Positions 1 to 64,000 of a DNA stretch of 64,000 bases are shown here, piece by piece. Made by a program: the position numbers and the translations under genes. The stretch's first letter is position 1. The number at the start of each line of letters is the position of its first letter. The stretch is from sequence record QB031382.1, one strand, 5' to 3'. Origin of the DNA: a phage. The notes under the pieces were generated by a model. That model made no database searches. It worked only from the letters and a program-made list of their open reading frames with translations, and had not been told where the DNA came from.

Positions 1-40
1 AACAACACAACCCTTGCAGAGTTTGTCTAGAGGAGGCAGA

Positions 41-412
41 ATGTTAGTAAAAGGTACCCACACAGTAAAGCAACGTATTGAAGTTGAGATCGATGATTGT
101 GAGCTGAAGCATATTTTGCGGTCATGCTCCAACGTTTTGCTCCTTAGTATTCTCCAGGAGCGAGCGGAGAACGAGTTCTTAAATGCACTGGCAGGCCGTC
201 CTGGGGACTTCTGTGTGCGTAAGCGTGAAGATCATAAGTCATGGTTGTGGGAAATCGATGCCGACTGGGATTACCACAAAAATGAGGGCATAGATGAGCC
301 TATTCGTGAATTGACAGATAAAGAGATTCAGATGTACAATGAAGTTTGTCATTGGGCAAAACGCCAACAAATTTACCTCGACCCTGTGTGGATGATTGAA
401 AATAGCCATTGA
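41..412 (+). CDS. hypothetical protein
   Basis: Track ORF 14..412 trimmed to ATG 41 preceded by AGGAGG (31-36); no motif recognised. Confidence 0.45.
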   Translation: MLVKGTHTVKQRIEVEIDDCELKHILRSCSNVLLLSILQERAENEFLNALAGRPGDFCVRKREDHKSWLWEIDADWDYHKNEGIDEPIRELTDKEIQMYNEVCHWAKRQQIYLDPVWMIENSH

Positions 413-437
413 CAAGAAGTAAGATTGGATATAAGAT
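409..437 (+). promoter_or_regulatory. sigma70-like promoter
   Basis: TTGACA 409-414, 17-bp spacer, TAAGAT 432-437, upstream of gene at 489. Confidence 0.45.
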
Positions 438-488
438 GCTTCACACAAACAGAGAGTTGATTTTTAAATAATTGAGGAGACTGCCAAG

Positions 489-743
489 ATGAAAATTACT
501 TTGAAGCCAGAATGCGTTGCAAATGACCGAGCTTTTAAAGATTGCACAGTCGGTGCAATTTATGAAGCAGAGTTTTGTGAGAACCCTCTGGTAAAAGCCC
601 TTCTGGAAGAAGGGGCCCCTTTATCACAAGAAGAGATTGATGAGCTGGAAAACTCAGCACAGTGCCTTACCTTTAAAGATGACGAAGGAGACTCTGTCTG
701 GTGCACTGTTAATGAAGTAGTTTTTGTAAAACCTGAACATTAA
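489..743 (+). CDS. hypothetical protein, paralog of 807..1079
   Basis: RBS GAGGAG upstream of ATG; shares DRAFKDCT and KDDEGD-type motifs with the next ORF. Confidence 0.6.
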   Translation: MKITLKPECVANDRAFKDCTVGAIYEAEFCENPLVKALLEEGAPLSQEEIDELENSAQCLTFKDDEGDSVWCTVNEVVFVKPEH

Positions 744-746
744 TAC

Positions 747-775
747 TTGACAACAGTGATGTGGCCTAATATAAT
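747..775 (+). promoter_or_regulatory. consensus sigma70 promoter
   Basis: TTGACA 747-752, 17-bp spacer, TATAAT 770-775. Confidence 0.7.
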
Positions 776-806
776 GGCCCTATCGAAACGGAAGGGGATC
801 ACAGCA

Positions 807-1079
807 ATGACCAAACAATATCAACGAATTAAAGCCAAGGTTAAGCCAGACTACTTGGAGAAGGACTCTGCTTTTCGGGACTGCACCGCAGACAAAGTTT
901 ACACAGGGGCCGTCCTGTTGAACGACGAATTTGAAGTGGATGTGCTGGGTAAAGAGGCTACTATCAAGGACGACCAGGGAGATTATGTTTGCTGCACCAC
1001 ACGCGAGCTAGAAATCTTAGAATACTTCGGTGAAATCTTCACCTCTCTTGATGATTACTTAGATGATGAGGCAGAGTGA
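807..1079 (+). CDS. hypothetical protein, paralog of 489..743
   Basis: Track ORF 747..1079 overlaps its own promoter; trimmed to in-frame ATG 807. Confidence 0.55.
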   Translation: MTKQYQRIKAKVKPDYLEKDSAFRDCTADKVYTGAVLLNDEFEVDVLGKEATIKDDQGDYVCCTTRELEILEYFGEIFTSLDDYLDDEAE

Positions 1080-1480
1080 TGAAAAACATTTGGGATATCA
1101 ATATCTTTGAAGCCTCTGAGCTTGACGGTGCCGATGGGGTTATTATAGTTTCTGATGGAAAGGCAACACTGACCTCTGGACTGACCTATGAGGACACTAC
1201 CTACGCATTGGGCGATCTTGCCTTGTTGAAATCAACAGGCGACTCTCTGGAAGAACGTCTGCAAGGATTTGCCTTTAAAGAAGGCACAAACACCACACTG
1301 ATGTGCACTACACGCACTGTTCAGTTGGGCAACGGGGTATATATGGTCATTGCAGTGTGCCCCAAATTCAGCAACATTAATAAAGATGATGCTGACGCTG
1401 TCAACGACGTGGTTGTCCTATTCGTGGGTGACGCTATGGCAGATCTGATGAATGCAGGAGAAGCAGCAAATGAAGACTGA
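1076..1480 (+). CDS. hypothetical protein
   Basis: Track ORF; start overlaps previous stop. Confidence 0.5.
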   Translation: MMKNIWDINIFEASELDGADGVIIVSDGKATLTSGLTYEDTTYALGDLALLKSTGDSLEERLQGFAFKEGTNTTLMCTTRTVQLGNGVYMVIAVCPKFSNINKDDADAVNDVVVLFVGDAMADLMNAGEAANED

Positions 1481-1772
1481 AAACATTACACCAGAAGGAT
1501 TCCTGAAAGTATACCGTGAACTATTGTATACCACAGAGGATAGTGTTCTAGAGTACCCAGAATATCTTTTGCTGTATAAGTATCTGCAGGAAGCTGGTGA
1601 AAATCTTCCAATTAGCGCAGAAGGTGGTCCAAACTGGGTCTACAGTGCATGGAGAAAGGTTGACATTCTCCCAGATCCCGGTAAAGATATGGTAGTTTGG
1701 CAGCTTATCAACAACATCGGGATTCCAATCTTTGATGAAGCTGTTAAAATCTATTTTGAACTTGACGATTAA
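1470..1772 (+). CDS. hypothetical protein
   Basis: Track ORF 1452..1772 trimmed to ATG 1470 preceded by GGAG. Confidence 0.5.
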   Translation: MKTENITPEGFLKVYRELLYTTEDSVLEYPEYLLLYKYLQEAGENLPISAEGGPNWVYSAWRKVDILPDPGKDMVVWQLINNIGIPIFDEAVKIYFELDD

Positions 1773-1789
1773 TATCAGGAGACCTTAAG

Positions 1790-2035
1790 ATGGCTGAAGT
1801 AGTTGCTCGTGCAGGACAGAAAGTGCGTTGTGTTGAAGTGGGTTTTGGTGGCAAAGGGTGTCAAAACTTGACTCAAGGTAAGGAATACACTGTTGTTTCT
1901 GGCGGTGGTGACGAAAGTATTGTGTTCGATGACCATATTCTGGATGTTGAAAACTTTGAAATAATTGATGATGATGGTGATCCGATCACCTGCCTGCTGA
2001 ACGGGAGTTGGGGTACTTTCGAAGTAATTGGCTAA
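1790..2035 (+). CDS. hypothetical protein
   Basis: Track ORF; RBS AGGAGA upstream. Confidence 0.55.
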   Translation: MAEVVARAGQKVRCVEVGFGGKGCQNLTQGKEYTVVSGGGDESIVFDDHILDVENFEIIDDDGDPITCLLNGSWGTFEVIG

Positions 2036-2117
2036 CAAATATCTGTTGTAATTTACAGAAGGAGATGCTAAAATGGTGTCTCCTTTATGTTGTTCAAATA
2101 AAATCGGAGATTCCATA

Positions 2118-2483
2118 ATGGAACAAATGAACGATCAAGCGTCGGTTGCGATGAACGAGCAAGAACAACCTCAAGAATTTTTCTTAGGGTTAAGCAAAGA
2201 TCAGGTGTCTCTCCTGCTAGTGCTCTCTTCTTTCATGGGGAGACTTCAGGAGCTCACACAACAACCAGAGGCTGAACAATTATTTCAGGCTCTGCGCGAA
2301 GAAGAAAAATATCGTCGTTTGGATTATGCCTTAGGTTGGGTAGCTCAGCAACGAGATATGCTAATGGCCCTTTCTGGGACGACAAGTTTTGCAATGGGCC
2401 TGTTGGCTCAAGTGCAGGACAAATTAATTCAAGCAGGGTTTGCACACACAGCAAACACCAACGAAGAACAAGGAGACAAATAA
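2118..2483 (+). CDS. hypothetical protein
   Basis: Track ORF 2073..2483 trimmed to ATG 2118 preceded by GGAG. Confidence 0.5.
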   Translation: MEQMNDQASVAMNEQEQPQEFFLGLSKDQVSLLLVLSSFMGRLQELTQQPEAEQLFQALREEEKYRRLDYALGWVAQQRDMLMALSGTTSFAMGLLAQVQDKLIQAGFAHTANTNEEQGDK

Positions 2484-3709
2484 TGAGCGTTATTCAACAA
2501 TTTGCCAACCCGATGAATCCGCGTGAAACTGTTTTACTGGCTCACGGCATGATTAAACGTGTCAGCATCAAACCTATCAAAGGTGCTGATCCTACAACAG
2601 GTATTAAAACCACTGTGTGGCAAGGTAAGAAAATCGAGTCCAGTCACACCATCTCTTTACTGATTTCTGAACTGGATTCTTCTGATAACCTACTTCAAGG
2701 TGGTGAAGAAGTTTGGATCAGTATGGGTGATAAATTGCTCAAACCTGGTCATCAAGATTCCGTCTCTGTTAAAATTGATGACAAGTGGGAAACAGTAACG
2801 CCAGGATGGATCGTAAATATCCCTTTAAAGGCAAATGAGCATAACGGTAAGACCTACTACAAAGGCTCATTGGCTAAAATGGTTAAGCTGGGGGCAGGAG
2901 AGGCTCCAGCAGCTCCACAGCAACAAAAACAGCAACAAGGCACACAATCACAAGGCCAGAAGCAGAAACCTCAGCAGAATGCCAATCAGGACGTTTTACG
3001 CATCTATGGTGATGTGACTCAGATTGTTGGTAACGTGGTTACTGTCAATGACCACAAGATTGGCGAAGGTGCTATGGTTGTCTCCGATGAGCAGCTTAAA
3101 GACCTGGTGGTTGGCGGTCGTGTTGCAGCTATTGTTGACAAAGACACCGGGAATATTATCAGCGGCTTCAAGGCCTACCCGCCTAAAGCAGAGAACGGTA
3201 CACAAGGTTCTGGTGGTAAGCGTAAATCCTCTTACGACCCCATTGGTGTAGAGACAGGGCACAGTATCAATGCGTTGCAGATCATTCTGGATCGCGGGTT
3301 TAAGATTGACAGCCCTTTAGATGTGGCTAAAACATTGCACGTGGTCACCATCGAGCTTAAGAAAGAGTACGCTCAAGCCACCAACCGGACTGAAGATGAA
3401 GTAGGTGCCAGTGTTGGTAACGCGGTATTGAATGCTTGTCGCCGTATTGACAAGAAAACGAAAGTTGATGATTTTGCAGCAGCAATTACTGCAGAGGCAA
3501 AAGATGTCTTGACTAATCTTGCTGAACCGTTGTACGATTGGATCAAGAATGGTGCGGGGACTACTGAGCATCAAGAACCTCAAGCTGCCAAACAGGAAGC
3601 CACTCCACAGCAAAACACTGTAGATGCCCCTCCTGTAGATGATGACGGAGATGACCCGATGGATCAGAATCCGGCACAATACGCCTTTGATGATGACATT
3701 CCTTTTTAA
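2483..3709 (+). CDS. SSB-like protein with Q-rich linker and C-terminal acidic DDDIPF tail
   Basis: Track ORF 2336..3709 trimmed to ATG 2483 after AAGGAG; protein ends DDDGDDPMDQNPAQYAFDDDIPF, matching the bacterial SSB C-terminal tip. Confidence 0.6.
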   Translation: MSVIQQFANPMNPRETVLLAHGMIKRVSIKPIKGADPTTGIKTTVWQGKKIESSHTISLLISELDSSDNLLQGGEEVWISMGDKLLKPGHQDSVSVKIDDKWETVTPGWIVNIPLKANEHNGKTYYKGSLAKMVKLGAGEAPAAPQQQKQQQGTQSQGQKQKPQQNANQDVLRIYGDVTQIVGNVVTVNDHKIGEGAMVVSDEQLKDLVVGGRVAAIVDKDTGNIISGFKAYPPKAENGTQGSGGKRKSSYDPIGVETGHSINALQIILDRGFKIDSPLDVAKTLHVVTIELKKEYAQATNRTEDEVGASVGNAVLNACRRIDKKTKVDDFAAAITAEAKDVLTNLAEPLYDWIKNGAGTTEHQEPQAAKQEATPQQNTVDAPPVDDDGDDPMDQNPAQYAFDDDIPF

Positions 3710-3724
3710 CATCTAGTTAACATA

Positions 3725-3754
3725 GCCCTGCCCGAAAGGGTGGGGCATTTTTGT
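3725..3754 (+). terminator. rho-independent terminator
   Basis: GCCCTGCCC-GAAA-GGGTGGGGC hairpin followed by ATTTTTGT. Confidence 0.75.
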
Positions 3755-3771
3755 ATAAGGAGATCTGAAAA

Positions 3772-4188
3772 ATGACATTAGAAGATATCATTGTTAAACC
3801 TGAGAACTATGACCAATACAATCTATCAACTCAATCTGTGGACCTTGGATGCGCCACTGCCAGTGCGTGGCTGGTTAACGGAAAAGAGCTGGATAAATGC
3901 TTAGAAGCTCACATGTCTATTAACAAGTTTCTGGATGAAAATACTCACTGGCTTGAGGGTGCAGGCGTATATGCTTCATGGTTGGAGAGTATGGGATTCG
4001 ACTACCAATCTGAAGAGGGGTGGTGGAGCTATTTAGCTATCTGTCCAGAGACGCTACAATGCTTCATGAAATATTCTGAAGATTTGGAGTACCGGGCGAT
4101 GGTTGATAGTGCTATTGCCCGTTATAGCCGTAAACCTTTTTCCCACGACATTAAAACTGTGGAAGAATTTGTTGAAGTTTTCTGTTGA
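3772..4188 (+). CDS. hypothetical protein
   Basis: Track ORF; RBS AAGGAG upstream. Confidence 0.55.
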   Translation: MTLEDIIVKPENYDQYNLSTQSVDLGCATASAWLVNGKELDKCLEAHMSINKFLDENTHWLEGAGVYASWLESMGFDYQSEEGWWSYLAICPETLQCFMKYSEDLEYRAMVDSAIARYSRKPFSHDIKTVEEFVEVFC

Positions 4189-4284
4189 CACAGATTGAAA
4201 GGTGTGCAATTATAACTTCATAGAACGGGAGGACGTGATGAACGAAGAAAACTGGGATGTATAACTAACAGGAGGCCACTGCCC

Positions 4285-4482
4285 ATGATTTATCGAATCC
4301 GTGTAAGAGAAGATGCACCAGGCTGTTACTTTGACTGGCGTGGGTGGTGGTTTCTCCACCCGATGGATGGACTCACAGATAGAATGCTGGATGCTGCCCT
4401 TTATACAGATACCGACATAGAATATAATCTCTATCTGAAGGACGGTATAGATAACGGTCTATTTGAAGCAATTCCTGTGTAA
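4285..4482 (+). CDS. hypothetical protein
   Basis: Track ORF; RBS AGGAGG upstream; TTGACA at 4185. Confidence 0.5.
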   Translation: MIYRIRVREDAPGCYFDWRGWWFLHPMDGLTDRMLDAALYTDTDIEYNLYLKDGIDNGLFEAIPV

Positions 4483-4550
4483 GAGGATGTGATAGCCATG
4501 TTTTATGATCTTCCTATAGCGCCACCACCTGTTGAACCCGGAGAACTAAG

Positions 4551-4976
4551 ATGACCTATGAAATGCCAAAACTGATTCGTGACGATGCCCAAAACGCTCA
4601 CACCATTATTATGGGCAAACGCATGGATATTATTTGTCATAAAGATTTCTGGGAAGGAAGTTACTTCACAGAGTATTTTGGTAAACTGGACAATGGTCTG
4701 CTGATCCAGTTCTACACCGATGCGGAAAACAACATTCACTGGGAGTTCGAAACTGAAGATATCCATAAACTTTTCACCTTCCTCGGTATTAAGGTTGAGG
4801 CCAAGTTTGAAGAAGGTGAGTGCGACGATTGTGGATTCTACGAGGTAACAGATTTCTATCTTCCGAGTGGTGAGAACCTTTACTATGAAAGCCACTTCGG
4901 TAACTCCAATATGCCACAGTGCTGGACTGAGTTTTTTGAAATTGTGGAAGAGGAGTTGGCATATCGTGATTATTGA
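4551..4976 (+). CDS. hypothetical protein, translationally coupled to macrodomain gene
   Basis: Track ORF; its TGA stop overlaps the GTG start of the next gene. Confidence 0.5.
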   Translation: MTYEMPKLIRDDAQNAHTIIMGKRMDIICHKDFWEGSYFTEYFGKLDNGLLIQFYTDAENNIHWEFETEDIHKLFTFLGIKVEAKFEEGECDDCGFYEVTDFYLPSGENLYYESHFGNSNMPQCWTEFFEIVEEELAYRDY

Positions 4977-5424
4977 TACTGTAGAGGGAGATTTAATCTC
5001 CCTTTTTAAGAGTGGTGCTGGTCACCTGATCCACGGTTGTAACTGCTTCCACACAATGGGCAAGGGTGTAGCAAAACAGATTGCCCGTGAGTTCCCTCAA
5101 GCATTGGCAGCTGACAAAACGACTACCTACGGTTGCCTAAGTAAGCTAGGTGCGTTCTCTCGGTGGGAGCACTTATCTCCGAAAGGTATTGTCTACGGAA
5201 TCAATCTATACACTCAGTTCTACCCAGGGCCTAATGCTGAATATTTCTCAATTCTGAAAGGCTTTGAACGAGTCAATGAGATATTCAAGGGATCTACTTT
5301 ACCATTCTACATCCCTAAGATTGGGTGCGGCATAGGCGGCTTGAAATGGGGACACGTAGAGGACGTTATTAACCTTGCCACTTTTGATATAGATATTATC
5401 GTGGTGGAGTACAAAGAGTGTTGA
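4966..5424 (+). CDS. macrodomain protein, TARG1/DarG-like ADP-ribose hydrolase candidate
   Basis: Track ORF 4867..5424 trimmed to GTG 4966 after GAGGAG; motifs EGDLISLF..HLIHGCNCFHTMGKGVAKQIAREFP and PKIGCGIGGLKWGHVEDVI resemble TARG1/OARD1-type macrodomains. Confidence 0.65.
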   Translation: MIIDTVEGDLISLFKSGAGHLIHGCNCFHTMGKGVAKQIAREFPQALAADKTTTYGCLSKLGAFSRWEHLSPKGIVYGINLYTQFYPGPNAEYFSILKGFERVNEIFKGSTLPFYIPKIGCGIGGLKWGHVEDVINLATFDIDIIVVEYKEC

Positions 5425-5449
5425 CAGCCGGATTTTAAGGTGGTATAGT
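5421..5449 (+). promoter_or_regulatory. sigma70-like promoter
   Basis: TTGACA 5421-5426, 17-bp spacer, TATAGT 5444-5449. Confidence 0.65.
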
Positions 5450-5477
5450 CACCACAACGATTAAGACAGGGGGCACT

Positions 5478-5678
5478 ATGGAGACTAAAATCTTAATTCT
5501 AGCTGTGATAGATACAACAGAAGGGGCTATATTTGAATCTGCAGGAGGGTATTTCTACCTGCCCTATGGAAAAAGAACTTCCGAGCCGAGTAAAGATTCA
5601 ATCCTCAAAGTGTTCCCGTGTTCTTTCTGGCTGGAGATTCTGGTAGAGGATTGCAAAGGATTGGAGAGACAATTATGA
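5478..5678 (+). CDS. hypothetical protein
   Basis: Track ORF downstream of promoter. Confidence 0.5.
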   Translation: METKILILAVIDTTEGAIFESAGGYFYLPYGKRTSEPSKDSILKVFPCSFWLEILVEDCKGLERQL

Positions 5679-5869
5679 GAAACAAGAAAGAGCTTTACTC
5701 TGGTGAGTGGATCAACGATCAACAGATCGGAGAGGTAACCTGCTTCCGATGTTTTACCAGGTACAATATTAAAACTGCACCAAAAAGTGTTCCAAAGACT
5801 GACGGTTATTACATAAAAGAACCTCATTGCCCAAAATGTAAATGCCGATTGTACTGGAGCAATCTGTAA
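5675..5869 (+). CDS. small zinc-ribbon protein
   Basis: Track ORF 5618..5869 trimmed to ATG 5675 after GGAGAG; CFRC and CPKCKC cysteine pairs. Confidence 0.5.
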   Translation: MRNKKELYSGEWINDQQIGEVTCFRCFTRYNIKTAPKSVPKTDGYYIKEPHCPKCKCRLYWSNL

Positions 5870-5873
5870 GAGG

Positions 5874-5901
5874 TTGACATCTGAAAACTGCAGTGTATAA
5901 T
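5874..5901 (+). promoter_or_regulatory. sigma70-like promoter
   Basis: TTGACA 5874-5879, 16-bp spacer, TATAAT 5896-5901. Confidence 0.65.
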
Positions 5902-5932
5902 ATACTCATAAACTAACAGAGAGCGATGTATT

Positions 5933-6124
5933 ATGGTAATTTTTAACCGGGATGGTATCATAGTTAGACAGCACCCGTTCCTTGAATACTATCAAATTGA
6001 GCAATGGTGCTACGGGGATTGCAGTCACTCCTATGGGCAAAGTTGGGGATATCGCACAGTTTTTGAATCAACAGACCTTGACAAAGTAAGACAGAAAGTT
6101 TTAGAACTTATTAACAACAAGTGA
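5933..6124 (+). CDS. hypothetical protein
   Basis: Track ORF downstream of promoter. Confidence 0.5.
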   Translation: MVIFNRDGIIVRQHPFLEYYQIEQWCYGDCSHSYGQSWGYRTVFESTDLDKVRQKVLELINNK

Positions 6125-6131
6125 GTATGAT

Positions 6132-6464
6132 ATGGTAACATTAGAAAGACGTAAAGCTATTGCCGCTACACTGGCAGACATCTTTTGGGATTGTAATTTA
6201 AAAGATACCCGATATTGCGGCGCATCTGTAGATGTATTATTCCCACGGCCCACCATTGTTGCAATGGGCAGTCTACTGGGCGTAGTTGCAGGTGCATGGG
6301 ATAAGGAAGGCGGTTTTTATATCTGGCAACCTGACTACGGTACCTGGAAAGAAGTAAGGGGTGCTGATGACTTTGGGCCTGCAGTTGCTAAGATGGATGG
6401 CTGGGAAATTTATGTTGGAAACGACATGAAGCTGAAAGGCGAGATTGTTTACTGGTTACCTTAA
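6132..6464 (+). CDS. hypothetical protein
   Basis: Track ORF. Confidence 0.45.
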   Translation: MVTLERRKAIAATLADIFWDCNLKDTRYCGASVDVLFPRPTIVAMGSLLGVVAGAWDKEGGFYIWQPDYGTWKEVRGADDFGPAVAKMDGWEIYVGNDMKLKGEIVYWLP

Positions 6465-6484
6465 GAAAGTGCAGGAGATAAAGT

Positions 6485-6730
6485 ATGAACAAAGGGTGGA
6501 CATTCGTAGACGGCGTTGAAAACATGCCTCTCGGAAAGTATATCGTAGCCATGGCTGACAAGAATGGCAATGTAGATTTCGGAGCTTGCGAGGTTGTTCT
6601 TGCAGGATCTGGTGGCTATGTGCACAAAACTGGGGTAATTAATGGTCAGTTCTACTTTGATCACAACCCTGTTGTAGCGTATATGGCTATGCCAGAGTTC
6701 AAGCTACCAAAGGAAGGTGCTGATGTTTAA
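6485..6730 (+). CDS. hypothetical protein
   Basis: Track ORF; RBS AGGAGA upstream. Confidence 0.55.
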   Translation: MNKGWTFVDGVENMPLGKYIVAMADKNGNVDFGACEVVLAGSGGYVHKTGVINGQFYFDHNPVVAYMAMPEFKLPKEGADV

Positions 6731-6956
6731 GCTTAAATCTGCATGGAACATTGCTGTAGGCGATGAGATCCGCATTCCGGGTGGGAAGACCGTTATGAAG
6801 ATATCCCGTATTGAATACGAAGGTGACCGTGTATTCCATATTTTTGCAGAAGATGGTCGAGAAATTTATATACAGGCGGGCTCACACATCTATATTCGTA
6901 AAGGGGATGACAAACGACAGAGATCATCATTTCAACTGCAGGGTATGTATTCCTGA
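6717..6956 (+). CDS. hypothetical protein
   Basis: Track ORF; start overlaps previous gene. Confidence 0.5.
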   Translation: MLMFKLKSAWNIAVGDEIRIPGGKTVMKISRIEYEGDRVFHIFAEDGREIYIQAGSHIYIRKGDDKRQRSSFQLQGMYS

Positions 6957-7288
6957 CAATCATTGCGCTGATCATCTTGGTGGTGGTGTATGGATTTGTT
7001 ATCCTGCCTATTCTTGAGACATTTAGTTTGTGTCGGTGTTGGAGAAAGGCTTACGGACCACAGCCGTGGAAAGACTGGCCTCATCTGTTACGCATAGCGT
7101 TCTCCTATGCCTATGATCACTCCAGCAGTGCATGCATAACTGGGTATCACGCCCACAACTGGAACTGGGAAGGGTTGGGGAGATGGAATGTTATAAAAAC
7201 TATACCTCTACGCATGTACAAGCCTAAAAACAAAGATAGTTGATACTTGAAAATCCCTGGCACATCAAACATAAGGAGGATTTCTAAA

Positions 7289-7543
7289 ATGGATTTCCTC
7301 CTTTTGATATTTTACCTGGCCGGATATTTTAAAATTCTTAGAAAATCAGAAAATGGATCGAAAACTAAAATGGATTTTTTCAAGACAGGCACGATAAGCT
7401 GTGCTAATCATCCTATCGTTCGCACCGTACTTCAAATCACCGTTCCAGATTTTCCGCACACACTCTCACCCTTCTACCAGAACTTTCCCAACTTACCTTC
7501 GGCCTTTTATGACAATAAGTTAATTATTATCAGTAAGTTTTGA
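7289..7543 (+). CDS. hypothetical small protein with hydrophobic N-terminus
   Basis: Track ORF 7247..7543 trimmed to ATG 7289 after AAGGAGGA; sits in repeat-rich AT-rich DNA so coding status is uncertain. Confidence 0.35.
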   Translation: MDFLLLIFYLAGYFKILRKSENGSKTKMDFFKTGTISCANHPIVRTVLQITVPDFPHTLSPFYQNFPNLPSAFYDNKLIIISKF

Positions 7544-7554
7544 TACATCTCTCT

Positions 7555-7745
7555 CAGTACTCGATCTGTTTTTCATTTCAAAGATTGGATTTTCTGAAAA
7601 TTTTTCTCGATAAATTTTTCGGTACTCGATCTGTTTTTCGTTTTCTGAATCGGATTTTCTTGAAATTGGTCCAGCACCAGATCTAAAATTTTTGGGAACG
7701 AAAGCGATTTTTCGTTTTCAGAAATGGATTTTTAAAATTTCTATA
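7555..7745. repeat. tandem direct repeats, about 65-bp unit, 2-3 copies
   Basis: GTACTCGATCTGTTTTTC exact at 7557-7574 and 7622-7639, each followed by GGATTTTCT-GAAA-type sequence; degenerate third copy near 7700. Confidence 0.7.
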
Positions 7746-7874
7746 TGGGAATATTTTATGAGGTATTATTTTATATAGAATTGTCACGGTAGGTAATTAG
7801 CATGCTAACTAAATTTATGAAATGCGAAAAGTTCTCATTTAGAATTTTGAATGATAATCATTCTCGTTTGCAGA

Positions 7875-7903
7875 ATAACGGGCACCCCCGGTGATTGTCT
7901 CCC
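7875..7903. repeat. 29-bp inverted-repeat arm A, partner at 15983..16011
   Basis: ATAACGGGCACCCCCGGTGATTGTCTCCC is the exact reverse complement of 15983-16011; degenerate tandem copy near 8012-8050. Confidence 0.85.
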
Positions 7904-8412
7904 GGCCCCTACTGCCCCGGCTTGCTATTATAGTATCACACAGGACAAAGAAAGCAAGGAGTTTTTGCATAAATTTTTAGACGATAATGATAATCGTTCT
8001 CATTTCATGCAGCGCCCATCCCCGGTGGTTGTCTCCCCCGTCACCGGTGCCTGCCGTCCTTTCGATATGTATATTGTGCCACCTGGCGGGGCCGCTGTCA
8101 ACACTTTTCAAAAATTTTTTTCTAACCTGATGCACTAACCGCTGCAACCTGGCGGGGCCAGCCTGGCAGGACCTAACTGACCAGGTGGGCCTATGCTATA
8201 GGATAGGTAACAATTGAAGAGGAGGTACAAAAAATGGAAGGTAATATGATCCCCTGGAAAATGTAGCTATTAATGACGCTGAGGCTATCGCCCTGGTTGA
8301 AAAGGCTATGGCGGGAGCGTTGGAACATAAAGAAGAGTACGAAAAAATTATGGTTAACCTGGCAGGGTCGGCGGCTGAGGAATTTTGCCCAAAAAATAAT
8401 TTTAACTAGTGG

Positions 8413-8441
8413 TTGACAGCTCGGACAGTTTTTGCTATTCT
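8413..8441 (+). promoter_or_regulatory. sigma70-like promoter
   Basis: TTGACA 8413-8418, 17-bp spacer, TATTCT 8436-8441. Confidence 0.5.
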
Positions 8442-8493
8442 TATCCTCGCAAGGTGAACAACACCACACTAATTAACAGAGAGGATAAAAATC

Positions 8494-8691
8494 ATGAACG
8501 CCTACGGAATCAAAGTACGTCGCAACACTCGCCAGGTGGTCACCAATCAAGTGATTTGCCGGGCGGATGTAACCATCAACAACGGGCAAGGCCTTTATAA
8601 ATTTCGTCGCGGTCATAGTTATACCCTGCAACAGCTTAATCGTTGCGCCCTGACAAAAGGCCAGATCAACCACTGGTTTAATAAAAAATAA
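8494..8691 (+). CDS. hypothetical protein
   Basis: Track ORF; RBS GAGGA upstream. Confidence 0.55.
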   Translation: MNAYGIKVRRNTRQVVTNQVICRADVTINNGQGLYKFRRGHSYTLQQLNRCALTKGQINHWFNKK

Positions 8692-8694
8692 GTA

Positions 8695-8723
8695 TTGACA
8701 TATAGCCTGACACAAAATACACT
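8695..8723 (+). promoter_or_regulatory. sigma70-like promoter
   Basis: TTGACA 8695-8700, 17-bp spacer, TACACT 8718-8723. Confidence 0.5.
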
Positions 8724-8755
8724 AAAAGCACAAAAGACACTAAGAGGATAAAATC

Positions 8756-9154
8756 ATGAAAACCACTACCTTTAATTTTGACAATGCGGACTTTTCTTTT
8801 TCTGATGTCAAGAACTGCCGCCGTGATCGTGGATTTTATAAGGCTTATAATCTGGTGGGCCTGGACGATGACAATAATTTGCACGAAGTAGCTGAGATCC
8901 GGTATTATGCCGCCGCCAGTGGGAACACTCACTACTGCGTTTTTTGGATACACGACAACAAGAACAATAAGTACGGCTATACTGGCGGCAAGGCGAGCGG
9001 TCACGGTTATGATAAAGCTAACGCAGCACTTGAGAGCGCATTAAATGCTATGGGGATCACTGCCGACGGCTGGATCTACGAAGAAGAGTTTTTGTCGGCA
9101 CTTGCTGACCGCCTGGGATATAAAAAGCACATTGTAACATGTGCCCACGAATAA
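8756..9154 (+). CDS. hypothetical protein
   Basis: Track ORF; RBS AAGAGGA upstream. Confidence 0.55.
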   Translation: MKTTTFNFDNADFSFSDVKNCRRDRGFYKAYNLVGLDDDNNLHEVAEIRYYAAASGNTHYCVFWIHDNKNNKYGYTGGKASGHGYDKANAALESALNAMGITADGWIYEEEFLSALADRLGYKKHIVTCAHE

Positions 9155-9165
9155 AAAAAAAATTA

Positions 9166-9193
9166 TTGACACGCTGCAAAATTCAAGTAAACT
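9166..9193 (+). promoter_or_regulatory. sigma70-like promoter
   Basis: TTGACA 9166-9171, 16-bp spacer, TAAACT 9188-9193, preceded by A-tract. Confidence 0.5.
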
Positions 9194-9241
9194 AGACACA
9201 AAAGGCGGGAATGTTTCCCGCCAACACAAAGGAAAAAGATC

Positions 9242-9646
9242 ATGAATAAGAACGTACGCCGCATCATGAACGAGTTGGCAAACGATGAAAAAATTATTGA
9301 CATGCATTTGATCAACATTTGCCGCCGTTGTGTAACATATAACAACCGCGCCGCAAAAGCGCGTGAGATGAACGCAAAAGGCACCTTAAAGCCATTCCAG
9401 GTGGTGGTAAAGGCCATTAAAAATGTAACTAATACGGCAAACCAGGTACAGGGGAACACCAACGAGAGTACCAATATTGATCCGGCTTACATCATGAAAC
9501 GGATCCGGACCTGTAAGAACAAAGAGCAAGTGTATAATGTTATAGACTGGTTGGATTCTATGGGCGACGTGGTGTACAATAGATTCTCGGCAGCTATTGA
9601 GATCCAGCTTGACAGGTTGGACGGTAAAGTACTGAAAACTTATTAA
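9242..9646 (+). CDS. hypothetical protein
   Basis: Track ORF; RBS AAGGAAA upstream. Confidence 0.5.
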   Translation: MNKNVRRIMNELANDEKIIDMHLINICRRCVTYNNRAAKAREMNAKGTLKPFQVVVKAIKNVTNTANQVQGNTNESTNIDPAYIMKRIRTCKNKEQVYNVIDWLDSMGDVVYNRFSAAIEIQLDRLDGKVLKTY

Positions 9647-9694
9647 GTTTATTTTTAGATGGCCTTGACTCCAGGGCCATCAATAAAGTAAACT
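9645..9694 (+). promoter_or_regulatory. repeated promoter-hairpin module, copy 1
   Basis: AT-rich tract, then GATGGCC..GGCCATC inverted repeat containing TTGACT, then TAAACT; near-identical copies at 10266 and 13992. Confidence 0.55.
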
Positions 9695-9846
9695 AGTCTC
9701 AACTAAGCGAAAAAGGGGGCTTTAAGATGAGCACTACACGCCAATACACAAAGGTAACTATTATCGTTTGCGTTGTCGGTTACATCCTGGCGCAAATGTT
9801 AATGAGTAGCGCCAACAGTTTTGCAAAATTTTTCTTAAATTTTTAA

Positions 9847-9874
9847 TTGACAAGCTAACCCAAATCAGTATACT
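9847..9874 (+). promoter_or_regulatory. sigma70-like promoter
   Basis: TTGACA 9847-9852, 16-bp spacer, TATACT 9869-9874. Confidence 0.55.
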
Positions 9875-9925
9875 TAAACACGTAAACGGGAAAACTTCCC
9901 AGAACACACAAAAGGAGAAAACACC

Positions 9926-10267
9926 ATGACTACTATGACCGCCGCAGAAAAAGCTATGCAGATCGCCGCGCTGAAAAAACAGATCGCAGACCTTGAGAAC
10001 AAGATCGATAACTTTGAAATCGACGAGGACAAGTACGACGAAAACTATAATGAATGGCTAGACGAGATCCACGGCGAAATTATGATCGGTAACATTTCTT
10101 TTCTTCCGTCGCGTATCCTCAAGGAGTTAGATCCTATCGCTTACCGCTGCGGATTTAGCGACTACATCGACAGCCTGGGCATTGAGGACGACGAAGACTA
10201 TCAAGAATTGCAGACAGAGTTGGAAGAAATGAAAGAGGAGCTTTCAAAGCTGGAAGAAAACGAGTAA
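9926..10267 (+). CDS. hypothetical coiled-coil acidic protein
   Basis: Track ORF; RBS AAGGAGA upstream. Confidence 0.55.
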   Translation: MTTMTAAEKAMQIAALKKQIADLENKIDNFEIDEDKYDENYNEWLDEIHGEIMIGNISFLPSRILKELDPIAYRCGFSDYIDSLGIEDDEDYQELQTELEEMKEELSKLEENE

Positions 10268-10317
10268 AATTTATTTTTAGATGGCCTTGACCCCAGGGCC
10301 ATCAATAAAGTAAACTT
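10266..10317 (+). promoter_or_regulatory. repeated promoter-hairpin module, copy 2
   Basis: TTTATTTTTAGATGGCCTTGACCCCAGGGCCATCAATAAAGTAAACT, near-identical to copies 1 and 3. Confidence 0.55.
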
Positions 10318-10353
10318 TACACTGTTACACTGAACTAATGAGGAGTTAAAACT

Positions 10354-10599
10354 ATGGCAGCACTAATCACAAAATATTATGCGCCCACCAACACCAAAAG
10401 CGCCCGTATCATGGTAAAAGGTTTCGGACGTAAAAAGGTCTACACCTGGGACTATTCCCTAGATATGGAAGACAATTATACCAACGTAATGACTGATTTT
10501 ATTAATGATCTGAATAAACAGATCCTAACCGACTACAAAGTGACCGATATTGTTTACATAGGTGAAGGCGGGATCTGTTTTGTAGGCATTGTGAAATAG
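10354..10599 (+). CDS. hypothetical protein
   Basis: Track ORF; RBS GAGGAG upstream. Confidence 0.55.
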   Translation: MAALITKYYAPTNTKSARIMVKGFGRKKVYTWDYSLDMEDNYTNVMTDFINDLNKQILTDYKVTDIVYIGEGGICFVGIVK

Positions 10600-10675
10600 T
10601 TATTTTTTCGGTGGTCCTGGTTGCAGGGGCCATCTATAAAGATAATTTATTAACACCATGAAAGGAGAAAGTAAC

Positions 10676-11029
10676 ATGATCAGCGGGGCCAGTTTTATTA
10701 TCGGCGCTATTGCTACGGCTTTAATTGTAAACAAGATCCAGGATAAAAAGGAAAGAGGAAGTACCGCCCTTGCAGAATATCCATTTTGGACATTCAACGA
10801 TAACGAAGATTATATTATAAAGTATAAAAATAAAGAAGGCGACCAAGTAACACCGCGACCGATCCCGGCTTACAAAATGCAGGAAACACTATACCGCCTT
10901 GAGGCGGGCGGCGCAAAAATTGTTGACTTTTGGGGATACGACCACACAGATCAGGAAGTTATAAAGCGCCGTATCCGGGCTATTCAGGCCAATATTGAGG
11001 TTAGCAAGAGGGGAATATATGAAAATTAA
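10676..11029 (+). CDS. hypothetical membrane protein
   Basis: Track ORF 10658..11029 trimmed to ATG 10676 after AAGGAGA; N-terminal hydrophobic helix. Confidence 0.5.
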   Translation: MISGASFIIGAIATALIVNKIQDKKERGSTALAEYPFWTFNDNEDYIIKYKNKEGDQVTPRPIPAYKMQETLYRLEAGGAKIVDFWGYDHTDQEVIKRRIRAIQANIEVSKRGIYEN

Positions 11030-11216
11030 TTTCGAGAAAATTGTAAAGCGCCCTCATGATTCCGAAGAGTTGCCAGAACGCCGCCAGCGCAACAATAAGC
11101 TGAATAAGCCAAAAAGGTTTGGGAAGATCTGGCGTAATCATTATGATCGTAAATTGCCCGGCCTACTTTTGGAACGTGAACGACAGGCAGAACGCTACCG
11201 CCATAAAGACAAATAA
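11019..11216 (+). CDS. hypothetical basic protein
   Basis: Track ORF 10995..11216 trimmed to ATG 11019; overlaps previous gene end. Confidence 0.45.
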   Translation: MKINFEKIVKRPHDSEELPERRQRNNKLNKPKRFGKIWRNHYDRKLPGLLLERERQAERYRHKDK

Positions 11217-11224
11217 CAACCAAC

Positions 11225-11253
11225 GCCCCGCCATTGTGCGGGGCTTTTTATTT
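11225..11253 (+). terminator. rho-independent terminator
   Basis: GCCCCGC-CATTGT-GCGGGGC hairpin followed by TTTTTATTT. Confidence 0.8.
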
Positions 11254-11373
11254 CTATCCTACGAATAGCGCCCCTGGTTGGCCCTGTAAGCGCCAAAAAG
11301 GCCCCCACCTATGCAATCGCCCCTTTAACCTGAAAACATCGCCCAGGGCCGTCCTATGGCGTTAAAAATATCA

Positions 11374-11401
11374 TTGACATCGTCAACAGGTTAGCTATAC
11401 T
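11374..11401 (+). promoter_or_regulatory. sigma70-like promoter
   Basis: TTGACA 11374-11379, 16-bp spacer, TATACT 11396-11401. Confidence 0.6.
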
Positions 11402-11433
11402 AACCACATCAAAGAGAGAAAGGAGTAAACGCC

Positions 11434-11694
11434 ATGCGTAAATTAAAAAATTTTGATAAAGTTGATGTTATCCTGAATAATTTTTACTACTGCAACAATA
11501 AAGCTATCTGGTGGCGGGATAGTTCCACCGATAAAGTCAAAGCGCGCTTTCTTCAAGGGCACTGGCAAGGCCGCCCAGTGATTAAAATCATGGGGCAATT
11601 GGTAGCGTTTAAAAATTGCCGCCGCGTTGATGACGTTGAGGAGATTTTAAACATTTTGCGCCACAATAATTTAAAAAATAGTGTTGACAAGTAG
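11434..11694 (+). CDS. hypothetical protein
   Basis: Track ORF; RBS AAGGAG upstream. Confidence 0.55.
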   Translation: MRKLKNFDKVDVILNNFYYCNNKAIWWRDSSTDKVKARFLQGHWQGRPVIKIMGQLVAFKNCRRVDDVEEILNILRHNNLKNSVDK

Positions 11695-11711
11695 ATCTCA
11701 ATAAGTATAAT
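11684..11711 (+). promoter_or_regulatory. sigma70-like promoter
   Basis: TTGACA 11684-11689, 16-bp spacer, TATAAT 11706-11711. Confidence 0.65.
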
Positions 11712-11768
11712 TAAACACACAGGCGGGAAAACTTCCCGCCACTAACAAAGAAAACAGGAGAAAATATC

Positions 11769-12392
11769 ATGACCACCGTTAACATTACCACAGGTTACAA
11801 TTTATCTTTCGACGTGCTGACCGACGAACAAAAAGAAAAAGCCATTGAAATGGTCCGCGAAAGAGAAGAACGTAGCGGGGACGATTTTTTCGCAGAAAAT
11901 GTAATTGAATACTATAAAGAACAAGTTTTTCCAGAGTACGGCCTTGAGGATACCGAAGTACATTGGTCCGGCTTTTGGTGTCAAGGCGATGGCGCATCGA
12001 TCAGTGCTGAAAATGTAGACTTAGAAAAATTCTTGCGTAAAGTCAAGGCCCTGACCAAGTTCAGATCAATTCGTCACTTGTTCGGCACAATGCACGATGG
12101 CGAACTATCCGCCAGTGTTGAACGCGACAAGTACAGCCATTACAGCCATGAAAACACTATAAGCGGGTACATTGATACCACTTGGATAGATCTGACCGCC
12201 AAACAAGAAAACAAAGTGGAAGACCTGGAAGAATTGATCACCGAGACGGTACGGGAGCTATCCCGCAAGGTTTACGTAGACCTTGAGGAGGCCTATCTAG
12301 AACAGTTCACCGCAGAAAACCTGATCGGCCTTATTCAGGCCAATGATTGGCGGTTTGATGTCGATGAATATGGTGAGATGACTTTTTCATAA
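11769..12392 (+). CDS. hypothetical protein
   Basis: Track ORF; RBS AGGAGA upstream. Confidence 0.55.
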   Translation: MTTVNITTGYNLSFDVLTDEQKEKAIEMVREREERSGDDFFAENVIEYYKEQVFPEYGLEDTEVHWSGFWCQGDGASISAENVDLEKFLRKVKALTKFRSIRHLFGTMHDGELSASVERDKYSHYSHENTISGYIDTTWIDLTAKQENKVEDLEELITETVRELSRKVYVDLEEAYLEQFTAENLIGLIQANDWRFDVDEYGEMTFS

Positions 12393-12485
12393 ATAAAGTG
12401 TTGCAATAACCTAAAAACCTGCTATATTAAAACTCAAGGGGGGCAAGACATTTGCCCGCCAACACAAAACAAAGAGGATAACATC

Positions 12486-12866
12486 ATGAAAAATACTACT
12501 AAGGCTATTGACACCGTTATGTTTAACCTGGTTACACTCCGTGAAGATATGAAAGATCTTCCGCGTGAAACAGTGTGCGACCATATCGAAAACTATCGCA
12601 AACTAATCAAAGAGTTGCCATTAAAACGAGATCAGTACGCGGCTAACGCTATGCTAAACGCCATGATCAAAAAGATGATCCAGTGTGATCTAACCCTGGC
12701 CTATGATTATGCAGGCGGTCGTTTTGCAGTATACAATCAGCCCGTGCCTGGTATGAGCACCACCGAAGAATTGCACGCGCTCAATCTAAAACAGGACGTG
12801 TGGGATAGTATGCCTCGCGTGGTGGTATGGGTAGAAAGCGGGAAGATTTACGGCGATAATTTTTAA
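12486..12866 (+). CDS. hypothetical protein
   Basis: Track ORF; RBS AGAGGA upstream. Confidence 0.55.
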   Translation: MKNTTKAIDTVMFNLVTLREDMKDLPRETVCDHIENYRKLIKELPLKRDQYAANAMLNAMIKKMIQCDLTLAYDYAGGRFAVYNQPVPGMSTTEELHALNLKQDVWDSMPRVVVWVESGKIYGDNF

Positions 12867-12876
12867 TCAGGTAGCA

Positions 12877-12902
12877 GGCGGCATAATTGCCGCCTTATTG
12901 TT
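12877..12902 (+). terminator. rho-independent terminator
   Basis: GGCGGC-ATAATT-GCCGCC hairpin followed by TTATTGTT. Confidence 0.65.
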
Positions 12903-12930
12903 GATCAGAACTGCAAAAGGGGTACATAGA

Positions 12931-13302
12931 ATGGAATTTATTATTTTGGCCGTATTGGTTGCCTTATTTAACGCCTGGATCGCTGGCAAGATGGGAAGAT
13001 CCGCCTTTTTATGGTTTATTATATCTATTTTCCTGGGGGTGGTTGCAACTATTGTACTGGTTATCCTTGCAATTGTTGACAAGGGGAATAATAGAAAGGG
13101 TAAAGTATTTTCAGACCTGTACGACGCTCAAACGTTTGTCAACGCCTATTACAGCGATCTTCCAGTCTCCCTACGTTGCAGCCTTGCACAACAGGTTTTT
13201 GATGAGGCTAAAACCAGAGATCACGCCCATGAGATTTGTTTAACTGAGGCGGATCGCTTATTTGAGAGGAATAGAAAATATGTGGGCCAGCCGTTTAAAT
13301 AA
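12931..13302 (+). CDS. hypothetical membrane protein
   Basis: Track ORF 12898..13302 trimmed to ATG 12931 after AAAGGGG; two hydrophobic helices. Confidence 0.5.
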   Translation: MEFIILAVLVALFNAWIAGKMGRSAFLWFIISIFLGVVATIVLVILAIVDKGNNRKGKVFSDLYDAQTFVNAYYSDLPVSLRCSLAQQVFDEAKTRDHAHEICLTEADRLFERNRKYVGQPFK

Positions 13303-13521
13303 TACCACGTTAATTAATCCATTTAGTGAAGATTTGAGGCCAGCCGCCTGGCGGAATGGATTCAATAACGAAAAATTTACTTTTAGGCCTGATCTTGAGG
13401 AATTTTATAACAATGGATCGAACAACGACAGAAATAATTTTTCTCGTAATGTGCGTGGCGATAATACTCCTGGGGGCCATTGTAAACCACGTCACTGCTA
13501 ACAGGAGGAAAGGGGGAGACG

Positions 13522-13641
13522 ATGACAACCAAGGATAAGCCCAGCACCGACAAGGCGCGCCGCGTTATGGTATGGCTTGAGATTATCGCCCTTGAAATAT
13601 TGTTAGGCGTAGGGATGTATTTTATCGCCGTACGTACCTGA
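13522..13641 (+). CDS. small hydrophobic protein, 39 aa, absent from track
   Basis: ATG 13522 preceded by AGGAGGAAAGGGGGAG; hand translation MTTKDKPSTDKARRVMVWLEIIALEILLGVGMYFIAVRT. Confidence 0.45.
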   Translation: MTTKDKPSTDKARRVMVWLEIIALEILLGVGMYFIAVRT

Positions 13642-13645
13642 TAAC

Positions 13646-13677
13646 GGCCCCCGATCCCTGGGGGCCTGACTTTTTTC
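13646..13677 (+). terminator. rho-independent terminator
   Basis: GGCCCCC-loop-GGGGGCC hairpin followed by TTTTTTC. Confidence 0.65.
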
Positions 13678-13705
13678 AAAAAAAAAAATTTTTTCTTCCG
13701 GGGTG

Positions 13706-13734
13706 TTGCAATCCGGTCCGGAATATGGATAATA
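13706..13734 (+). promoter_or_regulatory. promoter, family 2
   Basis: TTGCAA then conserved AATATGGATAATA; same architecture at 14524-14552. Confidence 0.45.
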
Positions 13735-13792
13735 ACAATCAACGGGGAGACACTCCCCACCACACAGACAAAGTTCCAAAAGGAGAAACAAA

Positions 13793-13993
13793 ATGAGCAA
13801 CAATATCCGCGTTATTAACTTCAAAAAAGAAGAAAAAATAGCTGTGCTGGTTGATGGTCAAGAAATATTCAAGGGGTATTACGAAGATCATCAGGCGGCG
13901 ATCAGTATTACCCGCGTAATTGGTTACCATAATTTTTACCCTCAAGGCGCTGAGGCAGCAGTAAAACGAATTAAGGAGATTGTAGGCCTGTAA
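13793..13993 (+). CDS. hypothetical protein
   Basis: Track ORF; RBS AAGGAGA upstream. Confidence 0.55.
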   Translation: MSNNIRVINFKKEEKIAVLVDGQEIFKGYYEDHQAAISITRVIGYHNFYPQGAEAAVKRIKEIVGL

Positions 13994-14043
13994 AATTTAT
14001 TTTTAGATGGCCTTGACCCCAGGGCCATCAAATAAAGTAAATT
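13992..14043 (+). promoter_or_regulatory. repeated promoter-hairpin module, copy 3
   Basis: TTTATTTTTAGATGGCCTTGACCCCAGGGCCATCAAATAAAGTAAAT. Confidence 0.55.
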
Positions 14044-14085
14044 TAAAACCTGTTAAAATAATCAGTGCAAAAAGGAGAAATGATC

Positions 14086-14385
14086 ATGTTTATACCCGCC
14101 AATGATCTTTATTTCTTTGATGGTCAGATCGTAGACGGCGTGGAAGTTGAGATCGCTGGATGTAAAGGCGGCCAGGTAATGATCTTCCGCAATAGTGCCT
14201 TTAACGATCATTTTATTACAATGACTGTGGAAGTTAAAAAGCTGGATGATAAGAAAACACTCATTGACTATTCCGTGAAAGATCATCCAGACTACCACAT
14301 GATCTATGGTGATTTGTGCATTGTTGACCGTGACAAGGTGGGCGGCATTGTGATCGCTATTGTGAACGATGTTTTCTCTGAATAA
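14086..14385 (+). CDS. hypothetical protein
   Basis: Track ORF 14065..14385 trimmed to ATG 14086, best spaced from AAGGAG. Confidence 0.5.
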   Translation: MFIPANDLYFFDGQIVDGVEVEIAGCKGGQVMIFRNSAFNDHFITMTVEVKKLDDKKTLIDYSVKDHPDYHMIYGDLCIVDRDKVGGIVIAIVNDVFSE

Positions 14386-14523
14386 TTCCGGCAAATGATG
14401 CAAAATAAGGCCCATGGCAGGGCCTGCAGCGATATAATCACACAAAGGCTATGCAGTTGCATGGCCTTTTTATTTTAGCGCTACAGCGGCCCCCAAGGCG
14501 TTTAAAAAATTTTTAAAAAGTAC

Positions 14524-14552
14524 TTGCATCAAGTCCGACAATATGGATAATA
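14524..14552 (+). promoter_or_regulatory. promoter, family 2
   Basis: TTGCAT then AATATGGATAATA. Confidence 0.45.
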
Positions 14553-14610
14553 GGACTTATCAGGGGGGGGCGGCCCCCAATCATTAACCGGATAGATGGG
14601 AGTTAAAATC

Positions 14611-14895
14611 ATGGCTATTGTTACCGTGGGCGATGTAGTAGAAATGGAAGCAAAATACTTAAAAGCGGGTATGCATATCCTACGCAACGATCTTGAACTA
14701 GTCCTGACAATGGTCGACTATAATCCCGGTCAGGATTATCCAAGCATCGACTACTTTTTCCAGTATGTTGACGAAGAATTAAAAGAAGATGACGCTTATC
14801 GTGGTGAATTTTGCAATTTCTTTTGCCCTGATGAGGTTGTAAAAGTTATCTATCAACCTGGCGTACCTTTCCCGTTGCACGCCATCAATAAATAA
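14611..14895 (+). CDS. hypothetical protein
   Basis: Track ORF 14596..14895 trimmed to ATG 14611 after GGGAG. Confidence 0.5.
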   Translation: MAIVTVGDVVEMEAKYLKAGMHILRNDLELVLTMVDYNPGQDYPSIDYFFQYVDEELKEDDAYRGEFCNFFCPDEVVKVIYQPGVPFPLHAINK

Positions 14896-15020
14896 GCCTG
14901 GCGGGGCCGAAAAAGGCCCCTCCTGAAACTATGAAAAAATAAAGATAGGTGAATCATCATGATGGAACAAATTAAACGCGCTGAGGCTATTAATGGCAAT
15001 GATGCCGCCAACATGACAGA

Positions 15021-15284
15021 ATGAAAAACATCATTTACAGATTGACAAAACGCAACATCATGATCGCCACCGTGATCGCTTGCCTTTTCGCTTTCGTGAG
15101 TAACGCAACGTTTAACGCCGTGGGCCGGGTGGTGTTTAATGCTGGCAGTGTTTCAACAGCTAACACAATAATCGATTGTTTGCAACTTTTCTTTTATGTT
15201 GCCTTTCGTTTAAAAATAGCTTGCAAGGTAGACCGTTTTGATTTACCTTTTATTTGTGGCGGCGTGATCGCTATCGTATGCTAA
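15021..15284 (+). CDS. hypothetical membrane protein
   Basis: Track ORF; hydrophobic segments. Confidence 0.45.
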   Translation: MKNIIYRLTKRNIMIATVIACLFAFVSNATFNAVGRVVFNAGSVSTANTIIDCLQLFFYVAFRLKIACKVDRFDLPFICGGVIAIVC

Positions 15285-15356
15285 CAGAGGATCAGAAGAA
15301 AAGTGTACGACATAGGGCGGGGCAATAAGGCAACGCCCATTAATGAGGGTGGAATC

Positions 15357-15461
15357 ATGTTAGAAAAAATTTTCACGGTTGTAGTAGTTGGCATGGCATT
15401 ATCGGTTGGAGTGGTTGCAACTATGGCTAACATGATCCTATCTTCCCACGGTATCGGGTAA
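15357..15461 (+). CDS. small hydrophobic protein, 34 aa, absent from track
   Basis: ATG 15357 after GAGGGTGG; hand translation MLEKIFTVVVVGMALSVGVVATMANMILSSHGIG. Confidence 0.4.
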   Translation: MLEKIFTVVVVGMALSVGVVATMANMILSSHGIG

Positions 15462-15471
15462 GGTGAAACAA

Positions 15472-15630
15472 ATGATCACGAACAAAACAGGAAAAACGGA
15501 ATTTTTACGCGGCTTGCAAATAGGTAAGCCTGAGATCTGGTATTGCACTAAAACACCACGTGACGAAATGAAAGATTTTACCGCCACGCTGAAGCGGGTA
15601 AAGATATCTATCACGCAGAAAAAGCCTTGA
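15472..15630 (+). CDS. small protein, 52 aa, absent from track
   Basis: ATG 15472 after AAGGTGA; hand-translated open frame to TGA 15628-15630. Confidence 0.4.
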   Translation: MITNKTGKTEFLRGLQIGKPEIWYCTKTPRDEMKDFTATLKRVKISITQKKP

Positions 15631-15776
15631 TAGTGGTGGAAGGTGAGATCCCTCAAGCCGTTGTTATAGTTGAGCGTACAGCATAGTTTAATCTATACCG
15701 TACGCCCCATTAACTAACAAAGCATAAGCAGGCGGCGGTGACCGCCTTGAACGCAACAGAAAGAGAATAGAAAAGC

Positions 15777-15911
15777 ATGAGAAAGGTAATTATCACCATA
15801 GGGATCGTGGCGGCAATGTTGGCGATCTTTCCCTTTATGGTTAGGTATGTGCTGATCAGTATTGTCCTGATAGTCAGTGGTCTATTGGAAACGGTTGGCA
15901 ACTGGTTTTAA
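15777..15911 (+). CDS. small hydrophobic protein, 44 aa, absent from track
   Basis: ATG 15777 after AAAGAGAA; followed by terminator hairpin. Confidence 0.4.
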   Translation: MRKVIITIGIVAAMLAIFPFMVRYVLISIVLIVSGLLETVGNWF

Positions 15912-15919
15912 GATAATAA

Positions 15920-15948
15920 ACAGGGCTTGCAATGGTCCTGTTTTTTGT
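15920..15948 (+). terminator. rho-independent terminator
   Basis: ACAGG-loop-CCTGT hairpin followed by TTTTTTGTT. Confidence 0.5.
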
Positions 15949-15982
15949 TATACTTATCTCACGGGTGGCACCTGGCGACGGG

Positions 15983-16011
15983 GGGAGACAATCACCGGGG
16001 GTGCCCGTTAT
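15983..16011. repeat. 29-bp inverted-repeat arm B, partner at 7875..7903
   Basis: GGGAGACAATCACCGGGGGTGCCCGTTAT, exact reverse complement of arm A. Confidence 0.85.
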
Positions 16012-16030
16012 ATAAAAACTATAAAAACAG

Positions 16031-16059
16031 TTGACATCTGCCAGGTGGTTAGGTAACAT
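16031..16059 (+). promoter_or_regulatory. sigma70-like promoter
   Basis: TTGACA 16031-16036, 17-bp spacer, TAACAT 16054-16059. Confidence 0.5.
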
Positions 16060-16113
16060 TTATCTTGAAGGGGCAAAAGTGCCCACACAACAACCAGAAG
16101 AGAGGAAAACATT

Positions 16114-16386
16114 ATGTCAAGCTGGATTAATCAAAAAGTTGAATCACGTTTTAATGCTATCTGGGATCTCATCGAAAAAGAGGACGGAACATCAAGCCCT
16201 TACCTCAATAATCTTGAATTCCATTTTGTGGAAGCGATGAACGCAGAACATGATCACAAAGGTGGCGCGGATGAGTTCGCTCAAGGGTATGGCTTCAACA
16301 ATGCCAACGAAATGATTGAAGCGGTTGTACTTCAGGCTGAGGAAGATTATCAATTAAAAACACTTGAATTTTGCCGCCGTAAGTAA
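16114..16386 (+). CDS. hypothetical protein
   Basis: Track ORF; RBS AGAGGAAAA upstream. Confidence 0.55.
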   Translation: MSSWINQKVESRFNAIWDLIEKEDGTSSPYLNNLEFHFVEAMNAEHDHKGGADEFAQGYGFNNANEMIEAVVLQAEEDYQLKTLEFCRRK

Positions 16387-16447
16387 TAAGATAATGACAC
16401 GGGCCAAAAGGCCCACCAAACCAGAACCCCATAAAGAGGAAAACATC

Positions 16448-16711
16448 ATGAAACGCCTTGATCAGCTCAAACTAGTTCAGTACATGGCCTACAAAGTTAT
16501 TGAAGTCCAAAAAGGTAGTAAAAAGGAGGTTTGCGAGAAAGCGTATAAGATCTTTACTCGTAAAAAAGATGATTGGATGTTACGCCAGACCAAAAAGGCT
16601 GATATCCTGGGGTACCTGGAAGAAGAGATCCGGCTTGAAGAGCAAGAAGAGATCCGCCGCAGTGAGGCAGATTATCAGGCAGCTTGGGAAAGCTGGATGA
16701 GAAACAAATAA
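16448..16711 (+). CDS. hypothetical protein
   Basis: Track ORF 16364..16711 trimmed to ATG 16448 after AAGAGGAAAA. Confidence 0.5.
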   Translation: MKRLDQLKLVQYMAYKVIEVQKGSKKEVCEKAYKIFTRKKDDWMLRQTKKADILGYLEEEIRLEEQEEIRRSEADYQAAWESWMRNK

Positions 16712-16723
16712 TAAACATTATCA

Positions 16724-16752
16724 AGGGGCTTAGGCCCCTTTCTTTTTGTTTG
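16724..16752 (+). terminator. rho-independent terminator, end of + block
   Basis: AGGGGC-TTAG-GCCCCT hairpin followed by TTCTTTTTGTTTG. Confidence 0.8.
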
Positions 16753-17364
16753 CTCTTTTCCTACCATAAACGGCCCTACCTGGCAAGTGGAATAATTGAC
16801 GAGCCATTAATCCCGCACACTGTACAAATATACATATAAAATAACTATTGCATAATCTTTCATCTTGTGGTAGCAGGGTCATTTTTACACGTTTTTCCTT
16901 CCAAAAATGCACGTAATGCAGCTATTGCACAAAATTTAACCTGATGCACATTTTCAGCATACTGTCAACAATTAAAAACCCTTATAAATCATACACTTAC
17001 ACAAACCAAAAAGCGTGTCCTACGTGAAAAATCGGGTGTAACTATAGCCGACAGATCTCAGAATCCACGTACGATCACCATTCTATAGCCTGCTAAGTAT
17101 TTATTCCAACCACAGAATAACGGAATAGTCAATACCTGTACAAAATAATTATTCGTATAAACTGCATAACATAAATTTTCTCATGTGTAAACATTTTTCG
17201 TAAACAGTCCGAAATTGTCACGATAGGTTACTATAATCAGAGAAATCTTTAGTCGTCTAATGTTTACTGCACATAACTATACTGACTGGAATCATTAGAT
17301 GACTAAGAGAAAGATAAGAAATAGTTAACAATGTAATTGTTTTACCTGTAACAATAAGGCAACT

Positions 17365-17642
17365 ATGCAAACGAATGTCATGGCGCGACGGAGTCGCGAC
17401 ATAATATAAAAGCAGTAACCATCACCCCCGTGATAGTTTATCTGCAAACTATTGATCAGATCATAGTTGCCTTAGATTTAGTTAATCATGACATAATAAG
17501 CAAGGCAACTATAGATCTGATAATAGTTGCCCTGCTTTTATATTATGTCATATATTATTAACCTGTTAATTGTCAGCTTATTGGCTGTTAGCTTGTCAAT
17601 TGTTAACTTGTTAATTGTTATCATGCAAACGAATGTCATGGC
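17365..17642. repeat. composite repeat element: 20-bp direct repeats flanking an 18-bp inverted-repeat pair
   Basis: ATGCAAACGAATGTCATGGC at 17365-17384 and 17623-17642; GACATAATATAAAAGCAG 17398-17415 is the reverse complement of 17532-17549; interior has repeated GGCAACTAT/ATAGTTGCC and a TGATCAGATCA palindrome. Confidence 0.8.
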
Positions 17643-17653
17643 TTATCATCTTT

Positions 17654-17765
17654 GTGTAAACTGTCAGGGTGTAGACTATTCAAGGTGTAAATTATTCAGA
17701 TGCAAACTATCCAGGCGTAAACAGTCTATGCGGGAACAATCTGCACGTGAACAATGAAACATGAA
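17654..17765. repeat. degenerate tandem array, about 16-bp period, about 7 units
   Basis: GTGTAAACTGTCAGG / GTGTAGACTATTCAAG / GTGTAAATTATTCAGA / TGCAAACTATCCAGGC and further units. Confidence 0.55.
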
Positions 17766-19254
17766 ATAATAACAGTCGTTATTGTATCGAAAGTGTATAA
17801 GGTGTCAGATTATGGCATATTGTGTGACATTGTGTCAGACAAGTTTTTCTCCTCTTTGTCAAGTGCTGCATGTAAAATTTACAAACTGGTATGGTAGCAT
17901 TTTTGCGGCCCTGTTTACATTCAGGAGTGTATGTATAACCCTTGTTGTGTGGGCGTTTAGACGTCTGGACGGTCAGAAGTCTGCAGGTTAATATCTAATC
18001 TATTGGTCGCTAACTATATCCCCACAAATAATAAGAAATGCAATTGTTATATGCGTAAACAGTAACTCATGTTATCAATCCCTGTATGTATCGCCAGTGG
18101 TGCGCATAATGGGTATTATGTTAAATTGCCCGTAATGATAACGATTCTCACAATGATAGGTATTCTCATTCACCCGCCCAGGATAGGTTGCAAATGTTGT
18201 GCCACTGTGTGAACGGCCTCGCCTATTAATTTGCCTCACTGCCCCGATATTTGAGAATTATTATAAGAATGAGAAGTATTCCCATTTCGTCCGCCTGGCA
18301 GCACTCCTGTAGGACAAGCACAAAATCGTGGCATAACTGTACCTGTTCAGATATTTCTGGCTGACTCTTCAGGTCTGTGTGGGAAAAGCCAACCTCTCCG
18401 GCGGCGGGGAGTGGGTCAATTAAAAAATTTACGTGGTGTATGAAGCGCTCTTCAGGTAAGGCAGGTATTATGGGATGAATCACTCTTCAGGTGATGATAT
18501 TTGTAGGTGTGATATTTGCTGGAAAGCCAGATATGACGGGACTCCCGGCGGGGCAGGGGTAGTACAGACAGGGAAAATGTGGAGAATGTGGTGGGTAAAT
18601 TGATCAAGCAGGTAGAGTATGGAATATGTTACAGGTATGTTAAATATGGAGGTAAGATATTTGTAAGATTTGTGTGTAAAATCAAAGACTTAAGTAGTGT
18701 TGTGGTATTTTCTATAAATAATTCAAGTTTAATAGGGAATATTTGCCTCTATCCACTTTGTATGGTAACTATATTCTAATTGAATTGGTTTACAAGTGTA
18801 TATAAAGTATACAAATTAAAGATACAAGAAACCCCCCTCCCCCTTCGGCTACCATTCACCTTTTCCTCTGACTGGTACTTAAACACTTATTCAGACTCTT
18901 CAGGTTATCACTCATATATCATATGGCAGTGACTGGTGTCCTCCGGCCCCTCTTTCGTCACCCGTCCGCTTCGCCATGCTAATGCCATAGCTAACTGTTC
19001 GGTTGTTCACCCTGTTCACTCAGGTGTATCTCCATACCCCTTCAAACCGAAGAGAACAGAAAACCCGAATTACTCGGTAAAAGAAAAGAGAAGAACTTAA
19101 TTTTATCAGGATAGGCAAGAATGTCAAGGCATGACTGCTCACTAAACAAGCAAACAGTCATGTGTGGGAGGTAAGTGATTGTGGTGGTAGGAAATTTAGT
19201 TGAAAGATGTGTTATAGGTGCTTCCAGCACTTTAGCCTGGCAGCTAATTGTGTG

Positions 19255-19470
19255 TCAGTCCAGCGGTTCATCCTCTACTTCACTGAAATCAATGTTCAGG
19301 GTCTCTTCCCAACCATCGATCTCAGCACAAGAGTGGAGTTCTTTAGGGTTTACTCCCAAAGCCTCAGCAACAGAGTCTATATTTAACACCTCTGGCAGGT
19401 ATGATTCATCGAATTCAAGGTAAATCAGGCCACGAGTGTTGTCAGCTCCACCAAATATTTCTATCTTCAT
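19255..19470 (-). CDS. hypothetical acidic protein
   Basis: Track ORF, last gene of minus-strand array. Confidence 0.5.
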   Translation of the reverse strand: MKIEIFGGADNTRGLIYLEFDESYLPEVLNIDSVAEALGVNPKELHSCAEIDGWEETLNIDFSEVEDEPLD

Positions 19471-19590
19471 AAAATCTCCTCTGGAAATGAGAGTGTGAAC
19501 AGGGTTATACGTTCCAATGCGCAGGAATTTATATACGTTTGCCTCTTCAGGCCATGCTTTAGCATGATAAACTTATGTGGGCTCGGTGCT

Positions 19591-19893
19591 TCATAGTCTG
19601 CCACCTCTGAACTCTTCGTGCTCGGGCAGGATAGAGAACCAGATGTCTAAGATGTCTTCCCACGTCAGGTCATCAGCCTCAGGGTCTAAGTTTTCCTCTA
19701 CGGTCACTTCTTCAGATGTCTCTTCAGATGCATGTGTGTTGGTCATGTTCCACCCGTTAGTATTCCGGCAACAGCCGCTATGGACGTAATGATCATCAGG
19801 ATCACCACTAAAACTTCGGACAATGTTTTCATTGCGTATTCCATATTCTTCAAACGATGTGAGGATACTATCACAGGAGCGGTAATGTGTCAA
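19591..19893 (-). CDS. hypothetical acidic protein
   Basis: Track ORF in minus-strand array. Confidence 0.5.
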   Translation of the reverse strand: MTHYRSCDSILTSFEEYGIRNENIVRSFSGDPDDHYVHSGCCRNTNGWNMTNTHASEETSEEVTVEENLDPEADDLTWEDILDIWFSILPEHEEFRGGRL

Positions 19894-20049
19894 CAGAAAC
19901 GCCGCGAGGGTTGGTTAAAATCCGAGCGTATGGTGATTTGGGTCAAAACGGACGTGCGTTCTCGCTACGCTCGAAATAGAGAGTTGTTTACAGGCCGCCC
20001 TTAAACGCTCTGTAATAAGATTATCCATCTAAGGTATGCAATCGTGCAC

Positions 20050-20080
20050 CAGATAAAGAAAAGGACGCCACAGAGCGTCC
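20050..20080 (-). terminator. rho-independent terminator
   Basis: GGACGC-CACAGA-GCGTCC hairpin; minus-strand transcript continues UUUUCUUUAUCU. Confidence 0.65.
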
Positions 20081-20105
20081 TAGGTGCCTTAAATTTGATA
20101 TTTTG

Positions 20106-20417
20106 CTATACCCATGAGGGCTTGTCCAGGTTGGAGTAACTGAAAGGGGTCAAAAGGTGACTGTCAAAATCTTTCAAACTGTCCAGATCTTTTTCCTCGT
20201 CCTGACACCATCTGTGTCTACATTTATTGTTGTAGTGCATGGAATGCATAGCGTTCTGCAACTTAATAGGCACAAGTGATTCAGGAGTAGATAGAATTGT
20301 TGGGTATGCCAGAACTATCTCAAACAATGGAAACACATCGAAACTAAAGTCTACCTCTGCAGAGGTTGATGGCATATAGGAGTATTTAGCCGCCCTTGTA
20401 GACATAATCCACCTCAC
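20106..20417 (-). CDS. hypothetical protein
   Basis: Track ORF. Confidence 0.5.
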   Translation of the reverse strand: MRWIMSTRAAKYSYMPSTSAEVDFSFDVFPLFEIVLAYPTILSTPESLVPIKLQNAMHSMHYNNKCRHRWCQDEEKDLDSLKDFDSHLLTPFSYSNLDKPSWV

Positions 20418-20644
20418 ACAGGTTTGATAATACCTTTACCGAATAACTCTTCGTATCTAATCTTATCCGGATCCCACTCCTGGATAATTTCGAAGACAAT
20501 ATCTAACCCAGGGATAATCACTTCTCCAGTATCAAGTTTGGCAAGAACAAAACCAGAAGGCTGAATGGTTTCCCAGTTGCGACGATTGGAATAGAAGACC
20601 TCAAAAATATCACCGACCTCGATCTGTTGATCAAGATGGTTCAA
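20414..20644 (-). CDS. hypothetical protein
   Basis: Track ORF; 4-nt overlap with downstream gene. Confidence 0.5.
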   Translation of the reverse strand: MNHLDQQIEVGDIFEVFYSNRRNWETIQPSGFVLAKLDTGEVIIPGLDIVFEIIQEWDPDKIRYEELFGKGIIKPV

Positions 20645-20761
20645 GATTCTCTTTCATACGGACGCAGCGGATTTTTCGTGCAGGCCATAGACCACCTGCA
20701 TCACGTTCATTCAACTCTTTTACAGTGATCGGTATACCCATCTCAAATCTCCTTCATAGAT

Positions 20762-20788
20762 AGTAAAAAGAGGGGCCCAAGCCCCTCT
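20762..20788 (-). terminator. rho-independent terminator
   Basis: AGAGGGGC-CCAA-GCCCCTCT palindrome followed on minus strand by TTTTACTA. Confidence 0.65.
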
Positions 20789-20796
20789 CTTTGTCA

Positions 20797-21102
20797 TTAT
20801 TCTACAGAGCGTTTGAACAGAATGTCTGCTTCAGACATGTGCTCAACCTCTTCTTCGATTTTAGCTCGACGTTTTTCAGCTTCGTAGCGGATATCGAACT
20901 CGGTAGCCACCAGAGATTTGATGAATTTAGGAGAATACAGATGATCCTGCTTCTCAACAAGAATGATATCTTTGATAGCATCTTTCAGATCTTTGATCTG
21001 AAGCTGGAGTTCCACCAGTTCTTCGATTGTTTTGCGAAGGCGATCACGTTCTGCAGTGTCAGAAGGAAGAGAGGTGAACAGTTCAACTTTAGATTTAGCC
21101 AT
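20797..21102 (-). CDS. hypothetical coiled-coil protein
   Basis: Track ORF. Confidence 0.55.
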   Translation of the reverse strand: MAKSKVELFTSLPSDTAERDRLRKTIEELVELQLQIKDLKDAIKDIILVEKQDHLYSPKFIKSLVATEFDIRYEAEKRRAKIEEEVEHMSEADILFKRSVE

Positions 21103-21130
21103 AGTAAAAGTCTCCTTATGTTGTTTTAAA

Positions 21131-21448
21131 TTAACGTTCTACAAAAATACCGTTCAGTTCAATAACCAGGAATTTCTGGTCTTCACTATCGTCTCGTGCC
21201 AGAACCTCACAGACGTATCGGTCATCCCCATCATCATCGCAGTCAAATACAAGACTGAGGACTTTATCATGGTAAACCTTCGCCACTACCGCCTCGTAAG
21301 TATTGCCGATTGTGAATCCAAGATAATCTCCGATGCATTTGACAACAACATGGTCGCCAGCATTTAAGTCAATCTTCGTCATTACTGTGCTCCTTGGGTG
21401 ATAATATGGTATGTAAAACTTTAACCAGAGATGTGAATAACGCCCCAA
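21131..21448 (-). CDS. hypothetical protein
   Basis: Track ORF. Confidence 0.5.
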   Translation of the reverse strand: MGRYSHLWLKFYIPYYHPRSTVMTKIDLNAGDHVVVKCIGDYLGFTIGNTYEAVVAKVYHDKVLSLVFDCDDDGDDRYVCEVLARDDSEDQKFLVIELNGIFVER

Positions 21449-21537
21449 AACACACAGATAGCGCTAAAACGGATAAGGCCATCATTAAAGCTTCAGTAAA
21501 ATCAGTCATTCCTCACCTCTTGTTAGTAACTATACTA

Positions 21538-21738
21538 TCATTTATCTTCGCCGTCAAGAACTTTTTTAAATCTCTCAGGAATATCTCCTGTTCTTAGATA
21601 GCTCATGACCTCCCAAGGTTTCCACTTGAACTTCTTGCACAGTAAGGCAGCCGAGATCGTCTCGTTGCGAAAAGAAAGGATATTAATATCCCACTCTGAG
21701 AACCCCAATTTCCGAAGAGTGGCTATAGAAATCCTCAC
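21538..21738 (-). CDS. hypothetical protein
   Basis: Track ORF. Confidence 0.45.
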   Translation of the reverse strand: MRISIATLRKLGFSEWDINILSFRNETISAALLCKKFKWKPWEVMSYLRTGDIPERFKKVLDGEDK

Positions 21739-21890
21739 AGCAACCTAACAAGAGAGGCACGCAACAAACGCCACTGCCACAACCCACATCAGGATGTTCA
21801 TACAGCCCCCTTAATGAAATACAAGACATAGTGCCAAGGTCACTATCCAGCAAATAATTAACAGTGCCGTTGCAACCTTGGCAAGATTTA

Positions 21891-22178
21891 TCATAGCGTC
21901 TCTAAAATTTCATACCCTTCGGGTCGGAAAACAAGCCACTCAGGTGCTCCATTTGGTCGATACGCTTTATACAGAACAACCTGATCTCGGCACATACACA
22001 TTGCTACATAGTTTTCATCCACACCTGCAGCCTGCATTGCATCTTCTTCTCCGGCAACCGCTTTGCTTACAACTTCCTTGGTAGGCAGGTGGGCGATCAG
22101 CTCGTCACCATCGTTAATTCCAAAATGGCTGAGTTCTCCATTGGTATCTTTAATCTTGATCTTAACCAAATCTTTCAT
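21891..22178 (-). CDS. hypothetical protein
   Basis: Track ORF. Confidence 0.5.
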   Translation of the reverse strand: MKDLVKIKIKDTNGELSHFGINDGDELIAHLPTKEVVSKAVAGEEDAMQAAGVDENYVAMCMCRDQVVLYKAYRPNGAPEWLVFRPEGYEILETL

Positions 22179-22507
22179 TAGTCTTCCCCCAAGTTCAAAG
22201 GTCCTAAGATTTCATATGCCAGATTAGAAGTTACCAGGGGATCTTCTGCATCTTTAGTATTATACCACCCGTGAATAACCAGAGTCCCACTTTGCTTCAT
22301 GTCTAACTGAAACTGTTCTGCCGTTTCCTCATCCATCTCCAAGATCTCCATGAGGTATTTGATGTTAGGAAGGTATGCAGCTGTTACAGTCCCCTCTACC
22401 AGGCCTTCAGGCCAACCTACATCCGGATGACAAGTAGGGACCAGAGAGGTCAGCTTGATAGTGTATGCTTTTTCTGCACGAGCCTTCAGTAACGGATCAA
22501 TTTTCAT
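22178..22507 (-). CDS. hypothetical protein
   Basis: Track ORF; 1-nt overlap with neighbours. Confidence 0.5.
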   Translation of the reverse strand: MKIDPLLKARAEKAYTIKLTSLVPTCHPDVGWPEGLVEGTVTAAYLPNIKYLMEILEMDEETAEQFQLDMKQSGTLVIHGWYNTKDAEDPLVTSNLAYEILGPLNLGED

Positions 22508-22857
22508 TATTCTTCCTCCTCTTCGGTGCCTGCTTCCAGTAGTAAGTTAAGAACATCTTCAGCAGAAGGTTCGTAGAACTCCTGGCCTTCGTTGTCGATG
22601 ATACGATAGTCATCACCACGAATAATCAGAGGATCGTTATCAAAACCTTCAAGACCTTTAACAACGACAACACGGTCGATTGCCATCATTGTAAGAACTT
22701 TATCAACATCTTCCTCTGCCACACCATACTGCAGTAGGATGTCTTTGGTAGGAGGAACAGCATCAACCACAACACCGTTACCAAAACCTTCCGGAAGTTT
22801 AGCTAAAATATCTTCCGGAACCGCATTCATATCAAAACCTGTGATCTCTACTTTCAT
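22507..22857 (-). CDS. hypothetical acidic protein, MKxE/MKxK family
   Basis: Track ORF; acidic C-terminal tail. Confidence 0.5.
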   Translation of the reverse strand: MKVEITGFDMNAVPEDILAKLPEGFGNGVVVDAVPPTKDILLQYGVAEEDVDKVLTMMAIDRVVVVKGLEGFDNDPLIIRGDDYRIIDNEGQEFYEPSAEDVLNLLLEAGTEEEEE

Positions 22858-23115
22858 TTACAGCACCTCTTCGTCAACTACTTCATAAAAATGGCTTGGG
22901 ATTGCAATAGCGTTCTCACCTTCACCTACAAACACGGTCCCGTCAAGGATCAACATCATAAGAATGTCTGTAATATCCTCTTCCGGAACGTTGCCAAAAC
23001 CTTTAATCAACTTATAGGTCGGGATATTCGCCTCTAAGATGTCGCCATCTTTAGAGCGGAAATCAACACCGTCCTGAATCTCTGCCGTTTCAAGGTTTTT
23101 CAATTTAATCTTCAT
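22858..23115 (-). CDS. hypothetical acidic protein, MKxK family
   Basis: Track ORF; ends YEVVDEEVL like 24283..24552. Confidence 0.5.
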   Translation of the reverse strand: MKIKLKNLETAEIQDGVDFRSKDGDILEANIPTYKLIKGFGNVPEEDITDILMMLILDGTVFVGEGENAIAIPSHFYEVVDEEVL

Positions 23116-23194
23116 TAATCAGTCTCCTGCCTTGTTAAGATGAAGGTATTATTGCACACAGGGTTGGTGTTGTCAACACCTGTGTGGCATAAAA

Positions 23195-23590
23195 TTACTG
23201 AAACAGTGCAGATAAATTACCTTCTGGTGGAAACTTATCTGCCAAGAACGGAGTCAGAACAGTGGCCTTCTGAAGATCTGGAGTCCACTCGTTGTTCAGA
23301 ACATCCCAGTAGTACGCAATGTTGCTGTGTGGGTGCCGCATTACGAACTTTTTCCCTTCGTAGTCAGTTGAAACCTCTACAGAAGAAATAACAACAGAAT
23401 CTTCAAGAGTTTCTTCATAGAAAGATCCACCCTCGAATTTCCAACGAGATGCAAGAGCTCCTGCCTTAAACGCTGCAGATAACGGACTGTCGGCAAGAAC
23501 ATACATTTCTTGCACTCTGTCGCTGCGATCTTTGCTTCTTACGTTGTATACAGTATCTGAGCTATACTCAACACGGTATAGACTTACCAT
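23195..23590 (-). CDS. hypothetical protein, paralog of 25400..25810
   Basis: Track ORF; shares HP.S....YW.....WTP motif with 25400..25810. Confidence 0.55.
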   Translation of the reverse strand: MVSLYRVEYSSDTVYNVRSKDRSDRVQEMYVLADSPLSAAFKAGALASRWKFEGGSFYEETLEDSVVISSVEVSTDYEGKKFVMRHPHSNIAYYWDVLNNEWTPDLQKATVLTPFLADKFPPEGNLSALFQ

Positions 23591-23949
23591 TACCGCACCT
23601 CCTCAATAACTTCCACATCTGAACCTACCACAAATGCAAAAGGACAGGTTTCATGAAAGACATCCGGATCGCCGCCAAGCTTGCTAACTATTTCTCCACC
23701 ACTGATAAACACAAGCTCACCAATATTCATCAGATTGCTGAAATAGTATCCATAATGGTTAAAGAATGCAGCAGGGTCAGGTAGACTGGTGGCCTCAAGC
23801 TCTACATCGGTTGAGATTACTTTCTTATCATACCCTCTGGCCTTTTGAGATGCAAGATCTGCAGAATCCTCAGGCGACCGAAGATGCACAGGAATTGTTT
23901 CACCAATAAAGCGTACTTTCATATTATCACCCAACAACCATAGCTTCAA
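23590..23949 (-). CDS. hypothetical protein
   Basis: Track ORF. Confidence 0.5.
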   Translation of the reverse strand: MKLWLLGDNMKVRFIGETIPVHLRSPEDSADLASQKARGYDKKVISTDVELEATSLPDPAAFFNHYGYYFSNLMNIGELVFISGGEIVSKLGGDPDVFHETCPFAFVVGSDVEVIEEVR

Positions 23950-24190
23950 AAGGGGTCATAAACGAATAAACAGCATCATCATCTGCTTCAGGAAATGCCC
24001 CCAAAGCCTTCATGTCTGAGCCTTTAACAAATACAAGGTTTTGATCAAAAGCTTCTTGTGGATCAATCCGGTACATATTTCGTAGGGTATCACTTACCTC
24101 ATCATCAAGAGGCGAGTATGCTGTGCACGTTTTTCCAATCAAGCTTTGAGAATCAGGGTATCCACCTGAAGTTTTAAAATAAACAATCAT
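23927..24190 (-). CDS. hypothetical protein, KGxDLxAAGA family
   Basis: Track ORF; FVKGSDMKALGAFPE motif. Confidence 0.5.
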   Translation of the reverse strand: MIVYFKTSGGYPDSQSLIGKTCTAYSPLDDEVSDTLRNMYRIDPQEAFDQNLVFVKGSDMKALGAFPEADDDAVYSFMTPFEAMVVG

Positions 24191-24282
24191 ATAGTCTCAC
24201 CTCTGGTAAGAGATGGGGATTCCTTTCCCACAAATAGTTACAAACCTTTCTTGTCGAGGAAAGTATGCTAACCCAAGCAGGA

Positions 24283-24552
24283 TTACTCTTCTACAACCTC
24301 ATACACATCCGGAGTTACAATCAACTCTTCTCCGTTACCCGGTGCAACAAACACCACCAGACCTTCAGGTGTGTGCTTTTTAGCCATTTCGATGACATCT
24401 TCTCGCAGAGCTGGCTCCATCAGATCAAAACCTTCACCCAGGGCATCACGAACCACCTTCATGTAGTCCACTGGTTGTGCTTCAACGATCATGCCTTCAA
24501 CCAGTCCACAGTTTTTGTCTGCCAGCTCAGTTTGGAATAATTTAATTTTCAT
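24283..24552 (-). CDS. hypothetical acidic protein, MKxK family
   Basis: Track ORF; ends VYEVVEE. Confidence 0.5.
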   Translation of the reverse strand: MKIKLFQTELADKNCGLVEGMIVEAQPVDYMKVVRDALGEGFDLMEPALREDVIEMAKKHTPEGLVVFVAPGNGEELIVTPDVYEVVEE

Positions 24553-24578
24553 TTAGAGGTCTCCTCAATTATTTGATA

Positions 24579-24680
24579 TTAATAGCCGTAACCTAACACA
24601 TTAACTACAACTGCGATTGCAAACATAATTTCAAAGCATGCAATCTCTACATTTGGGACTAATTTCTTAATCATGCCCAT
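24579..24680 (-). CDS. small hydrophobic protein, 33 aa, absent from track
   Basis: ATG at 24680 after GAGGTG; hand translation MGMIKKLVPNVEIACFEIMFAIAVVVNVLGYGY. Confidence 0.4.
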   Translation of the reverse strand: MGMIKKLVPNVEIACFEIMFAIAVVVNVLGYGY

Positions 24681-24695
24681 TGTAGCACCTCAATC

Positions 24696-25007
24696 TCAAA
24701 AGTCAATCTTTACTTTACCTTTTCCCTTACCTTTCTTTCCACCACATTTAGCCAACTGGCGTGCTGCAACATCTACCATACGGTCAGTTGCCTCGTAAGC
24801 ATCACTACCTTTAGCTTTGGCAATGACTTCTTTTCCAGAATTGTCAAAAATGAAAGCCATAACTTCCTGGTGATCATTTTCAACTTTTACACTCACACGT
24901 GCATAGTTGGCAGAGGGGTGCAAACGCTCCAGCTTAGACATTTTGTGGGAAATGAAAGACACCATACCTTCAGTGATTTCTACGTTGCCAGTGATTTCAA
25001 TTTGCAT
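24696..25007 (-). CDS. ribosome hibernation factor-like protein (HPF/RaiA fold candidate)
   Basis: MQIEITGNVEITEGMVSFISHKMSKLERL...ATDRMVDVAARQLAK parallels E. coli RaiA/HPF; Lys/Gly-rich C-terminal tail. Confidence 0.5.
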   Translation of the reverse strand: MQIEITGNVEITEGMVSFISHKMSKLERLHPSANYARVSVKVENDHQEVMAFIFDNSGKEVIAKAKGSDAYEATDRMVDVAARQLAKCGGKKGKGKGKVKIDF

Positions 25008-25091
25008 AACGTGCTCCTTTTAAGGAAGAGAGAATAACAACCATCTCTTGAAAACAATAATACTATAGCTGAAGCGTTGTGTCAACAGTTT

Positions 25092-25382
25092 TTACAGCTT
25101 ATTATCGATAGTATCTAAAATATCTACAGCAAGATCTGCCATTTTTCGAACATACTCTGCAAACTCAACAGGATCCTTGATCAAAGAATTCACAGGGTCG
25201 TACCCTAGAGCGTTCAAAATGGCTGCAGCATCTACAACCTTCTCATCATTTGCGAAGATCTCACCGTCAAACTTGTAGGTCCATTTTGAGTCAATCTTGG
25301 CATGGCAGGATTGGTCCATGCTTATTACACCATCTTTTTTAAACGATTCGGTGTTATCAGTGTCCAAAACTAAATCCATCAT
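25092..25382 (-). CDS. hypothetical protein
   Basis: Track ORF. Confidence 0.5.
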   Translation of the reverse strand: MMDLVLDTDNTESFKKDGVISMDQSCHAKIDSKWTYKFDGEIFANDEKVVDAAAILNALGYDPVNSLIKDPVEFAEYVRKMADLAVDILDTIDNKL

Positions 25383-25399
25383 GTAAGTACCCCACTATT

Positions 25400-25810
25400 T
25401 CAGCTTATCTTTTCTTCAACAACCCCATAGCTTGGGGCAGAGTCAAGAGCTTTCTGGTTTAAAAGTGGTGTAGCAGAATCTGCAAACGGTGTCCAGGTTT
25501 TTGTTCTGGCATTCCAGTAATGCTTCACTCTAGAATCAGGATGCACTATAATAAAAACTTTTTCACTTGTCAACACGTTAATTTCTTCCACACCCTTGCT
25601 GACAATTTCTCCGTCATAGCCTCCAGTCTGGTATCCTTCGTACCAGGTTCTTGCATAGGCATATCCAGCCTGCCAGCATGCAGCCTCTTCAGAGGTGGAG
25701 ACTACGTAGAAGTCTTTCTCAAACTCTGGGATACGCCCTTGCTTTACGCTCCAAGCTCCGCGAATTTTCATTGTAACTTTAAACAGTTTATTTTTCACAA
25801 CAGTCCCCAA
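25400..25810 (-). CDS. hypothetical protein, paralog of 23195..23590
   Basis: Track ORF; shared C-terminal motif. Confidence 0.55.
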   Translation of the reverse strand: MGTVVKNKLFKVTMKIRGAWSVKQGRIPEFEKDFYVVSTSEEAACWQAGYAYARTWYEGYQTGGYDGEIVSKGVEEINVLTSEKVFIIVHPDSRVKHYWNARTKTWTPFADSATPLLNQKALDSAPSYGVVEEKIS

Positions 25811-26065
25811 TCACGGCTCTAAAATATCTGCATCTGACCCTACCCCAAAGGCATAATACGAGTCCTCTCCGAAATAATATTCCGGAGCACCAGCCGCGAT
25901 CAGGTCTGATCCCAAAATGAACACCACATTGTGGCCTACATAGCTGTGATTTTGCCGCACAGGATCATCCCACGGCAACCCTTCGAAGTATACAGCAGGT
26001 ACTACCTTTCCCTTCAGGAATGATTGTCCCAAGTAGACGTTAGAGTCAAGAATTTTAACCTTCAT
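25811..26065 (-). CDS. hypothetical protein, KGxDLxAAGA family
   Basis: Track ORF; MKVKILDSN...LGSDLIAAGAPE. Confidence 0.55.
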   Translation of the reverse strand: MKVKILDSNVYLGQSFLKGKVVPAVYFEGLPWDDPVRQNHSYVGHNVVFILGSDLIAAGAPEYYFGEDSYYAFGVGSDADILEP

Positions 26066-26279
26066 AATCGTCCTCCACTATCTCCACATCCTCCCCTAGG
26101 GCAAAGTTGTAGGCCCACTGACTGTCAAAGCATTCCTGAGACGCGCCAGCGGCAATAAGATCTGCCCCTTTTATTTTTAAAAGGTCAGGATAATCTTCGT
26201 TAGGGATAGCGGTAAACACTTTTCCAACTAAAGGCTCTTGACCAATATAGAAGTTTGAATCTAAAACTTTCACTTTCAT
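26055..26279 (-). CDS. hypothetical protein, KGxDLxAAGA family
   Basis: Track ORF; MKVKVLDSN...KGADLIAAGASQ. Confidence 0.55.
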   Translation of the reverse strand: MKVKVLDSNFYIGQEPLVGKVFTAIPNEDYPDLLKIKGADLIAAGASQECFDSQWAYNFALGEDVEIVEDDYEG

Positions 26280-26563
26280 CAGCGGTCTCCATCGGGCGGT
26301 TGTGGAACGTAAACACTGTTACGAATCTCGTCAGCAGTGTAGTAACAAGTTTTCCCCTCTCTGTCTCTGGCAGCAATGTATTCAGCTATACCAATAAGTG
26401 CCATAGACTTGGTAGCGTATCTCTTAAGCTCGTTAGCTCCCCAGCAAAATCTCTGCCAAAACGGTATGAAACCGAATAGGTACACTTTCTGTTTTACTAT
26501 CCAATAAGTGCCTTTACAGATCACTTTAAACTCTGCAGCACTGTTGCTGACACCATTGCTCAT
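26279..26563 (-). CDS. hypothetical protein
   Basis: Track ORF. Confidence 0.5.
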   Translation of the reverse strand: MSNGVSNSAAEFKVICKGTYWIVKQKVYLFGFIPFWQRFCWGANELKRYATKSMALIGIAEYIAARDREGKTCYYTADEIRNSVYVPQPPDGDR

Positions 26564-26575
26564 TATCTTCTCCTT

Positions 26576-26860
26576 TTATTTTTCTGGGTTTGGTAGATAT
26601 TGCACATTGGCAGGAGGAACACCGGATAGCTCCCAAACAACCATAGTGCTGTACCCTGGCACACTTCTAACATTTAAAAGAGTAGGAGCACCAACACATT
26701 TAAACTTCCTTTTCCCAAATCCGTTCTCCATCATAACCCAGTATCCTGTATCCTGATCACCTGGAATTTGTGTTCCATCATCGTCCACCCAGCGGACGGT
26801 CCATTTCGATACAGCAACGGCTCGGTATTTAAACTTTTTAAACCACTCAAACAGTTTCAT
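26576..26860 (-). CDS. hypothetical protein
   Basis: Track ORF. Confidence 0.5.
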   Translation of the reverse strand: MKLFEWFKKFKYRAVAVSKWTVRWVDDDGTQIPGDQDTGYWVMMENGFGKRKFKCVGAPTLLNVRSVPGYSTMVVWELSGVPPANVQYLPNPEK

Positions 26861-26944
26861 AATTAGCCATAATAACTATAAACAGACAAATAATGAATCC
26901 GAATGCCACGCCACCCATAAACGTTAATATTGATGCGACCATAA

Positions 26945-27130
26945 TCAATCATCCTCGTTTGGCAGCTCTTCCATTTTGACATACCGGAAAGTGTTGCCGT
27001 AATAGTTGATCCATGACATCAGCTCGCTTTCTTGCTCTTCCTCTGGGATTGACTCTCGGATGCTGACAAGTTTTAAGAAAATCCAATCACAATCTGCACC
27101 CATCCTACCAGACAGGCAATAGTGCTTCAT
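26945..27130 (-). CDS. hypothetical protein
   Basis: Track ORF. Confidence 0.45.
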   Translation of the reverse strand: MKHYCLSGRMGADCDWIFLKLVSIRESIPEEEQESELMSWINYYGNTFRYVKMEELPNEDD

Positions 27131-27148
27131 AGAACCCTCCCGACTGGT

Positions 27149-27343
27149 TTAGAATATTGCTTCTTCCATTGCACCTGAGAGCAACAAAGAGGTAATATGG
27201 CTAACATTCATCTCAGACTCTACTTCCTCCCCTTTGAAAGGTTCGCGGCAGAATAGGACTGTTTCAGGACTTTTACTTCGAACAATATAATACAAATCAT
27301 TCAAAGTGTTGTAGTAATAAGTGTTAAAACGTAAGTTTTTCAT
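27149..27343 (-). CDS. hypothetical protein
   Basis: Track ORF. Confidence 0.45.
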   Translation of the reverse strand: MKNLRFNTYYYNTLNDLYYIVRSKSPETVLFCREPFKGEEVESEMNVSHITSLLLSGAMEEAIF

Positions 27344-27627
27344 TTTCTAGTCCCCTTCTTAGATTTTTGTGAAGAAACGCTTTCTGCAATACGAGACAGG
27401 CGTTCTTCTGAAGCTTTACCTACCCCAGGTTTCTTGAGCGGGTTATCTTTATGACCGCAATCCAATTGGATGCTAGATACCTCTCCAACCTTGTAAGTCA
27501 ATTCTAGCAAAAGGTTGTCGTCCTTGTCAAATGTTTTTACGATAAATTTTTTATCGTCCTCCTGAACTTCATACCTAGTACCTGCAGTATACAGCATGGT
27601 GCCATCAGTGTAGGATATCCAAATCAT
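27340..27627 (-). CDS. hypothetical protein
   Basis: Track ORF; 4-nt overlaps. Confidence 0.5.
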   Translation of the reverse strand: MIWISYTDGTMLYTAGTRYEVQEDDKKFIVKTFDKDDNLLLELTYKVGEVSSIQLDCGHKDNPLKKPGVGKASEERLSRIAESVSSQKSKKGTRK

Positions 27628-27971
27628 TGCACCTCCTTCTGCTGCAACAGCATTAACTCTTTGTTGGAAATCTTTACTACTGTCTTTATTGTTCCATCTT
27701 CACGGAACCACGACCAGAATTCTACAGTGTCACCACTATCAAGCAAGGCATGACCATGGTAAAAATCCTTGTCCTTAGACAGTTTCTCATCTATATCTGC
27801 ATCGACACATTCGTGATCCATAGCATTTTGCCTGAATGCATCGGTTATGCCAATGCATGCCTTGCTCTCAAGACTGGCATATCCGATATCTTTTAATTCA
27901 GTTTCCCAAACCCAGAACCCTATAAAAGCCACAACAGCTACCCACATTAATATCGATTTAATCTTTGACAT
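27624..27971 (-). CDS. hypothetical membrane-anchored protein
   Basis: Track ORF; N-terminal hydrophobic helix. Confidence 0.5.
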   Translation of the reverse strand: MSKIKSILMWVAVVAFIGFWVWETELKDIGYASLESKACIGITDAFRQNAMDHECVDADIDEKLSKDKDFYHGHALLDSGDTVEFWSWFREDGTIKTVVKISNKELMLLQQKEVQ

Positions 27972-28031
27972 TCTCTCTACCTCTTTCTTAATTTGTTTAA
28001 TTATGGCACATCCTTTGTGCCTTGTTGCACA

Positions 28032-28502
28032 CTACTTAGACAACAGTTCAAAATAGTGCAAAATTAACAGAAGTTGAATTACGCCTAGCACAACGGTAAG
28101 TATGTTAATCTTAGAATCAAAAAACTTCTTAACTTTTACTCTAAAAGGTTCCTTAATGTCCTTTACGATCCTATCTATAGATGACCTCATATCTCTGATT
28201 ACCATCCTGAACATTAAAGACGGATGCTCCCCCATCTCTGTAACGGAATCGAAAACATACTCTCTTCGGTCATAAGGGCCGCCAGCTCTGCGTATTAACC
28301 TCTCCACAGAGACCTCGAACGTCACACCTGTAACGTAATCATCTATAACAAGTCGTGACGGGTCTTTACCTTTACTATCAAGAGGTATCAAAGTTATCTT
28401 TCCAGATTTTGTTAAAATTTCTCCTTTTTCAAGCAAGGTGTACCAATGCTCTCTACCAAGATTGTTGAGGCACGTTTTTACATATTTAACAAACATCGTC
28501 AC
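28032..28502 (-). CDS. hypothetical protein with C-terminal hydrophobic helix
   Basis: Track ORF. Confidence 0.5.
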   Translation of the reverse strand: MTMFVKYVKTCLNNLGREHWYTLLEKGEILTKSGKITLIPLDSKGKDPSRLVIDDYVTGVTFEVSVERLIRRAGGPYDRREYVFDSVTEMGEHPSLMFRMVIRDMRSSIDRIVKDIKEPFRVKVKKFFDSKINILTVVLGVIQLLLILHYFELLSK

Positions 28503-28702
28503 CCCTTATCGCACGTCTGATATAACCATTCTATGAAATCTTGATACCACTCTCCCTCTGAGCGCTCCGTAGGCCAATAATCTTCCCCCTCTCTTGCATT
28601 AAAATCTGAGTATTCGACTTTCCACTCCTTTACCAGCTCGTGGAGAAGGTTTTCAGCCTGTTCTAAGGATTTATTTTTTGTCATTACTGTCCCCTTTTTC
28701 AA
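28499..28702 (-). CDS. hypothetical protein
   Basis: Track ORF. Confidence 0.5.
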   Translation of the reverse strand: MKKGTVMTKNKSLEQAENLLHELVKEWKVEYSDFNAREGEDYWPTERSEGEWYQDFIEWLYQTCDKG

Positions 28703-28904
28703 GATAATTATACATCAGTGCCGCGCCACCCAAAATGGCTACTAGCAGTAATACTCCAGAGAGCATTTCAATAAACATGGCTTGAAACATTAGAAGGCCC
28801 CCTCTAATTTCACGCACCATTTTAAATACATACTCTTTTCCCATGAAGATGCTAAACTAAGGTCTGTATAGAATGCAATCTCCCTAAGAACAGCATAAAC
28901 AGTT

Positions 28905-29141
28905 TCAGGCACTGTTACCATTCTTATCTGCCTCCTTCATTTTCCTGACGGTTTTACAGTGATCTACCAAGCACATAACCACAATGAAGAGAACAATAGG
29001 CCAAAAAGGTGCGGCAGTGATTATAGTTATAAAGTCGTCAAACTTAATTTTTCTACAAGATATGATGCAAAGAGTTGCTAAAACAACCATTGTCAGAAAG
29101 GTCAATGCGCAATACCAAACCAGCACAGTGTCTATAGTCAT
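28905..29141 (-). CDS. hypothetical membrane protein
   Basis: Track ORF; two hydrophobic helices. Confidence 0.5.
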   Translation of the reverse strand: MTIDTVLVWYCALTFLTMVVLATLCIISCRKIKFDDFITIITAAPFWPIVLFIVVMCLVDHCKTVRKMKEADKNGNSA

Positions 29142-29142
29142 A

Positions 29143-29670
29143 CTATATCTCCTGGTTCAAACTGTTAAGAAAGGATACCCTGTCTTCGCTATTTTTCTCT
29201 GTGATGTACCCTCCAAACATGGAAAGAATCACATGCTTCAAGTAATCTTTTTCTGGGTCGCTTAGATGATTGCGTGGCTTTATTTCCACATCATGGTAGT
29301 CATACAATCCACAATCATGATACCCCCAGTATCGACACACCTCAATACTGATCGGGAGTTTTTTGTCACACGAAACTTTCCAACGGGTTACGTTGTTACC
29401 AGGAGATAAATCCTCTCCCACCTTCACGAATGACAAATCATAATTCATAAACTTTTCGTACAGTTTAAGTACAAAACCTTCTACCTGTGGAGAAACACCA
29501 GCCACTAGCTGGGCGTATCTATATTTACTTTCAATAATTTTTCGGCGCTTTGCTGTAAGGTTTATTGCAGCAATTTGACTCTCCGAGTATCTCCAAGGCT
29601 TATATATAAATGCTTTCGGGTCTTTATCGCCATAAAAATCTTTCCAATCAACTAGCAGCATACCTGTCAC
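29143..29670 (-). CDS. hypothetical protein
   Basis: Track ORF. Confidence 0.5.
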   Translation of the reverse strand: MTGMLLVDWKDFYGDKDPKAFIYKPWRYSESQIAAINLTAKRRKIIESKYRYAQLVAGVSPQVEGFVLKLYEKFMNYDLSFVKVGEDLSPGNNVTRWKVSCDKKLPISIEVCRYWGYHDCGLYDYHDVEIKPRNHLSDPEKDYLKHVILSMFGGYITEKNSEDRVSFLNSLNQEI

Positions 29671-29900
29671 TCCTCCACAACTTCAAGGCCTTTGCCGCCT
29701 CGTTCTGGTAGATTACTTAAAGACAGGTAATACGTATAGTCAGGAGAGATCCTACCAGACTCTGCACCTGCAGATAGTAAATCTTTTCCCTTAACCATGA
29801 CAACATTATCGTTTGCAGATAGTCGTTTTGCTTCCACAGTTTTACCAACGCAGTCAACCAAGGAAGGGTACCCTAAATCTGTAAGAAATTTAACTTTCAT
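29667..29900 (-). CDS. hypothetical protein, KGxDLxAAGA family
   Basis: Track ORF; MKVKFL...VKGKDLLSAGAES. Confidence 0.55.
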   Translation of the reverse strand: MKVKFLTDLGYPSLVDCVGKTVEAKRLSANDNVVMVKGKDLLSAGAESGRISPDYTYYLSLSNLPERGGKGLEVVEE

Positions 29901-29939
29901 GCTACCTCCTACTTCTACCGTCCCTGGTAAGATAAATTA

Positions 29940-30338
29940 TTACTGAACAAAGCGCGGAGCTGGGAAGGATAACTCTTCTAAAGAGAAGATTTCATTCCCC
30001 ACAATCCATGTTGCCGGATCATCTGGGTTGACTGGATAGATAATCATCACCTCGTCCGGGTTACATACCCGCTTTTTACCTGTGGAGTTATCAGCAACCA
30101 GCATGCGCGGTTCTTCAGAAATGCACAGGTAGCCTCCTCGGCCCACTGTTCCTTCCACAGGGTCTTGTCCTTTGATCACGATGATTATCTTTTCACCTGA
30201 GGCGATATTACCTTGCACACTAACCGTTTGACCAACCTTAGATGTGCCAATCTTAGTGACTTCGAACATTGCATCCCGAATCACTGTTGCATAATCGCCA
30301 GACACTTTCTTACCTTCTTTAGTGATCTCAATCTTCAT
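29940..30338 (-). CDS. hypothetical protein
   Basis: Track ORF. Confidence 0.5.
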   Translation of the reverse strand: MKIEITKEGKKVSGDYATVIRDAMFEVTKIGTSKVGQTVSVQGNIASGEKIIIVIKGQDPVEGTVGRGGYLCISEEPRMLVADNSTGKKRVCNPDEVMIIYPVNPDDPATWIVGNEIFSLEELSFPAPRFVQ

Positions 30339-30574
30339 ACACTGGGCTCCTTAAATGAATCTATGTAATCAATTAAATCCCAAGCATCCCTATGACCTGT
30401 CAAAGGGTATACTTCTCCAAGAGGGATCATAGCAATAAGTCTATCAAAAACCCAGTCTGGACGCAACATTTTATGATGATATTCCCACTCACCTTCTACA
30501 GACTTTTTCTGAGTGATCAGAATCTCTGTGTAGTGTTTTGCCTGTCTTGAGTAGATTGAAAATGACTTGTACAT
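30335..30574 (-). CDS. hypothetical protein
   Basis: Track ORF. Confidence 0.5.
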   Translation of the reverse strand: MYKSFSIYSRQAKHYTEILITQKKSVEGEWEYHHKMLRPDWVFDRLIAMIPLGEVYPLTGHRDAWDLIDYIDSFKEPSV

Positions 30575-30611
30575 AGATGACCCCTCCTCTTGTTGAAAAC
30601 AAAATACACTA

Positions 30612-30896
30612 CTACCAGGTCACTGTCAAGTAGGCAACCGTGTTATTTTTCTCCGGAGAGATGCCAACAACATCCACCTGCAGACCTCCTGCCCTCAAAT
30701 CCCCAACGATGTGTGGGAAGTAGTCTGAGAGGTGCGATGGGAGATTTATCGAAAATCCGCATCCCAGAAAGCCTGCTAACGCTTTATTTTGTATCTCCCC
30801 TACAATCGCATCATAAATGGAGTTAAGCTCGTCAGGAAGAGTTACAGGACGTTTTAGCGCTAACTGGTGCAACTTGTCCTTAGCACTCATTTTCAT
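30612..30896 (-). CDS. hypothetical protein
   Basis: Track ORF 30612..30965 trimmed to ATG 30896, which forms an ATGA overlap with the upstream stop. Confidence 0.45.
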   Translation of the reverse strand: MKMSAKDKLHQLALKRPVTLPDELNSIYDAIVGEIQNKALAGFLGCGFSINLPSHLSDYFPHIVGDLRAGGLQVDVVGISPEKNNTVAYLTVTW

Positions 30897-31426
30897 TTCA
30901 GGTCTACCTCTGGAGGTGCCAACCACATAAATGGCGGCAGGTCTAAACGGTTCTTCTTGTCCCACACAAAATATGCATATGCTTGCCCGTCAGTTCTGCC
31001 ATTCGATTGGAATGATGGACGCTTAGATATTGTGATCACAGTGGTAGGTGCATTATCAAGCCACCATTCAAATCTGGCTTTGCTTTCCAGAAAATTAAGA
31101 CGCAAAAGCATAATAACTACGTCAGCATCTTTCAACGCCTTGTCTACAAACTCACGAGCCAGGCTGTACGGTGGGTTGGTGATAATACAGTCAACATGGT
31201 TGTATTCTGTATTCAGATAGTCAACACCTTCTTGGATTTCTCCCCATGCAGATCCTAATGGCATACGGGAGTAGAACACACCTGAGGCGCTGTTCCTGCA
31301 AGGCTCTAGGTAGGTCCAGTCTTCTGGGAACGGAATAAGGTCATACAGCCCTTCTGCACACCACTCCGGTGTCACATACTCGTCGTAAGCGTTACGTTGT
31401 TCATCAGGTTTTCTAGCACAAGTCAT
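30893..31426 (-). CDS. putative DNA methyltransferase (N6-adenine or N4-cytosine)
   Basis: DCIITNPPYS (motif IV NPPY) and upstream EPCRNSASGVF. Confidence 0.55.
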   Translation of the reverse strand: MTCARKPDEQRNAYDEYVTPEWCAEGLYDLIPFPEDWTYLEPCRNSASGVFYSRMPLGSAWGEIQEGVDYLNTEYNHVDCIITNPPYSLAREFVDKALKDADVVIMLLRLNFLESKARFEWWLDNAPTTVITISKRPSFQSNGRTDGQAYAYFVWDKKNRLDLPPFMWLAPPEVDLK

Positions 31427-31445
31427 GCAAATCTCCAGATCATAA

Positions 31446-31465
31446 AAGCCCTCCGAAGAGGGCTT
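31446..31465 (-). terminator. possible terminator
   Basis: AAGCCCTC-CGAA-GAGGGCTT hairpin just downstream of the ClpP-like gene; weak U-tract. Confidence 0.45.
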
Positions 31466-31477
31466 TAGAATTAATGT

Positions 31478-32527
31478 TTAAGCTTCTTCGACAATTCCTG
31501 CACCCAGGATTTTTTCATTGAGCTCTTTTGCTGTTTTAATAATATTGTCCACCAGACGCTTGCGGGTCTTATCTTTAACCTGAACTTCTTCACCTCCGTT
31601 CAGGGTGGTTTTCAATTGGGACAAAATGTCCTGAAGCTCTACCACAGAGAATCGCTGCAGATCTTCCGAGGTAATCTCACCCAGTGCAATCTTAACGGTC
31701 TCGCCACTCTCCATCTGCAGATTCAGGAACACAGTGTGAACATCACCTTTCACACCATTTGCTTTTGCAGACTCAACAGCATGAACCAGCTCGTCCAGAG
31801 ATGTGCATTGGTGAATCTCTGGCAGGCCTGCTTCACCTAGCACACCTTCTTCATCACTTTTTGCCAGAAGCTTTTTCGGTTTCTGTCCATTCTGAATGCG
31901 CTGAATGTTTTCATCGTCCAGAATAATAGCACCAGTTCGAGATGCCAGCTCTTCTCCATCTAACCACACTTCGCCGCCAGCTGTGATGGATGCGATCTCA
32001 TCTTCTGTTAGCACTCCACCGTAGTATTTTTCGATCAGGCGTTCAAAACGTTTCTTCCAGTAGTTGACCTGGGTATTCATGTTCACACCGTTACCATAGG
32101 TGCCACCTTGATAATAGTGGAACATAAATTCTGTGTCCGGAGCCACAGTTCGTTCTTTGCAACCCAGCCATAAGATTGTTCCTGCTGAACAGCACATCCC
32201 TTCAGCGTGTACAACAACGCTTGCCTGAGACTCGCGGAATGCCTGCAAATACGCCATAGCAATGTGAACGCAACCACCAGGGCTGTTAATGATTACACGG
32301 ATACTTTCTTCTGGCTGAGCCATACGAATCGTCTGTAGACGAGACATATGATCTTGCAGGTCGTCCAAATCGTCAATATAAAGAACGTGGTCAACAACAG
32401 GTGTTGGGTAGCTGTATGTTTCCATAATACCACCAGGCATACCAAACATTTTGTTACTCATAGGTTCGAAACCGTTCTGTTTTTCTTTCATGCCGTGTAC
32501 CATGGTGCTGCGAGGTGTTAAATTCAT
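31478..32527 (-). CDS. ClpP-like serine protease with C-terminal coiled-coil extension
   Basis: VIINSPGGCVH and GMCCSAGTILW resemble ClpP/S14 motifs. Confidence 0.55.
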   Translation of the reverse strand: MNLTPRSTMVHGMKEKQNGFEPMSNKMFGMPGGIMETYSYPTPVVDHVLYIDDLDDLQDHMSRLQTIRMAQPEESIRVIINSPGGCVHIAMAYLQAFRESQASVVVHAEGMCCSAGTILWLGCKERTVAPDTEFMFHYYQGGTYGNGVNMNTQVNYWKKRFERLIEKYYGGVLTEDEIASITAGGEVWLDGEELASRTGAIILDDENIQRIQNGQKPKKLLAKSDEEGVLGEAGLPEIHQCTSLDELVHAVESAKANGVKGDVHTVFLNLQMESGETVKIALGEITSEDLQRFSVVELQDILSQLKTTLNGGEEVQVKDKTRKRLVDNIIKTAKELNEKILGAGIVEEA

Positions 32528-32587
32528 GAGAAATCCTTAATATTGGAAGTTGAAAGCTATTTATTTAAACCTGATTCACATTTACCT

Positions 32588-32899
32588 TTATTTAGCAATC
32601 ACTATAGAATACTTACGATTGTCAGAAGCATCACAGCTCAATGATTGCCAGTCTACCACATACCACGTATCATTGTCAACAATTACTTTATCGCCTGTTC
32701 TGTAGCAGGTGCTGCTTTCAATAATCCGAGACTCGATAAAGAATCTGTGTCGGCGCTCACGTAGCAACGCTAAGTTGATTATATTACCACCACTGTCCTT
32801 GGTCCACACATTCTTGGATCCCTTATTTGCCAAAATTGTCTCGCCGTTATATACAAACAGGCAGTATATTTTATTCAGTCTCTCTTGTATTGTAGCCAT
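32588..32899 (-). CDS. hypothetical protein
   Basis: Track ORF; RBS AAGGAG; own promoter with -35 TTGACA (complement of 32965-32970). Confidence 0.55.
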   Translation of the reverse strand: MATIQERLNKIYCLFVYNGETILANKGSKNVWTKDSGGNIINLALLRERRHRFFIESRIIESSTCYRTGDKVIVDNDTWYVVDWQSLSCDASDNRKYSIVIAK

Positions 32900-32925
32900 A
32901 CTGTGCCCTTCTCCTTGTTTTGTTC

Positions 32926-32946
32926 AATAATAATAATAATAATAAT
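32926..32946. repeat. (AAT)7 microsatellite
   Basis: Seven perfect AAT units; on the minus strand they overlap the -10 and start of the 5-prime UTR of gene 32588..32899. Confidence 0.9.
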
Positions 32947-32988
32947 ATCTAAAGCTCACCTGTTTGTCAACAACTGTTTTAGATATTT

Positions 32989-33009
32989 AAGGGTGGAATA
33001 ACCACCCTT
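32989..33009 (-). terminator. rho-independent terminator after phoH
   Basis: AAGGGTGG-loop-CCACCCTT 8-bp stem; minus strand continues UUAAAUAUC. Confidence 0.6.
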
Positions 33010-33014
33010 CTGTA

Positions 33015-33803
33015 TTACTCGGAAACAGGAGTCCAAATATGATTTGCACGATCCTCAATAAGATTGAGTGCAATCTGACGGCCCAACCCGGAACGAACGA
33101 CATCGTCTGGACTATCAAAGCTAATCATTCCAACCTCAGGATCTGGATGACGAGTAAAGAAATCCGTCACCCATGCAAGGCCAGATTTACCAGGGATGTC
33201 ACGTTGGCTATTATCACCCATAATTACAAGGGTGGCCTGATCAGAGATCCTTGTGATGATTGACAACATTTCTTCAGGATTGGTTTGCTGTGCTTCATCA
33301 ATAAGGACAAAGCATCGTTCATCAAAACTACGACCACGAATGCTTTCAACCTCACAAATCTCGATACGGCTGTTCTGACCGTCCCCAAGCATTGCTGCAA
33401 AAGCACCTTTGCCAACACGACGACAAATAGTGTCCATCATGCTTCGAAGATAGGGCCACAGTTTCTGCATTGCATTTCCGGGTTTAAATCCTGAAGTCTT
33501 TCCTGTCTGAACGTAAGGACGTGCAACAATGATCTTATCAATCTCGTTCTTGCGCAGAAGATCACCTGCATATGCAGATGCCATGAATGTCTTACCGGAT
33601 CCAAACACACCGTTTACAATGATAATCTTACGCGACCCTAGATAATCAAGATACTTTTGCTGCTTTTTATTCATTGGTCGGAGAGCTGGAGCGGTGTGCT
33701 CTCGTTCGTCAGCAAATTTTTCAGCAGCCTTACGCAGGCGATCAGATTTGCGAGCCTCTCTAGCTTCATCACGCATGCGTTTTGTTTCTTTAGCTCGACC
33801 CAT
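33015..33803 (-). CDS. phoH: PhoH-like ATPase
   Basis: Walker A GVFGSGKTFMA and overall PhoH-like layout. Confidence 0.8.
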   Translation of the reverse strand: MGRAKETKRMRDEAREARKSDRLRKAAEKFADEREHTAPALRPMNKKQQKYLDYLGSRKIIIVNGVFGSGKTFMASAYAGDLLRKNEIDKIIVARPYVQTGKTSGFKPGNAMQKLWPYLRSMMDTICRRVGKGAFAAMLGDGQNSRIEICEVESIRGRSFDERCFVLIDEAQQTNPEEMLSIITRISDQATLVIMGDNSQRDIPGKSGLAWVTDFFTRHPDPEVGMISFDSPDDVVRSGLGRQIALNLIEDRANHIWTPVSE

Positions 33804-33842
33804 GTTGGGACTCCTTTCAGATTGAGATGTGCCAAGTACTTT

Positions 33843-34193
33843 TTACTGCAATAGTTTTTCAATAGCCGCTTCCATGCTGCTTGCAACAGCCTGAACTCGG
33901 ATATTCATCTCTTCTTGGTGGATCAGCTCCTTAAGCTCTTTAATGGTAAATTCTTTAGAGAAACCTTCCACCATAATCTTGTGTAAGGCTTCTTGCGTGT
34001 CTACCTGCAAGAACTTTTCCAGTTTGTTGGCAGAGGCTTCTAAATCAGCCCGAATACGAGGGTCATCTGTGCGATTCAGCATCAGGCGTAAGCCATCAAG
34101 ATTAGTAGAAATAGCGTCTGCATGTTGAGTAACTAATCGTGGCAAAATGAGATCTACAAACTTATTAGCCAAATCGATACGTTCTTGTGTCAC
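33843..34193 (-). CDS. hypothetical protein
   Basis: Track ORF; GTG start overlaps stop of upstream small ORF. Confidence 0.45.
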   Translation of the reverse strand: MTQERIDLANKFVDLILPRLVTQHADAISTNLDGLRLMLNRTDDPRIRADLEASANKLEKFLQVDTQEALHKIMVEGFSKEFTIKELKELIHQEEMNIRVQAVASSMEAAIEKLLQ

Positions 34194-34303
34194 TGTTGCA
34201 CCCCCTCTTCATCCTCATGATGTTTCTTTTCATGCTTGTGTTTTTTCTTAAGCTCAAGCGCAATCTCTTTTTTGTACGCCTTCTTCAAGGCCTTTTTAGC
34301 CAT
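34190..34303 (-). CDS. small lysine-rich basic protein, 37 aa, absent from track
   Basis: ATG at 34303 after GAGGAGG; hand translation MAKKALKKAYKKEIALELKKKHKHEKKHHEDEEGVQQ. Confidence 0.45.
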   Translation of the reverse strand: MAKKALKKAYKKEIALELKKKHKHEKKHHEDEEGVQQ

Positions 34304-34365
34304 TTGGCACCTCCTCTGCTTTCATTACGCTAATTATAACCAACTTAACAAGACTTTGTCAACAA

Positions 34366-34839
34366 TTAGTCAATCTGAACCCAACCGCCTGCTACCTTTT
34401 TAAACATTCTTTGGTTATCACTACCTCTGAAAGGTTTTTTGGTTGGTAAATCTTTTACATACTTTCCATCAATGACGATATCAGCCAGTTTAAGAACATC
34501 ACTAGAGATATGCTCAAATGTGAACCCAGTATACACAAGAATAGTTTTCTTGTCACCAAACTTTTCCTTAATTCTCCTCATAAGGTCAATAATACCTGGC
34601 TCATTATAAGTAGCCAAAGGCTCTCCACCAAGTAAAGAAATACCGCATACAGATTCATTGTCTAAATCCAACAAAATTTTCTGCAAATCTTCTTCGGTGA
34701 ACTCTCTTCCTTTATCTTTTGACCAAAATGCTTGATTAAAGCAACCGGGACAAGCGTGTGGGCACCCAGATACCCACAAAGCTGTCCTAATACCTGGCCC
34801 CTCGGTGTAAGATATCTCTGTATACCCGACAATATTCAT
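34366..34839 (-). CDS. nrdG: anaerobic ribonucleotide reductase activating protein
   Basis: GCPHACPGC cysteine motif; track ORF 34366..34857 trimmed to ATG 34839 (MNIVGYT), which forms an ATGA overlap with the upstream small ORF. Confidence 0.75.
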   Translation of the reverse strand: MNIVGYTEISYTEGPGIRTALWVSGCPHACPGCFNQAFWSKDKGREFTEEDLQKILLDLDNESVCGISLLGGEPLATYNEPGIIDLMRRIKEKFGDKKTILVYTGFTFEHISSDVLKLADIVIDGKYVKDLPTKKPFRGSDNQRMFKKVAGGWVQID

Positions 34840-34952
34840 ACATACTCCGCATCGCATTTAGGACAATGCCAAATAAAATCGTCCAGTGCCTTACACCAAC
34901 GAAGATTGCAATGACAACCACACTTGCAAATTTTATAAATACCTGTAGACAT
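34836..34952 (-). CDS. small Cys-rich zinc-ribbon-like protein, 38 aa, absent from track
   Basis: ATG at 34952 after GGAGGTG; hand translation MSTGIYKICKCGCHCNLRWCKALDDFIWHCPKCDAEYV. Confidence 0.45.
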   Translation of the reverse strand: MSTGIYKICKCGCHCNLRWCKALDDFIWHCPKCDAEYV

Positions 34953-35015
34953 GCTGCACCTCCTAGTTTACTGTGTGACAACAATATGCCACATCCTTGT
35001 GACTTTTGTCAAGTA

Positions 35016-36008
35016 TCAGCAACCACAACTTCCGTAGTGCTTAACCCGTTCTATAACCTCCGCTTGCTTACCTTTATTGTAAGGACGGGAGTTTGGACTG
35101 GACAGATACCCGGATACACGTCTAATCACACTGATCGTTCCCTCTTCATGGTTTCCACACTCTGGGCATACAAAGCCTTTAGCTGTTGCACTGAACTCAC
35201 CAGAGAATCCACACTTAAGACATTTATCCACAGGCTGGTTAATACCAAAATACATAATGTGTTTATATCCGAAATCAACAAGAGCTTCCAAAGCATCTAA
35301 GTTGTTTTTCAGATTTGGTGTCTCTATGTACCCAATGTTGCCACCAGAGGAGATCATAGCAAAACCTTCCTCATACTTCCACTTATCAAAAGGCGAGCTA
35401 TTGATCCATACTGGCTGATGGAAACTGTTGGTGAGGTATTCATGCTCGTGCTTCAACACTTCTGGGTATTCACGATCCAGACAGGTTGCAGCTTTATAGC
35501 ATAAACTCTCAGAAGGTGTGCCGTACAAGCTAAATGCTAGTCCACTTTCCTTCTTGTATCGCTCACAAGCATCTTTCATGTGCTGAAGGATTCCAAGAGC
35601 TAAAGCCTTGTCACCCTCTCTGCCCAAAATCTGACAGGTTTCATACACACCAATATACCCAATACTGATGGAAGCGTACCCGTCATAGAAGAGTTTATCG
35701 ATACTCTCTTCAGGATCCAGGCGAGCAAGAGCTCCTTCACACCACATGATAGGGTTATGCCCTGCCTTTGTTCCTTTTAGACGGTTAACTCTTACAAGGT
35801 GAGCCTCATATGCCAAATCCAAATATTCGTCAAGAACTGCAAAGAAATCAACACCTTCCGTTTTAGCTTTTGCCGCAATCATTGGTAGGTTAAGGCTAAC
35901 AACACCCAAGTTGAATCTGCCAAGGTATTTCTCCTCGCCTGTTACAGGATCGCTATATTTCGATAAGAAACTTCTACACATTATGTTCAAGGTGGTTCGC
36001 AAGGCCAC
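35016..36008 (-). CDS. nrdD: anaerobic ribonucleotide reductase, C-terminal part
   Basis: Ends CLKCGF...CPECG...RRVSGYL (Zn site plus glycyl-radical RxSGY motif); track start is a GTG, true 5-prime boundary unknown. Confidence 0.75.
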   Translation of the reverse strand: MALRTTLNIMCRSFLSKYSDPVTGEEKYLGRFNLGVVSLNLPMIAAKAKTEGVDFFAVLDEYLDLAYEAHLVRVNRLKGTKAGHNPIMWCEGALARLDPEESIDKLFYDGYASISIGYIGVYETCQILGREGDKALALGILQHMKDACERYKKESGLAFSLYGTPSESLCYKAATCLDREYPEVLKHEHEYLTNSFHQPVWINSSPFDKWKYEEGFAMISSGGNIGYIETPNLKNNLDALEALVDFGYKHIMYFGINQPVDKCLKCGFSGEFSATAKGFVCPECGNHEEGTISVIRRVSGYLSSPNSRPYNKGKQAEVIERVKHYGSCGC

Positions 36009-36128
36009 CCCCGCACCATTACGTGCTGCTGCATGTCCCCATGCAGATCAGACTATATCTTCACACTTAGTGTGTCTACCATTTCGAGTGTCATCAGCTT
36101 ACACCCTACACCGCTACATTCATCACGG

Positions 36129-36638
36129 TTAGTCGTTAGGCATTTCGTAACAGAACTCGTAATCATAGTTATTAGGTGCACCACGTTTCAGGATAGCAGA
36201 TATTCTTTTTCTATCTATTCCTAAAACATCAGCACAACATCTCAGACTCTTAAAGTGAATAACCACACCAGTTAATTTGTGGGTGGCTTTCACCCCGTGA
36301 CATCTTGTGTAAAAAGCATAACAGTTGTTGTCGTATCCTTCTTGAGTATTGTCTGGGCAAGCTCCCCACTCAAGGTTGTATACGCTGTTATCTTTCCTGT
36401 TGTCACCTTTGTGCTTAACATATGGTAAATTGTCTGGATTTGGTAAAAACGCTTCAGCAACAAGTCTGTGAACCCTTAGGCAAACAGTCTTTTTGTTCTT
36501 GCGTATCCTGACAAGACGGTAACCTGTGTTTATCTCTTCCCACGAATGAATAATTCTTTCATTTTCGTATCGGGTGCAATAAACATTGCCCATCTCGTCA
36601 ATTTCATAACCTTCAAAATCACGAATTTGTTTTCTCAT
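36129..36638 (-). CDS. HNH homing endonuclease inserted in nrdD
   Basis: Track ORF 36129..36680 trimmed to ATG 36638 after AGAGGAG; GYEIDEMGNVY..RLVAEAF..HKGDNRKDNSVYNLEW resembles HNH homing endonucleases. Confidence 0.65.
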   Translation of the reverse strand: MRKQIRDFEGYEIDEMGNVYCTRYENERIIHSWEEINTGYRLVRIRKNKKTVCLRVHRLVAEAFLPNPDNLPYVKHKGDNRKDNSVYNLEWGACPDNTQEGYDNNCYAFYTRCHGVKATHKLTGVVIHFKSLRCCADVLGIDRKRISAILKRGAPNNYDYEFCYEMPND

Positions 36639-36731
36639 TTCAGGACTCCTCTTAGTCAGGAGTTCTGTTACGTTTAGCACGGGATTGTCCGTTCTGGAGT
36701 TTCCCCGTTTAGATAGATTTTACATGAGCAG

Positions 36732-37901
36732 TTATAGTTTACCCATGCTTGTTACTTTGCCGTCTGTTGAACCTGTCACTTTACGATTTAGCGGAACAGA
36801 AACAAAGTCAGGATAAATCCGCTCTGCAGAGCATTCTAAGGCCAATCGTTTCAAATCATAGTTAGGATCCCCAGGGTTCATGTTGACACCCTCCTCTAAG
36901 AAGAACAACACTTTAGGGAACACAGGTGTGATCCGTTCTTCACCAAGACCCATTTTGTGAACTTTCAAGTAGTTTTTGGTAATCATTCTACCAAAGACCG
37001 AAGTATCCAGCCCTAAACTTAATGTGATGAATGGGGTTTGCCCGTTGACAGAAGTTAACGTATTGATTTGGTAGAGCAAAGTTTGCATACTATCAAACAC
37101 GTCTTTATCTGTCATTTGCATTGCAACAGTCTCAGCATCTGGCAACCAATGTTCCTGACAAAATTTAAGGTTCTTCTCATAAGTTGCTTCAGCATACTGT
37201 GCCAAATAATGATCAATATGACTCATGGTCTGACCGCCATATTGAGCACTAGCTACTGCACTAGAGATTTGGCTAAGGATTGTTGTTGCAACCCCTATTG
37301 ACTTCGGCTTACTGACATGGGCGTTGCCAATGTTGAATCCGTTTTCCAGCATATCCGGATAATTTACCAAACAACAGTTTGTTAACGGACTGATCAGGTA
37401 GTCAAGATCATGCACATGGATGAAGCCTTTGTTGTGCTCTTCAGAGACACGGTCTGGCAGGATCTGTGTTGATGCAAGATGTTTGCTAAGGATGCCTGCA
37501 AGCAGGTCACGATGAGTATGCACATGATTAGTAGGCTTATTTGCGTTTTCTTTTGTAAATTCATCACAAGTACGATCCAAGAATCCGCTAATATCTGCAA
37601 GCAGTTTTCCACCTGCCTCTCTGTTATTATCTCTTGTCTGTCTATACTGGATGTATCCTCTGGCTGCACATTTTAAACCCATATCCATAAGAGCATCTTC
37701 AACAAGGATATGGATATTTTTTACAGAGATCGTGCACTGGTCGGTTGGCAGATTGTTGGCAACAACTTCATTAACCGCGCAGGCAATCCGGTAAGCTTCT
37801 TCTTCAGTATGTCCAGACTCAAGTAAGGCGGACTCTGCCGCCTTGATCACCTTAATTCCGTTATAAAACTCTTCTCTACCGTCCCGTTTTACAACTTTCA
37901 C
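36732..37901 (-). CDS. nrdD: anaerobic ribonucleotide reductase, N-terminal part
   Basis: N-terminal ATP-cone-like VKRDGREEFYNGIKV; frame closes at TAA 36732-36734 just before the HNH insertion. Confidence 0.7.
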   Translation of the reverse strand: MKVVKRDGREEFYNGIKVIKAAESALLESGHTEEEAYRIACAVNEVVANNLPTDQCTISVKNIHILVEDALMDMGLKCAARGYIQYRQTRDNNREAGGKLLADISGFLDRTCDEFTKENANKPTNHVHTHRDLLAGILSKHLASTQILPDRVSEEHNKGFIHVHDLDYLISPLTNCCLVNYPDMLENGFNIGNAHVSKPKSIGVATTILSQISSAVASAQYGGQTMSHIDHYLAQYAEATYEKNLKFCQEHWLPDAETVAMQMTDKDVFDSMQTLLYQINTLTSVNGQTPFITLSLGLDTSVFGRMITKNYLKVHKMGLGEERITPVFPKVLFFLEEGVNMNPGDPNYDLKRLALECSAERIYPDFVSVPLNRKVTGSTDGKVTSMGKL

Positions 37902-38176
37902 TTTTTCTCTCCAAAACCATTCTTAACAAAAGAGATGAAATCGTCAGCACCACCTATGTGGATACTGTCAAGGTTGCTTTCCAAGAAGATCTGAGGCAAC
38001 GTTCTGGGAACAAATGGGCTACACTTCTCGATAAGCTCTTCTTTTGTGTATCCTTCACCTAGCGTCTTGTATACGAAAGGTATGCCTTTGCTGACTGCAA
38101 ATTCTTTTGCTCTTACACAATGTGGGCAGTTATCCTTACCGTAAATGATGATGAAAAAAGATTTTTCGCAGCTCAT
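37898..38176 (-). CDS. glutaredoxin/NrdH-like redoxin
   Basis: CPHC active-site motif near N-terminus; 92 aa; sits between nrdB and nrdD. Confidence 0.7.
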   Translation of the reverse strand: MSCEKSFFIIIYGKDNCPHCVRAKEFAVSKGIPFVYKTLGEGYTKEELIEKCSPFVPRTLPQIFLESNLDSIHIGGADDFISFVKNGFGEKK

Positions 38177-38179
38177 ATA

Positions 38180-39268
38180 TTAAAACTCCCAAATTTCTTC
38201 TTCAGCGTCGTTAACAGTTGTGTTGACGCGGTAGTCAGTGTTCGACATTTCTTGGTTCGCCGTCTGTTGCAATGAAGGTTTCATCCACACCTGCATAAAC
38301 GGTAGCGGGTCCTTTGTTGGCGGCACAAAGTCTTTGTCGATGTCGTAATAATCATAAATCGGTGAGCAGTTATAGTCAACCCATTCTTTAAGCAACGGTG
38401 AATTAAGACCTATAATCGCTCTTCCTTCGCTGAAAATATAGTCACTCCAACCGTACTCCTTGGTCCGCACTTCGTCAAGAATTTCTTTTAACTCACCCTT
38501 AATCTCAAGAAAGCTTTGCTCCCATGCAGGATCATCAAGCAGAATATCGATGATAGCAAAATCACCTTTCGAATGCAGCATTTCGTCAAGCATAATTTTT
38601 TGAACAAGTTGCGCCACTTGAACAAAAATACCTTGCTCAGCTACTGCGAACGTACATGCAAAACTTGCAATAAACTCAATACTTTCTAGAGCTAAAAGTG
38701 CAAAAAGTGCTCTAAGGATACATTTCCGTACAACATCTTCTTCAACACTGGAAGGATCCAGTCGGTATTTTGCACCAATAACCTCAAGCTCTTGCATATA
38801 TTTGACAATAACTCCAGATCTGCTCAGCACGTTCTGGTTTTCCTGAATCTCTTCTATAATCTCACGAGCATTAGGAAGGCATTGTCTAACAATCTCTGAG
38901 TAAGTTAGTGCATGAAGAACCTCAATCTCAGACTGCTTCATCAACAAGGTGAAAAGCTCACTATTGGTGATAAATGGTGAAAACAGACAAATGATAGATC
39001 TTGCTGCAACACTGTCTGCCTCCCATTGCCACATCAGTGTCTGCACCATCACATCGTAAGTTGACTTTGAGCATGTTACGAAATCCGAAATAGACTGTGA
39101 CAAATCTACTTCGTCCTCTGCCCAATCTTGTTCTTTTTGTTTTTTGTATAGTTCAAACAGCTGTGGATACTTTTTGTTAATAGAGTCGTACATCCCCATC
39201 TGCTGTCCTAGAAACAGCGGATAATCACCAGTTTTATGAGCAGTGTTCTCAGTATTAAATACGGACAT
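38180..39268 (-). CDS. nrdB: ribonucleotide reductase class I beta subunit
   Basis: 362 aa directly downstream of nrdA; helical iron-site region LESIEFIASFACTFAVAEQG. Confidence 0.8.
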   Translation of the reverse strand: MSVFNTENTAHKTGDYPLFLGQQMGMYDSINKKYPQLFELYKKQKEQDWAEDEVDLSQSISDFVTCSKSTYDVMVQTLMWQWEADSVAARSIICLFSPFITNSELFTLLMKQSEIEVLHALTYSEIVRQCLPNAREIIEEIQENQNVLSRSGVIVKYMQELEVIGAKYRLDPSSVEEDVVRKCILRALFALLALESIEFIASFACTFAVAEQGIFVQVAQLVQKIMLDEMLHSKGDFAIIDILLDDPAWEQSFLEIKGELKEILDEVRTKEYGWSDYIFSEGRAIIGLNSPLLKEWVDYNCSPIYDYYDIDKDFVPPTKDPLPFMQVWMKPSLQQTANQEMSNTDYRVNTTVNDAEEEIWEF

Positions 39269-39285
39269 TATTCTACCTCTAAAAT

Positions 39286-39299
39286 GGGGCCGAAGCCCC
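39286..39299 (-). terminator. possible attenuator hairpin between nrdA and nrdB
   Basis: GGGGC-CGAA-GCCCC hairpin; only 4 U downstream on minus strand. Confidence 0.4.
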
Positions 39300-39306
39300 T
39301 TTTAAA

Positions 39307-41622
39307 TTACAGTGCACAACTTTCGCAATACGGATCTTCAACTGAACTATCTGCAATCAAAGGATAGTTCTTTCTGGTTTCATCTTCAGCCTGTTTCTTC
39401 GCGTGAAGCTCCTCTGTCAAAGAGTCACCAGCACCAACCCGAGAGTTTAAGTAATACCATGTCTTCATCCCGAATTTAGTAGCACGGATAAGATACCCAA
39501 GCTGCTCCTTCATTGAAATTTTACCATCTTTCAACTTGGTGTAATCAATATATAGGTCAGCACTGATTGCCTGTCCTGTGAATTTTTGAATCACAGCATA
39601 CATATCAATCATGTCGTTAGTATCAACGTCCCAAGCCGAGGTATAATACTCTTTCAGTTCATCATATTCAGGAACGATAAACAGCACCTGCCCTTGTGGC
39701 GACTTTTTAAAGATAATGTGCTCACGGACAGGATAAACCCCGTTAGTTGTGTTTGTTGCCAACGAAGAGCTTTCATTAGGCATATATGCTTCAAGAACGC
39801 TATTACGTAGTCCACCGTTTTCAATAATTTCTTTACGTAACCCTTCCCAATCCTGCTTAAGAGAAGGATCTTTCACCACACTATCGACCTCTTTGTTATA
39901 AGTGTCGATTGGTAACCAACCATCTGGGTATTTTGTTTTATGCATCCACTCGCAGACACCACGCTCTTTTGCCAATCGTAAACTTGCCTTATGCAAGCTG
40001 TAGCTGTGAAGCTCTGCAAGATCGTGAACAAGCTGTTTACTTTCAGGAGACCCGTAAGCAACCTTGTGGCTGGCAATAAAATGTGCAATATTGGTAAGGC
40101 CAACCCCGATGGATCTGCGTTTTTTAACAGTGCTCTCCATATTTTCATACGGATATGTCATGATTTCCATAACATTGTCAATCATAAGCACAGTGTAGTA
40201 TGCAACATCCTCATACTCCTCTGGGGTAACCCTTCCAGCTACAAGGGATGATAGGAAGCACAATGCAACCTCACCATCATCAGCATCGTACTTGAAGATA
40301 TTACGCATATCTGAATAGCCTTTTGTCGGAAGAGCTATCTCTGCACACAGATTACTTGAATAGATTACATCTTTAAAAGGTGTATGTCTATTCATCTCAT
40401 CTGTCCAGTACACATACAGTCTGCCCACCTCGGTACGCTGCGTGATCAGTTCAACAGCAAGGTCTCTAGCACGGATCCATGTTTTAGGAATGCTGTCATC
40501 TTTAGCGATACGATCAACCTCTGCATCAAACTCCTCCATAGACATGGTGAAGATACCCTCGTGCAGTTGAGGCGCGTGCTTATAGGAAACAAGCATCCAA
40601 TCTAAATTCTTAGCCACACGGTTGATAAATGACCTATTAATACCTATAGAGTAGTCCATAGTGTTGATTCTTTTTGAAGCAACAGTCATAGGGTTTCTCA
40701 AACGGATCAGTTCATCAATCTGTGGGTCTAGCGCAAGGAATGATACCGTTGCCGAACCTCCGCGTGATTGTTGTCTATTCTCCTTAACCCCGGCATCAAT
40801 GCCTCGATAATATGGAAGCTTACCCATATGTTTAATAGTGTTACCACGAACACCATCACCTGCAGATCTTGATGATAGATAGTAGCCAATACCTGCTTGG
40901 TTAACCGTCATTGTGTACGCAACTTCACGTGCCACGCCAATAGATTTTGCTGTATCGTCCGCTTTTATTACGCAACAAGATGCATACCCTGTCTTACCTG
41001 TGCGTAGACCGTTTAAGTACGGTGTCGGGGCATTAATCTTCAAGTCCGACAGATAAGTGTATAATTTTACAACATCGTCAATACGGCGTTCTTTAGGCAT
41101 ATTCTTCATGACAGCCATTGCTATCCCCATAAACATCATCTGGGGAGATTCAAACAGGGTGTCTTTAAGAGTATCCTTGATCCCGTATTTGTCGCGAAAC
41201 TGTTTAAGGACTGCATAGCCATAACCGAGATCTTTACTGTGATCAATAACAGCGTCTAAAGTGTTTAACTCGGTAAAGCTATAACCCATATCCTCCCAAT
41301 ACCCTTTATCAACCATGGTATTGTAAAATGAGGGTAAGGAAGGGATCTTTGTAAATCCTCCAAAAGCCTCTTTATAAATCTGACCAATAAGAACACGACC
41401 AGCCATGCGGGAATGTGCTTCGTCTTTACGGCTAACACAGGAGTCTATGATAGCTTGGTTAACTTCTTTTGTTGTACATCCATCATACAGCCGTTTGTAT
41501 GCATCGAGTGCAATATGTGACCAATTTCCGTTACCGTCGTCACCGAAAATAGCTGCCTTATTTAAACGTTCTGGATCGAATGTCACTTCACATCCGTTGC
41601 TTTTAATTACCTTGGTGATCAA
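39307..41622 (-). CDS. nrdA: ribonucleotide reductase class I alpha subunit
   Basis: 771 aa; ATP-cone start VIKSNGCEVTF; active-site SNLCAEIALPT; TTG start overlapping upstream stop, preceded by GGAGG. Confidence 0.9.
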   Translation of the reverse strand: MITKVIKSNGCEVTFDPERLNKAAIFGDDGNGNWSHIALDAYKRLYDGCTTKEVNQAIIDSCVSRKDEAHSRMAGRVLIGQIYKEAFGGFTKIPSLPSFYNTMVDKGYWEDMGYSFTELNTLDAVIDHSKDLGYGYAVLKQFRDKYGIKDTLKDTLFESPQMMFMGIAMAVMKNMPKERRIDDVVKLYTYLSDLKINAPTPYLNGLRTGKTGYASCCVIKADDTAKSIGVAREVAYTMTVNQAGIGYYLSSRSAGDGVRGNTIKHMGKLPYYRGIDAGVKENRQQSRGGSATVSFLALDPQIDELIRLRNPMTVASKRINTMDYSIGINRSFINRVAKNLDWMLVSYKHAPQLHEGIFTMSMEEFDAEVDRIAKDDSIPKTWIRARDLAVELITQRTEVGRLYVYWTDEMNRHTPFKDVIYSSNLCAEIALPTKGYSDMRNIFKYDADDGEVALCFLSSLVAGRVTPEEYEDVAYYTVLMIDNVMEIMTYPYENMESTVKKRRSIGVGLTNIAHFIASHKVAYGSPESKQLVHDLAELHSYSLHKASLRLAKERGVCEWMHKTKYPDGWLPIDTYNKEVDSVVKDPSLKQDWEGLRKEIIENGGLRNSVLEAYMPNESSSLATNTTNGVYPVREHIIFKKSPQGQVLFIVPEYDELKEYYTSAWDVDTNDMIDMYAVIQKFTGQAISADLYIDYTKLKDGKISMKEQLGYLIRATKFGMKTWYYLNSRVGAGDSLTEELHAKKQAEDETRKNYPLIADSSVEDPYCESCAL

Positions 41623-41849
41623 TTTGCTTCCTCCACTTCATCAACGTATTTATCAAGGCAGGTATCAGTATCTTGTTGGATAAAGGTATCCTCTTCTACG
41701 GAGATATTTATAATTTTACCTGTATACTCGTCATAATAAACATCATCATACATTTTAATATCGTTTGTCAGACCGTTGAACCAAAGCCAACCAACATATT
41801 CTGCCCGACTTGCAAAACCAAGATCCTTCCACTTGGAGTTATGACTCAT
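41619..41849 (-). CDS. hypothetical protein
   Basis: Track ORF 41619..41927 trimmed to ATG 41849 after AAGGTGG. Confidence 0.45.
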   Translation of the reverse strand: MSHNSKWKDLGFASRAEYVGWLWFNGLTNDIKMYDDVYYDEYTGKIINISVEEDTFIQQDTDTCLDKYVDEVEEAN

Positions 41850-41859
41850 CTTCACCACC

Positions 41860-42360
41860 TTAGCTTTCAATACCGAATAATTTTTCCAGGCGATGCAGAT
41901 CTTCAAAATTGAAAGGTTCATCAACAATATGAATATCTTCAGCCTTTTCAGATTGTTTTGTATACTTTCTTACATTAACACGATCTTCTACAGGGATATC
42001 ATAGGGGAGATCTTGAACAAGCATTGCCTCATCGGGTGCTTTATCTACATCTAAAATATCTACACCGTTATACATTTGCGGGTATCTAAAGTCTGCACGC
42101 ATGACACCAGCAAATACATCTGCCTTTCTATAATGTGTCGGCTTATTTTTGCATCGAACGTTTTTTCCACGAAGAACATCAATATTTTTTAAATCAAACC
42201 CTACAGCAAAGAGTGCAGCTCGGAGACCGTTTCGTGTGCGAACGTTAAATCCGGGAACAGTAGATAGGAAATCTAAAGTAACTGAAATAAATGTCTTTTT
42301 AGGAATCATAACATTACTCATATCTGTCTCCATTTCTGGCTCACCAACAAAGTGAGCCAT
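41860..42360 (-). CDS. hypothetical protein
   Basis: Track ORF. Confidence 0.5.
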   Translation of the reverse strand: MAHFVGEPEMETDMSNVMIPKKTFISVTLDFLSTVPGFNVRTRNGLRAALFAVGFDLKNIDVLRGKNVRCKNKPTHYRKADVFAGVMRADFRYPQMYNGVDILDVDKAPDEAMLVQDLPYDIPVEDRVNVRKYTKQSEKAEDIHIVDEPFNFEDLHRLEKLFGIES

Positions 42361-42419
42361 TATTATAGATTATCTAATACTATTAGTCAACACAAAAGTT
42401 ACCTATCGCTGTAATAGGA

Positions 42420-43403
42420 TTAACCTTTCATGAAGTGGTTATTAAGCAGCTGTCTGTGCTGAACCCACCCACAAAAGTTGGCAGACCAGAATTTACCATC
42501 ACGGTCTTGATGGGTTACACCTTCCTGCCAAACACAGCTGTCCTGTGTGATTTCACATGAAGACAGGTAGTAGTTTAAACGTTCCATTGCGTTATCGTGA
42601 TCCATAGGTGTTGCCTGGTGCTCGTAAGGGCTTGCATGAATACGATCCCCACCAATCAATTTTTTAGCCACACTGTCTGCCTTTTCAAACGTGCTGTCAA
42701 TATTTCGATAAGATACCTGTGCACAGCAACTAGCACTAATAGACAGAGCTTCTTTAGTATCGAGAATGCAGAGCTTTCCTTCTGTGTCACGTACAGCGTA
42801 GTTAAACTCTCCGTCCAAATAAACGTGCTCTACATATGGGGTGTGCCATTGACCCGGTTTAAGGATTTCAGGAGTGCTATTCCCAAGAGCCTCCCACATA
42901 CAATTAGCCAACATCTGAATTGTAGGATCCGCATCGTGCCAGCAACGGAGGTGGAAAAAATTATTCCACTCGGTGCTTGTTACAACTGTTTTCATGCGTT
43001 GAAAAGGTTCCACTAAGCGGTTACATACTTGCTTATGGTAACCAGCAAGGGCGAACTTCTCTGCATGCCAAGCGGCGTTTTTTGCAGCTTCTTTCCAAAA
43101 CTCTTCAGGGGTCATCTCCATGTCAGTGTATTCTACACGGATCTTTTGATCGTGTTCCCCTCCATCTTCCATTCCTCGCTTATTTACACCGAAGCGAACT
43201 GGCATTGCCGGATTCTCCACAATCTGCTGCAGCATCTTGCTGACAGGCACTGCACGAGAAGACATAGCGTTTCGGCTGAACATTCGATGTGTCATAAGCT
43301 CTGAGTGAATAATTCGAGGATATTCTAGCTCAAAAGTAGTGATACGCTTACCTTTCTCGGAAATGCTGTCGGCAATAATCTTTGCAGTGCACAGTTTTAG
43401 CAT
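42420..43403 (-). CDS. thyX: flavin-dependent thymidylate synthase
   Basis: THRMFSRNAMSSRA fits the ThyX RHR-x7-S signature; C-terminal HASPYEH. Confidence 0.65.
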   Translation of the reverse strand: MLKLCTAKIIADSISEKGKRITTFELEYPRIIHSELMTHRMFSRNAMSSRAVPVSKMLQQIVENPAMPVRFGVNKRGMEDGGEHDQKIRVEYTDMEMTPEEFWKEAAKNAAWHAEKFALAGYHKQVCNRLVEPFQRMKTVVTSTEWNNFFHLRCWHDADPTIQMLANCMWEALGNSTPEILKPGQWHTPYVEHVYLDGEFNYAVRDTEGKLCILDTKEALSISASCCAQVSYRNIDSTFEKADSVAKKLIGGDRIHASPYEHQATPMDHDNAMERLNYYLSSCEITQDSCVWQEGVTHQDRDGKFWSANFCGWVQHRQLLNNHFMKG

Positions 43404-43603
43404 TATTTAGCTCTCCTTGTTTTAATTTTGGAAATTTCGTCTGGGTTTATGTTGGCCTTAAATGCAAGGTATCTGTTAAACATATCGGAGCACATATCTT
43501 GGGTGATCCTAGAGGCATACACCAGCTTACCGCCCAGATCATACACCTCTATCCAGTCACCGTATCTGACTACAGGATCGCCACCTTTAGAACATCTACC
43601 CAT
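43403..43603 (-). CDS. hypothetical protein
   Basis: Track ORF. Confidence 0.45.
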   Translation of the reverse strand: MGRCSKGGDPVVRYGDWIEVYDLGGKLVYASRITQDMCSDMFNRYLAFKANINPDEISKIKTRRAK

Positions 43604-43604
43604 T

Positions 43605-44198
43605 TCAAATACCTTCTAAAAACTTCCCTATTTTATACCAGCTGTTAGCGGTATAGTCAACACTAACCTTCAACTCCTCGAATTGCTCGTAAGGAGTGTC
43701 TTTTAAGATTTTAATAACTTCAGGGCGTGAAGCGAATTGGTTCAGGTATTCATGCCTGTCGTCAATTATAACGTCTACAGCCACATTACCTTTGAAATGT
43801 GTGGCGTAGAAGCCGTGACCCTGGGTGTGATCGTCCAGATCCATAAAATCGCTGGTCCAACGCTTTAAGAACCTTGATTTAGATGCAAGGTGACCTTTCT
43901 TACATACAGAGATAAATGCAAGCTTGTGACCACGAGCCACCAAATCTTTCATAACCTCAATAGCCCCATCTTCAGGCTTAAGAAAGTCGTAGAGGAACGG
44001 GTCACTCCAGAAATCAAAAGGCCCTATGATGTTTTCTTTGGGGCGATCAGGCCAATATTTTGACAGATCGTAATACATCAGTCCGTTAGAAGGTTTAGCG
44101 ACTGTCTTGCTGGCTGGACCATATAAACGCTCTAGCCACTCCCACCATGCTGTTCCTGAGTCTACCAGTGTTAAATCTACATCAATTCCGATCAGCAT
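43605..44198 (-). CDS. HAD-family 5-prime(3-prime)-deoxyribonucleotidase-like
   Basis: N-terminal IDVDLTL (DxDxT) HAD motif. Confidence 0.55.
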   Translation of the reverse strand: MLIGIDVDLTLVDSGTAWWEWLERLYGPASKTVAKPSNGLMYYDLSKYWPDRPKENIIGPFDFWSDPFLYDFLKPEDGAIEVMKDLVARGHKLAFISVCKKGHLASKSRFLKRWTSDFMDLDDHTQGHGFYATHFKGNVAVDVIIDDRHEYLNQFASRPEVIKILKDTPYEQFEELKVSVDYTANSWYKIGKFLEGI

Positions 44199-44203
44199 TG
44201 TTC

Positions 44204-44806
44204 TCAGCCCTCTTTAGCATCAATATACTTGCACACAATCTCAGACGCGCACTCCCAAGGAGCTCCCTCAGGGTTAACAACATCAAACTCAATACCTTTT
44301 ATCCCGTTCTTCTCTAGGCTAAGGTAAGTTCTGGAATCATTTCCCCAATCATATCCTGCACGGTGGATACGGAACAGTAGAAGATCGCCACCTGTGCTGT
44401 ATGCGTACTCGCCAAGGCATGCCAGCTCCTCTTTGAAGCCACCATCGGAGTAAACAACAACCCCTTTACCTTCAGGGAAATCTTTCTTCAAGGATGCGAC
44501 TGCGGCCTTACCGAAAGCATCTTCACCAAAGATAGGTTTAATCAGATTTTCACTACAATGGATCATCCATTCTCGCGGAGAAACATGCTTGCCGTCTATC
44601 ATTAAGAACGGGCACGGTTCTTCTTTGTAGCGGCGATCATAAAGTGCATTCCACAACTGTGGTGAAATACCAGCTGCCTTAATTGCCACACTGAATAGCA
44701 TTTCCTTTACCTCGCGGTGATGCGAGTTTGGAATGGCTTCCAACAAAAGATCTGCGATATGGTCTTTTCCAGAACTTGGTGGAGCATTAAGAACAATAAT
44801 ATCCAT
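44204..44806 (-). CDS. deoxynucleoside monophosphate kinase-like
   Basis: N-terminal P-loop IIVLNAPPSSGKDHIADLL resembles T4 gp1 dNMP kinase. Confidence 0.55.
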   Translation of the reverse strand: MDIIVLNAPPSSGKDHIADLLLEAIPNSHHREVKEMLFSVAIKAAGISPQLWNALYDRRYKEEPCPFLMIDGKHVSPREWMIHCSENLIKPIFGEDAFGKAAVASLKKDFPEGKGVVVYSDGGFKEELACLGEYAYSTGGDLLLFRIHRAGYDWGNDSRTYLSLEKNGIKGIEFDVVNPEGAPWECASEIVCKYIDAKEG

Positions 44807-45009
44807 TAAAAACCTCCGTGGTATTCTTCAACTGCATCAATAATACTTTTACACTTATCTACCAGCTCGTTAGCTACTACAGCATCGTCTTCCCAAACAG
44901 CCTCCTCAATCTGATCAAGCAGTGATCGCATCTTCTTCATCATTTCTGGGATAAAGCTTTCTGAAAAGCTGTCTGGAATTGTTAACTCTGGTGTCATTGC
45001 GGTCTCCAA
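44806..45009 (-). CDS. hypothetical protein
   Basis: Track ORF. Confidence 0.45.
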   Translation of the reverse strand: METAMTPELTIPDSFSESFIPEMMKKMRSLLDQIEEAVWEDDAVVANELVDKCKSIIDAVEEYHGGF

Positions 45010-45024
45010 TCATACTGCACGTTA

Positions 45025-45483
45025 TTAGAAGTTTGTTTTTACACGTCTCTTTTCATCTACTTCGTTGTTAGCTAAAAGCGTTACAAAGTCTGTAAAACGA
45101 ACATGAAGAACTCTTTTCTTATCCAGGTATCCTAAAGCCACACCTGAGAAATTTAGCATTAAAGGGGCTAAAGAAGCTCTAGCACTGAGATGCTGCTGTT
45201 CAACTCTTCCAACACCCTTAGTATAAGAAGGGTTGAGATTGTAAGTTCTGAATCCAAGTTTTGTTGGAGCTTTAGAATTAAAAACAACTTTATAACGTTT
45301 CTTACTCAGCTTATGTTCCAGAATAAGCATTCCCTTTTCGCCACGGATAAGCTGAAAATCTGTAAAATGCTCTTTTAAGACAAAAGGTAGTGCCAGCCCC
45401 ATAGCCTGTCCCCTTTGCACAGCTGTCTCACCAAAAGCCTTTGCATCAGTAAGCTCTTTAGTCAAGTCTATACTTTTGATCAT
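45025..45483 (-). CDS. hypothetical protein
   Basis: Track ORF. Confidence 0.5.
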   Translation of the reverse strand: MIKSIDLTKELTDAKAFGETAVQRGQAMGLALPFVLKEHFTDFQLIRGEKGMLILEHKLSKKRYKVVFNSKAPTKLGFRTYNLNPSYTKGVGRVEQQHLSARASLAPLMLNFSGVALGYLDKKRVLHVRFTDFVTLLANNEVDEKRRVKTNF

Positions 45484-46264
45484 ACCTGGTCTCCAAAATG
45501 TATTGTAGTTCTTTCTTGCCTATACTCTTCATTCCAGCAGTCTTACCTGCTTCTTCTTGAAAAGAAGAATAGCATTCAGCAAACACTCTGTCAACACCAT
45601 CAACTAAAGATTTTATGAAATATGTTGATTCTTCAGATTTTGGGTCATCCTCCCCCAATACTTTTCCAGCATTATACCCGACACGTCTTATGCAGAAGTC
45701 GTAGTCATCTGGTGTGCTAAAAGAAAATAACTTATTCTCCCCAATCTCTACAGGATTCCTATTGCACACCTTTTTCTCCCAAATTTGGAAAACACATGGC
45801 ACGTCATAAGGTTTGCCGTTAAGTAAAAACGAGTTCTTGGGGCACCTTTCGCTGTAAATAAGGTGCATCGACATGTCAAGCCTGTTTGCAAAAAATATTT
45901 TTTCAAATGTCCGTGGCAAGATGAAGGCTATAGCCCCACCAGGCTCTAGCAATGATGCACAGTGGTTAAAGAACTTGCAAGCTAAAGACGAATTTTTGCC
46001 GAATGGAGGATTGCCTATGAAGACATCAGCCTTAGGGTACACCTCTAAGAAGTTTGCCTTAATACACGGTGTTGGGCCTTCAAATTCAGGATCTGGTACC
46101 AAATCGTACGACAGTATCTCTGAAAATAGTTTTGAAAAAGAACCCTTTCCAGCAGAAGGCTCAACGTATGCACAATTCCCATACCTAACTTTTACTTTAC
46201 CAACAAGATATTCTGCATACTCAGGGTCTGTGTAATATTTGTCGTTGGACTCTTTCTTGCTCAA
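45458..46264 (-). CDS. DNA N6-adenine methyltransferase-like
   Basis: YYTDP start, EPSAGKGSF (motif I-like), FIGNPPFG (motif IV). Confidence 0.65.
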   Translation of the reverse strand: MSKKESNDKYYTDPEYAEYLVGKVKVRYGNCAYVEPSAGKGSFSKLFSEILSYDLVPDPEFEGPTPCIKANFLEVYPKADVFIGNPPFGKNSSLACKFFNHCASLLEPGGAIAFILPRTFEKIFFANRLDMSMHLIYSERCPKNSFLLNGKPYDVPCVFQIWEKKVCNRNPVEIGENKLFSFSTPDDYDFCIRRVGYNAGKVLGEDDPKSEESTYFIKSLVDGVDRVFAECYSSFQEEAGKTAGMKSIGKKELQYILETRYDQKYRLD

Positions 46265-46269
46265 GGTGC

Positions 46270-46302
46270 CTCCAAAATGAAAAGGGGAGGCGCAAGCCTC
46301 CC
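46270..46302 (-). terminator. rho-independent terminator
   Basis: GGGGAGGC-GCAA-GCCTCCC hairpin; minus strand continues CUUUUCAUUUUGG. Confidence 0.7.
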
Positions 46303-46310
46303 TCTACTTG

Positions 46311-47294
46311 TCAGATTATCTGAATCAGGGTGTTTTTCATCTCTTCTCGGGTACGGATGTTGTTACGATCACGAACAACAGATCCACAACCTTCGCAGCG
46401 GTAGGTTTTAAATGCACTCAGTTGAGTATACGCCAAAGCCTCTTCCTCGTGAAGGTGTTCTCCACCACAACGTGGGCAACGAACTTTTGACTCCTCATCT
46501 TGGTAGTACAACGACATGTTGGGGTGCTGCTTAGCAAACGGACGCGCCAGCAAATACAGACCTTCCAGAGACAAGATGTCCCCAACATTATACTCCCGCA
46601 TCTGTTTAAACGCCTCAAGATCACCATGAACACACTTGATCCACATTTCAAATGTGTGGGCAATTAGTTTCTGTCTGGCCAGTTGGAAGTATTTACATGC
46701 ATACTCTAACGTGTTTGCATTCAAACGGAATGCCTTTTTAATCATCTTGAGGGTGTCAACCTCTTTGTATGGGCTTGTTGGCGGCAAACCGTGAAATGCA
46801 AATCGTTGGTTGGCCCACCCACAGTCAAAACCAGAGTTGTGCGCTACTGCGATATCGCATTTATCCAGATAATACCACAAATCTTGAATCAGTTCAAGAT
46901 CGTTGTGGATATCCTCGTCCCACATTTTGTAATCAGGAAGAGCACAGTCAACCACGCTAGGACTGTCTAACCATTTACCTGCGAAAGTTAGCATATATGG
47001 CATAATTTCAATACCGCAGGTTTGAATGTTGGTCTTATAATGCCCAAAGAACCAGCCGTTTGTTGGAGATGTCTCTGTATCATACACCCAAACTTTGGCA
47101 CCTTTGTGTTCTTCAAGGAAGCGCTCCGTTGCCTCTCCTACAATCTCTGACATATTCTCTTGTGCACGTTTAAGCTGTAGTCGGATCCAGCTCTCACGTG
47201 ACTCACGACCTAAAAATTCACGAGCAATTTGTCTATTAGTGTATCCCTGTTGCTTCAGTGTTAAAATTTGCTCAAGAGTTAACTTTGTCATCAT
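46311..47294 (-). CDS. DEDD-type 3-prime-5-prime exonuclease with N-terminal HTH and C-terminal zinc ribbon
   Basis: VYDTETS (exo I), AHNSGFDCGW (exo II), YNVGD (exo III), CPRCGG...CEGCG. Confidence 0.55.
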   Translation of the reverse strand: MMTKLTLEQILTLKQQGYTNRQIAREFLGRESRESWIRLQLKRAQENMSEIVGEATERFLEEHKGAKVWVYDTETSPTNGWFFGHYKTNIQTCGIEIMPYMLTFAGKWLDSPSVVDCALPDYKMWDEDIHNDLELIQDLWYYLDKCDIAVAHNSGFDCGWANQRFAFHGLPPTSPYKEVDTLKMIKKAFRLNANTLEYACKYFQLARQKLIAHTFEMWIKCVHGDLEAFKQMREYNVGDILSLEGLYLLARPFAKQHPNMSLYYQDEESKVRCPRCGGEHLHEEEALAYTQLSAFKTYRCEGCGSVVRDRNNIRTREEMKNTLIQII

Positions 47295-47306
47295 CGTTAA
47301 GATTCC

Positions 47307-47528
47307 TTAGTAAAACTGAAGAATGTCTTTTAAAGCGAAGTCACGATATTCGCCCTTGTCTACATCAAATGCATGCATCAACCACTGCTCTTCTTTATGA
47401 TACTCTGTAGAGCCAAACCATAAATTGGGCTCAGTAACGCAGCGATCTGCAACAACACCTTTCCAGTTACGGTATTTCATCCTGATCAGGACTGAATCGC
47501 AAGGATTGAATACCTTTTTCATCCCCAT
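47307..47528 (-). CDS. hypothetical protein
   Basis: Track ORF. Confidence 0.45.
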   Translation of the reverse strand: MGMKKVFNPCDSVLIRMKYRNWKGVVADRCVTEPNLWFGSTEYHKEEQWLMHAFDVDKGEYRDFALKDILQFY

Positions 47529-48072
47529 AGAAATCTCTCTCCTCAGTTTTCTTTATAAACTCCTGCATGTAGGCCTCAATAGCCTCATGCTTGGTGTACT
47601 CTGAATTAATGACAAGATCAAGATCCGATTCTGCCCGTGCAATAATCGTAGCTTTAGAGCATCTCCTCAAGAACTTTGTCATATCGTCCCTGTAGTTTTT
47701 GTGGAGCGGGAAGTCGCTGTAGTCTTTCTCCAGATAGTCAGCCATCCGGCGCAACGCCTCTGATAAACTGCAATCTGTGTACTCGTTACAGTATTTCATC
47801 CAGTATTTAAGCACATACCCCTCGAAGGTATTAGTGCATTGGGACAAAACACCCCTGCAACGACCAGTCAGATGATCATGATCTAAACAAGGCTTACGAA
47901 GTGGTTCACACAAGATCGGATCAAGACCATCCTGCTCTTCTGACAATTCTTTTCGAAAGTTGGCTATGTCCTTAGAATCTTTTAGCCACCCGCTATGAAC
48001 GGGGGCTTTGACAGCTTTCTTTCTTATTTTACGCTTTGCGATAATCCCTCCAGATGCGCCCTGCCTATCCAA
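47467..48072 (-). CDS. endonuclease VII-like nuclease
   Basis: CLDHDHLTGRCRGVLSQCTN matches the T4 endonuclease VII HLDHDH...RGLLC..CN zinc/active-site region. Confidence 0.6.
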   Translation of the reverse strand: MDRQGASGGIIAKRKIRKKAVKAPVHSGWLKDSKDIANFRKELSEEQDGLDPILCEPLRKPCLDHDHLTGRCRGVLSQCTNTFEGYVLKYWMKYCNEYTDCSLSEALRRMADYLEKDYSDFPLHKNYRDDMTKFLRRCSKATIIARAESDLDLVINSEYTKHEAIEAYMQEFIKKTEERDFYGDEKGIQSLRFSPDQDEIP

Positions 48073-48653
48073 TAAGCATCTGCGAGATCGGCCTTACCTT
48101 GTACCAAATTGATCCCATCTAGGAACCCAGGTTCAGATACTTCGCAGGCCTTAACCATCAACTTTTTATCCATTGTAACAGGTTTCTTCACAGTATGCTC
48201 TTTACCTGTCTTTTTGTCAAGCTTTTTCTTCTCCTCGAAAGCAAGTTCCTCAGGAAGATGACTACGAGCAAACTTTTTGGCAGTTGTTGGTGTCACTGTG
48301 TGGACCTTAAACAGGCCGTCATTTTCACAATCAGCTAAGGCATCCCAAAGCATAACTTCAAGACCGTAAAACAACCCAGCCAGTTCACGTGTGGCATCAC
48401 CGCGTGATCCAAAGGAAAGCCCTTCCATAACTACGGTGTCAACGCCGTGCGTGTGGATATAATATCTGACCTGTTTGCAGATCCAGTCAATACGCTCAGC
48501 AGCTGTTGCAAAAGAAACCGTCCCTGGTTTCTTCTCTTTTGCAGATGAGCTTTGAGTTCGTAACACAACCTTATGAACAGGCTTTCCATCGTCCCATACA
48601 ACGCAAGCTGTGTGTGTCAACGACTGGTCTATGGATAATAGACGCTCTCTCAT
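48024..48653 (-). CDS. RuvC-like resolvase candidate
   Basis: SIDQSLTHT, VVMEGLSFG and ADAYWIG resemble RNase H-fold resolvase acidic motifs. Confidence 0.45.
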   Translation of the reverse strand: MRERLLSIDQSLTHTACVVWDDGKPVHKVVLRTQSSSAKEKKPGTVSFATAAERIDWICKQVRYYIHTHGVDTVVMEGLSFGSRGDATRELAGLFYGLEVMLWDALADCENDGLFKVHTVTPTTAKKFARSHLPEELAFEEKKKLDKKTGKEHTVKKPVTMDKKLMVKACEVSEPGFLDGINLVQGKADLADAYWIGRAHLEGLSQSVK

Positions 48654-48985
48654 GCTTCCTCATCCCCCTCTCCTTCATCAGGAGCATAAGCCTTATCTTT
48701 GAACAAGACGAGAGAGCAAAGCTTAACATCTGTTTCCACACTGGTGAACATGCATAACCGCTCGCCCTCAATCAGCTCACAATCCTCTTTTAAAACAGCA
48801 GACCATACACGGTCATCTGCGTAATCATCCGTGTACAGGATGTATGAAATGGTGTCATCTTCATACAACCGCCACATACCTGTGGCAACAACGAATGTGT
48901 TTTTTGTTTTAAGTGTCCCTGTTGTATGATCATCCTCAAAAACAGCTTCCATAATTGCGTTATCTACAGCATTTTTAGTCATCAA
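48650..48985 (-). CDS. hypothetical protein
   Basis: Track ORF. Confidence 0.5.
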   Translation of the reverse strand: MMTKNAVDNAIMEAVFEDDHTTGTLKTKNTFVVATGMWRLYEDDTISYILYTDDYADDRVWSAVLKEDCELIEGERLCMFTSVETDVKLCSLVLFKDKAYAPDEGEGDEEA

Positions 48986-50121
48986 ATTGCTCCAACATTT
49001 CTAAGAACGTTAACAAGTTTTGTTTGATCATTGAATGTTCGCTTCATATACAAACAGTCAAAAATTATACTCATCCATTGACCTACGGAAATTCTGCGAT
49101 CAATACCATTGAAGTCAGTATACTTAACAACACCTTTCGGGAACCACTTCTTGTACTGATCAATAATAGCCACCCACATCTCCTTTGGAGTGCTGCACTG
49201 AGACAGTAGGTAGAATGCTGAGGCATCCCCGAACTTACCCTTACCGATAAGTCCTTGATACGGCTTGATATTGTCAGCAGAGTCACCACACAGCATTTGG
49301 TATCCGAAGAACAGCATCCCGTAACCACCAACCTCTCCATTAGGCTTCATGAAGATGTTCCCCATACCGTTGTCGATCAGCATAGGGGTTTCCCTTACAA
49401 AATCTCCCTTATCGTTTCGCATGGGATCGAACACAAGCCCCGGTAGTGTTCTTTGGTCCTTATCAATAGAGATAATAAACTTGTTGAACTTACCTGTTTT
49501 TTGGTAGTGGTTCCAACCTTCAAATTGCTGGATAGCTAACCAGTCGTCAGCCTCGATACCGTTGATCACTTGAGCATTATACTGCTTTTGGAGATACTGT
49601 CTTGCATCTCCAAGCAGCAGTGGTCGAAGAGTATTGTTACGGTTGGCTTTATATCTTTCCGGCATGGGAAGATCTAGTCTGAAATTACCTGTGCCTCCAA
49701 GTACCCCCACGCACCGATCTTCCGGAATACCGAGATAATTAAGGACTGCATTAGCTTTACACTTAATTGTGTGCAAGCAGTTCTCTACAGGATCAGGGGT
49801 TTGGATATCCAAGACATCGAAATCTTCTCGTGTCCACGGAATAAACTCCTTGCCAGCCTTTTTACATGCAGCTTCACGGTTGGTATTCTCAGCTTTTAAC
49901 CAACCACCAACGGTGTTCTTCTGCCTCCCCCAGAACTCTGTTCGTGTTTTAAACATCTTCTTACGTCCGGAGGCTTTGTGTGTTACCTCAATTGTCCTTT
50001 TTTCACAACTTGCTGCAGCTTGATATGCAACCTGATCGAAGTCATAATAAACTATAGCGTCAGGTTCAAGAAGATCAGCCAGACAATCTATGGACTCAAT
50101 AAGTGGATATTCTCTACTCAA
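48982..50121 (-). CDS. FEN-family 5-prime-3-prime exonuclease / flap endonuclease
   Basis: GIEADDWLA, ISIDKD and LCGDSADNIKPYQGLIGKGKF parallel T5 D15 exonuclease motifs; TTG start after AGGAGGG. Confidence 0.65.
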   Translation of the reverse strand: MSREYPLIESIDCLADLLEPDAIVYYDFDQVAYQAAASCEKRTIEVTHKASGRKKMFKTRTEFWGRQKNTVGGWLKAENTNREAACKKAGKEFIPWTREDFDVLDIQTPDPVENCLHTIKCKANAVLNYLGIPEDRCVGVLGGTGNFRLDLPMPERYKANRNNTLRPLLLGDARQYLQKQYNAQVINGIEADDWLAIQQFEGWNHYQKTGKFNKFIISIDKDQRTLPGLVFDPMRNDKGDFVRETPMLIDNGMGNIFMKPNGEVGGYGMLFFGYQMLCGDSADNIKPYQGLIGKGKFGDASAFYLLSQCSTPKEMWVAIIDQYKKWFPKGVVKYTDFNGIDRRISVGQWMSIIFDCLYMKRTFNDQTKLVNVLRNVGAI

Positions 50122-50136
50122 AGACCCTCCTGTTAG

Positions 50137-50421
50137 TTATTCTGCAAGATGGTTGGATGCTGTAATGGAATGCATCATCACTCTCTGCAATAAGTGACTC
50201 AACATCCCAATACTTTTCAAAAAGGAACGGATTAGACCCCAGTGGTGGGTTATTTTCATCAAGGAGTCTGGTATCAGATAGCCACAGATCTTAATTACAT
50301 CGCCAGGTTGAATTGTATTTTCATGAAGGTTGCTTGCCTTCTTCAGGATCATACCTTTATGATTCTCGTTTGCATACAACTGGACAATATCTTTATCTTC
50401 AACAATAAAAATTTTAAGCAT
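50137..50421 (-). CDS. hypothetical protein
   Basis: Track ORF; RBS AGGAGA. Confidence 0.45.
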   Translation of the reverse strand: MLKIFIVEDKDIVQLYANENHKGMILKKASNLHENTIQPGDVIKICGYLIPDSLMKITHHWGLIRSFLKSIGMLSHLLQRVMMHSITASNHLAE

Positions 50422-50480
50422 ACCTAGTTCTCCTGGTTTATAAATATCTGACTGATAATATCAGATTAATAACACTTTTG

Positions 50481-50777
50481 TCAAGACTTTTTAGTCTTCC
50501 TTGGAGAGCTTTTTGTTGATCTTTTCCTTTTGTGGTAGATTCCAAGTGCAGCGTTTTCTTGGGCGCACGTTTTAACAGTTCTCAGACAAGAGCTTTCAGC
50601 TTTAGGCAGGTTTAGCTCCCACCAACCAAGCCAGTAAAGTTCTGATTCAGACAACTGCTCTGATTCAGCCTTTCTATACAATGATTGCATACCTCTAATA
50701 ATGTCGTCCAGAGGTGTATCGAATACAAAAGCTGTCTTATCAAATTTCTCTTTTACAGGTTTCTTAGCCACACTCAC
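50481..50777 (-). CDS. hypothetical basic protein
   Basis: Track ORF. Confidence 0.45.
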   Translation of the reverse strand: MSVAKKPVKEKFDKTAFVFDTPLDDIIRGMQSLYRKAESEQLSESELYWLGWWELNLPKAESSCLRTVKTCAQENAALGIYHKRKRSTKSSPRKTKKS

Positions 50778-51666
50778 CTCTCACACAATCATCCACTGAC
50801 TTAATGAACTCTTGCACCCAAAGTGCCCCTATTTGCGGAACTATAGCGTTACCGAAGCCTTTGTGGCGAGACAATCCCATTGGGGTGGATAGCCCATCAA
50901 CCAACAAGGGAATGCCGGGTTCAGGAAGTTTACGCCATTTTCCGTCTCGGCATAGACACTGTCCTGTATGCTCCCACACCCGTAATACATCCTCACCTGC
51001 TCCCACAGATTCCCAGGACTTAATGACTTCCTGCCAGTTGCTAAGCGTTGTTGCTTGCGCCTCTCCATCGCCTCCTGAGATCTGCACCCTACCTGAGTTA
51101 CCGTAGGGGTTAACCATGTTGCTAACTGCCCCGAAGTAAAGTCGTTCGCGGCGGTGCGGGGCGTTGAGGATTGCAGCATTAAGTATGGAAGCCCCGAAGC
51201 TGTAACCAGCGTTTTCCATTTCATCCTGCATATCGTCGAGCCATCCAGATTCAGTCGCTTTTGCAACCTGCTCTCCAAACATGAACTCAGGTCTAAGCTG
51301 TTTAACGATCCGGAGGTATGTTGGTGCGAGATGTCTTGGGTCAAATTTTCCACGTTGCTTACCTGCCTGAGAGAAAGGTTGGCAGCACGGAGATCCTGTG
51401 CATACCGACCAAGTTTCTGGAATGCCAGCAAGTTTCAAGGCCAAAGGCCATCCACCTATGCCAGCGAAGAAGTGCCACTGTGTGAAACCTTTAAGATCTT
51501 CTACAGTAACCTCTGTGATAGAACGATCATCAACCTCGCCTTGAGGAAGTAGCCCTAAAGATATTAGGTTCTTCAACCAAGCAACGGCATCTTTATCATT
51601 ATCGTTATAGTATACCACACTCAACTCTCCAAATACTGATGTATCCAAGAAAAGTCTGTTTCCCAT
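50764..51666 (-). CDS. DNA cytosine-5 methyltransferase-like
   Basis: HFFAGIGG (motif I), SPCCQPFSQAG (motif IV PCQ), HRRERLYF (motif VIII), GNAIVPQ (motif X); unusually short I-IV spacing. Confidence 0.55.
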   Translation of the reverse strand: MGNRLFLDTSVFGELSVVYYNDNDKDAVAWLKNLISLGLLPQGEVDDRSITEVTVEDLKGFTQWHFFAGIGGWPLALKLAGIPETWSVCTGSPCCQPFSQAGKQRGKFDPRHLAPTYLRIVKQLRPEFMFGEQVAKATESGWLDDMQDEMENAGYSFGASILNAAILNAPHRRERLYFGAVSNMVNPYGNSGRVQISGGDGEAQATTLSNWQEVIKSWESVGAGEDVLRVWEHTGQCLCRDGKWRKLPEPGIPLLVDGLSTPMGLSRHKGFGNAIVPQIGALWVQEFIKSVDDCVRGECG

Positions 51667-52085
51667 TCTGGAACCTTGCTGAGCTCACGCCACTCTGCAA
51701 AGCAGTCTCGGTAATAAGCCTCTGCCATACCTTTAGTGATCTTATTCACCTTAGCCAACTGATTAACTGCCTGAGCATACTTTCCACGGATATTTGCTAA
51801 CCCAGGATGCACCGATGTGTGACAATCTGGGCACAACGCTATCAGTCCGACAAGCCGGATCACCCCCTCTTCGAAGGTGTAAAGTTCATGACACTCCACA
51901 GGGTGTTTGCTACCTTTGCCGCCGCACACCTCGCAAGTGTAGTTGGCCTCTCTGTAGCACTTCTTACGGATCTTATCCCACTCACTCTTCTTCACAGCGT
52001 TTCGGAGGTTATTATACCAAGCTGTTTCTGGGATCAGTTGCACAATAAGCCTGCGTTCAGACTTCATTAAACGTCCGTCTTCCAC
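51621..52085 (-). CDS. HNH endonuclease
   Basis: CEVCGG...H...CPDCHTSVH zinc-finger HNH pattern. Confidence 0.55.
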   Translation of the reverse strand: MEDGRLMKSERRLIVQLIPETAWYNNLRNAVKKSEWDKIRKKCYREANYTCEVCGGKGSKHPVECHELYTFEEGVIRLVGLIALCPDCHTSVHPGLANIRGKYAQAVNQLAKVNKITKGMAEAYYRDCFAEWRELSKVPEWETDFSWIHQYLES

Positions 52086-52094
52086 GTATCCTCC

Positions 52095-52301
52095 TCATTC
52101 AAAGAAATGGGTGCGAGGGCAGGAACCTGCCTCACCTTGTTTCACAAGCTCATATAGCTCACCTTGGCTTGTCTCATAAAGGCAAATACGTTTACCATTG
52201 TCCCGATATACATCTACAAGGTACGCTGTCTCACCTGCAAACACGACACCACAGACAAGGCATGCTGCCATGAACAAAATTGCCAACAGAAAATCTTTCA
52301 T
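52095..52301 (-). CDS. small secreted/lipoprotein candidate
   Basis: N-terminal signal-like LLAILFMAACLVCG with possible lipobox. Confidence 0.4.
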   Translation of the reverse strand: MKDFLLAILFMAACLVCGVVFAGETAYLVDVYRDNGKRICLYETSQGELYELVKQGEAGSCPRTHFFE

Positions 52302-52364
52302 GGTTAAACCCTCCTGAACATTCTATGAGGCAACAATACCACATCCGTGTGGTTATGTCAATGA

Positions 52365-52835
52365 TTAATCCAGGACAACGCCGCCTGACTTTTTAAACAC
52401 CTCGATCAACTTTTCGATCTTCTGTTCGTGCTGACCGTACCCTGCACCTGGGAGGCTTGCCCATCGGGATCTGCAAAGATGGATGGCCTGGTGAATACGA
52501 CCTTCATCAATATTATCGAGCGCCTTACACTCACGGATCAGTTGCAACGCAATCTTGTCCTGACTGGTAGGGCCAAAATCTGGTAATCCTAACTGTTTCA
52601 TATAGTGTTTAGCAAACTTCTCCAGAATCTGGTAACGCCCAGCAGCAGAGGAGGTAAGTTTAGCATTTAGTTTAACGTAAACACCTGGATGCTTACTGTA
52701 ATCGCTAAACAGCTTGCCCCCGACTATGACATCGTAGCCCCGATCCTTGGTAGGTTGTCTACCATTATCTGTACCTTCTGAATATGCGATCATATCCAAG
52801 AAAGCTTTTCGTTGAACATTTTTATCAAGTTTCAT
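52365..52835 (-). CDS. endolysin, lambda R-like lytic transglycosylase
   Basis: QRKAFLDMIAYSEGTDNGRQ...GYDVIVGG...WASLPGAGYGQ is nearly collinear with phage lambda R. Confidence 0.85.
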   Translation of the reverse strand: MKLDKNVQRKAFLDMIAYSEGTDNGRQPTKDRGYDVIVGGKLFSDYSKHPGVYVKLNAKLTSSAAGRYQILEKFAKHYMKQLGLPDFGPTSQDKIALQLIRECKALDNIDEGRIHQAIHLCRSRWASLPGAGYGQHEQKIEKLIEVFKKSGGVVLD

Positions 52836-52959
52836 TTTTCATACTCTCCAGTTTACTCATAACTAACCAGATCAACAACACTGCATAATGTGGTTATGTA
52901 GGTGCCAATTGAAAAACCATCATTCAATTGGCTACCGTTATCTACTAAACATCTCTACA

Positions 52960-54243
52960 TTATTCCAGCACCTCCCAAGTGTCTGGATTAACATTTCGGA
53001 CGCAGATACCGACAGGGAATTGGTAGTTGTTGTCTTCTGTCCTTGCTTGATATTTGAAGGTGACAAACTTGCCGATCATTTCCTGCATCCTGTCATAGCT
53101 ACGCTCCTCGTGCGTACCTTTCATCTTCATTTTAACAACAATACCTTCCTTGTCAACACAGATAAGAACACCTTCATCATTCTTATCTTTCTCAACGTCA
53201 ATAACTTTCACCTCTGCGTCGTTGAACTTTTTCCATTTCAATGCTTCAGATGTTCGCTGACCATACTCATATTTACCACAGAAGTTACGCATGATAGTAC
53301 CTTCATACCCTTCGGACATGAATACACCAACAGACTCTTCGCAATGATCAACTGTGTACGCAATCTCTGCGTCAACAACCTTGATATGGTCAAGCATCAG
53401 AGTGGTAATGGTATCTTCTGCATCCATAAGATCCTTGCAGCGTCCAGACTCTGTTTCTGGATCCCACCACACCTTGTCACTAGGGATATCAAAAATGTGA
53501 TACTCTAGATCATAGCTGCAGTACCCTCCGTAACGCAAATCATCACGAACAGGCTCAACATCGACAGGAATATCTACCTTATTGAAGTTTTTGTATGTTG
53601 ATAAGCCTGCCTTAATTGCGGCATGACGGCGTTTTTTATCTGCCTCGTAGTCTTTATCGATCTCGGCCTGAATCTCTTCCTGTGTGCGCCACCGTTTAGC
53701 AAGAGACACTATTTTCTGCAGAGGCAGGCCATGAATATAGATCTCTCCGTCGAGCTGTTTAATCCCGGTGGTGAAGTGGAAAGAACGAAGTTGCTCCAGA
53801 AGCTTTCCTTGAATAGGGTAGGACTTATTACCACGGGAAATAAATTTAGGCTCACCATTTTGGAAAACAACAAGTAGACGAAGGCCATCTAACTTACGCA
53901 AGATCCAGCAAGGTAATTTAAGTGCCTTTCCACGCTTCAGGTAGTCATGCACCAGCATGGGTAAAAGGTCAACACCCTGCTCGCAATCTTCCATATTTTC
54001 AACATACCCCAGACGGACTTGTTTTTCCCACTTACTGATCGCTTCCAGCTCAGCCTGTTGCTCAGCTGTAGTTTCATTGGCACGACCAACGTTCTTAGGT
54101 GTGCAGATCGTCTCTTTGTATTGCAGTTTACCATCAAGCTTGCCAAACTCTACGATAACCTTATCACCATCCGTGAATACTTTCCACTGTTGGTAGCTGC
54201 CATCTTTGTTCAGTACGTACAGTGTTGTTTTGATCTGATGCAT
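52960..54243 (-). CDS. ATP-dependent DNA ligase
   Basis: Motif I KLDGLR, motif III DGEIYIHG, motif IV EGTIMRN, motif V LKWKK. Confidence 0.8.
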   Translation of the reverse strand: MHQIKTTLYVLNKDGSYQQWKVFTDGDKVIVEFGKLDGKLQYKETICTPKNVGRANETTAEQQAELEAISKWEKQVRLGYVENMEDCEQGVDLLPMLVHDYLKRGKALKLPCWILRKLDGLRLLVVFQNGEPKFISRGNKSYPIQGKLLEQLRSFHFTTGIKQLDGEIYIHGLPLQKIVSLAKRWRTQEEIQAEIDKDYEADKKRRHAAIKAGLSTYKNFNKVDIPVDVEPVRDDLRYGGYCSYDLEYHIFDIPSDKVWWDPETESGRCKDLMDAEDTITTLMLDHIKVVDAEIAYTVDHCEESVGVFMSEGYEGTIMRNFCGKYEYGQRTSEALKWKKFNDAEVKVIDVEKDKNDEGVLICVDKEGIVVKMKMKGTHEERSYDRMQEMIGKFVTFKYQARTEDNNYQFPVGICVRNVNPDTWEVLE

Positions 54244-54512
54244 TACTCAGCCTCTTCCTTAAAAATTTTAAACATCTCTTCTTTGCTCATTACCAACCAG
54301 TCTCCCATAAAGTCAACTAACCAATCCCCTTGGTACAAGACAAGGTTACCAAACGGCTCGACAAGCTCACACATGCGAAGAATATCTCTGGTTCGAACAG
54401 GTGACGATGTAAACACACCTGTATCAATCCACCGTTGCAGATCAGATACTGATGAAGAGCTTCCGTCAAACTGGTGTGCTTCTACAGGTTTAGCAAGATT
54501 AAATAACGGCAT
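54243..54512 (-). CDS. hypothetical protein
   Basis: Track ORF. Confidence 0.5.
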   Translation of the reverse strand: MPLFNLAKPVEAHQFDGSSSSVSDLQRWIDTGVFTSSPVRTRDILRMCELVEPFGNLVLYQGDWLVDFMGDWLVMSKEEMFKIFKEEAE

Positions 54513-54807
54513 TGCAGTCCTCCTTCTCTAATAGGTCTTTTATCGGGTAAACAAGTAGGTGCGGATCGTAATAACTTATAGTTCTATTCTGCCACACTAT
54601 GAACTTAATTACAACTAAATTTACTACATCCTTATCCCCATGTAGTCCAACACACAAATTTGTCCATATCTTGTGGTTGAATACTTTACTGTCGATGTAG
54701 ATTTTAGTGTCAAACTTATCCTCTATCCTGCCTATTAGTTTAACCAATTCTTTCATCTGATCTCCAAACACAGCATCATTTTCAAGATCTCTGGAGTGCT
54801 TGTACAT
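54499..54807 (-). CDS. hypothetical protein
   Basis: Track ORF. Confidence 0.5.
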   Translation of the reverse strand: MYKHSRDLENDAVFGDQMKELVKLIGRIEDKFDTKIYIDSKVFNHKIWTNLCVGLHGDKDVVNLVVIKFIVWQNRTISYYDPHLLVYPIKDLLEKEDCNAVI

Positions 54808-54870
54808 AACTATCTACCTCACTTGCATACTTTCCACAACAAGTAAAGCCGGGATCGCCCGGCTATGTTG

Positions 54871-55584
54871 TTAAATATACTCTGTTACATCCTTGAAGCT
54901 TGAAGGCTTCATGATCTTGCCTTTACTGTCAAGGAATATGATAACTTTATTACCGTTGTAGAATTCCTCTTTAGCAACAAAACCTTCATAGCGACCATCA
55001 AAGCGTCGCTCAAGATCTTTAATCTCCAACTCGATGAGTTGTTCAGCAGGCATATCTGCACTGGCACCGTGTGAATACCGCAGATGGTTGACCCGTGCAA
55101 ACTTGCTGTCATTAGATTTTAGAACCTTCCGCATCATCCCGCACACATCACCGCGAAGCTGGAACAGTAAAGCCGTTGACAGCTCTACTAAGCGGTAAGC
55201 AGACGCTCTTTGCTTAGAGGTATTTTTCGCAGCGATCAGTGTATCATAAAATTCACCGATCTTAAACTTAAGACCTCGCGGGTTATCAAACAGGTTTGAC
55301 CACTTTTCATGGTTATCGTTAACAAGATAAGCGGCATAACTTGTGACAACGTGAAGATCGCAGGCCTCTTTTAGGAGATGATCCCCACCATCACCTTTCT
55401 CCAACTCTTCCAAAACTTCATTGAACTCTTCCTCAATGAAACTCAGCTGAAGTTCGAATGGTGTGTATGATTTTTTCACTTTAGCTGCTACACGGTTCCA
55501 ATTTTCCACCCAGTTGGCAGACCAAAGGTAGTTTTCAGGCTGAGACAGTTTTTCCAGGTTGTCGATCAGTTTAGTATTCAGCAT
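54871..55584 (-). CDS. hypothetical protein, possible MazG-like NTP pyrophosphohydrolase
   Basis: Glu-rich helix SFIEEEFNEVLEELEKGDGGDHLLKE; weak call. Confidence 0.3.
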   Translation of the reverse strand: MLNTKLIDNLEKLSQPENYLWSANWVENWNRVAAKVKKSYTPFELQLSFIEEEFNEVLEELEKGDGGDHLLKEACDLHVVTSYAAYLVNDNHEKWSNLFDNPRGLKFKIGEFYDTLIAAKNTSKQRASAYRLVELSTALLFQLRGDVCGMMRKVLKSNDSKFARVNHLRYSHGASADMPAEQLIELEIKDLERRFDGRYEGFVAKEEFYNGNKVIIFLDSKGKIMKPSSFKDVTEYI

Positions 55585-55598
55585 TAAAAGGCCTCCGC

Positions 55599-56360
55599 TT
55601 ACAGTTCCATAAAGTTTTCTACGATGTCAATAAATGTTTTATCAGAGAAAGCGTCAACCGCCCCGTTAAACCAAACTGGGATGCCGCGATCCTCATACTG
55701 GTAAATGTCACTACGTGAAATGCCATTCTCCCCTAAATGCTGTGAGTCGTATTTGTTAACGATTAGTAGTTTAGTCCCCTTATTACAGGCAGGAAACAGC
55801 TCCCAGTTAAAATTGATAACTGTATTGGAGCACCCTACAAGAATAACCATATCATTGCTAGTCAGAGAAGTCAACAAGTCATACATGTCTGTATACTTTG
55901 GGGCTACTTCTCCGAAGAATACTACATTAGGCTTAACCCAAATATACTTGCTTGTATCTACCTCAGAGTATCCAATGTCTTTAATGACGTCATTCCCTTC
56001 ATCATCCTCATAAACTATTTCTGGCAAATACCCGTGGACATGTAAAATATCTTCATGTTTTACACCAGCACGCTCCAGCAAATCATCTACATTGGTGGTC
56101 AGGTTGATCACACGACCAGACCAGCGGGAATACCACTCAGCTATCCGGAGATGTGCAAGGTTAGGATCAACACTGCCCAGAGCTACACGCCGTGCATTAT
56201 AAAAGTCATGCACCTTATAGTAGTTCTTGGCAAAGGTGTGGATGTTACACACCTCATCGATGCTGAAATTCTCCCACATTGCAGTGCCACCAGATCGGAA
56301 AGTTGGGATACCAGATTCAGCGCTCAAACCAGCACCAGAGATAATGATCAGTCGTCGCAT
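55599..56360 (-). CDS. Sir2-family NAD-dependent deacylase / ADP-ribosyltransferase
   Basis: GAGLSAESGIPTFR, TTNVDDL, HVHG, VVFFGE, VGCS sirtuin motifs; no zinc-finger cysteines seen. Confidence 0.7.
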   Translation of the reverse strand: MRRLIIISGAGLSAESGIPTFRSGGTAMWENFSIDEVCNIHTFAKNYYKVHDFYNARRVALGSVDPNLAHLRIAEWYSRWSGRVINLTTNVDDLLERAGVKHEDILHVHGYLPEIVYEDDEGNDVIKDIGYSEVDTSKYIWVKPNVVFFGEVAPKYTDMYDLLTSLTSNDMVILVGCSNTVINFNWELFPACNKGTKLLIVNKYDSQHLGENGISRSDIYQYEDRGIPVWFNGAVDAFSDKTFIDIVENFMEL

Positions 56361-56368
56361 AAGTGTCC

Positions 56369-56719
56369 TCAGTAGATGTTTTGTTTAATCTCTATTCCAA
56401 ACTTTTTAAACGAGTCAGCAGCAAGCATGAATTTACGAGCCGCTGATGGGTTAGAAGTATGCACGAAAATCTTCACGTTGTCAACTACAGGAGGCTTACC
56501 AAATACAAATTTTTCTTCCAGCATAGATAGGCAATCGTACCCTTCAAATACCTCTCCAAGGTCGTTGTCCATGTGCCACTCAGAAACGCGCCTATAGAGC
56601 TTTCCCTTATCGTTAATAAAATCCATAAACTCAGAGGAATTCTTTAGCCAAAGAGCATCTGGGAGCCCATAATTTGACGGATCTCTCAAGTCATCCAGCC
56701 ACACAATCAACTTCTTCAT
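56369..56719 (-). CDS. hypothetical protein, coupled to RNA ligase gene
   Basis: Track ORF; 4-nt overlap with RNA ligase gene. Confidence 0.5.
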   Translation of the reverse strand: MKKLIVWLDDLRDPSNYGLPDALWLKNSSEFMDFINDKGKLYRRVSEWHMDNDLGEVFEGYDCLSMLEEKFVFGKPPVVDNVKIFVHTSNPSAARKFMLAADSFKKFGIEIKQNIY

Positions 56720-57651
56720 TGCATATAGTCCTCGTTGTGGAAATAGCAGTCAAGTATCTCACGGCGTTCCTGCTCCAAGAGGCAATTCCACACATCTTCT
56801 GTGTAGTTTCTACGAATGAAGTTTACCATGCCGTAAAACTCTTCGTCAACACGTTTAAAGATATCATTATCCCAAATCTTCCAAGCTTTACCCCTCATTA
56901 CGGCCTTCCGTGCCAAATAGTATGGAGACTTGATCTTCAGCTGCAGATCATAAGGATAGTAAGGCTTACGAATCATATACCCTTCACCTCTTGTTTCTGC
57001 AGCTAATTCTTTTGCATAGCTGAACGGAATTTCACGCACAGTGTGAGGACGTTTTGCACCAAGGTATTTGGCAATCCCATCTAAAGCTGCTTCTGGTAGC
57101 ATTATTCCAGAATCATTATATCTGCAACCTATCAAATATGCGCCATGATCTTCCTGAACAATATGCGGATCTGAAGGGTGACAAATTTCAAACATGAATG
57201 TCATGTTTTCATGGCCCATAACCTTCTTGATAAGATCTAAATTACCACATTGCTCCTGGATTGTTTCCTTTGCAAGGTTACAATATGGAGAATCAAGAGA
57301 CCCGGTTGTTGAGAACAACAGTTCACCTTTGTGAGATGATACCACACCAAGGAATCCGTTCTTTTTCTCTACCGCCGTCACAAGTTTATTGTCAGGCAGG
57401 TTTGTGGAATTTTCTCCCAAGTTAAACACTTTTGTGAAGGGCCATGCCACAACATTTCCTTCATTACCAACAACAATTCCTCGGCACTCTGGTAAACGCG
57501 GAGACAAATGCCATAAATTGTTGTAGAATACTTTTCTGGCATATTTGTAGATCTTTAATCCAAGATCTGGGTAATACCGACTGGTTACAAGACCTTTATC
57601 CACTAAATCATCTGCATTAAAATACTTCATCATACATTCCTCGTTTGTCAT
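56716..57651 (-). CDS. RNA ligase-like nucleotidyltransferase
   Basis: EKKNGF (KxNG variant of lysine motif I), FMFEI (III), GEGYMIRK (IV), LKIKS (V). Confidence 0.55.
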   Translation of the reverse strand: MTNEECMMKYFNADDLVDKGLVTSRYYPDLGLKIYKYARKVFYNNLWHLSPRLPECRGIVVGNEGNVVAWPFTKVFNLGENSTNLPDNKLVTAVEKKNGFLGVVSSHKGELLFSTTGSLDSPYCNLAKETIQEQCGNLDLIKKVMGHENMTFMFEICHPSDPHIVQEDHGAYLIGCRYNDSGIMLPEAALDGIAKYLGAKRPHTVREIPFSYAKELAAETRGEGYMIRKPYYPYDLQLKIKSPYYLARKAVMRGKAWKIWDNDIFKRVDEEFYGMVNFIRRNYTEDVWNCLLEQERREILDCYFHNEDYMQ

Positions 57652-57665
57652 TTTGTCACTCTATC

Positions 57666-57691
57666 TTGACACACAAATAAACTCGTGTCAA
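57666..57691. promoter_or_regulatory. inverted repeat in divergent promoter region
   Basis: TTGACAC 57666-57672 and GTGTCAA 57685-57691, perfect 7-bp arms. Confidence 0.6.
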
Positions 57692-57694
57692 CAC

Positions 57695-57723
57695 TTGAAA
57701 TGAACAAAAGAGTTATGTATACT
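57695..57723 (+). promoter_or_regulatory. sigma70-like promoter for kinase operon
   Basis: TTGAAA 57695-57700, 17-bp spacer, TATACT 57718-57723. Confidence 0.55.
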
Positions 57724-57751
57724 ACCATTAAAATTAAAACGGAGGATTACT

Positions 57752-58162
57752 ATGTCTAAAATGCTATATATCGTGCGTGGTCTACCAGGTTCTGGCAAAT
57801 CAACACTGGCAAATGCACTATCTTTAGAGGGGCTGTACCCACATTTTGAGAACGACATGTTCTGGTACGACGACGATGGAAATTACAACTGGGATGCAAG
57901 TAAAGTAACACTTGCAGCAAAATGGTGCAAAGATAACGTAGAAGATATGATACGTATGGGATACGACCGTGTCGTGGTAAGTAATACGTTTACAAAAGAA
58001 AAACATGTGCAAGAATATGTTGACATGGCAATCAGTCATGGGTATAGTTATACTGTGATCGTGGTTGAAAACCGCCACGGTAATAAGAGCATTCATGATG
58101 TTCCAAATAGGGTTGTGGACCGTATGGAGCGTGAGCTTAAAAACTGCATTAAACTAAAATGA
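57752..58162 (+). CDS. P-loop kinase, polynucleotide kinase-like
   Basis: GLPGSGKST Walker A, VVVSNTF; size and layout like the T4 Pnk kinase domain; RBS GGAGG. Confidence 0.5.
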   Translation: MSKMLYIVRGLPGSGKSTLANALSLEGLYPHFENDMFWYDDDGNYNWDASKVTLAAKWCKDNVEDMIRMGYDRVVVSNTFTKEKHVQEYVDMAISHGYSYTVIVVENRHGNKSIHDVPNRVVDRMERELKNCIKLK

Positions 58163-58169
58163 GGGATGT

Positions 58170-58724
58170 ATGAAATATTTTGTAACAAGCGATACACACT
58201 TTCTCCACCAGCGAGTCATGGAGTTTGATTCATGTCAAAAACACAGATCTCAGTATGATCGCAATCTTGACAGTATGAATGCAGGAATCATCGCCGAGTG
58301 GAACTCTGTTGTGTCACCGGAAGACACTGTGTTTCACTTGGGCGATATTGCATGCACTAAGGATAAGAATATCAACAAATTTCTCCCAGATGTTCTAAAT
58401 ATGTTGAACGGACATATTATTCTTGTTCGTGGTAACCATGACACAAGGACGACTGTCAGAATTATGAAAGAGTTCGGTCATGAGGTTGTAGATTATTACG
58501 AGCTTCGCCACAACAAGAATTTGATCTGTATGAGCCATTACCAGTTTGCAAAGTGGAACAGAAAGCCTCACGGATCAGTCCAACTGTTCGGTCATGCTCA
58601 CGGAACCACACAGCAGTTGTTTGGCAGGCAGTTTGATGTCGGTTGGGATGTGTGGGGGAGACTCTTACCATTAGAAGAGGCATACCGTATTGCAATGAGT
58701 CTTGCTATTGACAGCGGGGAGTAA
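58170..58724 (+). CDS. calcineurin-like metallophosphoesterase
   Basis: TSDTH, GDIA, VRGNHD, GHAHG metal-binding motifs. Confidence 0.65.
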   Translation: MKYFVTSDTHFLHQRVMEFDSCQKHRSQYDRNLDSMNAGIIAEWNSVVSPEDTVFHLGDIACTKDKNINKFLPDVLNMLNGHIILVRGNHDTRTTVRIMKEFGHEVVDYYELRHNKNLICMSHYQFAKWNRKPHGSVQLFGHAHGTTQQLFGRQFDVGWDVWGRLLPLEEAYRIAMSLAIDSGE

Positions 58725-58771
58725 TCCCTGCTATTTTAAAGAAAATTGCCACACAAGGAGAATCAGGAGAT

Positions 58772-59122
58772 ATGAAAGATGGGGATAAGCTACTATATCT
58801 TAAAGTCCCCCTTGAAATACTGTCTATGTCAAAAGTTTTGAATGACACAACCGGGGAGGTTGTTGTTCTTGACTTATATGACAAGATCGTATACTGCTAC
58901 CTGCACAACTGGTATAAGCTTGGAGGAAATTCACGCTTCACACCCAGCACAAGGAAAATTGCAGCAGATGTTGGGATAAAGAAAACAAAAGCAGCAGCGT
59001 GCGTTAAAACTTTAGAATGTGCAGGAGTGGTTGAAATATCCACACAAGGGAGAGGTAAAAGATGTACATTTTCCAAAGTTTTGCCGCCAGAGGAAGTTAT
59101 TCGAATGGCAACAACTGGTTAG
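58772..59122 (+). CDS. putative winged-helix DNA-binding protein
   Basis: Track ORF; STRKIAADVGIKKTKAAACVKTLECAGVVE looks like an HTH; directly upstream of palindromic operator array. Confidence 0.4.
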   Translation: MKDGDKLLYLKVPLEILSMSKVLNDTTGEVVVLDLYDKIVYCYLHNWYKLGGNSRFTPSTRKIAADVGIKKTKAAACVKTLECAGVVEISTQGRGKRCTFSKVLPPEEVIRMATTG

Positions 59123-59197
59123 ACCAGTAAAAACTTAAATATCTGTACTATAAAGGTTCGTATGTTTTATGTTCACTTTGGAGCTAAGATTATTAAC

Positions 59198-59257
59198 TGT
59201 CCGCCACGCGGACACATCTGCCCGTAATACGGACACTAACTGTCCGCAATACGGACA
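59198..59257. promoter_or_regulatory. array of palindromic operator-like sites
   Basis: TGTCCGC-CAC-GCGGACA 59198-59214, TGTCCG-CAATA-CGGACA 59241-59257, partial site between, centres about 21 bp apart. Confidence 0.65.
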
Positions 59258-59762
59258 CATAAAGAATATAACTAAAATAACTAAATAATAAAAATAAAAG
59301 ATCTAGTACTTATGGTACTAAAGTACATATACTTAACTTATGTAGAATATACTAGATCCTAAGTACCATGTTTTAAATTTATTACTTATTATGGGTAGTG
59401 TCGGCCCCTCATTGGCACTCGCCTACGAGGGGGCGAGATGCCGGGCCTCCATAGTGCACACAATAACAGGAGTGCATACATGCAGGACTGTTAACATGTG
59501 TGGGAGCGAAGCGATAGCGCAGGCCAAAGGCCGAGCACTAATGTGGACCACCGACGAAAGCTTGCCAGCGCCGTAAGGAGTCGGTTGAGAGACTCCCGCG
59601 CGAGTTTGGTTAAAGTTTATGTGTGGAAACGGACAAGAAGGCTCCTAAATCTCACCACAGCTGTGTAAACTCTACCAAGTAAGGCAATCGCACCAGTTTG
59701 ATAGAAAAGCTCGTTACAAAGCGATACAGTGAGTTTTTCTATAACTTGAAGAGGAGGCAGCT

Positions 59763-60341
59763 ATGAGTTCACGCAAAGATGACCGCGAAAAGATTGCAAA
59801 ACGTTATCAGAATGAAGAACAGATGGAGAAAACTTTCAAGTGGAAGCCAGGTTTCCAGCGTAATCATTCTAACGCTAGTGATCGTAAGCATCCGGATAAG
59901 TGGCTAACACCGCCAAATGATGGCATGCAGGTTGGTGATGAGAAGGAGCTATCGCCTGGAAAAGATGGCAACTACATTCGCACTAAGGACGCTGGTCCAA
60001 AGGATGACAGCTATCTTGTAGATAAAGTTCTTGATGGTATTGATGTAGATGTTGACACTACACGGAACTTTTTTCTTGGGTGGTATCGCACAGGTTTTTT
60101 CGACATCAAGGCCATTCGTCGTGTTTGTGATATTAAAAAGTCTGCATATGATGACGACTCGTTACATCGCACCCTGAGACAATATTCAGAAAGATATGGT
60201 CATCCGGTTATCACTCTTGACGATGTTAACGAAGTGATGTATCATGCAGAGGTTGTTGCAGGAAGATTTGGTGATGCATATCTGGATATCCTTTCTGCAA
60301 AGGATGAGGTAATGTTAAATAAGATTTACTATGAACGCTGA
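59763..60341 (+). CDS. hypothetical protein
   Basis: Track ORF; RBS GAGGAGG. Confidence 0.6.
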   Translation: MSSRKDDREKIAKRYQNEEQMEKTFKWKPGFQRNHSNASDRKHPDKWLTPPNDGMQVGDEKELSPGKDGNYIRTKDAGPKDDSYLVDKVLDGIDVDVDTTRNFFLGWYRTGFFDIKAIRRVCDIKKSAYDDDSLHRTLRQYSERYGHPVITLDDVNEVMYHAEVVAGRFGDAYLDILSAKDEVMLNKIYYER

Positions 60342-60353
60342 GAGGGGAGATTA

Positions 60354-60542
60354 ATGAATAATCCAGTAGCAAAGAACTGCAATAAGTTCAACAAGTCTGC
60401 AATTCACACTGACAGGAAAAAGAGCTGGTCGCCAGACATTGATGAGGAGCTTGAGAATTACTTTGAAGATCTGGTTACCAATGCAGGTGAGGTTGCGATT
60501 AAAGAATACACAGACAGGAGGTATAAGGCCGGAATCTGTTGA
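60354..60542 (+). CDS. hypothetical protein
   Basis: Track ORF; RBS GGGGAG. Confidence 0.45.
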   Translation: MNNPVAKNCNKFNKSAIHTDRKKSWSPDIDEELENYFEDLVTNAGEVAIKEYTDRRYKAGIC

Positions 60543-60618
60543 CAAAAATAATGTTACCTGATAAGATCTGCAATATGATGTGATACAATTTTAACTTACG
60601 AGGTCTACAGGTAATGCT

Positions 60619-60861
60619 ATGTTTAAGGTTAAGCTCGTTTTCCGTTCCATGAATGAGGATTATTTAGAAGATGAAGGTGAATTTCGTGCACTAGATGATG
60701 CAATAGATTTTGCCAACGACTTAGCTTGTATGAATACGGGTTATGGTTTATGTTGTTGGGATGGTGGTGTTCAGATTGGTGATAGCAAGATCTTCTACTT
60801 CTACCCTGAGCCCGATAACAAACAAATTAAGTATGTTTTATTTATTTGTGCTTTACAATGA
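60619..60861 (+). CDS. hypothetical protein
   Basis: Track ORF. Confidence 0.45.
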   Translation: MFKVKLVFRSMNEDYLEDEGEFRALDDAIDFANDLACMNTGYGLCCWDGGVQIGDSKIFYFYPEPDNKQIKYVLFICALQ

Positions 60862-61149
60862 GGTTGTTTTCGTGTATCATGATGAATATCCAATTTAAAG
60901 ATGAGTTTGATGGCTTTATCTCCGGATGCTTTGAAACAGGGTTCGGAGAAGTCTGAGTTCCCCTTAGAGGGCTTGATAGTGCACCACACTTAAAATGGTA
61001 GGGGCAGCCAGCACATGACGATGTGACCCCAGCCAACCTGTAATAAGGTCGAGCCAAAGCGCGGTAATGGGTCTCTGGTAACCCACTTGTTGGGTCTTGC
61101 TGGTCCAGGACGCTGGGCAAGTCGCAGGGAATACCACCCTGCGGCGAAC

Positions 61150-61178
61150 TTGACAATCAGTATTTGCCGTGATAAAAT
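61150..61178 (+). promoter_or_regulatory. sigma70-like promoter with downstream palindrome
   Basis: TTGACA 61150-61155, 17-bp spacer, TAAAAT 61173-61178; TATCACGTGATA at 61184-61195. Confidence 0.6.
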
Positions 61179-61206
61179 CCACCTATCACGTGATAATGGA
61201 GGAAAC

Positions 61207-61545
61207 ATGGCGGATACAACTAAAAAGCGTCGCCGTAGAGGCAGACCTCTGAAAGAGGAGTCCAACGCCATTCAGCTAGAGAAGAACATTCTTGATATGA
61301 AGGAATCTTTTATAGCAATGGTTCCAGAAGCTCACAAAGTTTTAAGAGAGCTGATGTTGGATCCGAAAACCAAGCAAAATATTCGTCAAAGCATTGCAGA
61401 GTATGTTCTTGATAAGGCAGACCGAATGCAGGAAGAATATGATGAGATGTTTGGTGAAGAGGAAGAGGTGGTAGTAGAAGAGGCTGAAAAACCAGCACCT
61501 TTTATGCCGTTTACCACAGAAATACAGCCTGTTGGCAATAGTTAA
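61207..61545 (+). CDS. hypothetical DNA-binding protein (RGRP AT-hook-like), possible small terminase subunit
   Basis: Track ORF 61087..61545 trimmed to ATG 61207 after GGAGG; N-terminal KKRRRRGRPLKEE. Confidence 0.35.
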   Translation: MADTTKKRRRRGRPLKEESNAIQLEKNILDMKESFIAMVPEAHKVLRELMLDPKTKQNIRQSIAEYVLDKADRMQEEYDEMFGEEEEVVVEEAEKPAPFMPFTTEIQPVGNS

Positions 61546-61641
61546 AATATTTTCTTGACAAACTTTGCTTAACAGTGTAATATTGTAAACATGGTCTCCC
61601 ACCTTTTCTGGCGGCTCAGGTGTAAAAGAAAGCCACCCAGT

Positions 61642-61716
61642 GCCCTGTTAGCTTAGTGGATAAAGCAGCGGCCTTCTAAGCCGTTGACACTGGTTCGAGT
61701 CCAGTACGGGGTGCCA
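61642..61716 (+). tRNA. tRNA-Arg(UCU): tRNA-Arg (anticodon UCU)
   Basis: Hand-folded cloverleaf: acceptor GCCCTGT/ACGGGGT, loop CTTCTAA, T-loop TTCGAGT, encoded CCA. Confidence 0.8.
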
Positions 61717-61720
61717 AATT

Positions 61721-61807
61721 GGGGAGTTATCCCGTAGAGGTAGCGGTGTAGACTGTAAATCTATTGTCATTGCGACTCGGGTGGTTCGACTCCACCACTC
61801 CCCACCA
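61721..61807 (+). tRNA. tRNA-Tyr(GUA): tRNA-Tyr (anticodon GUA), long variable arm
   Basis: Acceptor GGGGAGT/ACTCCCC, loop CTGTAAA, T-loop TTCGACT, encoded CCA. Confidence 0.75.
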
Positions 61808-61921
61808 AATTTATATTTTTAAATGCATAAATCATACAGATAATGACATTGATATTTATCGTCGTTTATACTAGTCACTAACTGCTCGAAAATCAGTGTC
61901 ATTATCAGTGTAATTTATAAA

Positions 61922-62012
61922 GGAGGGTAGGGAGCAATGGTGCTCAAGCGGTCTTGAAAACCGTCCCGTTGAGGATGACTCGATGATGGTTCGATTCCAT
62001 TACTCTCCGCCA
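61922..62012 (+). tRNA. tRNA-Ser(UGA): tRNA-Ser (anticodon UGA), long variable arm
   Basis: Acceptor GGAGGGT/ACTCTCC with one GU, loop CTTGAAA, T-loop TTCGATT, encoded CCA. Confidence 0.75.
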
Positions 62013-62110
62013 CATTGTTGACCTTGTAATTAAGCGAAAGCCGGAAGCAGAACCGGATTATCAAATGTTACAGTCGTCATCGCCGACTAGCCACATGGTC
62101 AACATATTGC

Positions 62111-62207
62111 GCTAGGTAAGCCCTTTGGCAAGGGCGAGGATTTTTAATCCTGAAAATAGACGCGGTAGTCGTTGAATACATAGGTGGTTCGATTCCATCA
62201 CCTAGCA
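62111..62207 (+). tRNA. atypical tRNA-like gene, identity unresolved
   Basis: Perfect acceptor GCTAGGT/ACCTAGC, D-arm and T-arm (TTCGATT), but the anticodon region is a 6-bp hairpin AGGATT/AATCCT with UUU loop and about 30 extra nt; 97 nt. Confidence 0.4.
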
Positions 62208-62214
62208 CCTTTTT

Positions 62215-62290
62215 GCTGATGTAGCACAATCGGTAGTGCAATTGATTTGTAATCAATAGGTTGCAGGTTCAAGTCCTGCCATCAGCACCA
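62215..62290 (+). tRNA. tRNA-Thr(UGU): tRNA-Thr (anticodon UGU)
   Basis: Acceptor GCTGATG/CATCAGC, stem ATTGA/TCAAT, loop TTTGTAA, T-loop TTCAAGT, encoded CCA. Confidence 0.8.
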
Positions 62291-62291
62291 T

Positions 62292-62366
62292 GGCCCTGTA
62301 GCTGGAAGGTTCAAGCAAGCGACTCATAATCGCCAGACGGTGGTTCAATTCCACCCAGGGCCACCA
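62292..62366 (+). tRNA. tRNA-Met(CAU): tRNA-Met or tRNA-Ile2 (anticodon CAU)
   Basis: Acceptor GGCCCTG/CAGGGCC, loop CTCATAA, T-loop TTCAATT, encoded CCA. Confidence 0.75.
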
Positions 62367-62377
62367 AATTATAAATA

Positions 62378-62454
62378 CTCCGCGTAGCTCAGCTTGGTAG
62401 AGCGCCTGATTTGGGATCAGGAGGTCGAGTGTTCGAATCACTCCGTGGAGACCA
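62378..62454 (+). tRNA. tRNA-Pro(UGG): tRNA-Pro (anticodon UGG)
   Basis: Acceptor CTCCGCG/CGTGGAG, D-arm GCTCAGCTTGGTAGAGC, loop TTTGGGA, T-loop TTCGAAT, encoded CCA. Confidence 0.75.
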
Positions 62455-62500
62455 CCTTTAGTTATACTTTAAACATATATACACAAAAGGAACCTTTAAA

Positions 62501-62770
62501 ATGTATACACTTAAAATTGTAGAGCGTGTAAATCCAACCCATACTGTAGATTTTCGTGACGATTTCAATCCTCTGGCTGTAAATCTTCGAGAGTCATATC
62601 ATGAACTCAGCTGCGATGCAGTGGTGGTCTTTTTTGAAGACAACTCTGAAGGGGCGGTAGCTTGTGTTGTTGATAGTGAGCAGAAGTTTTATATTTACAG
62701 AGATGTAGATGCATACTTGATGAATGAAAATGCAGTTACTGTTAGAATCATCCACCGAGTGCCTCGATAA
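62501..62770 (+). CDS. hypothetical protein
   Basis: Track ORF; followed by strong terminator. Confidence 0.5.
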   Translation: MYTLKIVERVNPTHTVDFRDDFNPLAVNLRESYHELSCDAVVVFFEDNSEGAVACVVDSEQKFYIYRDVDAYLMNENAVTVRIIHRVPR

Positions 62771-62826
62771 GTATTAGTCTCCTTTTAGTTAGTTTCGATC
62801 TATTTAGGTTACTCAATTTTAACCCG

Positions 62827-62860
62827 CCCCGTTAGCTGTATAGCTGCGGGGTTTTTTCGT
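62827..62860 (+). terminator. rho-independent terminator
   Basis: CCCCG..AGCTG-TA-TAGCT..CGGGG extended hairpin followed by TTTTTTCGTTTC. Confidence 0.8.
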
Positions 62861-62875
62861 TTCTGGAGCCTTAAA

Positions 62876-63274
62876 ATGATTTCAGTTTTAACATGGCTGA
62901 GTAGGTATAGAGGGATCATAAAAGGTTTAGTTTTTGCAGCTGCTCTAGGCACAGCATACCTGGGGGCCGTGTATTGGTTTAACTCTAAGCTTAACGCTGC
63001 TTATCAGGAAGGTGTAACAGCAACAGAGTTGAAGTGGGAGCAGATCCTTGACCAGCAACAAAAGCGAGCCGACAGGATTAAAATGGGACATGCCGAGGAG
63101 GTGAAAAACCTTGAAAAATCCCTTTCTGACTTACAGGATAAGCTGGAGGCAGCTAAGATGGCAGGTAAAGAAAAGCAGATTATCTACCTTCAGTCGCCTG
63201 AGGGTAAGAAGTCAACACTACCTGACCAGCTTATAGATATTTATAACGAGAGCATTAATCAGGAGGGTAGATGA
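62876..63274 (+). CDS. i-spanin candidate
   Basis: N-terminal TM helix LVFAAALGTAYLGAVYWF then coiled-coil; 4-nt overlap with downstream lipoprotein gene. Confidence 0.55.
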   Translation: MISVLTWLSRYRGIIKGLVFAAALGTAYLGAVYWFNSKLNAAYQEGVTATELKWEQILDQQQKRADRIKMGHAEEVKNLEKSLSDLQDKLEAAKMAGKEKQIIYLQSPEGKKSTLPDQLIDIYNESINQEGR

Positions 63275-63558
63275 GAGCCGCCGTATTGTTAGTTACTTGC
63301 TTGCTGCTGTGCGGATGTGCGACAAGTGTCGAAAAAGAATATAAGATTGATCCTCCGGATGTGGGAAGATTGATTGTTAAACCGCCCGAAGGTGCTATGA
63401 AGCCTCCTGCTAAAGCTATACCTTTAAAGAAAGGTGCGCCTGATGCTGTGAATTCTGGCATTATGAGGGATAATAACCTGTCTTGCAGTAATGATAGGGC
63501 TAAATTGATCATTTTGCAAGACTATATTAGAACACTGTTTCCAAAGGAGAGAGGTTAA
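63271..63558 (+). CDS. o-spanin candidate
   Basis: Signal peptide with lipobox LLCGCA, Pro-rich mature region. Confidence 0.55.
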   Translation: MRAAVLLVTCLLLCGCATSVEKEYKIDPPDVGRLIVKPPEGAMKPPAKAIPLKKGAPDAVNSGIMRDNNLSCSNDRAKLIILQDYIRTLFPKERG

Positions 63559-63986
63559 TGTCTAAGATTTACGGACCGTGTTCTGAAAAGCAGAAGATGA
63601 TCCTTGAAAACGATGCAGACATTCTTGTCATTGGTGGTGCGGCTGGGTCAGGTAAGTCGTTCCTCCTGCAGTTGATGCCGCTTAAAATTATTGATGACCC
63701 ACACAGCTCTGTGGTTATGTTCCGAAGAACAACTCCACAGTTGGAAGGTGAGGGTGGGCTATGGCCTAAAGCAGTAGCTATTTACAGTGATCTGCCTGAA
63801 AACATTAAACCAAAGTTCAGAGAGAAGGATCATAAGTTTATTTTTCCACGGTTTGATCCGAGCACTGGTAAGTGGGACAGGAGCAAAAAAGGCGCTGTTG
63901 TAAAATACTGTCACATGGAATATGTCCAAGATAAGCTCAACCATCAAGGGCTTGAGTACACCATGGTTTGCTTCGATGAGGGTTAA
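63558..63986 (+). CDS. terminase large subunit, N-terminal ATPase segment only
   Basis: Walker A GGAAGSGKS and Walker B MVCFDE; frame closes at TAA 63984-63986 directly after Walker B, 14 nt before window end. Confidence 0.65.
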   Translation: MSKIYGPCSEKQKMILENDADILVIGGAAGSGKSFLLQLMPLKIIDDPHSSVVMFRRTTPQLEGEGGLWPKAVAIYSDLPENIKPKFREKDHKFIFPRFDPSTGKWDRSKKGAVVKYCHMEYVQDKLNHQGLEYTMVCFDEG

Positions 63987-64000
63987 TTTGTAGCTCTCGT

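Follow-up and report, generated by a model that had tools for sequence, protein, structure and literature searches.

A short-repeat array beside the terminal repeat of an rV5-like vequintavirus: a proposed set of protein-binding sites for the genome end and, less likely, of replication-origin iterons

What is the role of a short tandem repeat that lies in a part of a phage genome where no convincing gene can be found? The question is raised by a stretch of 64 kb (the window, by which we mean the whole of the DNA analysed) from a Vequintavirus, that is, an rV5-like myovirus of E. coli with a genome of ~137 kb. A first-pass annotation of this DNA had pointed to consecutive imperfect repeats in it and had likened them to the iterons of replication origins. 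The literature searched contains no description of the array in vequintaviruses, nor any function for the region. In database records, the same region is either unannotated or carries automatic 'repeat_region' or 'terminator' labels.

The array and its core

The array occupies positions 17654-17761 of the + strand of the window, where seven head-to-tail and co-oriented units of 15-16 bp each can be read (Table 1). The tandem-repeat finder TRF detected it with a score of 61 (period 15, 4.5 copies, 73% matches, consensus GTGTAAACTATTCAAG) in a call that covers only 17654-17722, the extension to seven units being our reading of the sequence. Over 17654-17765, self-identity at a lag of 15 reached 0.557 against a background of ~0.25. 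Since no lag between 5 and 39 gave such a value in any of 5000 dinucleotide-preserving shuffles, the periodicity is better than that of shuffled sequence, and the tandem array is real. The initial observation of consecutive imperfect units is thereby confirmed, whereas other details of that description had to be modified. The period, given at first as about 16 bp, is mostly 15 bp and sometimes 16 bp. The array had been extended to 17765, but the last four bases (17762-17765) are the flank of a hairpin and belong to no unit. As for the core, AACTAT was replaced by the 9-bp sequence GTRAAC(W)RT, which is shared by the units; AACTAT is just one form taken by its 3' half, with an exact match in U4 and a near match in U2. 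A period of 15-16 bp corresponds to ~1.5 helical turns, so that neighbouring sites would be found on opposite faces of the helix and every second site on the same face.

Arrays of this kind are infrequent in the window, where TRF reported only five with a score of at least 50, three of them inside 17586-18518. Moreover, the strict motif GTRAACWRT was found 12 times in the 64-kb window, compared with 5.3 ± 2.3 expected, and 0 of 100 shuffles reached 12. Five of the 12 matches are located in 17200-18063, all on the + strand, and the other seven are scattered over the window. The motif therefore clusters only in the terminal region of this half of the genome and does not behave as a genome-spread operator. 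Two solitary cores accompany the array in the same orientation, and the one at 18055-18063 is part of a 26-nt stretch that is 73% identical to U4-U5.

Table 1. Features of the array and of the surrounding junction, in window coordinates
Feature	Position	Strand	Sequence	Basis
Solitary core, 450 bp upstream of the array, same orientation	17200-17208	+	GTAAACAGT	motif scan
AT-rich tract with TTGTTAA/TTGTCAA repeats, periods of 7 and 15 bp, directly before the 20-bp box	17586-17620	+		TRF
20-bp box, second copy of an exact direct repeat (first copy 17365-17384)	17623-17642	+	ATGCAAACGAATGTCATGGC	repeat family D7
U1	17654-17668	+	GTGTAAACTGTCAGG	
U2	17669-17684	+	GTGTAGACTATTCAAG	
U3	17685-17700	+	GTGTAAATTATTCAGA	
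U4	17701-17715	+	TGCAAACTATCCAGG	
U5	17716-17730	+	CGTAAACAGTCTATG	
U6	17731-17745	+	CGGGAACAATCTGCA	
U7	17746-17761	+	CGTGAACAATGAAACA	
Hairpin/palindrome between the array and the second repeat block	17766-17785		ATAATAAC-AGTC-GTTATTGT	stem in both folds
Second block of degenerate short repeats	17793-17839	+	GTGTATAAG, GTGTCAGA, GTGTGACA, GTGTCAGA	reading, comparison
Direct terminal repeat (DTR), 458 bp, one copy in the window	17838-18295	-		mapping onto records with fixed ends
Solitary core inside the DTR, same orientation	18055-18063	+	GTAAACAGT	motif scan; repeat family D6
Short repeat, three copies (18365, 18448, 18483); a fourth at 18896	18365-18491	+	CTCTTCAGG	repeat family D3

Two other readings of the sequence were set aside. 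An open reading frame of 76 amino acids with a TTG start (17527-17757) runs through the array, but relatives show indels of 16, 31 and ~90 nt and no consistent gene annotation; because indels of whole units break any reading frame, the array is not coding. A structured RNA was also rejected: the folding z-score is -0.07 for the + strand and -2.6 for the minus strand, but the turnover of units excludes a conserved fold. An Rfam scan of 16000-20500 at E ≤ 1 gave nothing.

Position beside the terminal repeat

About 120 phage records match the array region at 82-96% identity, and all nucleotide matches are Vequintavirus records. The array sits in a gap of ~2.5 kb lacking any convincing gene, between converging gene blocks. 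On the left side, small genes of the + strand stop at 16711 and are followed by a terminator (16723-16740), on the right side genes of the minus strand end at 19255, and terminators are found on both sides of the gap. The cumulative GC skew has its maximum at this gap because the + and minus strand gene blocks converge there, the same conclusion on the skew that was drawn in the rV5 genome paper, where the region was labelled merely as 'non-coding' (PMC3606486). Some records name the adjacent gene of 87 amino acids an 'FtsK DNA translocase', which would make its product a candidate for binding the array. This label was rejected: Pfam detected neither FtsK-gamma nor any other domain for DNA binding, and the PHROG of the gene has no assigned function.

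Vequintaviruses have been described as having fixed ends with direct terminal repeats of 458-459 bp (PMC7471380; PMC6563267). Most database records of these phages have been opened at an arbitrary start. The DTR was placed in the window with the help of those records that keep their ends: positions 1-459 of ECP2309 (PP464953) are the same as 136405-136863, and these identical ends map to 18295-17838 of the window, while Gotham carries an annotated repeat_region at 1-459. The DTR is found in full length, with 90-97% identity, in 118 of 120 records; of the 120, five have a copy at each end and another two begin or stop precisely at one of its boundaries. In the virion DNA, the physical ends fall at window positions 18295 (left) and 17838 (right), and published records run along the minus strand of the window. 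As it contains a single copy of the DTR, the window reads through a junction of the concatemer type. From this mapping it follows that the array lies 531-642 bp from the physical left end and 73-76 bp from the inner boundary of the DTR, in left-unique DNA; measured from the right-end cut position (17837/17838), it lies 76-184 bp away. Headful packaging has been claimed for one Vequintavirus from PhageTerm (PMC13211470), a claim to which we gave less weight than to the concordant end-defined records.

The junction is rich in repeats on both sides of the DTR. Upstream of the array, the 20-bp box shows three mismatches at most in every relative tested (position 14 being T or G) and one variable position in an alignment of 11 genomes (A1). 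Its GCAAACGAA stands 31 bp, or two periods, upstream of the core of U1, which places the box in phase with the array. Also upstream, an 18-bp perfect inverted repeat (17398-17415 / 17532-17549) encloses two palindromes of the form GGCAACTAT-N10-ATAGTTGCC. On the other side of the array, the hairpin is kept in the window-like clade and in single-unit genomes (alignment A1), and visual inspection did not show it in the Murica-like and Gotham-like segments. The second block, of GTGTCA type, ends exactly at the DTR boundary, where GTGTCA is followed by GACAAG; its copy number varies among relatives, and APCEc02 and CM1 have expanded runs of ATGTCA/GTGTCA with a spacing of 8-11 bp. Finally, 17 genomes have CTCTTCAGG beyond the DTR, in right-unique DNA and at comparable distances from the outer boundary; nearly all of them carry 3-4 copies, and CM1 carries one.

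In such a setting a replication origin has to be considered, in which an initiator of the phage or the host would bind the repeats as iterons and melt the AT-rich 17540-17622, so that replication would start near the left end. The origin iterons of lambda ori, P1 oriR and P4 ori/crr are direct repeats that have a conserved core and an AT-rich neighbour and lie in non-coding DNA, and in all of these respects the array looks alike. Its direct repeats adjoin an AT-rich tract with a GC content of ~0.28-0.33, which is compositional evidence only (0.275-0.338 across 17480-17679, against ~0.43 for the genome), and large palindromes are present nearby. The gene-free 2.5 kb is also the turning point of the GC skew, as in the rV5 paper (PMC3606486), but this change coincides with the switch in transcription direction, and the skew was discarded as origin evidence because convergent transcription confounds it. 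On the other hand, the period of 15-16 bp differs from the ~20-22 bp of classical iterons, a class expected to have at least three direct repeats of ~17-22 bp phased at some two helical turns. There is no cluster of DnaA boxes or IHF sites near the array, the only matches (18673-18680) being on the far side of the DTR, and no initiator of the Rep/O/RepA type was recognised in the small flanking genes or in 20 large ORFs of the window. The products of these 20 are nucleotide- and DNA-metabolism enzymes, among them an endonuclease VII, a DNA ligase and an exonuclease subunit of DNA polymerase, or have other unrelated functions. Moreover, the copy number, which ranges from 1 to ~10 among relatives, falls to a single unit in viable isolates of a species that elsewhere has ~9. 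The array fails most of the tests that define classical iterons, and an origin function of this type, possible but unsupported, is in our opinion unlikely.

Variation among relatives

For 22 of the ~120 sequences (the window, 19 GenBank records and two IMG/VR contigs, the only two recovered when IMG/VR was scanned with the 20-bp box), the segment between the 20-bp box ATGCAAACGAATGKCATGGC and the boundary sequence GACAAGTTTTTCTCC was parsed. The same co-oriented core was found in the same position in 22/22 sequences, and the boundary between TGTCA and GACAAGTTTTTC is invariant. Between successive core starts, a spacing of 15 bp was counted 56 times and one of 16 bp 25 times, with six double spacings where one unit has degenerated. 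The number of copies goes from 1 (bov11CS3, CM1, navn) to ~9-10 (slur16, IMGVR1, JLBYU08), and it also differs within a single species, as slur16 (~9) and bov11CS3 (1) both belong to Vequintavirus slur16. The spacers are unrelated among three clades (CAGGGT/CCAGGC/CTATGC; TAGCTAT/TAAGCAT; CAATCAT/CAGGAAT), and the core is common to all of them. An information-content table of the units is partly circular, since these were found with a loose regular expression; that expression, however, left positions -2 and -1, the spacing and the choice among permitted bases free. An unbiased count of 6-mers ranked GTAAAC or TGTAAA first in each of the three clades independently.

A MAFFT alignment of 11 genomes gave a similar picture of the flanks, in which the 20-bp box (but for one position), the last unit together with the hairpin, and the DTR boundary are invariant. 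Indels within the array come in multiples of the unit: the window has 31 nt more, APCEc02 and EduardK have 15 nt fewer, and bov11CS3 and CM1 lack about five units. This pattern of sequence change points to selection on a putative recognition core, with units probably gained and lost by slippage or unequal recombination.

The same processes acting in concatemers would also maintain a minisatellite without any function, to which nothing binds. The unit-sized indels, the swing from one copy to ~10, marked even within Vequintavirus slur16 (1 to ~9), and the tolerance of just one copy are what such an element would be expected to show. The conservation of the core where spacers have fully diverged between clades is harder to reconcile with it, as are the phase fixed at 15-16 bp, the uniform orientation, the presence of at least one unit in 22/22 genomes with an invariant last unit next to the hairpin, and the solitary cores lying nearby in the same orientation. 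We consider a functionless repeat somewhat less probable still than an iteron origin.

Outside the genus, the more distant Vequintavirinae A5-4 and LTH01 contain no GTAAAC array, and other short repeats are found instead. Both retain the non-coding gap and a large inverted repeat, and the array is therefore specific to the genus.

A possible role at the genome end

We prefer to read the array as a series of sites to which a sequence-specific protein would bind in order to act at the concatemer junction, and we assign a probability of roughly 40% to this reading. We infer both the binding of a protein and the participation in recognition or maturation of the end; among the possible functions, we regard one at the genome end as most likely, because the array keeps its position and orientation next to the DTR boundary and conserved repeats flank the junction on either side. 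In this regard, the periodic protein-binding sites of the first-pass annotation are retained in part. Sites of a binding type are in agreement with a core and a phase kept across 22 genomes while spacers and copy number vary, whereas the iteron label does not suit the period, the missing initiator and DnaA/IHF sites, and the single-unit isolates.

According to the proposed mechanism, one sequence-specific DNA-binding protein, most likely encoded by the phage, would recognise the co-oriented 9-bp cores every 15-16 bp. Since the unique DNA that holds the array adjoins the left DTR copy on its inner side, the array would follow shortly downstream of the junction repeat in replicating concatemers. 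Bound all along the array, the protein would label the left-unique side of the junction. For cleavage at the DTR boundary, at a distance of 73 bp, it may thereby help to place or orient either the terminase or the machinery by which the repeat is duplicated. The small proteins of the neighbourhood show no recognisable DNA-binding domain, and no candidate for the array binder was found among them; within the window, no small terminase subunit was identified. Against a terminus model stand the single-unit isolates, the lack of the array in A5-4 and LTH01, and the PhageTerm report of headful packaging. Since bov11CS3, CM1 and navn are natural isolates with one unit, many copies are not essential.

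Dunn and Studier reportedly described in 1983 the SRL and SRR of T7, arrays of short repeats that flank its terminal repetition of 160 bp. In the T7 sequence, which we re-read, the terminal repetition covers 1-160 and an array with a CCTAAAG core, a 13-bp period and ~10-12 copies covers 174-340, with looser copies of the same core on the right flank. Both T7 and the window phage have short exact direct terminal repeats and fixed ends, and both have an array just inside the left repeat, which starts 14 bp inside in T7 and 73 bp inside in the window phage (15-16 bp period, seven copies). A short core (7 bp in T7, 9 bp in the window phage) is embedded in both cases among variable spacers, and the opposite flank of the repeat also bears looser repeats. 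The two cores, CCTAAAG and GTRAAC(W)RT, have no sequence similarity. Furthermore, CCTAAAG/CCTAAGG occurs in T7 on both flanks and inside the repeat, whereas in the window phage the other flank carries CTCTTCAGG and the inside of the DTR a single GTAAACAGT, and this 137-kb myovirus has no visible relationship to T7 in the region. No function of the T7 SRL is known to have been established, and the literature searched on it offered nothing usable; the likeness is therefore architectural and not mechanistic. The T7 SRL is the closest architectural match to the array, by analogy and not by homology.

The best-understood functional analogue is lambda cosB, whose sites R3, R2 and R1 are bound by the small terminase subunit gpNu1 and so anchor the terminase beside the cut. 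In cosB as in the window, several elements of ~16 bp are found on one side only and within ~200 bp of the terminase cut, the anchoring of a terminase by the array being putative. Lambda differs in having cohesive ends instead of terminal repeats. Its R sites are not arranged head to tail, one of them is inverted and an IHF site is interspersed, whereas no IHF site was found near the window array.

Host proteins could also be involved, either as nucleoid or regulatory factors that bind the repeats or in a transcriptional roadblock that keeps the converging units out of the terminal repeat. The array lies indeed where gene blocks of the + and minus strands converge, in a gap flanked by terminators, but the first of these (16723-16740) is already 900 bp upstream. 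With regard to host factors, the adjacent TGTCA repeats presumably recall the direct repeats of Pho boxes, and GTGTAAAC what we take to be a half-site of the LacI/GalR family; the TRF consensus is likewise assumed to resemble galOE (GTGTAAACGATTCCAC). The units are not palindromic, unlike operators of the LacI family, and an operator of the LacI/GalR type was rejected on this ground and because only the left half is conserved. Overall, a host-factor or roadblock function seems improbable.

Very improbable, finally, is a minus-strand RNA made of repeats, for instance a decoy or antitoxin-like transcript: although sigma-70-like sites at 17838-17809 and 17808-17781, a terminator-like hairpin at 17438-17417 and the fold score of the minus strand would agree with it, and a phage of the same subfamily has evolved a tandem-repeat RNA (PMC3475682), the promoter-like sites are not conserved, by eye, in Gotham-like and bov11CS3 sequences, the + strand folds no better than its shuffles and Rfam gives no match even at E ≤ 1. 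That phage is phiTE, a Certrevirus of Pectobacterium, in which transcribed repeats of 36 nt mimic an antitoxin (PMC3475682). Its repeat is, like the window array, a non-coding tandem repeat of a Vequintavirinae phage with fast changes in copy number, but it lies in a region that is not equivalent, beside tRNA and structural genes and not at the genome end, and no resemblance exists in sequence or size. RNAs of the ToxI type have transcribed units of ~34-40 nt (36 nt for ToxI), a conserved promoter and a toxin partner, in contrast with units of 15-16 nt and no conserved promoter-like site in the window array. The analogy with the pseudo-ToxI of phiTE was consequently rejected on the basis of location and unit size.

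Returning to a protein-binding array at the junction, a bolder version of this idea, which we regard as doubtful, would take the GTRAAC array, the 20-bp box, the hairpin and the TGTCA repeats together as a pac-like signal by which a large myovirus with short DTRs would recognise its ends and package in the manner of T7. A dedicated phage protein would polymerise head to tail on the 15-16 bp units, and the copy number, from 1 to ~10, might tune the competition for packaging in mixed infections. If true, this would be the first packaging signal defined for the Vequintavirinae, and it would provide a testable function for the long-unexplained arrays of the T7 SRL type.

Of the E. coli phages considered for therapy, vequintaviruses belong to those that are isolated most often. 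For them, a conserved and phase-locked array beside the terminal repeat offers a handle on how genome ends are recognised and cut, which is relevant to genome engineering, to the correct choice of genome start coordinates and to the risk of transduction. The array is also a marker of variable copy number that separates near-identical isolates. Moreover, should the parallel with the T7 SRL be correct, the part played by arrays of this kind could be settled in this genus, which is well sampled.

Genome ends and the repeats beside them

The window carries the 458-bp direct terminal repeat of the genus and therefore runs across the site where the two physical ends of the genome meet, the left at position 18295 and the right at 17838. 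This junction is hidden by the coordinates of most GenBank relatives, because those records open elsewhere. A series of GTGTCA/ATGTCA repeats, whose number differs among relatives, stops exactly at the boundary of the terminal repeat. Tandem Pho-box half-sites consist of CTGTCAT with an 11-bp period, to which the phage repeats may bear a loose likeness. Four copies of (G/C)ACTCTTCAGGT lie in the right-unique DNA that flanks the terminal repeat and may represent the opposite-flank counterpart of the array of seven tandem units at 17654-17761; CTCTTCAGG is kept in 17 relatives, at similar offsets from the terminal-repeat boundary.

Repeats, palindromes and other features of the window
Feature	Position	Strand	Details
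20-bp direct repeat	17365-17384 and 17623-17642		exact, ATGCAAACGAATGTCATGGC; brackets the palindromic element
18-bp inverted repeat	17398-17415 / 17532-17549		perfect, GACATAATATAAAAGCAG / CTGCTTTTATATTATGTC
Two palindromes	17447-17540		GGCAACTAT-N10-ATAGTTGCC, with GATC sites; inside the 18-bp inverted repeat
GTGTCA/ATGTCA repeats	17793-17839		8-11 bp spacing; equivalents in APCEc02 and CM1
Direct terminal repeat	17838-18295		458 bp
(G/C)ACTCTTCAGGT repeat	18365, 18448, 18483, 18896	+	four copies
NrdD-like, both ORFs	35016-37898	-
NrdD-like C-terminal half	35016-36005	-
183-aa ORF	36129-36680		separates the two NrdD-like halves
NrdD-like N-terminal half	36732-37898	-
22-bp tandem repeat	59194-59258		TAACTGTCCGCAATACGGACAC, 3.0 copies
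tRNA-like gene	62111-62209	+	99 nt

Palindromic element upstream of the array

Among the relatives, the distant A5-4 has in the equivalent relative place a perfect 16-bp inverted repeat (GACACTATAAAACGAG ... CTCGTTTTATAGTGTC, at ~5912-6015 of its locus) that differs in sequence from that of the window, so that the structure of this element seems to be conserved rather than its sequence. Every relative checked carries the 20-bp direct repeat with at most three mismatches, position 14 being either T or G; a single copy is seen in FV3.

Related genomes and their records

At ~16717 the window lacks ~570 bp in comparison with ECP2309, whose extra DNA contains a 420-bp gene placed between the small neighbour gene of 87 aa and the non-coding region around the array; its equivalent in Murica is annotated as 'contains Rel homology domain'. 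In the databases, 18 GenBank 'Campylobacter phage' records (MG0656xx, such as MG065662 and MG065646) also match this region of an E. coli Vequintavirus. Those among the matches listed are mostly 135-143 kb long, with 86-92% identity in the array flank and ~94% in the terminal repeat, and the records look either mislabelled or derived from contaminating coliphages.

Features elsewhere in the window

The highest TRF score among the tandem repeats of the window (81) belongs to a 22-bp unit, every copy of which contains a small palindrome. Six ordinary tRNA genes form a cluster, inside which ARAGORN also reported a tRNA-like gene whose anticodon has four bases (atcc); this gene could encode an intron-containing or long-arm tRNA, a pseudo-tRNA or a frameshift-suppressor-like tRNA. 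Finally, an NrdD-like anaerobic ribonucleotide reductase is found in two ORFs, a split that suggests the insertion of an intron or a homing endonuclease.

Follow-up and report, generated by a model that had tools for sequence, protein, structure and literature searches.

Ribosome-associated proteins encoded by phages are rare, and the HPF of phage rV5 is among the few reported from cultivated phages (Mizuno et al. 2019, Nat Commun 10:752; PMC6375957). Its gene has been annotated since 2006 (DQ832317, ORF 144) and hpf was subsequently listed as an auxiliary gene of rV5-like phages (Mathieu et al. 2020); a literature search for transcriptomics or later functional work on rV5-type phages returned nothing past these two papers. 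The existence of a phage hpf is already known from GenBank and the 2019 paper. The additions made here are the core conservation of the gene, its conserved promoter motif, its dN/dS, its old acquisition and the altered ribosome-facing residues of its product.

Two bacterial proteins serve as the nearest points of comparison. The short HPF of E. coli and other Enterobacterales (YhbH; 2rql, 4v8h, 6h4n) has the fold predicted for the phage protein (rmsd 1.2-1.7 A) and is collinear with it over residues 1-89 at 41-43% identity. The phage protein departs from E. coli HPF in K80 to V, K89 to G, T53 to F, H55 to F and H62 to I, and ends in a Gly-Gly break and (KG)n tail where the E. coli protein has KHKDKLKQH. 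In addition, host HPF affects 100S ribosomes, whereas expression of the phage protein did not (PMC6375957). E. coli RaiA (YfiA/pY) likewise shares the fold and belongs to the same binding-site family, but by sequence the affinity of the phage protein is to HPF. The C-terminal extension of RaiA is believed to block both RMF and the formation of 100S, and the phage protein, if it acts as the competitor proposed below, would produce a RaiA-like outcome, i.e. no 100S.

S30AE-fold proteins are also found in other large lytic enterobacterial myoviruses, namely Cronobacter phage GAP32 (K4F6Q6) and Escherichia phage PBECO4 (L7TII8). These are, however, only 17-23% identical to the phage HPF studied here, fall into phrog_8990 rather than 12469 and were missed by tblastn at 1e-5. 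The low identity, separate PHROG and tblastn miss together indicate that the GAP32/PBECO4 and Vequintavirus HPFs are independent acquisitions.

Vequintaviruses are common gut coliphages with a broad host range and feature in phage-therapy collections. It is a practical question how lytic phages deal with hibernating ribosomes when the host is not growing, and the residue-level differences described below yield a specific prediction, which is weak, competitive binding.

The hpf gene and its expression signals

The window analysed here is a stretch of 64,000 nucleotides of phage DNA (QB031382.1). An earlier note, made from the sequence alone, had proposed a ribosome hibernation factor-like gene in a phage, and the phage context is borne out: the window belongs to Vequintavirus (rV5/FV3-like), with 96-97% identity over 3 kb and 25 kb. 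The hpf region has 96.6% identity to Escherichia phage FV3, and several vequintaviruses match a 25-kb stretch at 96-97%. The open reading frame agrees residue for residue with the protein quoted in that note, with the correction that it lies on the minus strand. The gene and its upstream signals are as follows.

24696..25007, minus strand: hpf (orthologue of rV5 ORF144), encoding a 103-aa short-form HPF/YfiA (S30AE) homologue, ATG start
25013..25020, minus strand: Shine-Dalgarno AAAGGAGC, read from the sequence, with AAGGAG about 7 nt 5' of the hpf ATG
25057..25085, minus strand: candidate sigma70-type promoter TTGACA-17-TATTAT, from a consensus scan (11/12 matches), directly upstream of hpf

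Over its 103 residues the protein matches rV5 ORF144 (ABI79209) and copies in dozens more records with 100% identity, and rV5 ORF144 is the same gene by position, promoter and neighbours. The two differ in that the hpf of the window stops 2 codons before rV5 ORF144 (..KIDF* versus ..KIDFGE*). Annotations of the identical copies vary and include 'sigma 54 modulation factor', 'ribosome hibernation promoting factor' and 'RaiA'; in the bov10K2/bov22_2 and NWU records hpf is labelled 'ATP-dependent protease La type I'.

Existing annotation of related phages coincides with these signals. The rV5 record DQ832317 annotates the hpf promoter as 'Sigma70-type promoter; P144', and a ribosome-binding site is annotated in the phage Murica record at the position equivalent to the hpf Shine-Dalgarno. 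The -35 block AAACTGTTGACACA upstream of hpf is invariant across the window, rV5 and a divergent lineage (L002) described below. The promoter-like motif suggests that hpf is transcribed from its own host-type (sigma70) promoter within a block of small genes and, judging by this motif alone, hpf is presumably an early gene.

Family membership and predicted fold

The hpf protein matches Pfam PF02482 with 48.4 bits (E=1.7e-12; gathering score 23.7), residues 3-88 aligning to profile positions 1-83 of 88, and the NCBIfam model TIGR00741 (HPF/YfiA family) with 46.0 bits, above the cut-off of 40.9. In a phmmer search of PDB sequences, E. coli HPF (2rql/4v8h) ranks first (E~5e-12) with a gap-poor alignment of 1-89 to 1-89, while the RaiA/protein Y chains 4v4g and 5fdu reach 13-14 bits in the same search. 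The best-matching subfamily is NF007780 / PRK10470, the gammaproteobacterial short HPF equivalog, at 55.9 bits and below its 125-bit cut-off; the RaiA/YfiA equivalog NF007654 / PRK10324 gives 17.7 bits, below its 158-bit cut-off. On these scores the phage protein is clearly HPF-like and not RaiA-like. As both equivalog cut-offs are missed, it represents a distinct subfamily, and it has its own PHROG (12469). Since the RaiA cut-off is among those missed, the 'RaiA' label on many GenBank records is a family-level name only. The C-terminal dimerisation domain of long HPFs (PF16321) is absent from the 103-aa protein, which gives a single PF02482 match.

A word-index homologue search with the single phage sequence retrieved phage copies only. 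An exhaustive HMMER search of 1.84 billion representatives gave 22 matches at E<1e-3, a number kept low by the size of the library. One HMMER match, P0007 (1160 aa, 8 stretches), was rejected as a false positive; it is a PPC-domain repeat protein.

A single-sequence AF2 model of the phage HPF was too poor for use (pLDDT 55) and was replaced by a model from a 55-sequence alignment, which reached pLDDT 85 and pTM 0.75, with the caveat for the fold evidence that this alignment consisted of family members. The predicted topology is beta-alpha-beta-beta-beta-alpha (E2-7, H13-29, E33-43, E46-55, E60-67, H70-92), with a core fold of residues 1-88 and a flexible polybasic tail of residues 89-103 that is disordered in the model from residue 90 onwards (pLDDT <50). 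The best 36 Foldseek matches in the PDB are all HPF/YfiA/pY chains, with TM 0.89-0.93 to V. cholerae and E. coli HPFs. V. cholerae HPF (4hei) superposes with TM 0.93 and rmsd 1.0 A, and ribosome-bound E. coli HPF (6h4n_x) with rmsd 1.2 A at 41% identity. Comparison with HPF/YfiA structures had been put forward as the check on the proposed identity, and an S30AE fold is what the model predicts. With this fold predicted, the HPF-family identification stands, and the profiles and the model together support the HPF/RaiA-like (S30AE) assignment that had been read from the sequence pattern.

The Lys/Gly-rich tail that the same reading had described is real. It consists of GGKKGKGKGKVKIDF, carries a net charge of +5 and opens with a Gly-Gly helix breaker at the end of alpha2. 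Its coding sequence includes the following feature.

24696..24743, minus strand: A/G-rich run GGTGGAAAGAAAGGTAAGGGAAAAGGTAAAGTAAAG... in the tail-coding part, which readily undergoes frameshifts and changes in length among vequintaviruses

Across seven vequintavirus copies the tails range from 11 to 18 residues, all with a net charge of +4 to +5, and the core (1-88) is almost invariant. Besides point changes, single-base indels alter the tail run between isolates by shifting the frame (loci L006 and L007): APCEc02 ends in ..GRKKGKGERQSKD and Murica in ..KKGKGKAK. Such indels may reflect genuine slippage or sequencing errors in homopolymers. The tail of RaiA is longer and is acidic at its end, whereas that of the phage protein is polybasic. 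The possibility that the phage tail acts as a RaiA-like blocker of RMF was considered and down-weighted. Basic C-terminal tails of like length are common among ordinary short HPFs (the P. aeruginosa short HPF has 102 aa), so that the tail alone is no sign of RaiA-like RMF blocking.

Conservation, selection and origin

By tblastn, hpf was found in about 118 vequintavirus records, with at least 95% identity in 117, whereas a gene flanking it has just 60-80% identity in 104 of the 118. A syntenic orthologue with 64% identity (P0004) is encoded in a divergent lineage represented by uncultivated contigs of 125-137 kb, which are collinear with positions 21.9-28 kb of the window and whose neighbouring proteins are 28-84% identical. 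Between the hpf of the window and this orthologue, pN is 0.26 and pS 0.74 (saturated), giving a dN/dS of about 0.1; by part, dN/dS is 0.085 for the core and 0.29 for the tail. As judged from these alignments, hpf is shown to be a core gene of the genus Vequintavirus under purifying selection.

This bears on whether hpf could be a neutral passenger, taken from a host and without importance to the phage. Its location in a region of small, accessory-looking genes and its lack of a known phenotype would fit such a role. The gene is nevertheless present in essentially every vequintavirus record and far better conserved than its neighbours, and the orthologue has been kept at the same position in a lineage with saturated synonymous sites at a dN/dS of about 0.1. 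It also has its own conserved promoter and a GC content that has converged on that of the phage. We therefore regard neutrality as very improbable.

The phage protein shares 41-44% identity with E. coli HPF (BLAST, HMMER, Foldseek), and the closest cellular proteins among the 1.84 billion representatives searched with HMMER are at most 45% identical. The GC content is 41.3% for hpf and 42.6% for the window. Based on the 41-44% identity, the phage-matching GC and the saturated dS between phage lineages, the sequence evidence indicates an old capture of a gammaproteobacterial hpf and not a recent copy of the host gene. The 'relatively recent' transfer considered by Mizuno et al. 2019 (PMC6375957) is unsupported by these same values. 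The small genes flanking hpf are confined to Vequintavirus, and synteny with sister genera thus cannot date the acquisition. Across 50,697 phage records, HPF homologues are essentially limited to Vequintavirus and the GAP32/PBECO4 jumbo phages, apart from a few short contigs, most of them unannotated.

The divergent lineage itself is uncultivated and vequintavirus-like. It comprises Logan/ENA contigs of 15.7-125.8 kb (L002 to L005) that carry the 64%-identical hpf and are collinear with the window over about 6 kb at 28-84% protein identity; the longest contig of the corresponding protein cluster measures 136,793 bp. The lineage is missing from the collection of 50,697 phage records, and NCBI files its HPF protein under 'Escherichia coli'. 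Another irregularity of host assignment concerns at least 18 GenBank records of the MG0656xx series (e.g. MG065654 and MG065647; hits H27 and H55), which are named 'Campylobacter phage' with the host Campylobacter jejuni. They are rV5-like genomes and share the hpf region with coliphages at 90-99% identity. It looks as if the Campylobacter host label is mistaken, or E. coli was the source from which the phages were carried over.

Ribosome-facing residues

Contact residues were taken from cryo-EM structures of HPF/YfiA on ribosomes of four Gram-negative pathogens, together with published E. coli structures, and were mapped onto the phage protein via alignment; in E. coli the rRNA-contacting basic residues of alpha1 and alpha2 are K23, K26, K80, R83, K87, K89 and K91 (bioRxiv 10.1101/2025.10.07.680626). 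The phage HPF keeps five of these as K22, K25, R83, K87 and K91 (equivalents of E. coli K23, K26, R83, K87 and K91) and has an Arg (R28) in place of E. coli Q29. E43, A63, D69, D75 and Q84 are retained as well.

Two lysines of alpha2 are replaced. In place of K80 the phage HPF of the window has V and the divergent lineage has T; in place of K89 they have G and S, respectively. Positions 80 and 89 are each K/R in 128 of 133 cellular-type relatives, long HPFs included. The sheet surface facing uS9 and m2G966 is altered too: both phage lineages have Phe for the His/Arg at position 54 that contacts the uS9 C-terminus (R/H in 102 of the 133 relatives), and Phe or Arg replaces the Thr in contact with m2G966. 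The near-invariant DMYAAID reads DAYEATD in both. At positions that are otherwise almost invariant, changes fixed in the two phage lineages affect K80, K89, M70 (to A), I74 (to T) and H55 (to F). From these substitutions we infer a ribosome-facing interface that is weakened or rewired, and the altered contact residues offer a concrete, testable reason for the negative ribosome-association result published for rV5 HPF.

Published expression experiment and possible roles

In that experiment, rV5 HPF was produced from pBAD24 in E. coli NM522 grown from an overnight preculture to OD600=1. The protein was detected in the crude extract and was absent from 70S and 100S ribosomes pelleted through 500 mM NH4Cl, while 100S abundance was unchanged and the 70S profiles were normal (PMC6375957). 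The authors consider the 500 mM NH4Cl wash and the late-exponential cells possibly inadequate conditions (PMC6375957). Their supplementary protein lists provide a partial control in the form of a host factor. On ribosomes of the culture expressing bL12, host RaiA was found with 2 peptides and 6 spectra, in the range of S14/S17 (Supplementary Data 3-5, PMC6375957), and it was weakly detected in the shallower bS21 ribosome sample (PMC6375957). The RaiA on the bL12-culture ribosomes shows that an S30AE protein can survive the 500 mM NH4Cl wash. As RaiA survived this wash and the viral HPF was undetected after it, the viral HPF either binds more weakly than RaiA or does not bind.

These data weigh on the idea that the phage protein is a true hibernation or shut-off factor that would bind vacant 30S/70S ribosomes as tightly as host HPF/RaiA and either shut down host translation during takeover or stably park ribosomes and shield them from RNases or ribosome-targeting defence toxins until they are needed. 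The earlier note had suggested that a phage copy could shut down or protect host ribosomes or counter translation-targeting defences, and the published data speak against the shut-down version. The S30AE fold is intact and K22, K25, R28, R83 and K87 are kept, the polybasic tail (net +5) could make up for the lost lysines, and hpf is under strong purifying selection. Host hibernation factors, moreover, obstruct the A and P sites and are said to preserve ribosomes. Yet cells expressing the protein grew to OD600=1 with normal 70S and unchanged 100S (PMC6375957), and this growth argues against a potent translation inhibitor. The protein was also absent from the ribosomes after a wash that host RaiA withstood in a parallel sample, both phage lineages lack two almost universal lysines that contact rRNA, and a link to defence finds no support in PADLOC, which gives no match for hpf or its neighbours. 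We consider such a tight-binding role improbable.

Alternatively, the loss of K80 and K89 could equally mean that ribosome binding was lost and a new target gained. In this case the S30AE scaffold would work off the ribosome and bind a different RNA or protein (a transcript from phage or host, or a host factor), leaving the family name merely historical. The negative ribosome association (PMC6375957) fits a change of target, as does the substitution of near-invariant positions in a manner fixed in both lineages, and the continuing purifying selection implies that some function has been kept. On the other hand, most ribosome-facing basic residues remain, along with the five other retained positions listed above, and the negative assay was made under conditions that its authors themselves question. 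The gene context points to no other partner, the neighbours all being small ORFs without a Pfam match. A new target therefore seems doubtful to us, although it deserves some weight.

The reading that we tentatively prefer is that the phage HPF is a weak, reversible binder of the HPF/RaiA site on vacant 30S/70S ribosomes, which modulates or competes with host hibernation and forms no stable lock. As homology suggests, it would dock at the site used by host HPF and RaiA, in the decoding-centre channel of 30S that spans the A and P sites of vacant ribosomes. The lost lysines and the negative salt-wash result both point to a weak affinity. Binding would be salt-labile and fast-exchanging and would compete with host RaiA/HPF, and hence with RMF-dependent 100S formation, so that idle ribosomes might be held for the phage in a shallow, quickly reversible state. 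Whether the effect is anti-hibernation or mild protection is speculation, and a suggestion of this kind was already made by Mizuno et al. 2019 (PMC6375957).

A possible hint of competition lies in the same proteomics data. On ribosomes of the viral-HPF culture, the viral HPF and host RaiA, HPF and RMF are all unlisted, and the crude extract of that culture contains host RaiA, HPF and RMF (PMC6375957). The absence of RaiA from these ribosomes draws no comment in Mizuno et al. 2019 (PMC6375957). It fits competition by a salt-labile binder, but is a single observation from one mass-spectrometry run per sample, unreplicated, non-quantitative and without a listed wild-type control. Perhaps the phage protein goes further and acts as an anti-hibernation decoy, whose weak binding at the HPF/RaiA site, tuned through the loss of K80 and K89 and the flexible polybasic tail, would evict host RaiA/HPF and prevent RMF-driven 100S formation while being readily displaced by initiation factors and mRNA. 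This is unlikely in our estimation. If true, the phage would rouse ribosomes, or keep them from going dormant, in gut E. coli that grow slowly or are stationary, and the RaiA missing only from the ribosomes of the viral-HPF culture (PMC6375957) would be the first trace of it.

Neighbouring genes and other features of the window

A second S30AE gene was searched for in the window and none was found. An RMF-like partner was likewise looked for in the window by tblastn with an approximate RMF query, a weak test that found none. The 89-aa ORF at 24283..24552 (minus strand), two genes downstream of hpf, was considered as a second HPF copy and rejected, as it has no Pfam match and no HPF similarity. 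Its equivalent bears the label 'sigma 54 modulation factor' in several vequintavirus records, which is an off-by-one annotation slip.

Directly 3' of hpf lie a small ORF and its putative promoter.

24579..24680, minus strand: 33-aa hydrophobic ORF MGMIKKLVPNVEIACFEIMFAIAVVVNVLGYGY (rV5 ORF145), directly 3' of hpf
24706..24679, minus strand: promoter-like TTGACT-16-TACAAT with TG, for the 33-aa ORF, overlapping the hpf 3' end

This ORF is annotated in many vequintaviruses and absent from the divergent lineage (L002); its product may be a small membrane peptide. The surrounding block of small genes contains paralogues, all on the minus strand and without a Pfam match. One pair, at 25811..26065 and 26055..26279, encodes MKVK[IV]LDSN.Y.GQ proteins, and the 131- and 136-aa products of another, at 23195..23590 and 25400..25810, match the same L002 gene.

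Towards the end of the window a group of tRNA-like genes is found.

61642..62454, plus strand: cluster of 7 tRNA-like genes (Arg-TCT, Tyr, Ser, Thr, Met, Pro)

One of the seven, a 99-nt ARAGORN call at 62111..62209, is without an assigned identity, and its 'anticodon' (atcc) has four bases. Possible readings are a pseudo-tRNA, a tRNA with an intron or one resembling a frameshift suppressor.

Follow-up and report, generated by a model that had tools for sequence, protein, structure and literature searches.

A putative mobile group I intron with an HNH endonuclease gene interrupts a phage nrdD gene at its catalytic cysteine codon

The nrdD gene, for anaerobic ribonucleotide reductase (RNR), in the phage sequence record QB031382.1 is interrupted by a 762-nt insert. 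With a probability of about 0.9, sequence comparison makes this insert a mobile group I intron of subgroup IA2, a member of the ribozyme family of the T4 nrdD (sunY) intron, and it is predicted to splice. The window analysed, that is, the whole stretch of DNA, is 64,000 nt long; the features discussed are given in window positions in Table 1.

Table 1. Coordinates of the interrupted nrdD gene, of its predicted intron and of the structural elements assigned to the RNA
Feature	Position	Strand	Description	Basis
nrdD exon 1	36741..37901	-	387 codons; ATP-cone and N-terminal half of the NRDD domain	ORF list, Pfam
Predicted group I intron	35979..36740	-	762 nt; first base A36740, last base omega-G 35979	
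nrdD exon 2	35016..35978	-	320 codons and stop; opens with UGU; glycyl-radical domain	
HNH ORF	36129..36638	-	169 aa, I-HmuI-like; P6a loop	PDB 1u3e, phrog_59, Pfam, orthologues
P1	36722..36748	-	exon GCAUGGGU (36748..36741) / internal guide GCUCAUGU (36729..36722)	
P10, exon 2 side	35974..35978	-	UGUAG; can pair with intron CUAUA	
P3, 5' strand	36712..36717	-	UCUAUC; pairs with GGUAGA (36080..36075)	
P4-P5 domain	36679..36708	-	ACGGGG ... UCC/GGA ... UCCCGU	covariation, MFE fold
P6a, 5' strand, with adjoining hairpin	36645..36672	-	CGUAACAG (36672..36665)	
3' catalytic core	36051..36153	-	P6a-3', P6-3', J6/7, P7, P7.1, P7.2, P3-3', P8, J8/7	Rfam alignment, covariation
P7, 5' strand	36134..36130	-	GACUA	
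J8/7 and P7, 3' strand	36061..36051	-	AAGAUA and UAGUC	
P7.1	36129..36110	-		
P7.2	36106..36086	-		
P3, 3' strand	36080..36075	-		
P8	36074..36062	-		
P9	36046..36029	-	CUGCAUG/CAUGCAG	
P9.1	36026..36013	-		
P9.2	36009..35991	-		
P9 to 3' end	35979..36046	-	P9, P9.1, P9.2 and tail UUGAACAUAAUG ending in omega-G	
Diverged exon patch	35943..35978	-	~35 nt; linked to intron presence	

The phage is an rV5/FV3-like coliphage, and it also encodes the aerobic NrdAB. Exon 1 is colinear with nucleotides 1-1161 of the rV5 nrdD gene and ends in ...ACA AGC AUG GGU; read past the junction (...ACA AGC ATG GGT / AAA CTA TAA), its frame closes at a stop codon at 36734..36732 and, as the first-pass annotation had noted, nrdD resumes downstream. 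The upstream piece covers positions 1-263 of the Pfam NRDD profile and the downstream piece positions 263-562, and since this coverage is contiguous, at position 263, the two pieces are not a chance break in an ORF; a Pfam Gly_radical match also lies in exon 2. The splice suggested at that stage, between U36741, the final base of exon 1, and G35979, the final base of an intron ending in ...AUAAUG, would join 36741 to 35978 in frame (...TSMG/CRSFL...), and it agrees to the nucleotide with the excess over rV5: deletion of the 762 nt leaves an ORF of 2124 nt, exactly as long as the intronless rV5 nrdD gene, with 695 of the 707 residues identical. The predicted spliced junction reads ...AGCAUGGGU/UGUAGAAG..., and the break falls between a Gly codon and that of the catalytic Cys (Cys388, UGU, at the start of exon 2), which aligns with Cys290 of T4 NrdD. 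Comparisons of the exons of intron-bearing phages gave ratios of synonymous to nonsynonymous codon changes of 60:2, 51:1, 59:13 and 29:3; judged by these counts, both exons are under purifying selection among those phages.

The insert contains a P3-P6 and a P7-P9 domain, the P3/P7 pseudoknot and a J8/7 that conforms to the consensus, and all the canonical helices are present in the window. P1 is paired at 8/8 positions, with a U.G wobble at the 5' splice site, and its outermost pair (column 5/32) covaries between homologues as C-G, G-C or U-G; the UAA that closes the exon 1 frame (36734..36732) lies in the loop of P1, as does the guide for P10, CUAUA (36737..36733). P10 has 5/5 pairs in the window, in nepoznato and in REP8, and in Vibrio phage F99 the two strands have changed in a compensatory manner to UGGCA/UGCCG. 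All six pairs of P3 are maintained (100% paired), four of them with compensatory changes, as established with RNAalifold and by counting pairs. In P6a, CGUAACAG is paired at 8/8 positions with CUGUUACG (36153..36146), and the helix covaries in JSE (CAUAGCGG/CCGCUAUG), F99 and REP8; the P6 pairing is seen in the minimum free energy (MFE) fold of the window core. The P7 strands GACUA/UAGUC and the J8/7 sequence AAGAUA are invariant across the introns compared, and covariation was found in P7.1, P7.2 and P8, with double changes at 3/5 pairs of P7.1 and 4/6 pairs of P7.2. The presence of P7.1 and P7.2 between P7 and P3' is the hallmark of subgroup IA2.

When eight cores from which the ORF had been deleted were analysed together, RNAalifold recovered P1, P3, P4, P5, P7.1, P7.2, P8, P9 and P9.2, and 29 of the 59 pairs in the consensus are compensatory. 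With the P7 pseudoknot included, 95.5% of the pair cells in the eight related introns are paired, as against 36-44% with slid partners, and 29 pairs with double changes were observed, as against 1-4 with slid partners; none of 500 shuffles reached the observed values. Folded singly, the window core shows these helices in its MFE structure as well (z = -3.1).

A covariance-model search for group I cores, named as a check in the first-pass annotation, gave a partial match: the window aligns with RF00028 at 32.9 bits (E 2.9e-6 locally and 1.3e-4 for the whole window), over the P7-P9 half only. This score lies below the gathering cut-off of 50 bits because the model is broken up by the 511-nt loop that holds the ORF. 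At gathering thresholds, a scan of the whole window with Rfam returned tRNAs only and no intron match, and permissive scans recovered only the 3' half of the intron, with no further group I signal in the window. Homologues without the ORF, inserted at the same site, are 279-290 nt long, score 70.4 and 70.6 bits against RF00028 and are ~90% identical to the non-ORF parts of the window intron; by their measure the ribozyme core takes up only ~250-290 nt. The flanks of the HNH ORF, put at about 100 and 150 nt and considered short for an intron core, are indeed of that size (102 nt on the 5' side and 150 nt on the 3' side). As an objection to an intron, however, their length carries no weight, both because the core is small, as is evident from the ORF-less homologues that share its insertion site, and because the ORF is placed in the P6a loop, with its last eight codons (FCYEMPND*) doubling as P6a-3', P6-3', J6/7 and P7-5'.

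The sub-threshold Rfam score would be in line with an intron that has decayed and no longer splices, nrdD being a pseudogene in the window phage, as would the dispensability of nrdD in aerobic laboratory growth. However, every helix is intact, P3 and P5 of the window carrying changes that are compensated, the exons are without frameshifts or stops and their substitutions between intron-bearing phages are overwhelmingly synonymous, and the HNH ORF is intact as well; we thus regard decay as highly improbable.

Slightly less probable still is that a free-standing HNH gene has split nrdD into two halves that are translated separately and reassemble, in the manner of the Aeh1 NrdA/mobE arrangement, an option that had initially been rated equally possible. 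The element is annotated in this way in GenBank and in publications on Felix O1-like phages, and a precedent for a functional split RNR is cited in PMC3653736. The frame of exon 1 closes three codons beyond the junction, and an AUG coincides exactly with the 3' splice site, where exon 2 starts; going by the window sequence alone, exon 2 could therefore be translated independently. However, no Shine-Dalgarno sequence precedes this AUG, and the homologous site in REP8 ends in ...CAAG/UGU, with no start codon there; the second CDS annotated in REP8 begins 31 codons downstream and would lose the loop with the catalytic Cys, and the break itself sits between Gly and that Cys. In addition, the spacer is a complete, covarying group I core that pairs with both exons, through P1 and P10, and ORF-less derivatives retain a structured spacer of roughly 280 nt. 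Genes in pieces would be expected to have no ribozyme and to have a downstream half with a conserved start of its own, and the locus departs from this on both counts. The intron and the splice junction suggested for it are strongly supported, and the equal weighting of the two readings is given up.

An error of sequencing or assembly, which had been mentioned as a conceivable source of the stop, is excluded by the occurrence of the same insert in independently sequenced phages (94-100% identity, and 100% in SYGMH1), with boundaries that are exact relative to intronless alleles, and its probability is negligible. An intein was considered and rejected, since the frame closes three codons past the junction, at a stop, and the endonuclease gene has a start codon and a ribosome-binding site for itself.

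The HNH ORF was recognized from the outset as having its own ribosome-binding site, and it is intact (169 codons), with AGGAG (36650..36646) located 7 nt upstream of the ATG. It matches I-HmuI (1u3e) over residues 3-166 (E 6e-8) and phrog_59 (E 4.5e-32); both Pfam matches are below their cut-offs (HNH_3, 20.0 versus 24.8 bits; I-HmuI_NUMOD-like, 18.5 versus 27), and an NCBIfam scan of the ORF gave a weak, meaningless match only. Orthologues are found in JSE, nepoznato and Vibrio phage F99. The HNH motif is kept, residues H76, N88 and N97 of the ORF aligning with H75, N87 and N96 of I-HmuI. The equivalent of I-HmuI Asp74, which we take to be a metal ligand, is a Lys, and the predicted endonuclease activity is therefore uncertain. 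The Shine-Dalgarno sequence of the ORF is sequestered in a hairpin (ACUCCU-GACUAAG-AGGAGU, 36663..36645; -11.7 kcal/mol, z -2.95), analogues of which are seen in three homologues; as the predicted fold suggests, the hairpin probably limits or delays translation of the ORF. In a scan of positions 34800-38300, the only terminator called within the intron was discarded, being the reverse complement of this hairpin and thus on the wrong strand. The sigma-70 scan of the same region gave four promoter-like sites, versus 7.0 expected, and hence no signal, and none of them precedes the HNH ORF on the strand that encodes it.

The insert has a patchy distribution: of the 298 phage records in which a related nrdD is present, only 18 contain it; the full-length element is present in about 29 phage records. 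Between the window and the Phapecoctavirus nepoznato, the intron is 86% identical, as compared to 65-68% for the flanking 400-nt exons, and across phage subfamilies the intron is conserved better than the exons. The diverged patch at the start of exon 2 is common to 6/6 of the intron-plus Vequintavirus alleles examined, while the intronless alleles of rV5, typing-phage-14 and PDX share a second version and those of FV3 and ECP2303 a third; the rV5-type intronless site reads ...ATGGGT/TGCCGGAGTTTTCTTAGC... and the FV3-type site ...ATGGGA/TGTAGGTCGTTCCTTGGC.... Going by these alleles, the patch probably represents either a co-conversion tract or a form of the homing site that resists cleavage. 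Its strict linkage to the intron, the patchy spread of the insert and the better conservation of the intron than of the exons form a pattern that fits homing.

We propose that nrdD would be transcribed as a single pre-mRNA, on which ribosomes translating exon 1 would halt at UAA, the third codon of the intron. The RNA would then fold, with GCAUGGGU/GCUCAUGU as P1, the P3-P9 core, the G-binding pseudoknot of P7 and the IA2-specific P7.1/P7.2; exogenous guanosine would attack after U36741, exon 2 would be aligned by P10 (CUAUA/UGUAG) and ligation would take place after omega-G 35979. The product would be a NrdD protein of 707 aa, with an intact ...TSMG-CRSFL... loop including the catalytic cysteine. 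The I-HmuI-like enzyme may nick or cut intronless nrdD at a predicted position near the insertion site, and when the break was then repaired from an intron-bearing copy, both the intron and ~35 nt of the 3' exon would be passed on.

In phage ribonucleotide reductase genes, group I introns that carry an HNH or a GIY-YIG gene have been well known since T4. The present element is already in GenBank as a split gene, and current understanding is unchanged. In the annotated intron-bearing records that we inspected, nrdD is entered as two CDSs (three when there is a second intron) plus a 'hypothetical protein' or 'homing endonuclease'; the correct annotation would be a single join() CDS and an intron feature with exact splice sites. 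The predicted intron would add a second phage nrdD intron site, or a third if the FV3-type insertion is counted, directly at the catalytic cysteine codon, and would provide a natural example of modular intron/endonuclease evolution with an intron-linked co-conversion patch. The P1 target is ...UAUGAGU/ in T4 and Mosigvirus and ...CAUGGGU/ in the window, with an identical guide GCUCAUGU in both. It is conceivable, although we hold it to be rather doubtful, that one sunY-type lineage moved between two nrdD sites that share the P1 target AUGRGU, with endonucleases captured independently. If so, ectopic insertion by reverse splicing or illegitimate homing would have been followed by the capture of a GIY-YIG gene after P9 in one case and of an HNH gene in P6a in the other, and the HNH enzyme would drive a local arms race, with three sharply different homing-site haplotypes (~40 nt) in a single genus. 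The idea that guide complementarity alone determines the site was rejected, nrdD having four ATGRGT sites of which only one is occupied.

The closest known system is found in the same host gene. The T4 nrdD (sunY) intron is likewise of subgroup IA2, without P2 and with P7.1 and P7.2; its identity to the window intron is 80% in the P7-P9 core and 72.6% when all of the aligned core is counted, and it shares the 8-nt guide and an in-frame stop soon past the 5' splice site. However, the T4 site (...AYE/Y...) is ~110 codons upstream of that in the window (...SMG/CRS), and the T4 intron encodes the GIY-YIG enzyme I-TevII downstream of P9, whereas the window intron has its I-HmuI-like HNH ORF in the P6a loop. 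The possibilities that the window site is the T4 site, or that the FV3 insertion is, were rejected, the alignments showing three distinct sites. The T4 td intron is also an IA2 intron in a gene of nucleotide metabolism with an ORF looped out of P6a, and its core is 71.7% identical to that of the window over 118 nt; it differs in its host gene and in encoding a GIY-YIG enzyme, I-TevI, instead of an HNH one. The td ORF's ribosome-binding site is reportedly sequestered in a hairpin too, a finding ascribed to Gibb and Edgell. I-HmuI, from the DNA polymerase intron of Bacillus phage SPO1 (1U3E), is of similar size (174 aa versus 169 aa) and can be aligned end to end, through the N-terminal beta domain, the HNH motif and the C-terminal helix-turn-helix region; sequence similarity is nevertheless low, the host gene, phage and target are different, and Asp74 is not conserved. 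Orthologues at the same site occur in JSE, in the Felix O1-like phages UAB_Phi87 and REP8, in Phapecoctavirus and Justusliebigvirus and in Vibrio phage F99; they share the MG/CRS junction and the ribozyme, and the ORF, if present, is of the same HNH family, with ...EMPND* over P7. The interruption of nrdD in Felix O1-like phages was called a split gene with a homing endonuclease (PMC4837284), and our literature search found no assignment of a ribozyme or of splice sites for the MG/CRS interruption. Lastly, nrdA-a/nrdA-b of Aeromonas phage Aeh1 resemble the present locus in having an HNH gene, mobE, between the two halves of an RNR gene; there, no intron is involved and two polypeptides are made, whereas in the window the two halves are separated by a complete, covarying group I ribozyme.

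The source of the window is a Vequintavirus (rV5/FV3-like) coliphage; over 35016-37901 the sequence shares 99.1% identity with Escherichia phage vB_EcoM_SYGMH1 and 94-99% with further phages of this genus, and the genes on the minus strand follow the order nrdA, nrdB, glutaredoxin, nrdD and nrdG. As recorded in the first-pass annotation, the NrdD frame that opens at 37901 closes at 36734..36732 (...ACA AGC ATG GGT AAA CTA TAA), an HNH ORF with its own ribosome-binding site follows, and the NrdD frame then picks up again, to end at 35016. The HNH ORF has 169 codons, with its ATG 7 nt downstream of AGGAG. The upstream piece of nrdD matches positions 1-263 of the Pfam NRDD profile and the downstream piece positions 263-562. 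The nrdD gene of rV5 is uninterrupted and 2124 nt long, and by BLAST the window region exceeds it by exactly 762 nt. Removal of 36740..35979 leaves an ORF of 2124 nt with no internal stop, in which 695 of 707 residues are those of rV5 NrdD. The in-frame TSMG/CRSFL join proposed earlier is borne out, the junction reading ...K-V-T-S-M-G | C-R-S-F-L..., with the G at 35979 as the final base of the insert and 35978 as the start of exon 2. The first residue of exon 2, Cys388, aligns with Cys290 of T4 NrdD. Structural and mutagenesis work on the T4 enzyme places this thiyl-radical cysteine at the tip of the finger loop in the active site; highly conserved catalytic sites are typical locations of introns and inteins. 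Elsewhere in the window, a cysteine-rich ORF of 38 amino acids (…CKCGCHC…CPKC…), seen only in a mechanical ORF list, lies between nrdD and nrdG. At least six tRNA genes are clustered, together with two sub-threshold tRNA-Sec-like matches that probably represent tRNAs with a long variable arm.

The 762-nt insert is a group I intron, and its precise excision from the nrdD transcript would be predicted. A covariance-model search, one of the checks named in the first-pass annotation, matched the window intron in part: a permissive Rfam scan of 35700-37100 returned RF00028 at 32.9 bits (E 2.9e-6). The score stays under the cut-off of 50 bits because the ORF interrupts the model. In the Rfam alignment, the diagnostic string GACUA...AAUGGUAGACA-P8-GAAGAUAUAGUCUGAUCUGCAUGGGGACAUGCAG aligns to P7, P3', P8, J8/7, P7' and P9. 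In two Justusliebigvirus genomes the MG|CRS junction is occupied by ORF-less introns of 290 nt and 279 nt, which share about 90% identity with the non-ORF parts of the window intron and cover the full model at 70.4 and 70.6 bits. The sequences flanking the ORF had been thought too short for an intron core; the ORF-less versions show that about 250-290 nt suffice. In the window, the core is made up of a 102-nt 5' flank, a 150-nt 3' flank and the last eight codons of the ORF, the end of which (TTC TGT TAC GAA ATG CCT AAC GAC TAA) doubles as P6a-3', P6-3', J6/7 and P7-5'. The ORF-less introns retain the last few HNH codons (e.g. ...TATGATTATGAGTTCTGTTACGAAATGCCTAACGACTAG), so they stem from internal deletions in the endonuclease gene that spared the part shared with the ribozyme core.

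Coordinates of the nrdD intron, related elements and neighboring features
Feature	Record	Position (strand)	Remark
nrdD exon 1	window	37901..36741 (-)	
Intron	window	36740..35979 (-)	762 nt
HNH ORF	window	36638..36129 (-)	in P6a loop
RF00028 match	window	36263..36029 (-)	
nrdD exon 2	window	35978..35016 (-)	
38-aa ORF	window	34836-34952 (-)	
tRNA cluster	window	61642-62451 (+)	
tRNA-Sec-like matches	window	61721-61803; 61922-62008	
ORF-less intron	L008 (OP177727)	1501-1790	
ORF-less intron	L009 (MG065689)	1501-1779	
ORF-less intron	L014 (REP8 OQ174507)	1083-1398	
Insertion at ...SVNG|QTPF...	L002 (FV3 NC_019517)	1161-1958 (of locus)	798 nt, own HNH ORF; also L003 (JEP1), L021 (navn)
3' intron core	PDX (MG963916)	99671-99806	78% identity

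The introns of the window, nepoznato, pEC-M2929, JSE, Vibrio F99 and REP8, with the P6a loop excised, were aligned with the T4 sunY and Mosigvirus (G2285) cores. RNAalifold, which has no knowledge of group I introns, returned P1, the long-range P3, P4, P5, P7.1, P7.2, P8, P9 and P9.2, with compensatory double changes in 29 of 59 pairs. When the P7 pseudoknot was included, standard pairs filled 95.5% of the pair cells, against 36-44% when the 3' partners were slid by 1-3 columns, which also reduced the pairs with double changes from 29 to 1-4; in 500 column shuffles, no pairing measure ever equalled its observed value. P6 was disregarded in this count and rests on the fold of the ORF-deleted window intron, which gave the same helices plus P6 and P6a (-80.2 kcal/mol, z -3.1). 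P1 (GCAUGGGU/GCUCAUGU) is paired at 8/8 positions, with U.G at the cleavage site, and P10 joins CUAUA in the P1 loop to UGUAG at the start of exon 2; this pairing is matched in nepoznato and REP8, and is UGGCA/UGCCG in Vibrio F99. P6a changes from CGUAACAG/CUGUUACG to CAUAGCGG/CCGCUAUG in JSE and CAAAGUAUU/AAUACUUUG in F99 while F-x-Y-E coding is kept. The presence of P7.1 and P7.2 places the intron in subgroup IA2, with the T4 introns.

A dead intron within an nrdD pseudogene is unlikely: every helix is intact, and strong purifying selection on both exons shows in the ratios of synonymous to nonsynonymous codon changes when intron-bearing phages are compared (60:2, 51:1, 59:13 and 29:3). The first-pass annotation had given equal weight to an intron and to a gene split into two polypeptides by a free-standing HNH gene. 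The ribozyme core, the covariation and the restored frame uphold the former and make the latter very unlikely, since separately translated halves leave unaccounted for a conserved, covarying ribozyme pairing with both exons and a structured spacer kept after loss of the ORF. Moreover, the AUG at the junction has no ribosome-binding site upstream, and in REP8, where the intron boundary reads CAAG|UGU, there is no start codon, which leaves the annotated second CDS of that phage without the catalytic loop. A sequencing error or other artefact as the source of the stop is excluded by independent genomes.

Among the 298 phage records that hold a related nrdD, only 18 have the intron; in the whole collection, about 29 records carry it at full length. 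Members of Vequintavirinae, Stephanstirmvirinae, Ounavirinae and Krischvirus have the element, as does a Vibrio phage. Intron identity between the window and nepoznato is 86%, whereas the adjoining 400 nt on either exon side reach only 65-68%. The opening 35 nt of exon 2 are of one type (TGTAGAAGTTTCTTATCGAAATATAGCGAYCCTGTA) in all six intron-bearing Vequintavirus alleles examined, of a second (TGCCGGAGTTTTCTTAGCAAATAYAATGACTTGGAA) in the intronless rV5, typing phage 14 and PDX, and of a third in the intronless FV3 and ECP2303, which also have GGA, not GGU, at the splice position. The sequence around this patch tracks ordinary strain phylogeny. Such a pattern is what co-conversion, selection for cleavage-resistant homing sites, or both would produce, and suggests that the enzyme may recognise or cut the 3' exon side. 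More than 20 records labelled "UNVERIFIED: Campylobacter phage" (MG0656xx, e.g. L009 and L020) share at least 94% identity in the nrdD region with E. coli Vequintavirus/Justusliebigvirus; probably the host label is wrong or they are contaminants.

Group I introns with homing endonuclease genes are classical in phage RNR genes (PMC2988022, PMC3653736), and GenBank already contains the exact window element. The papers examined refer to the same-site interruption in Felix O1-like phages and JSE solely as a "split gene" with a homing endonuclease between its parts (PMC4837284), and it is not listed in reviews of T4-related phages (PMC2993671). Assigning a ribozyme and splice sites to it, and recognising that ORF and core overlap, may thus amount to a new description, albeit of a well-known kind of element.

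Along its whole length the ORF can be aligned with I-HmuI, an HNH nicking endonuclease encoded by the intron in the SPO1 DNA polymerase gene (PDB 1u3e; residues 3-166 against 4-172, E 6e-8), with H76, N88 and N97 opposite H75, N87 and N96. It also matches phrog_59 (HNH endonuclease; E 4.5e-32), and Pfam HNH_3 and I-HmuI_NUMOD-like below their cut-offs. Orthologous ORFs with the same ...EMPND* end lie in the introns that nepoznato, JSE and Vibrio F99 have at this site, and each of the four ORFs has its Shine-Dalgarno sequence sequestered in a hairpin (z -2.3 to -3.4). This arrangement resembles the translational restraint reported for I-TevI and mobE, and a similar restraint may operate here; a paper on the mobE hairpin is among the references of PMC2993671.

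At a further nrdD site, ...SVNG|QTPF... (rV5 nt 860/861), FV3, JEP1 and navn have an insertion that is absent from the window nrdD and apparently lacks an ORF in navn. Visual inspection suggests a group I intron (P1 AACGGU/GCCGUU; AGAUAGUC close to the 3' end), with no Rfam match at E < 1e-3. Counting this site with those of the window and T4, introns or other insertions occupy no fewer than three different positions in phage nrdD. PDX, whose nrdD is intronless, has elsewhere in its genome a 3' intron core 78% identical to that of the window intron, perhaps one of the terminase introns described from rV5 (PMC3606486). The T4 nrdD (sunY) intron lies about 110 codons upstream of the window site, at ...AYE|Y..., and carries the gene for the GIY-YIG enzyme I-TevII after P9. 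Despite the different sites, the internal guide GCUCAUGU is identical in both introns, and AUGRGU ends both sites; the spliced nrdD contains four ATGRGT sites, one of them occupied. Over P7-P9 the window and sunY cores are 80% identical, and core identity with the T4 td intron is 71.7%. Over the whole aligned core, sunY (72.6%) and the Mosigvirus intron (77.2%) are as close to the window intron as its same-site relatives in REP8 (71.4%) and F99 (74.1%).
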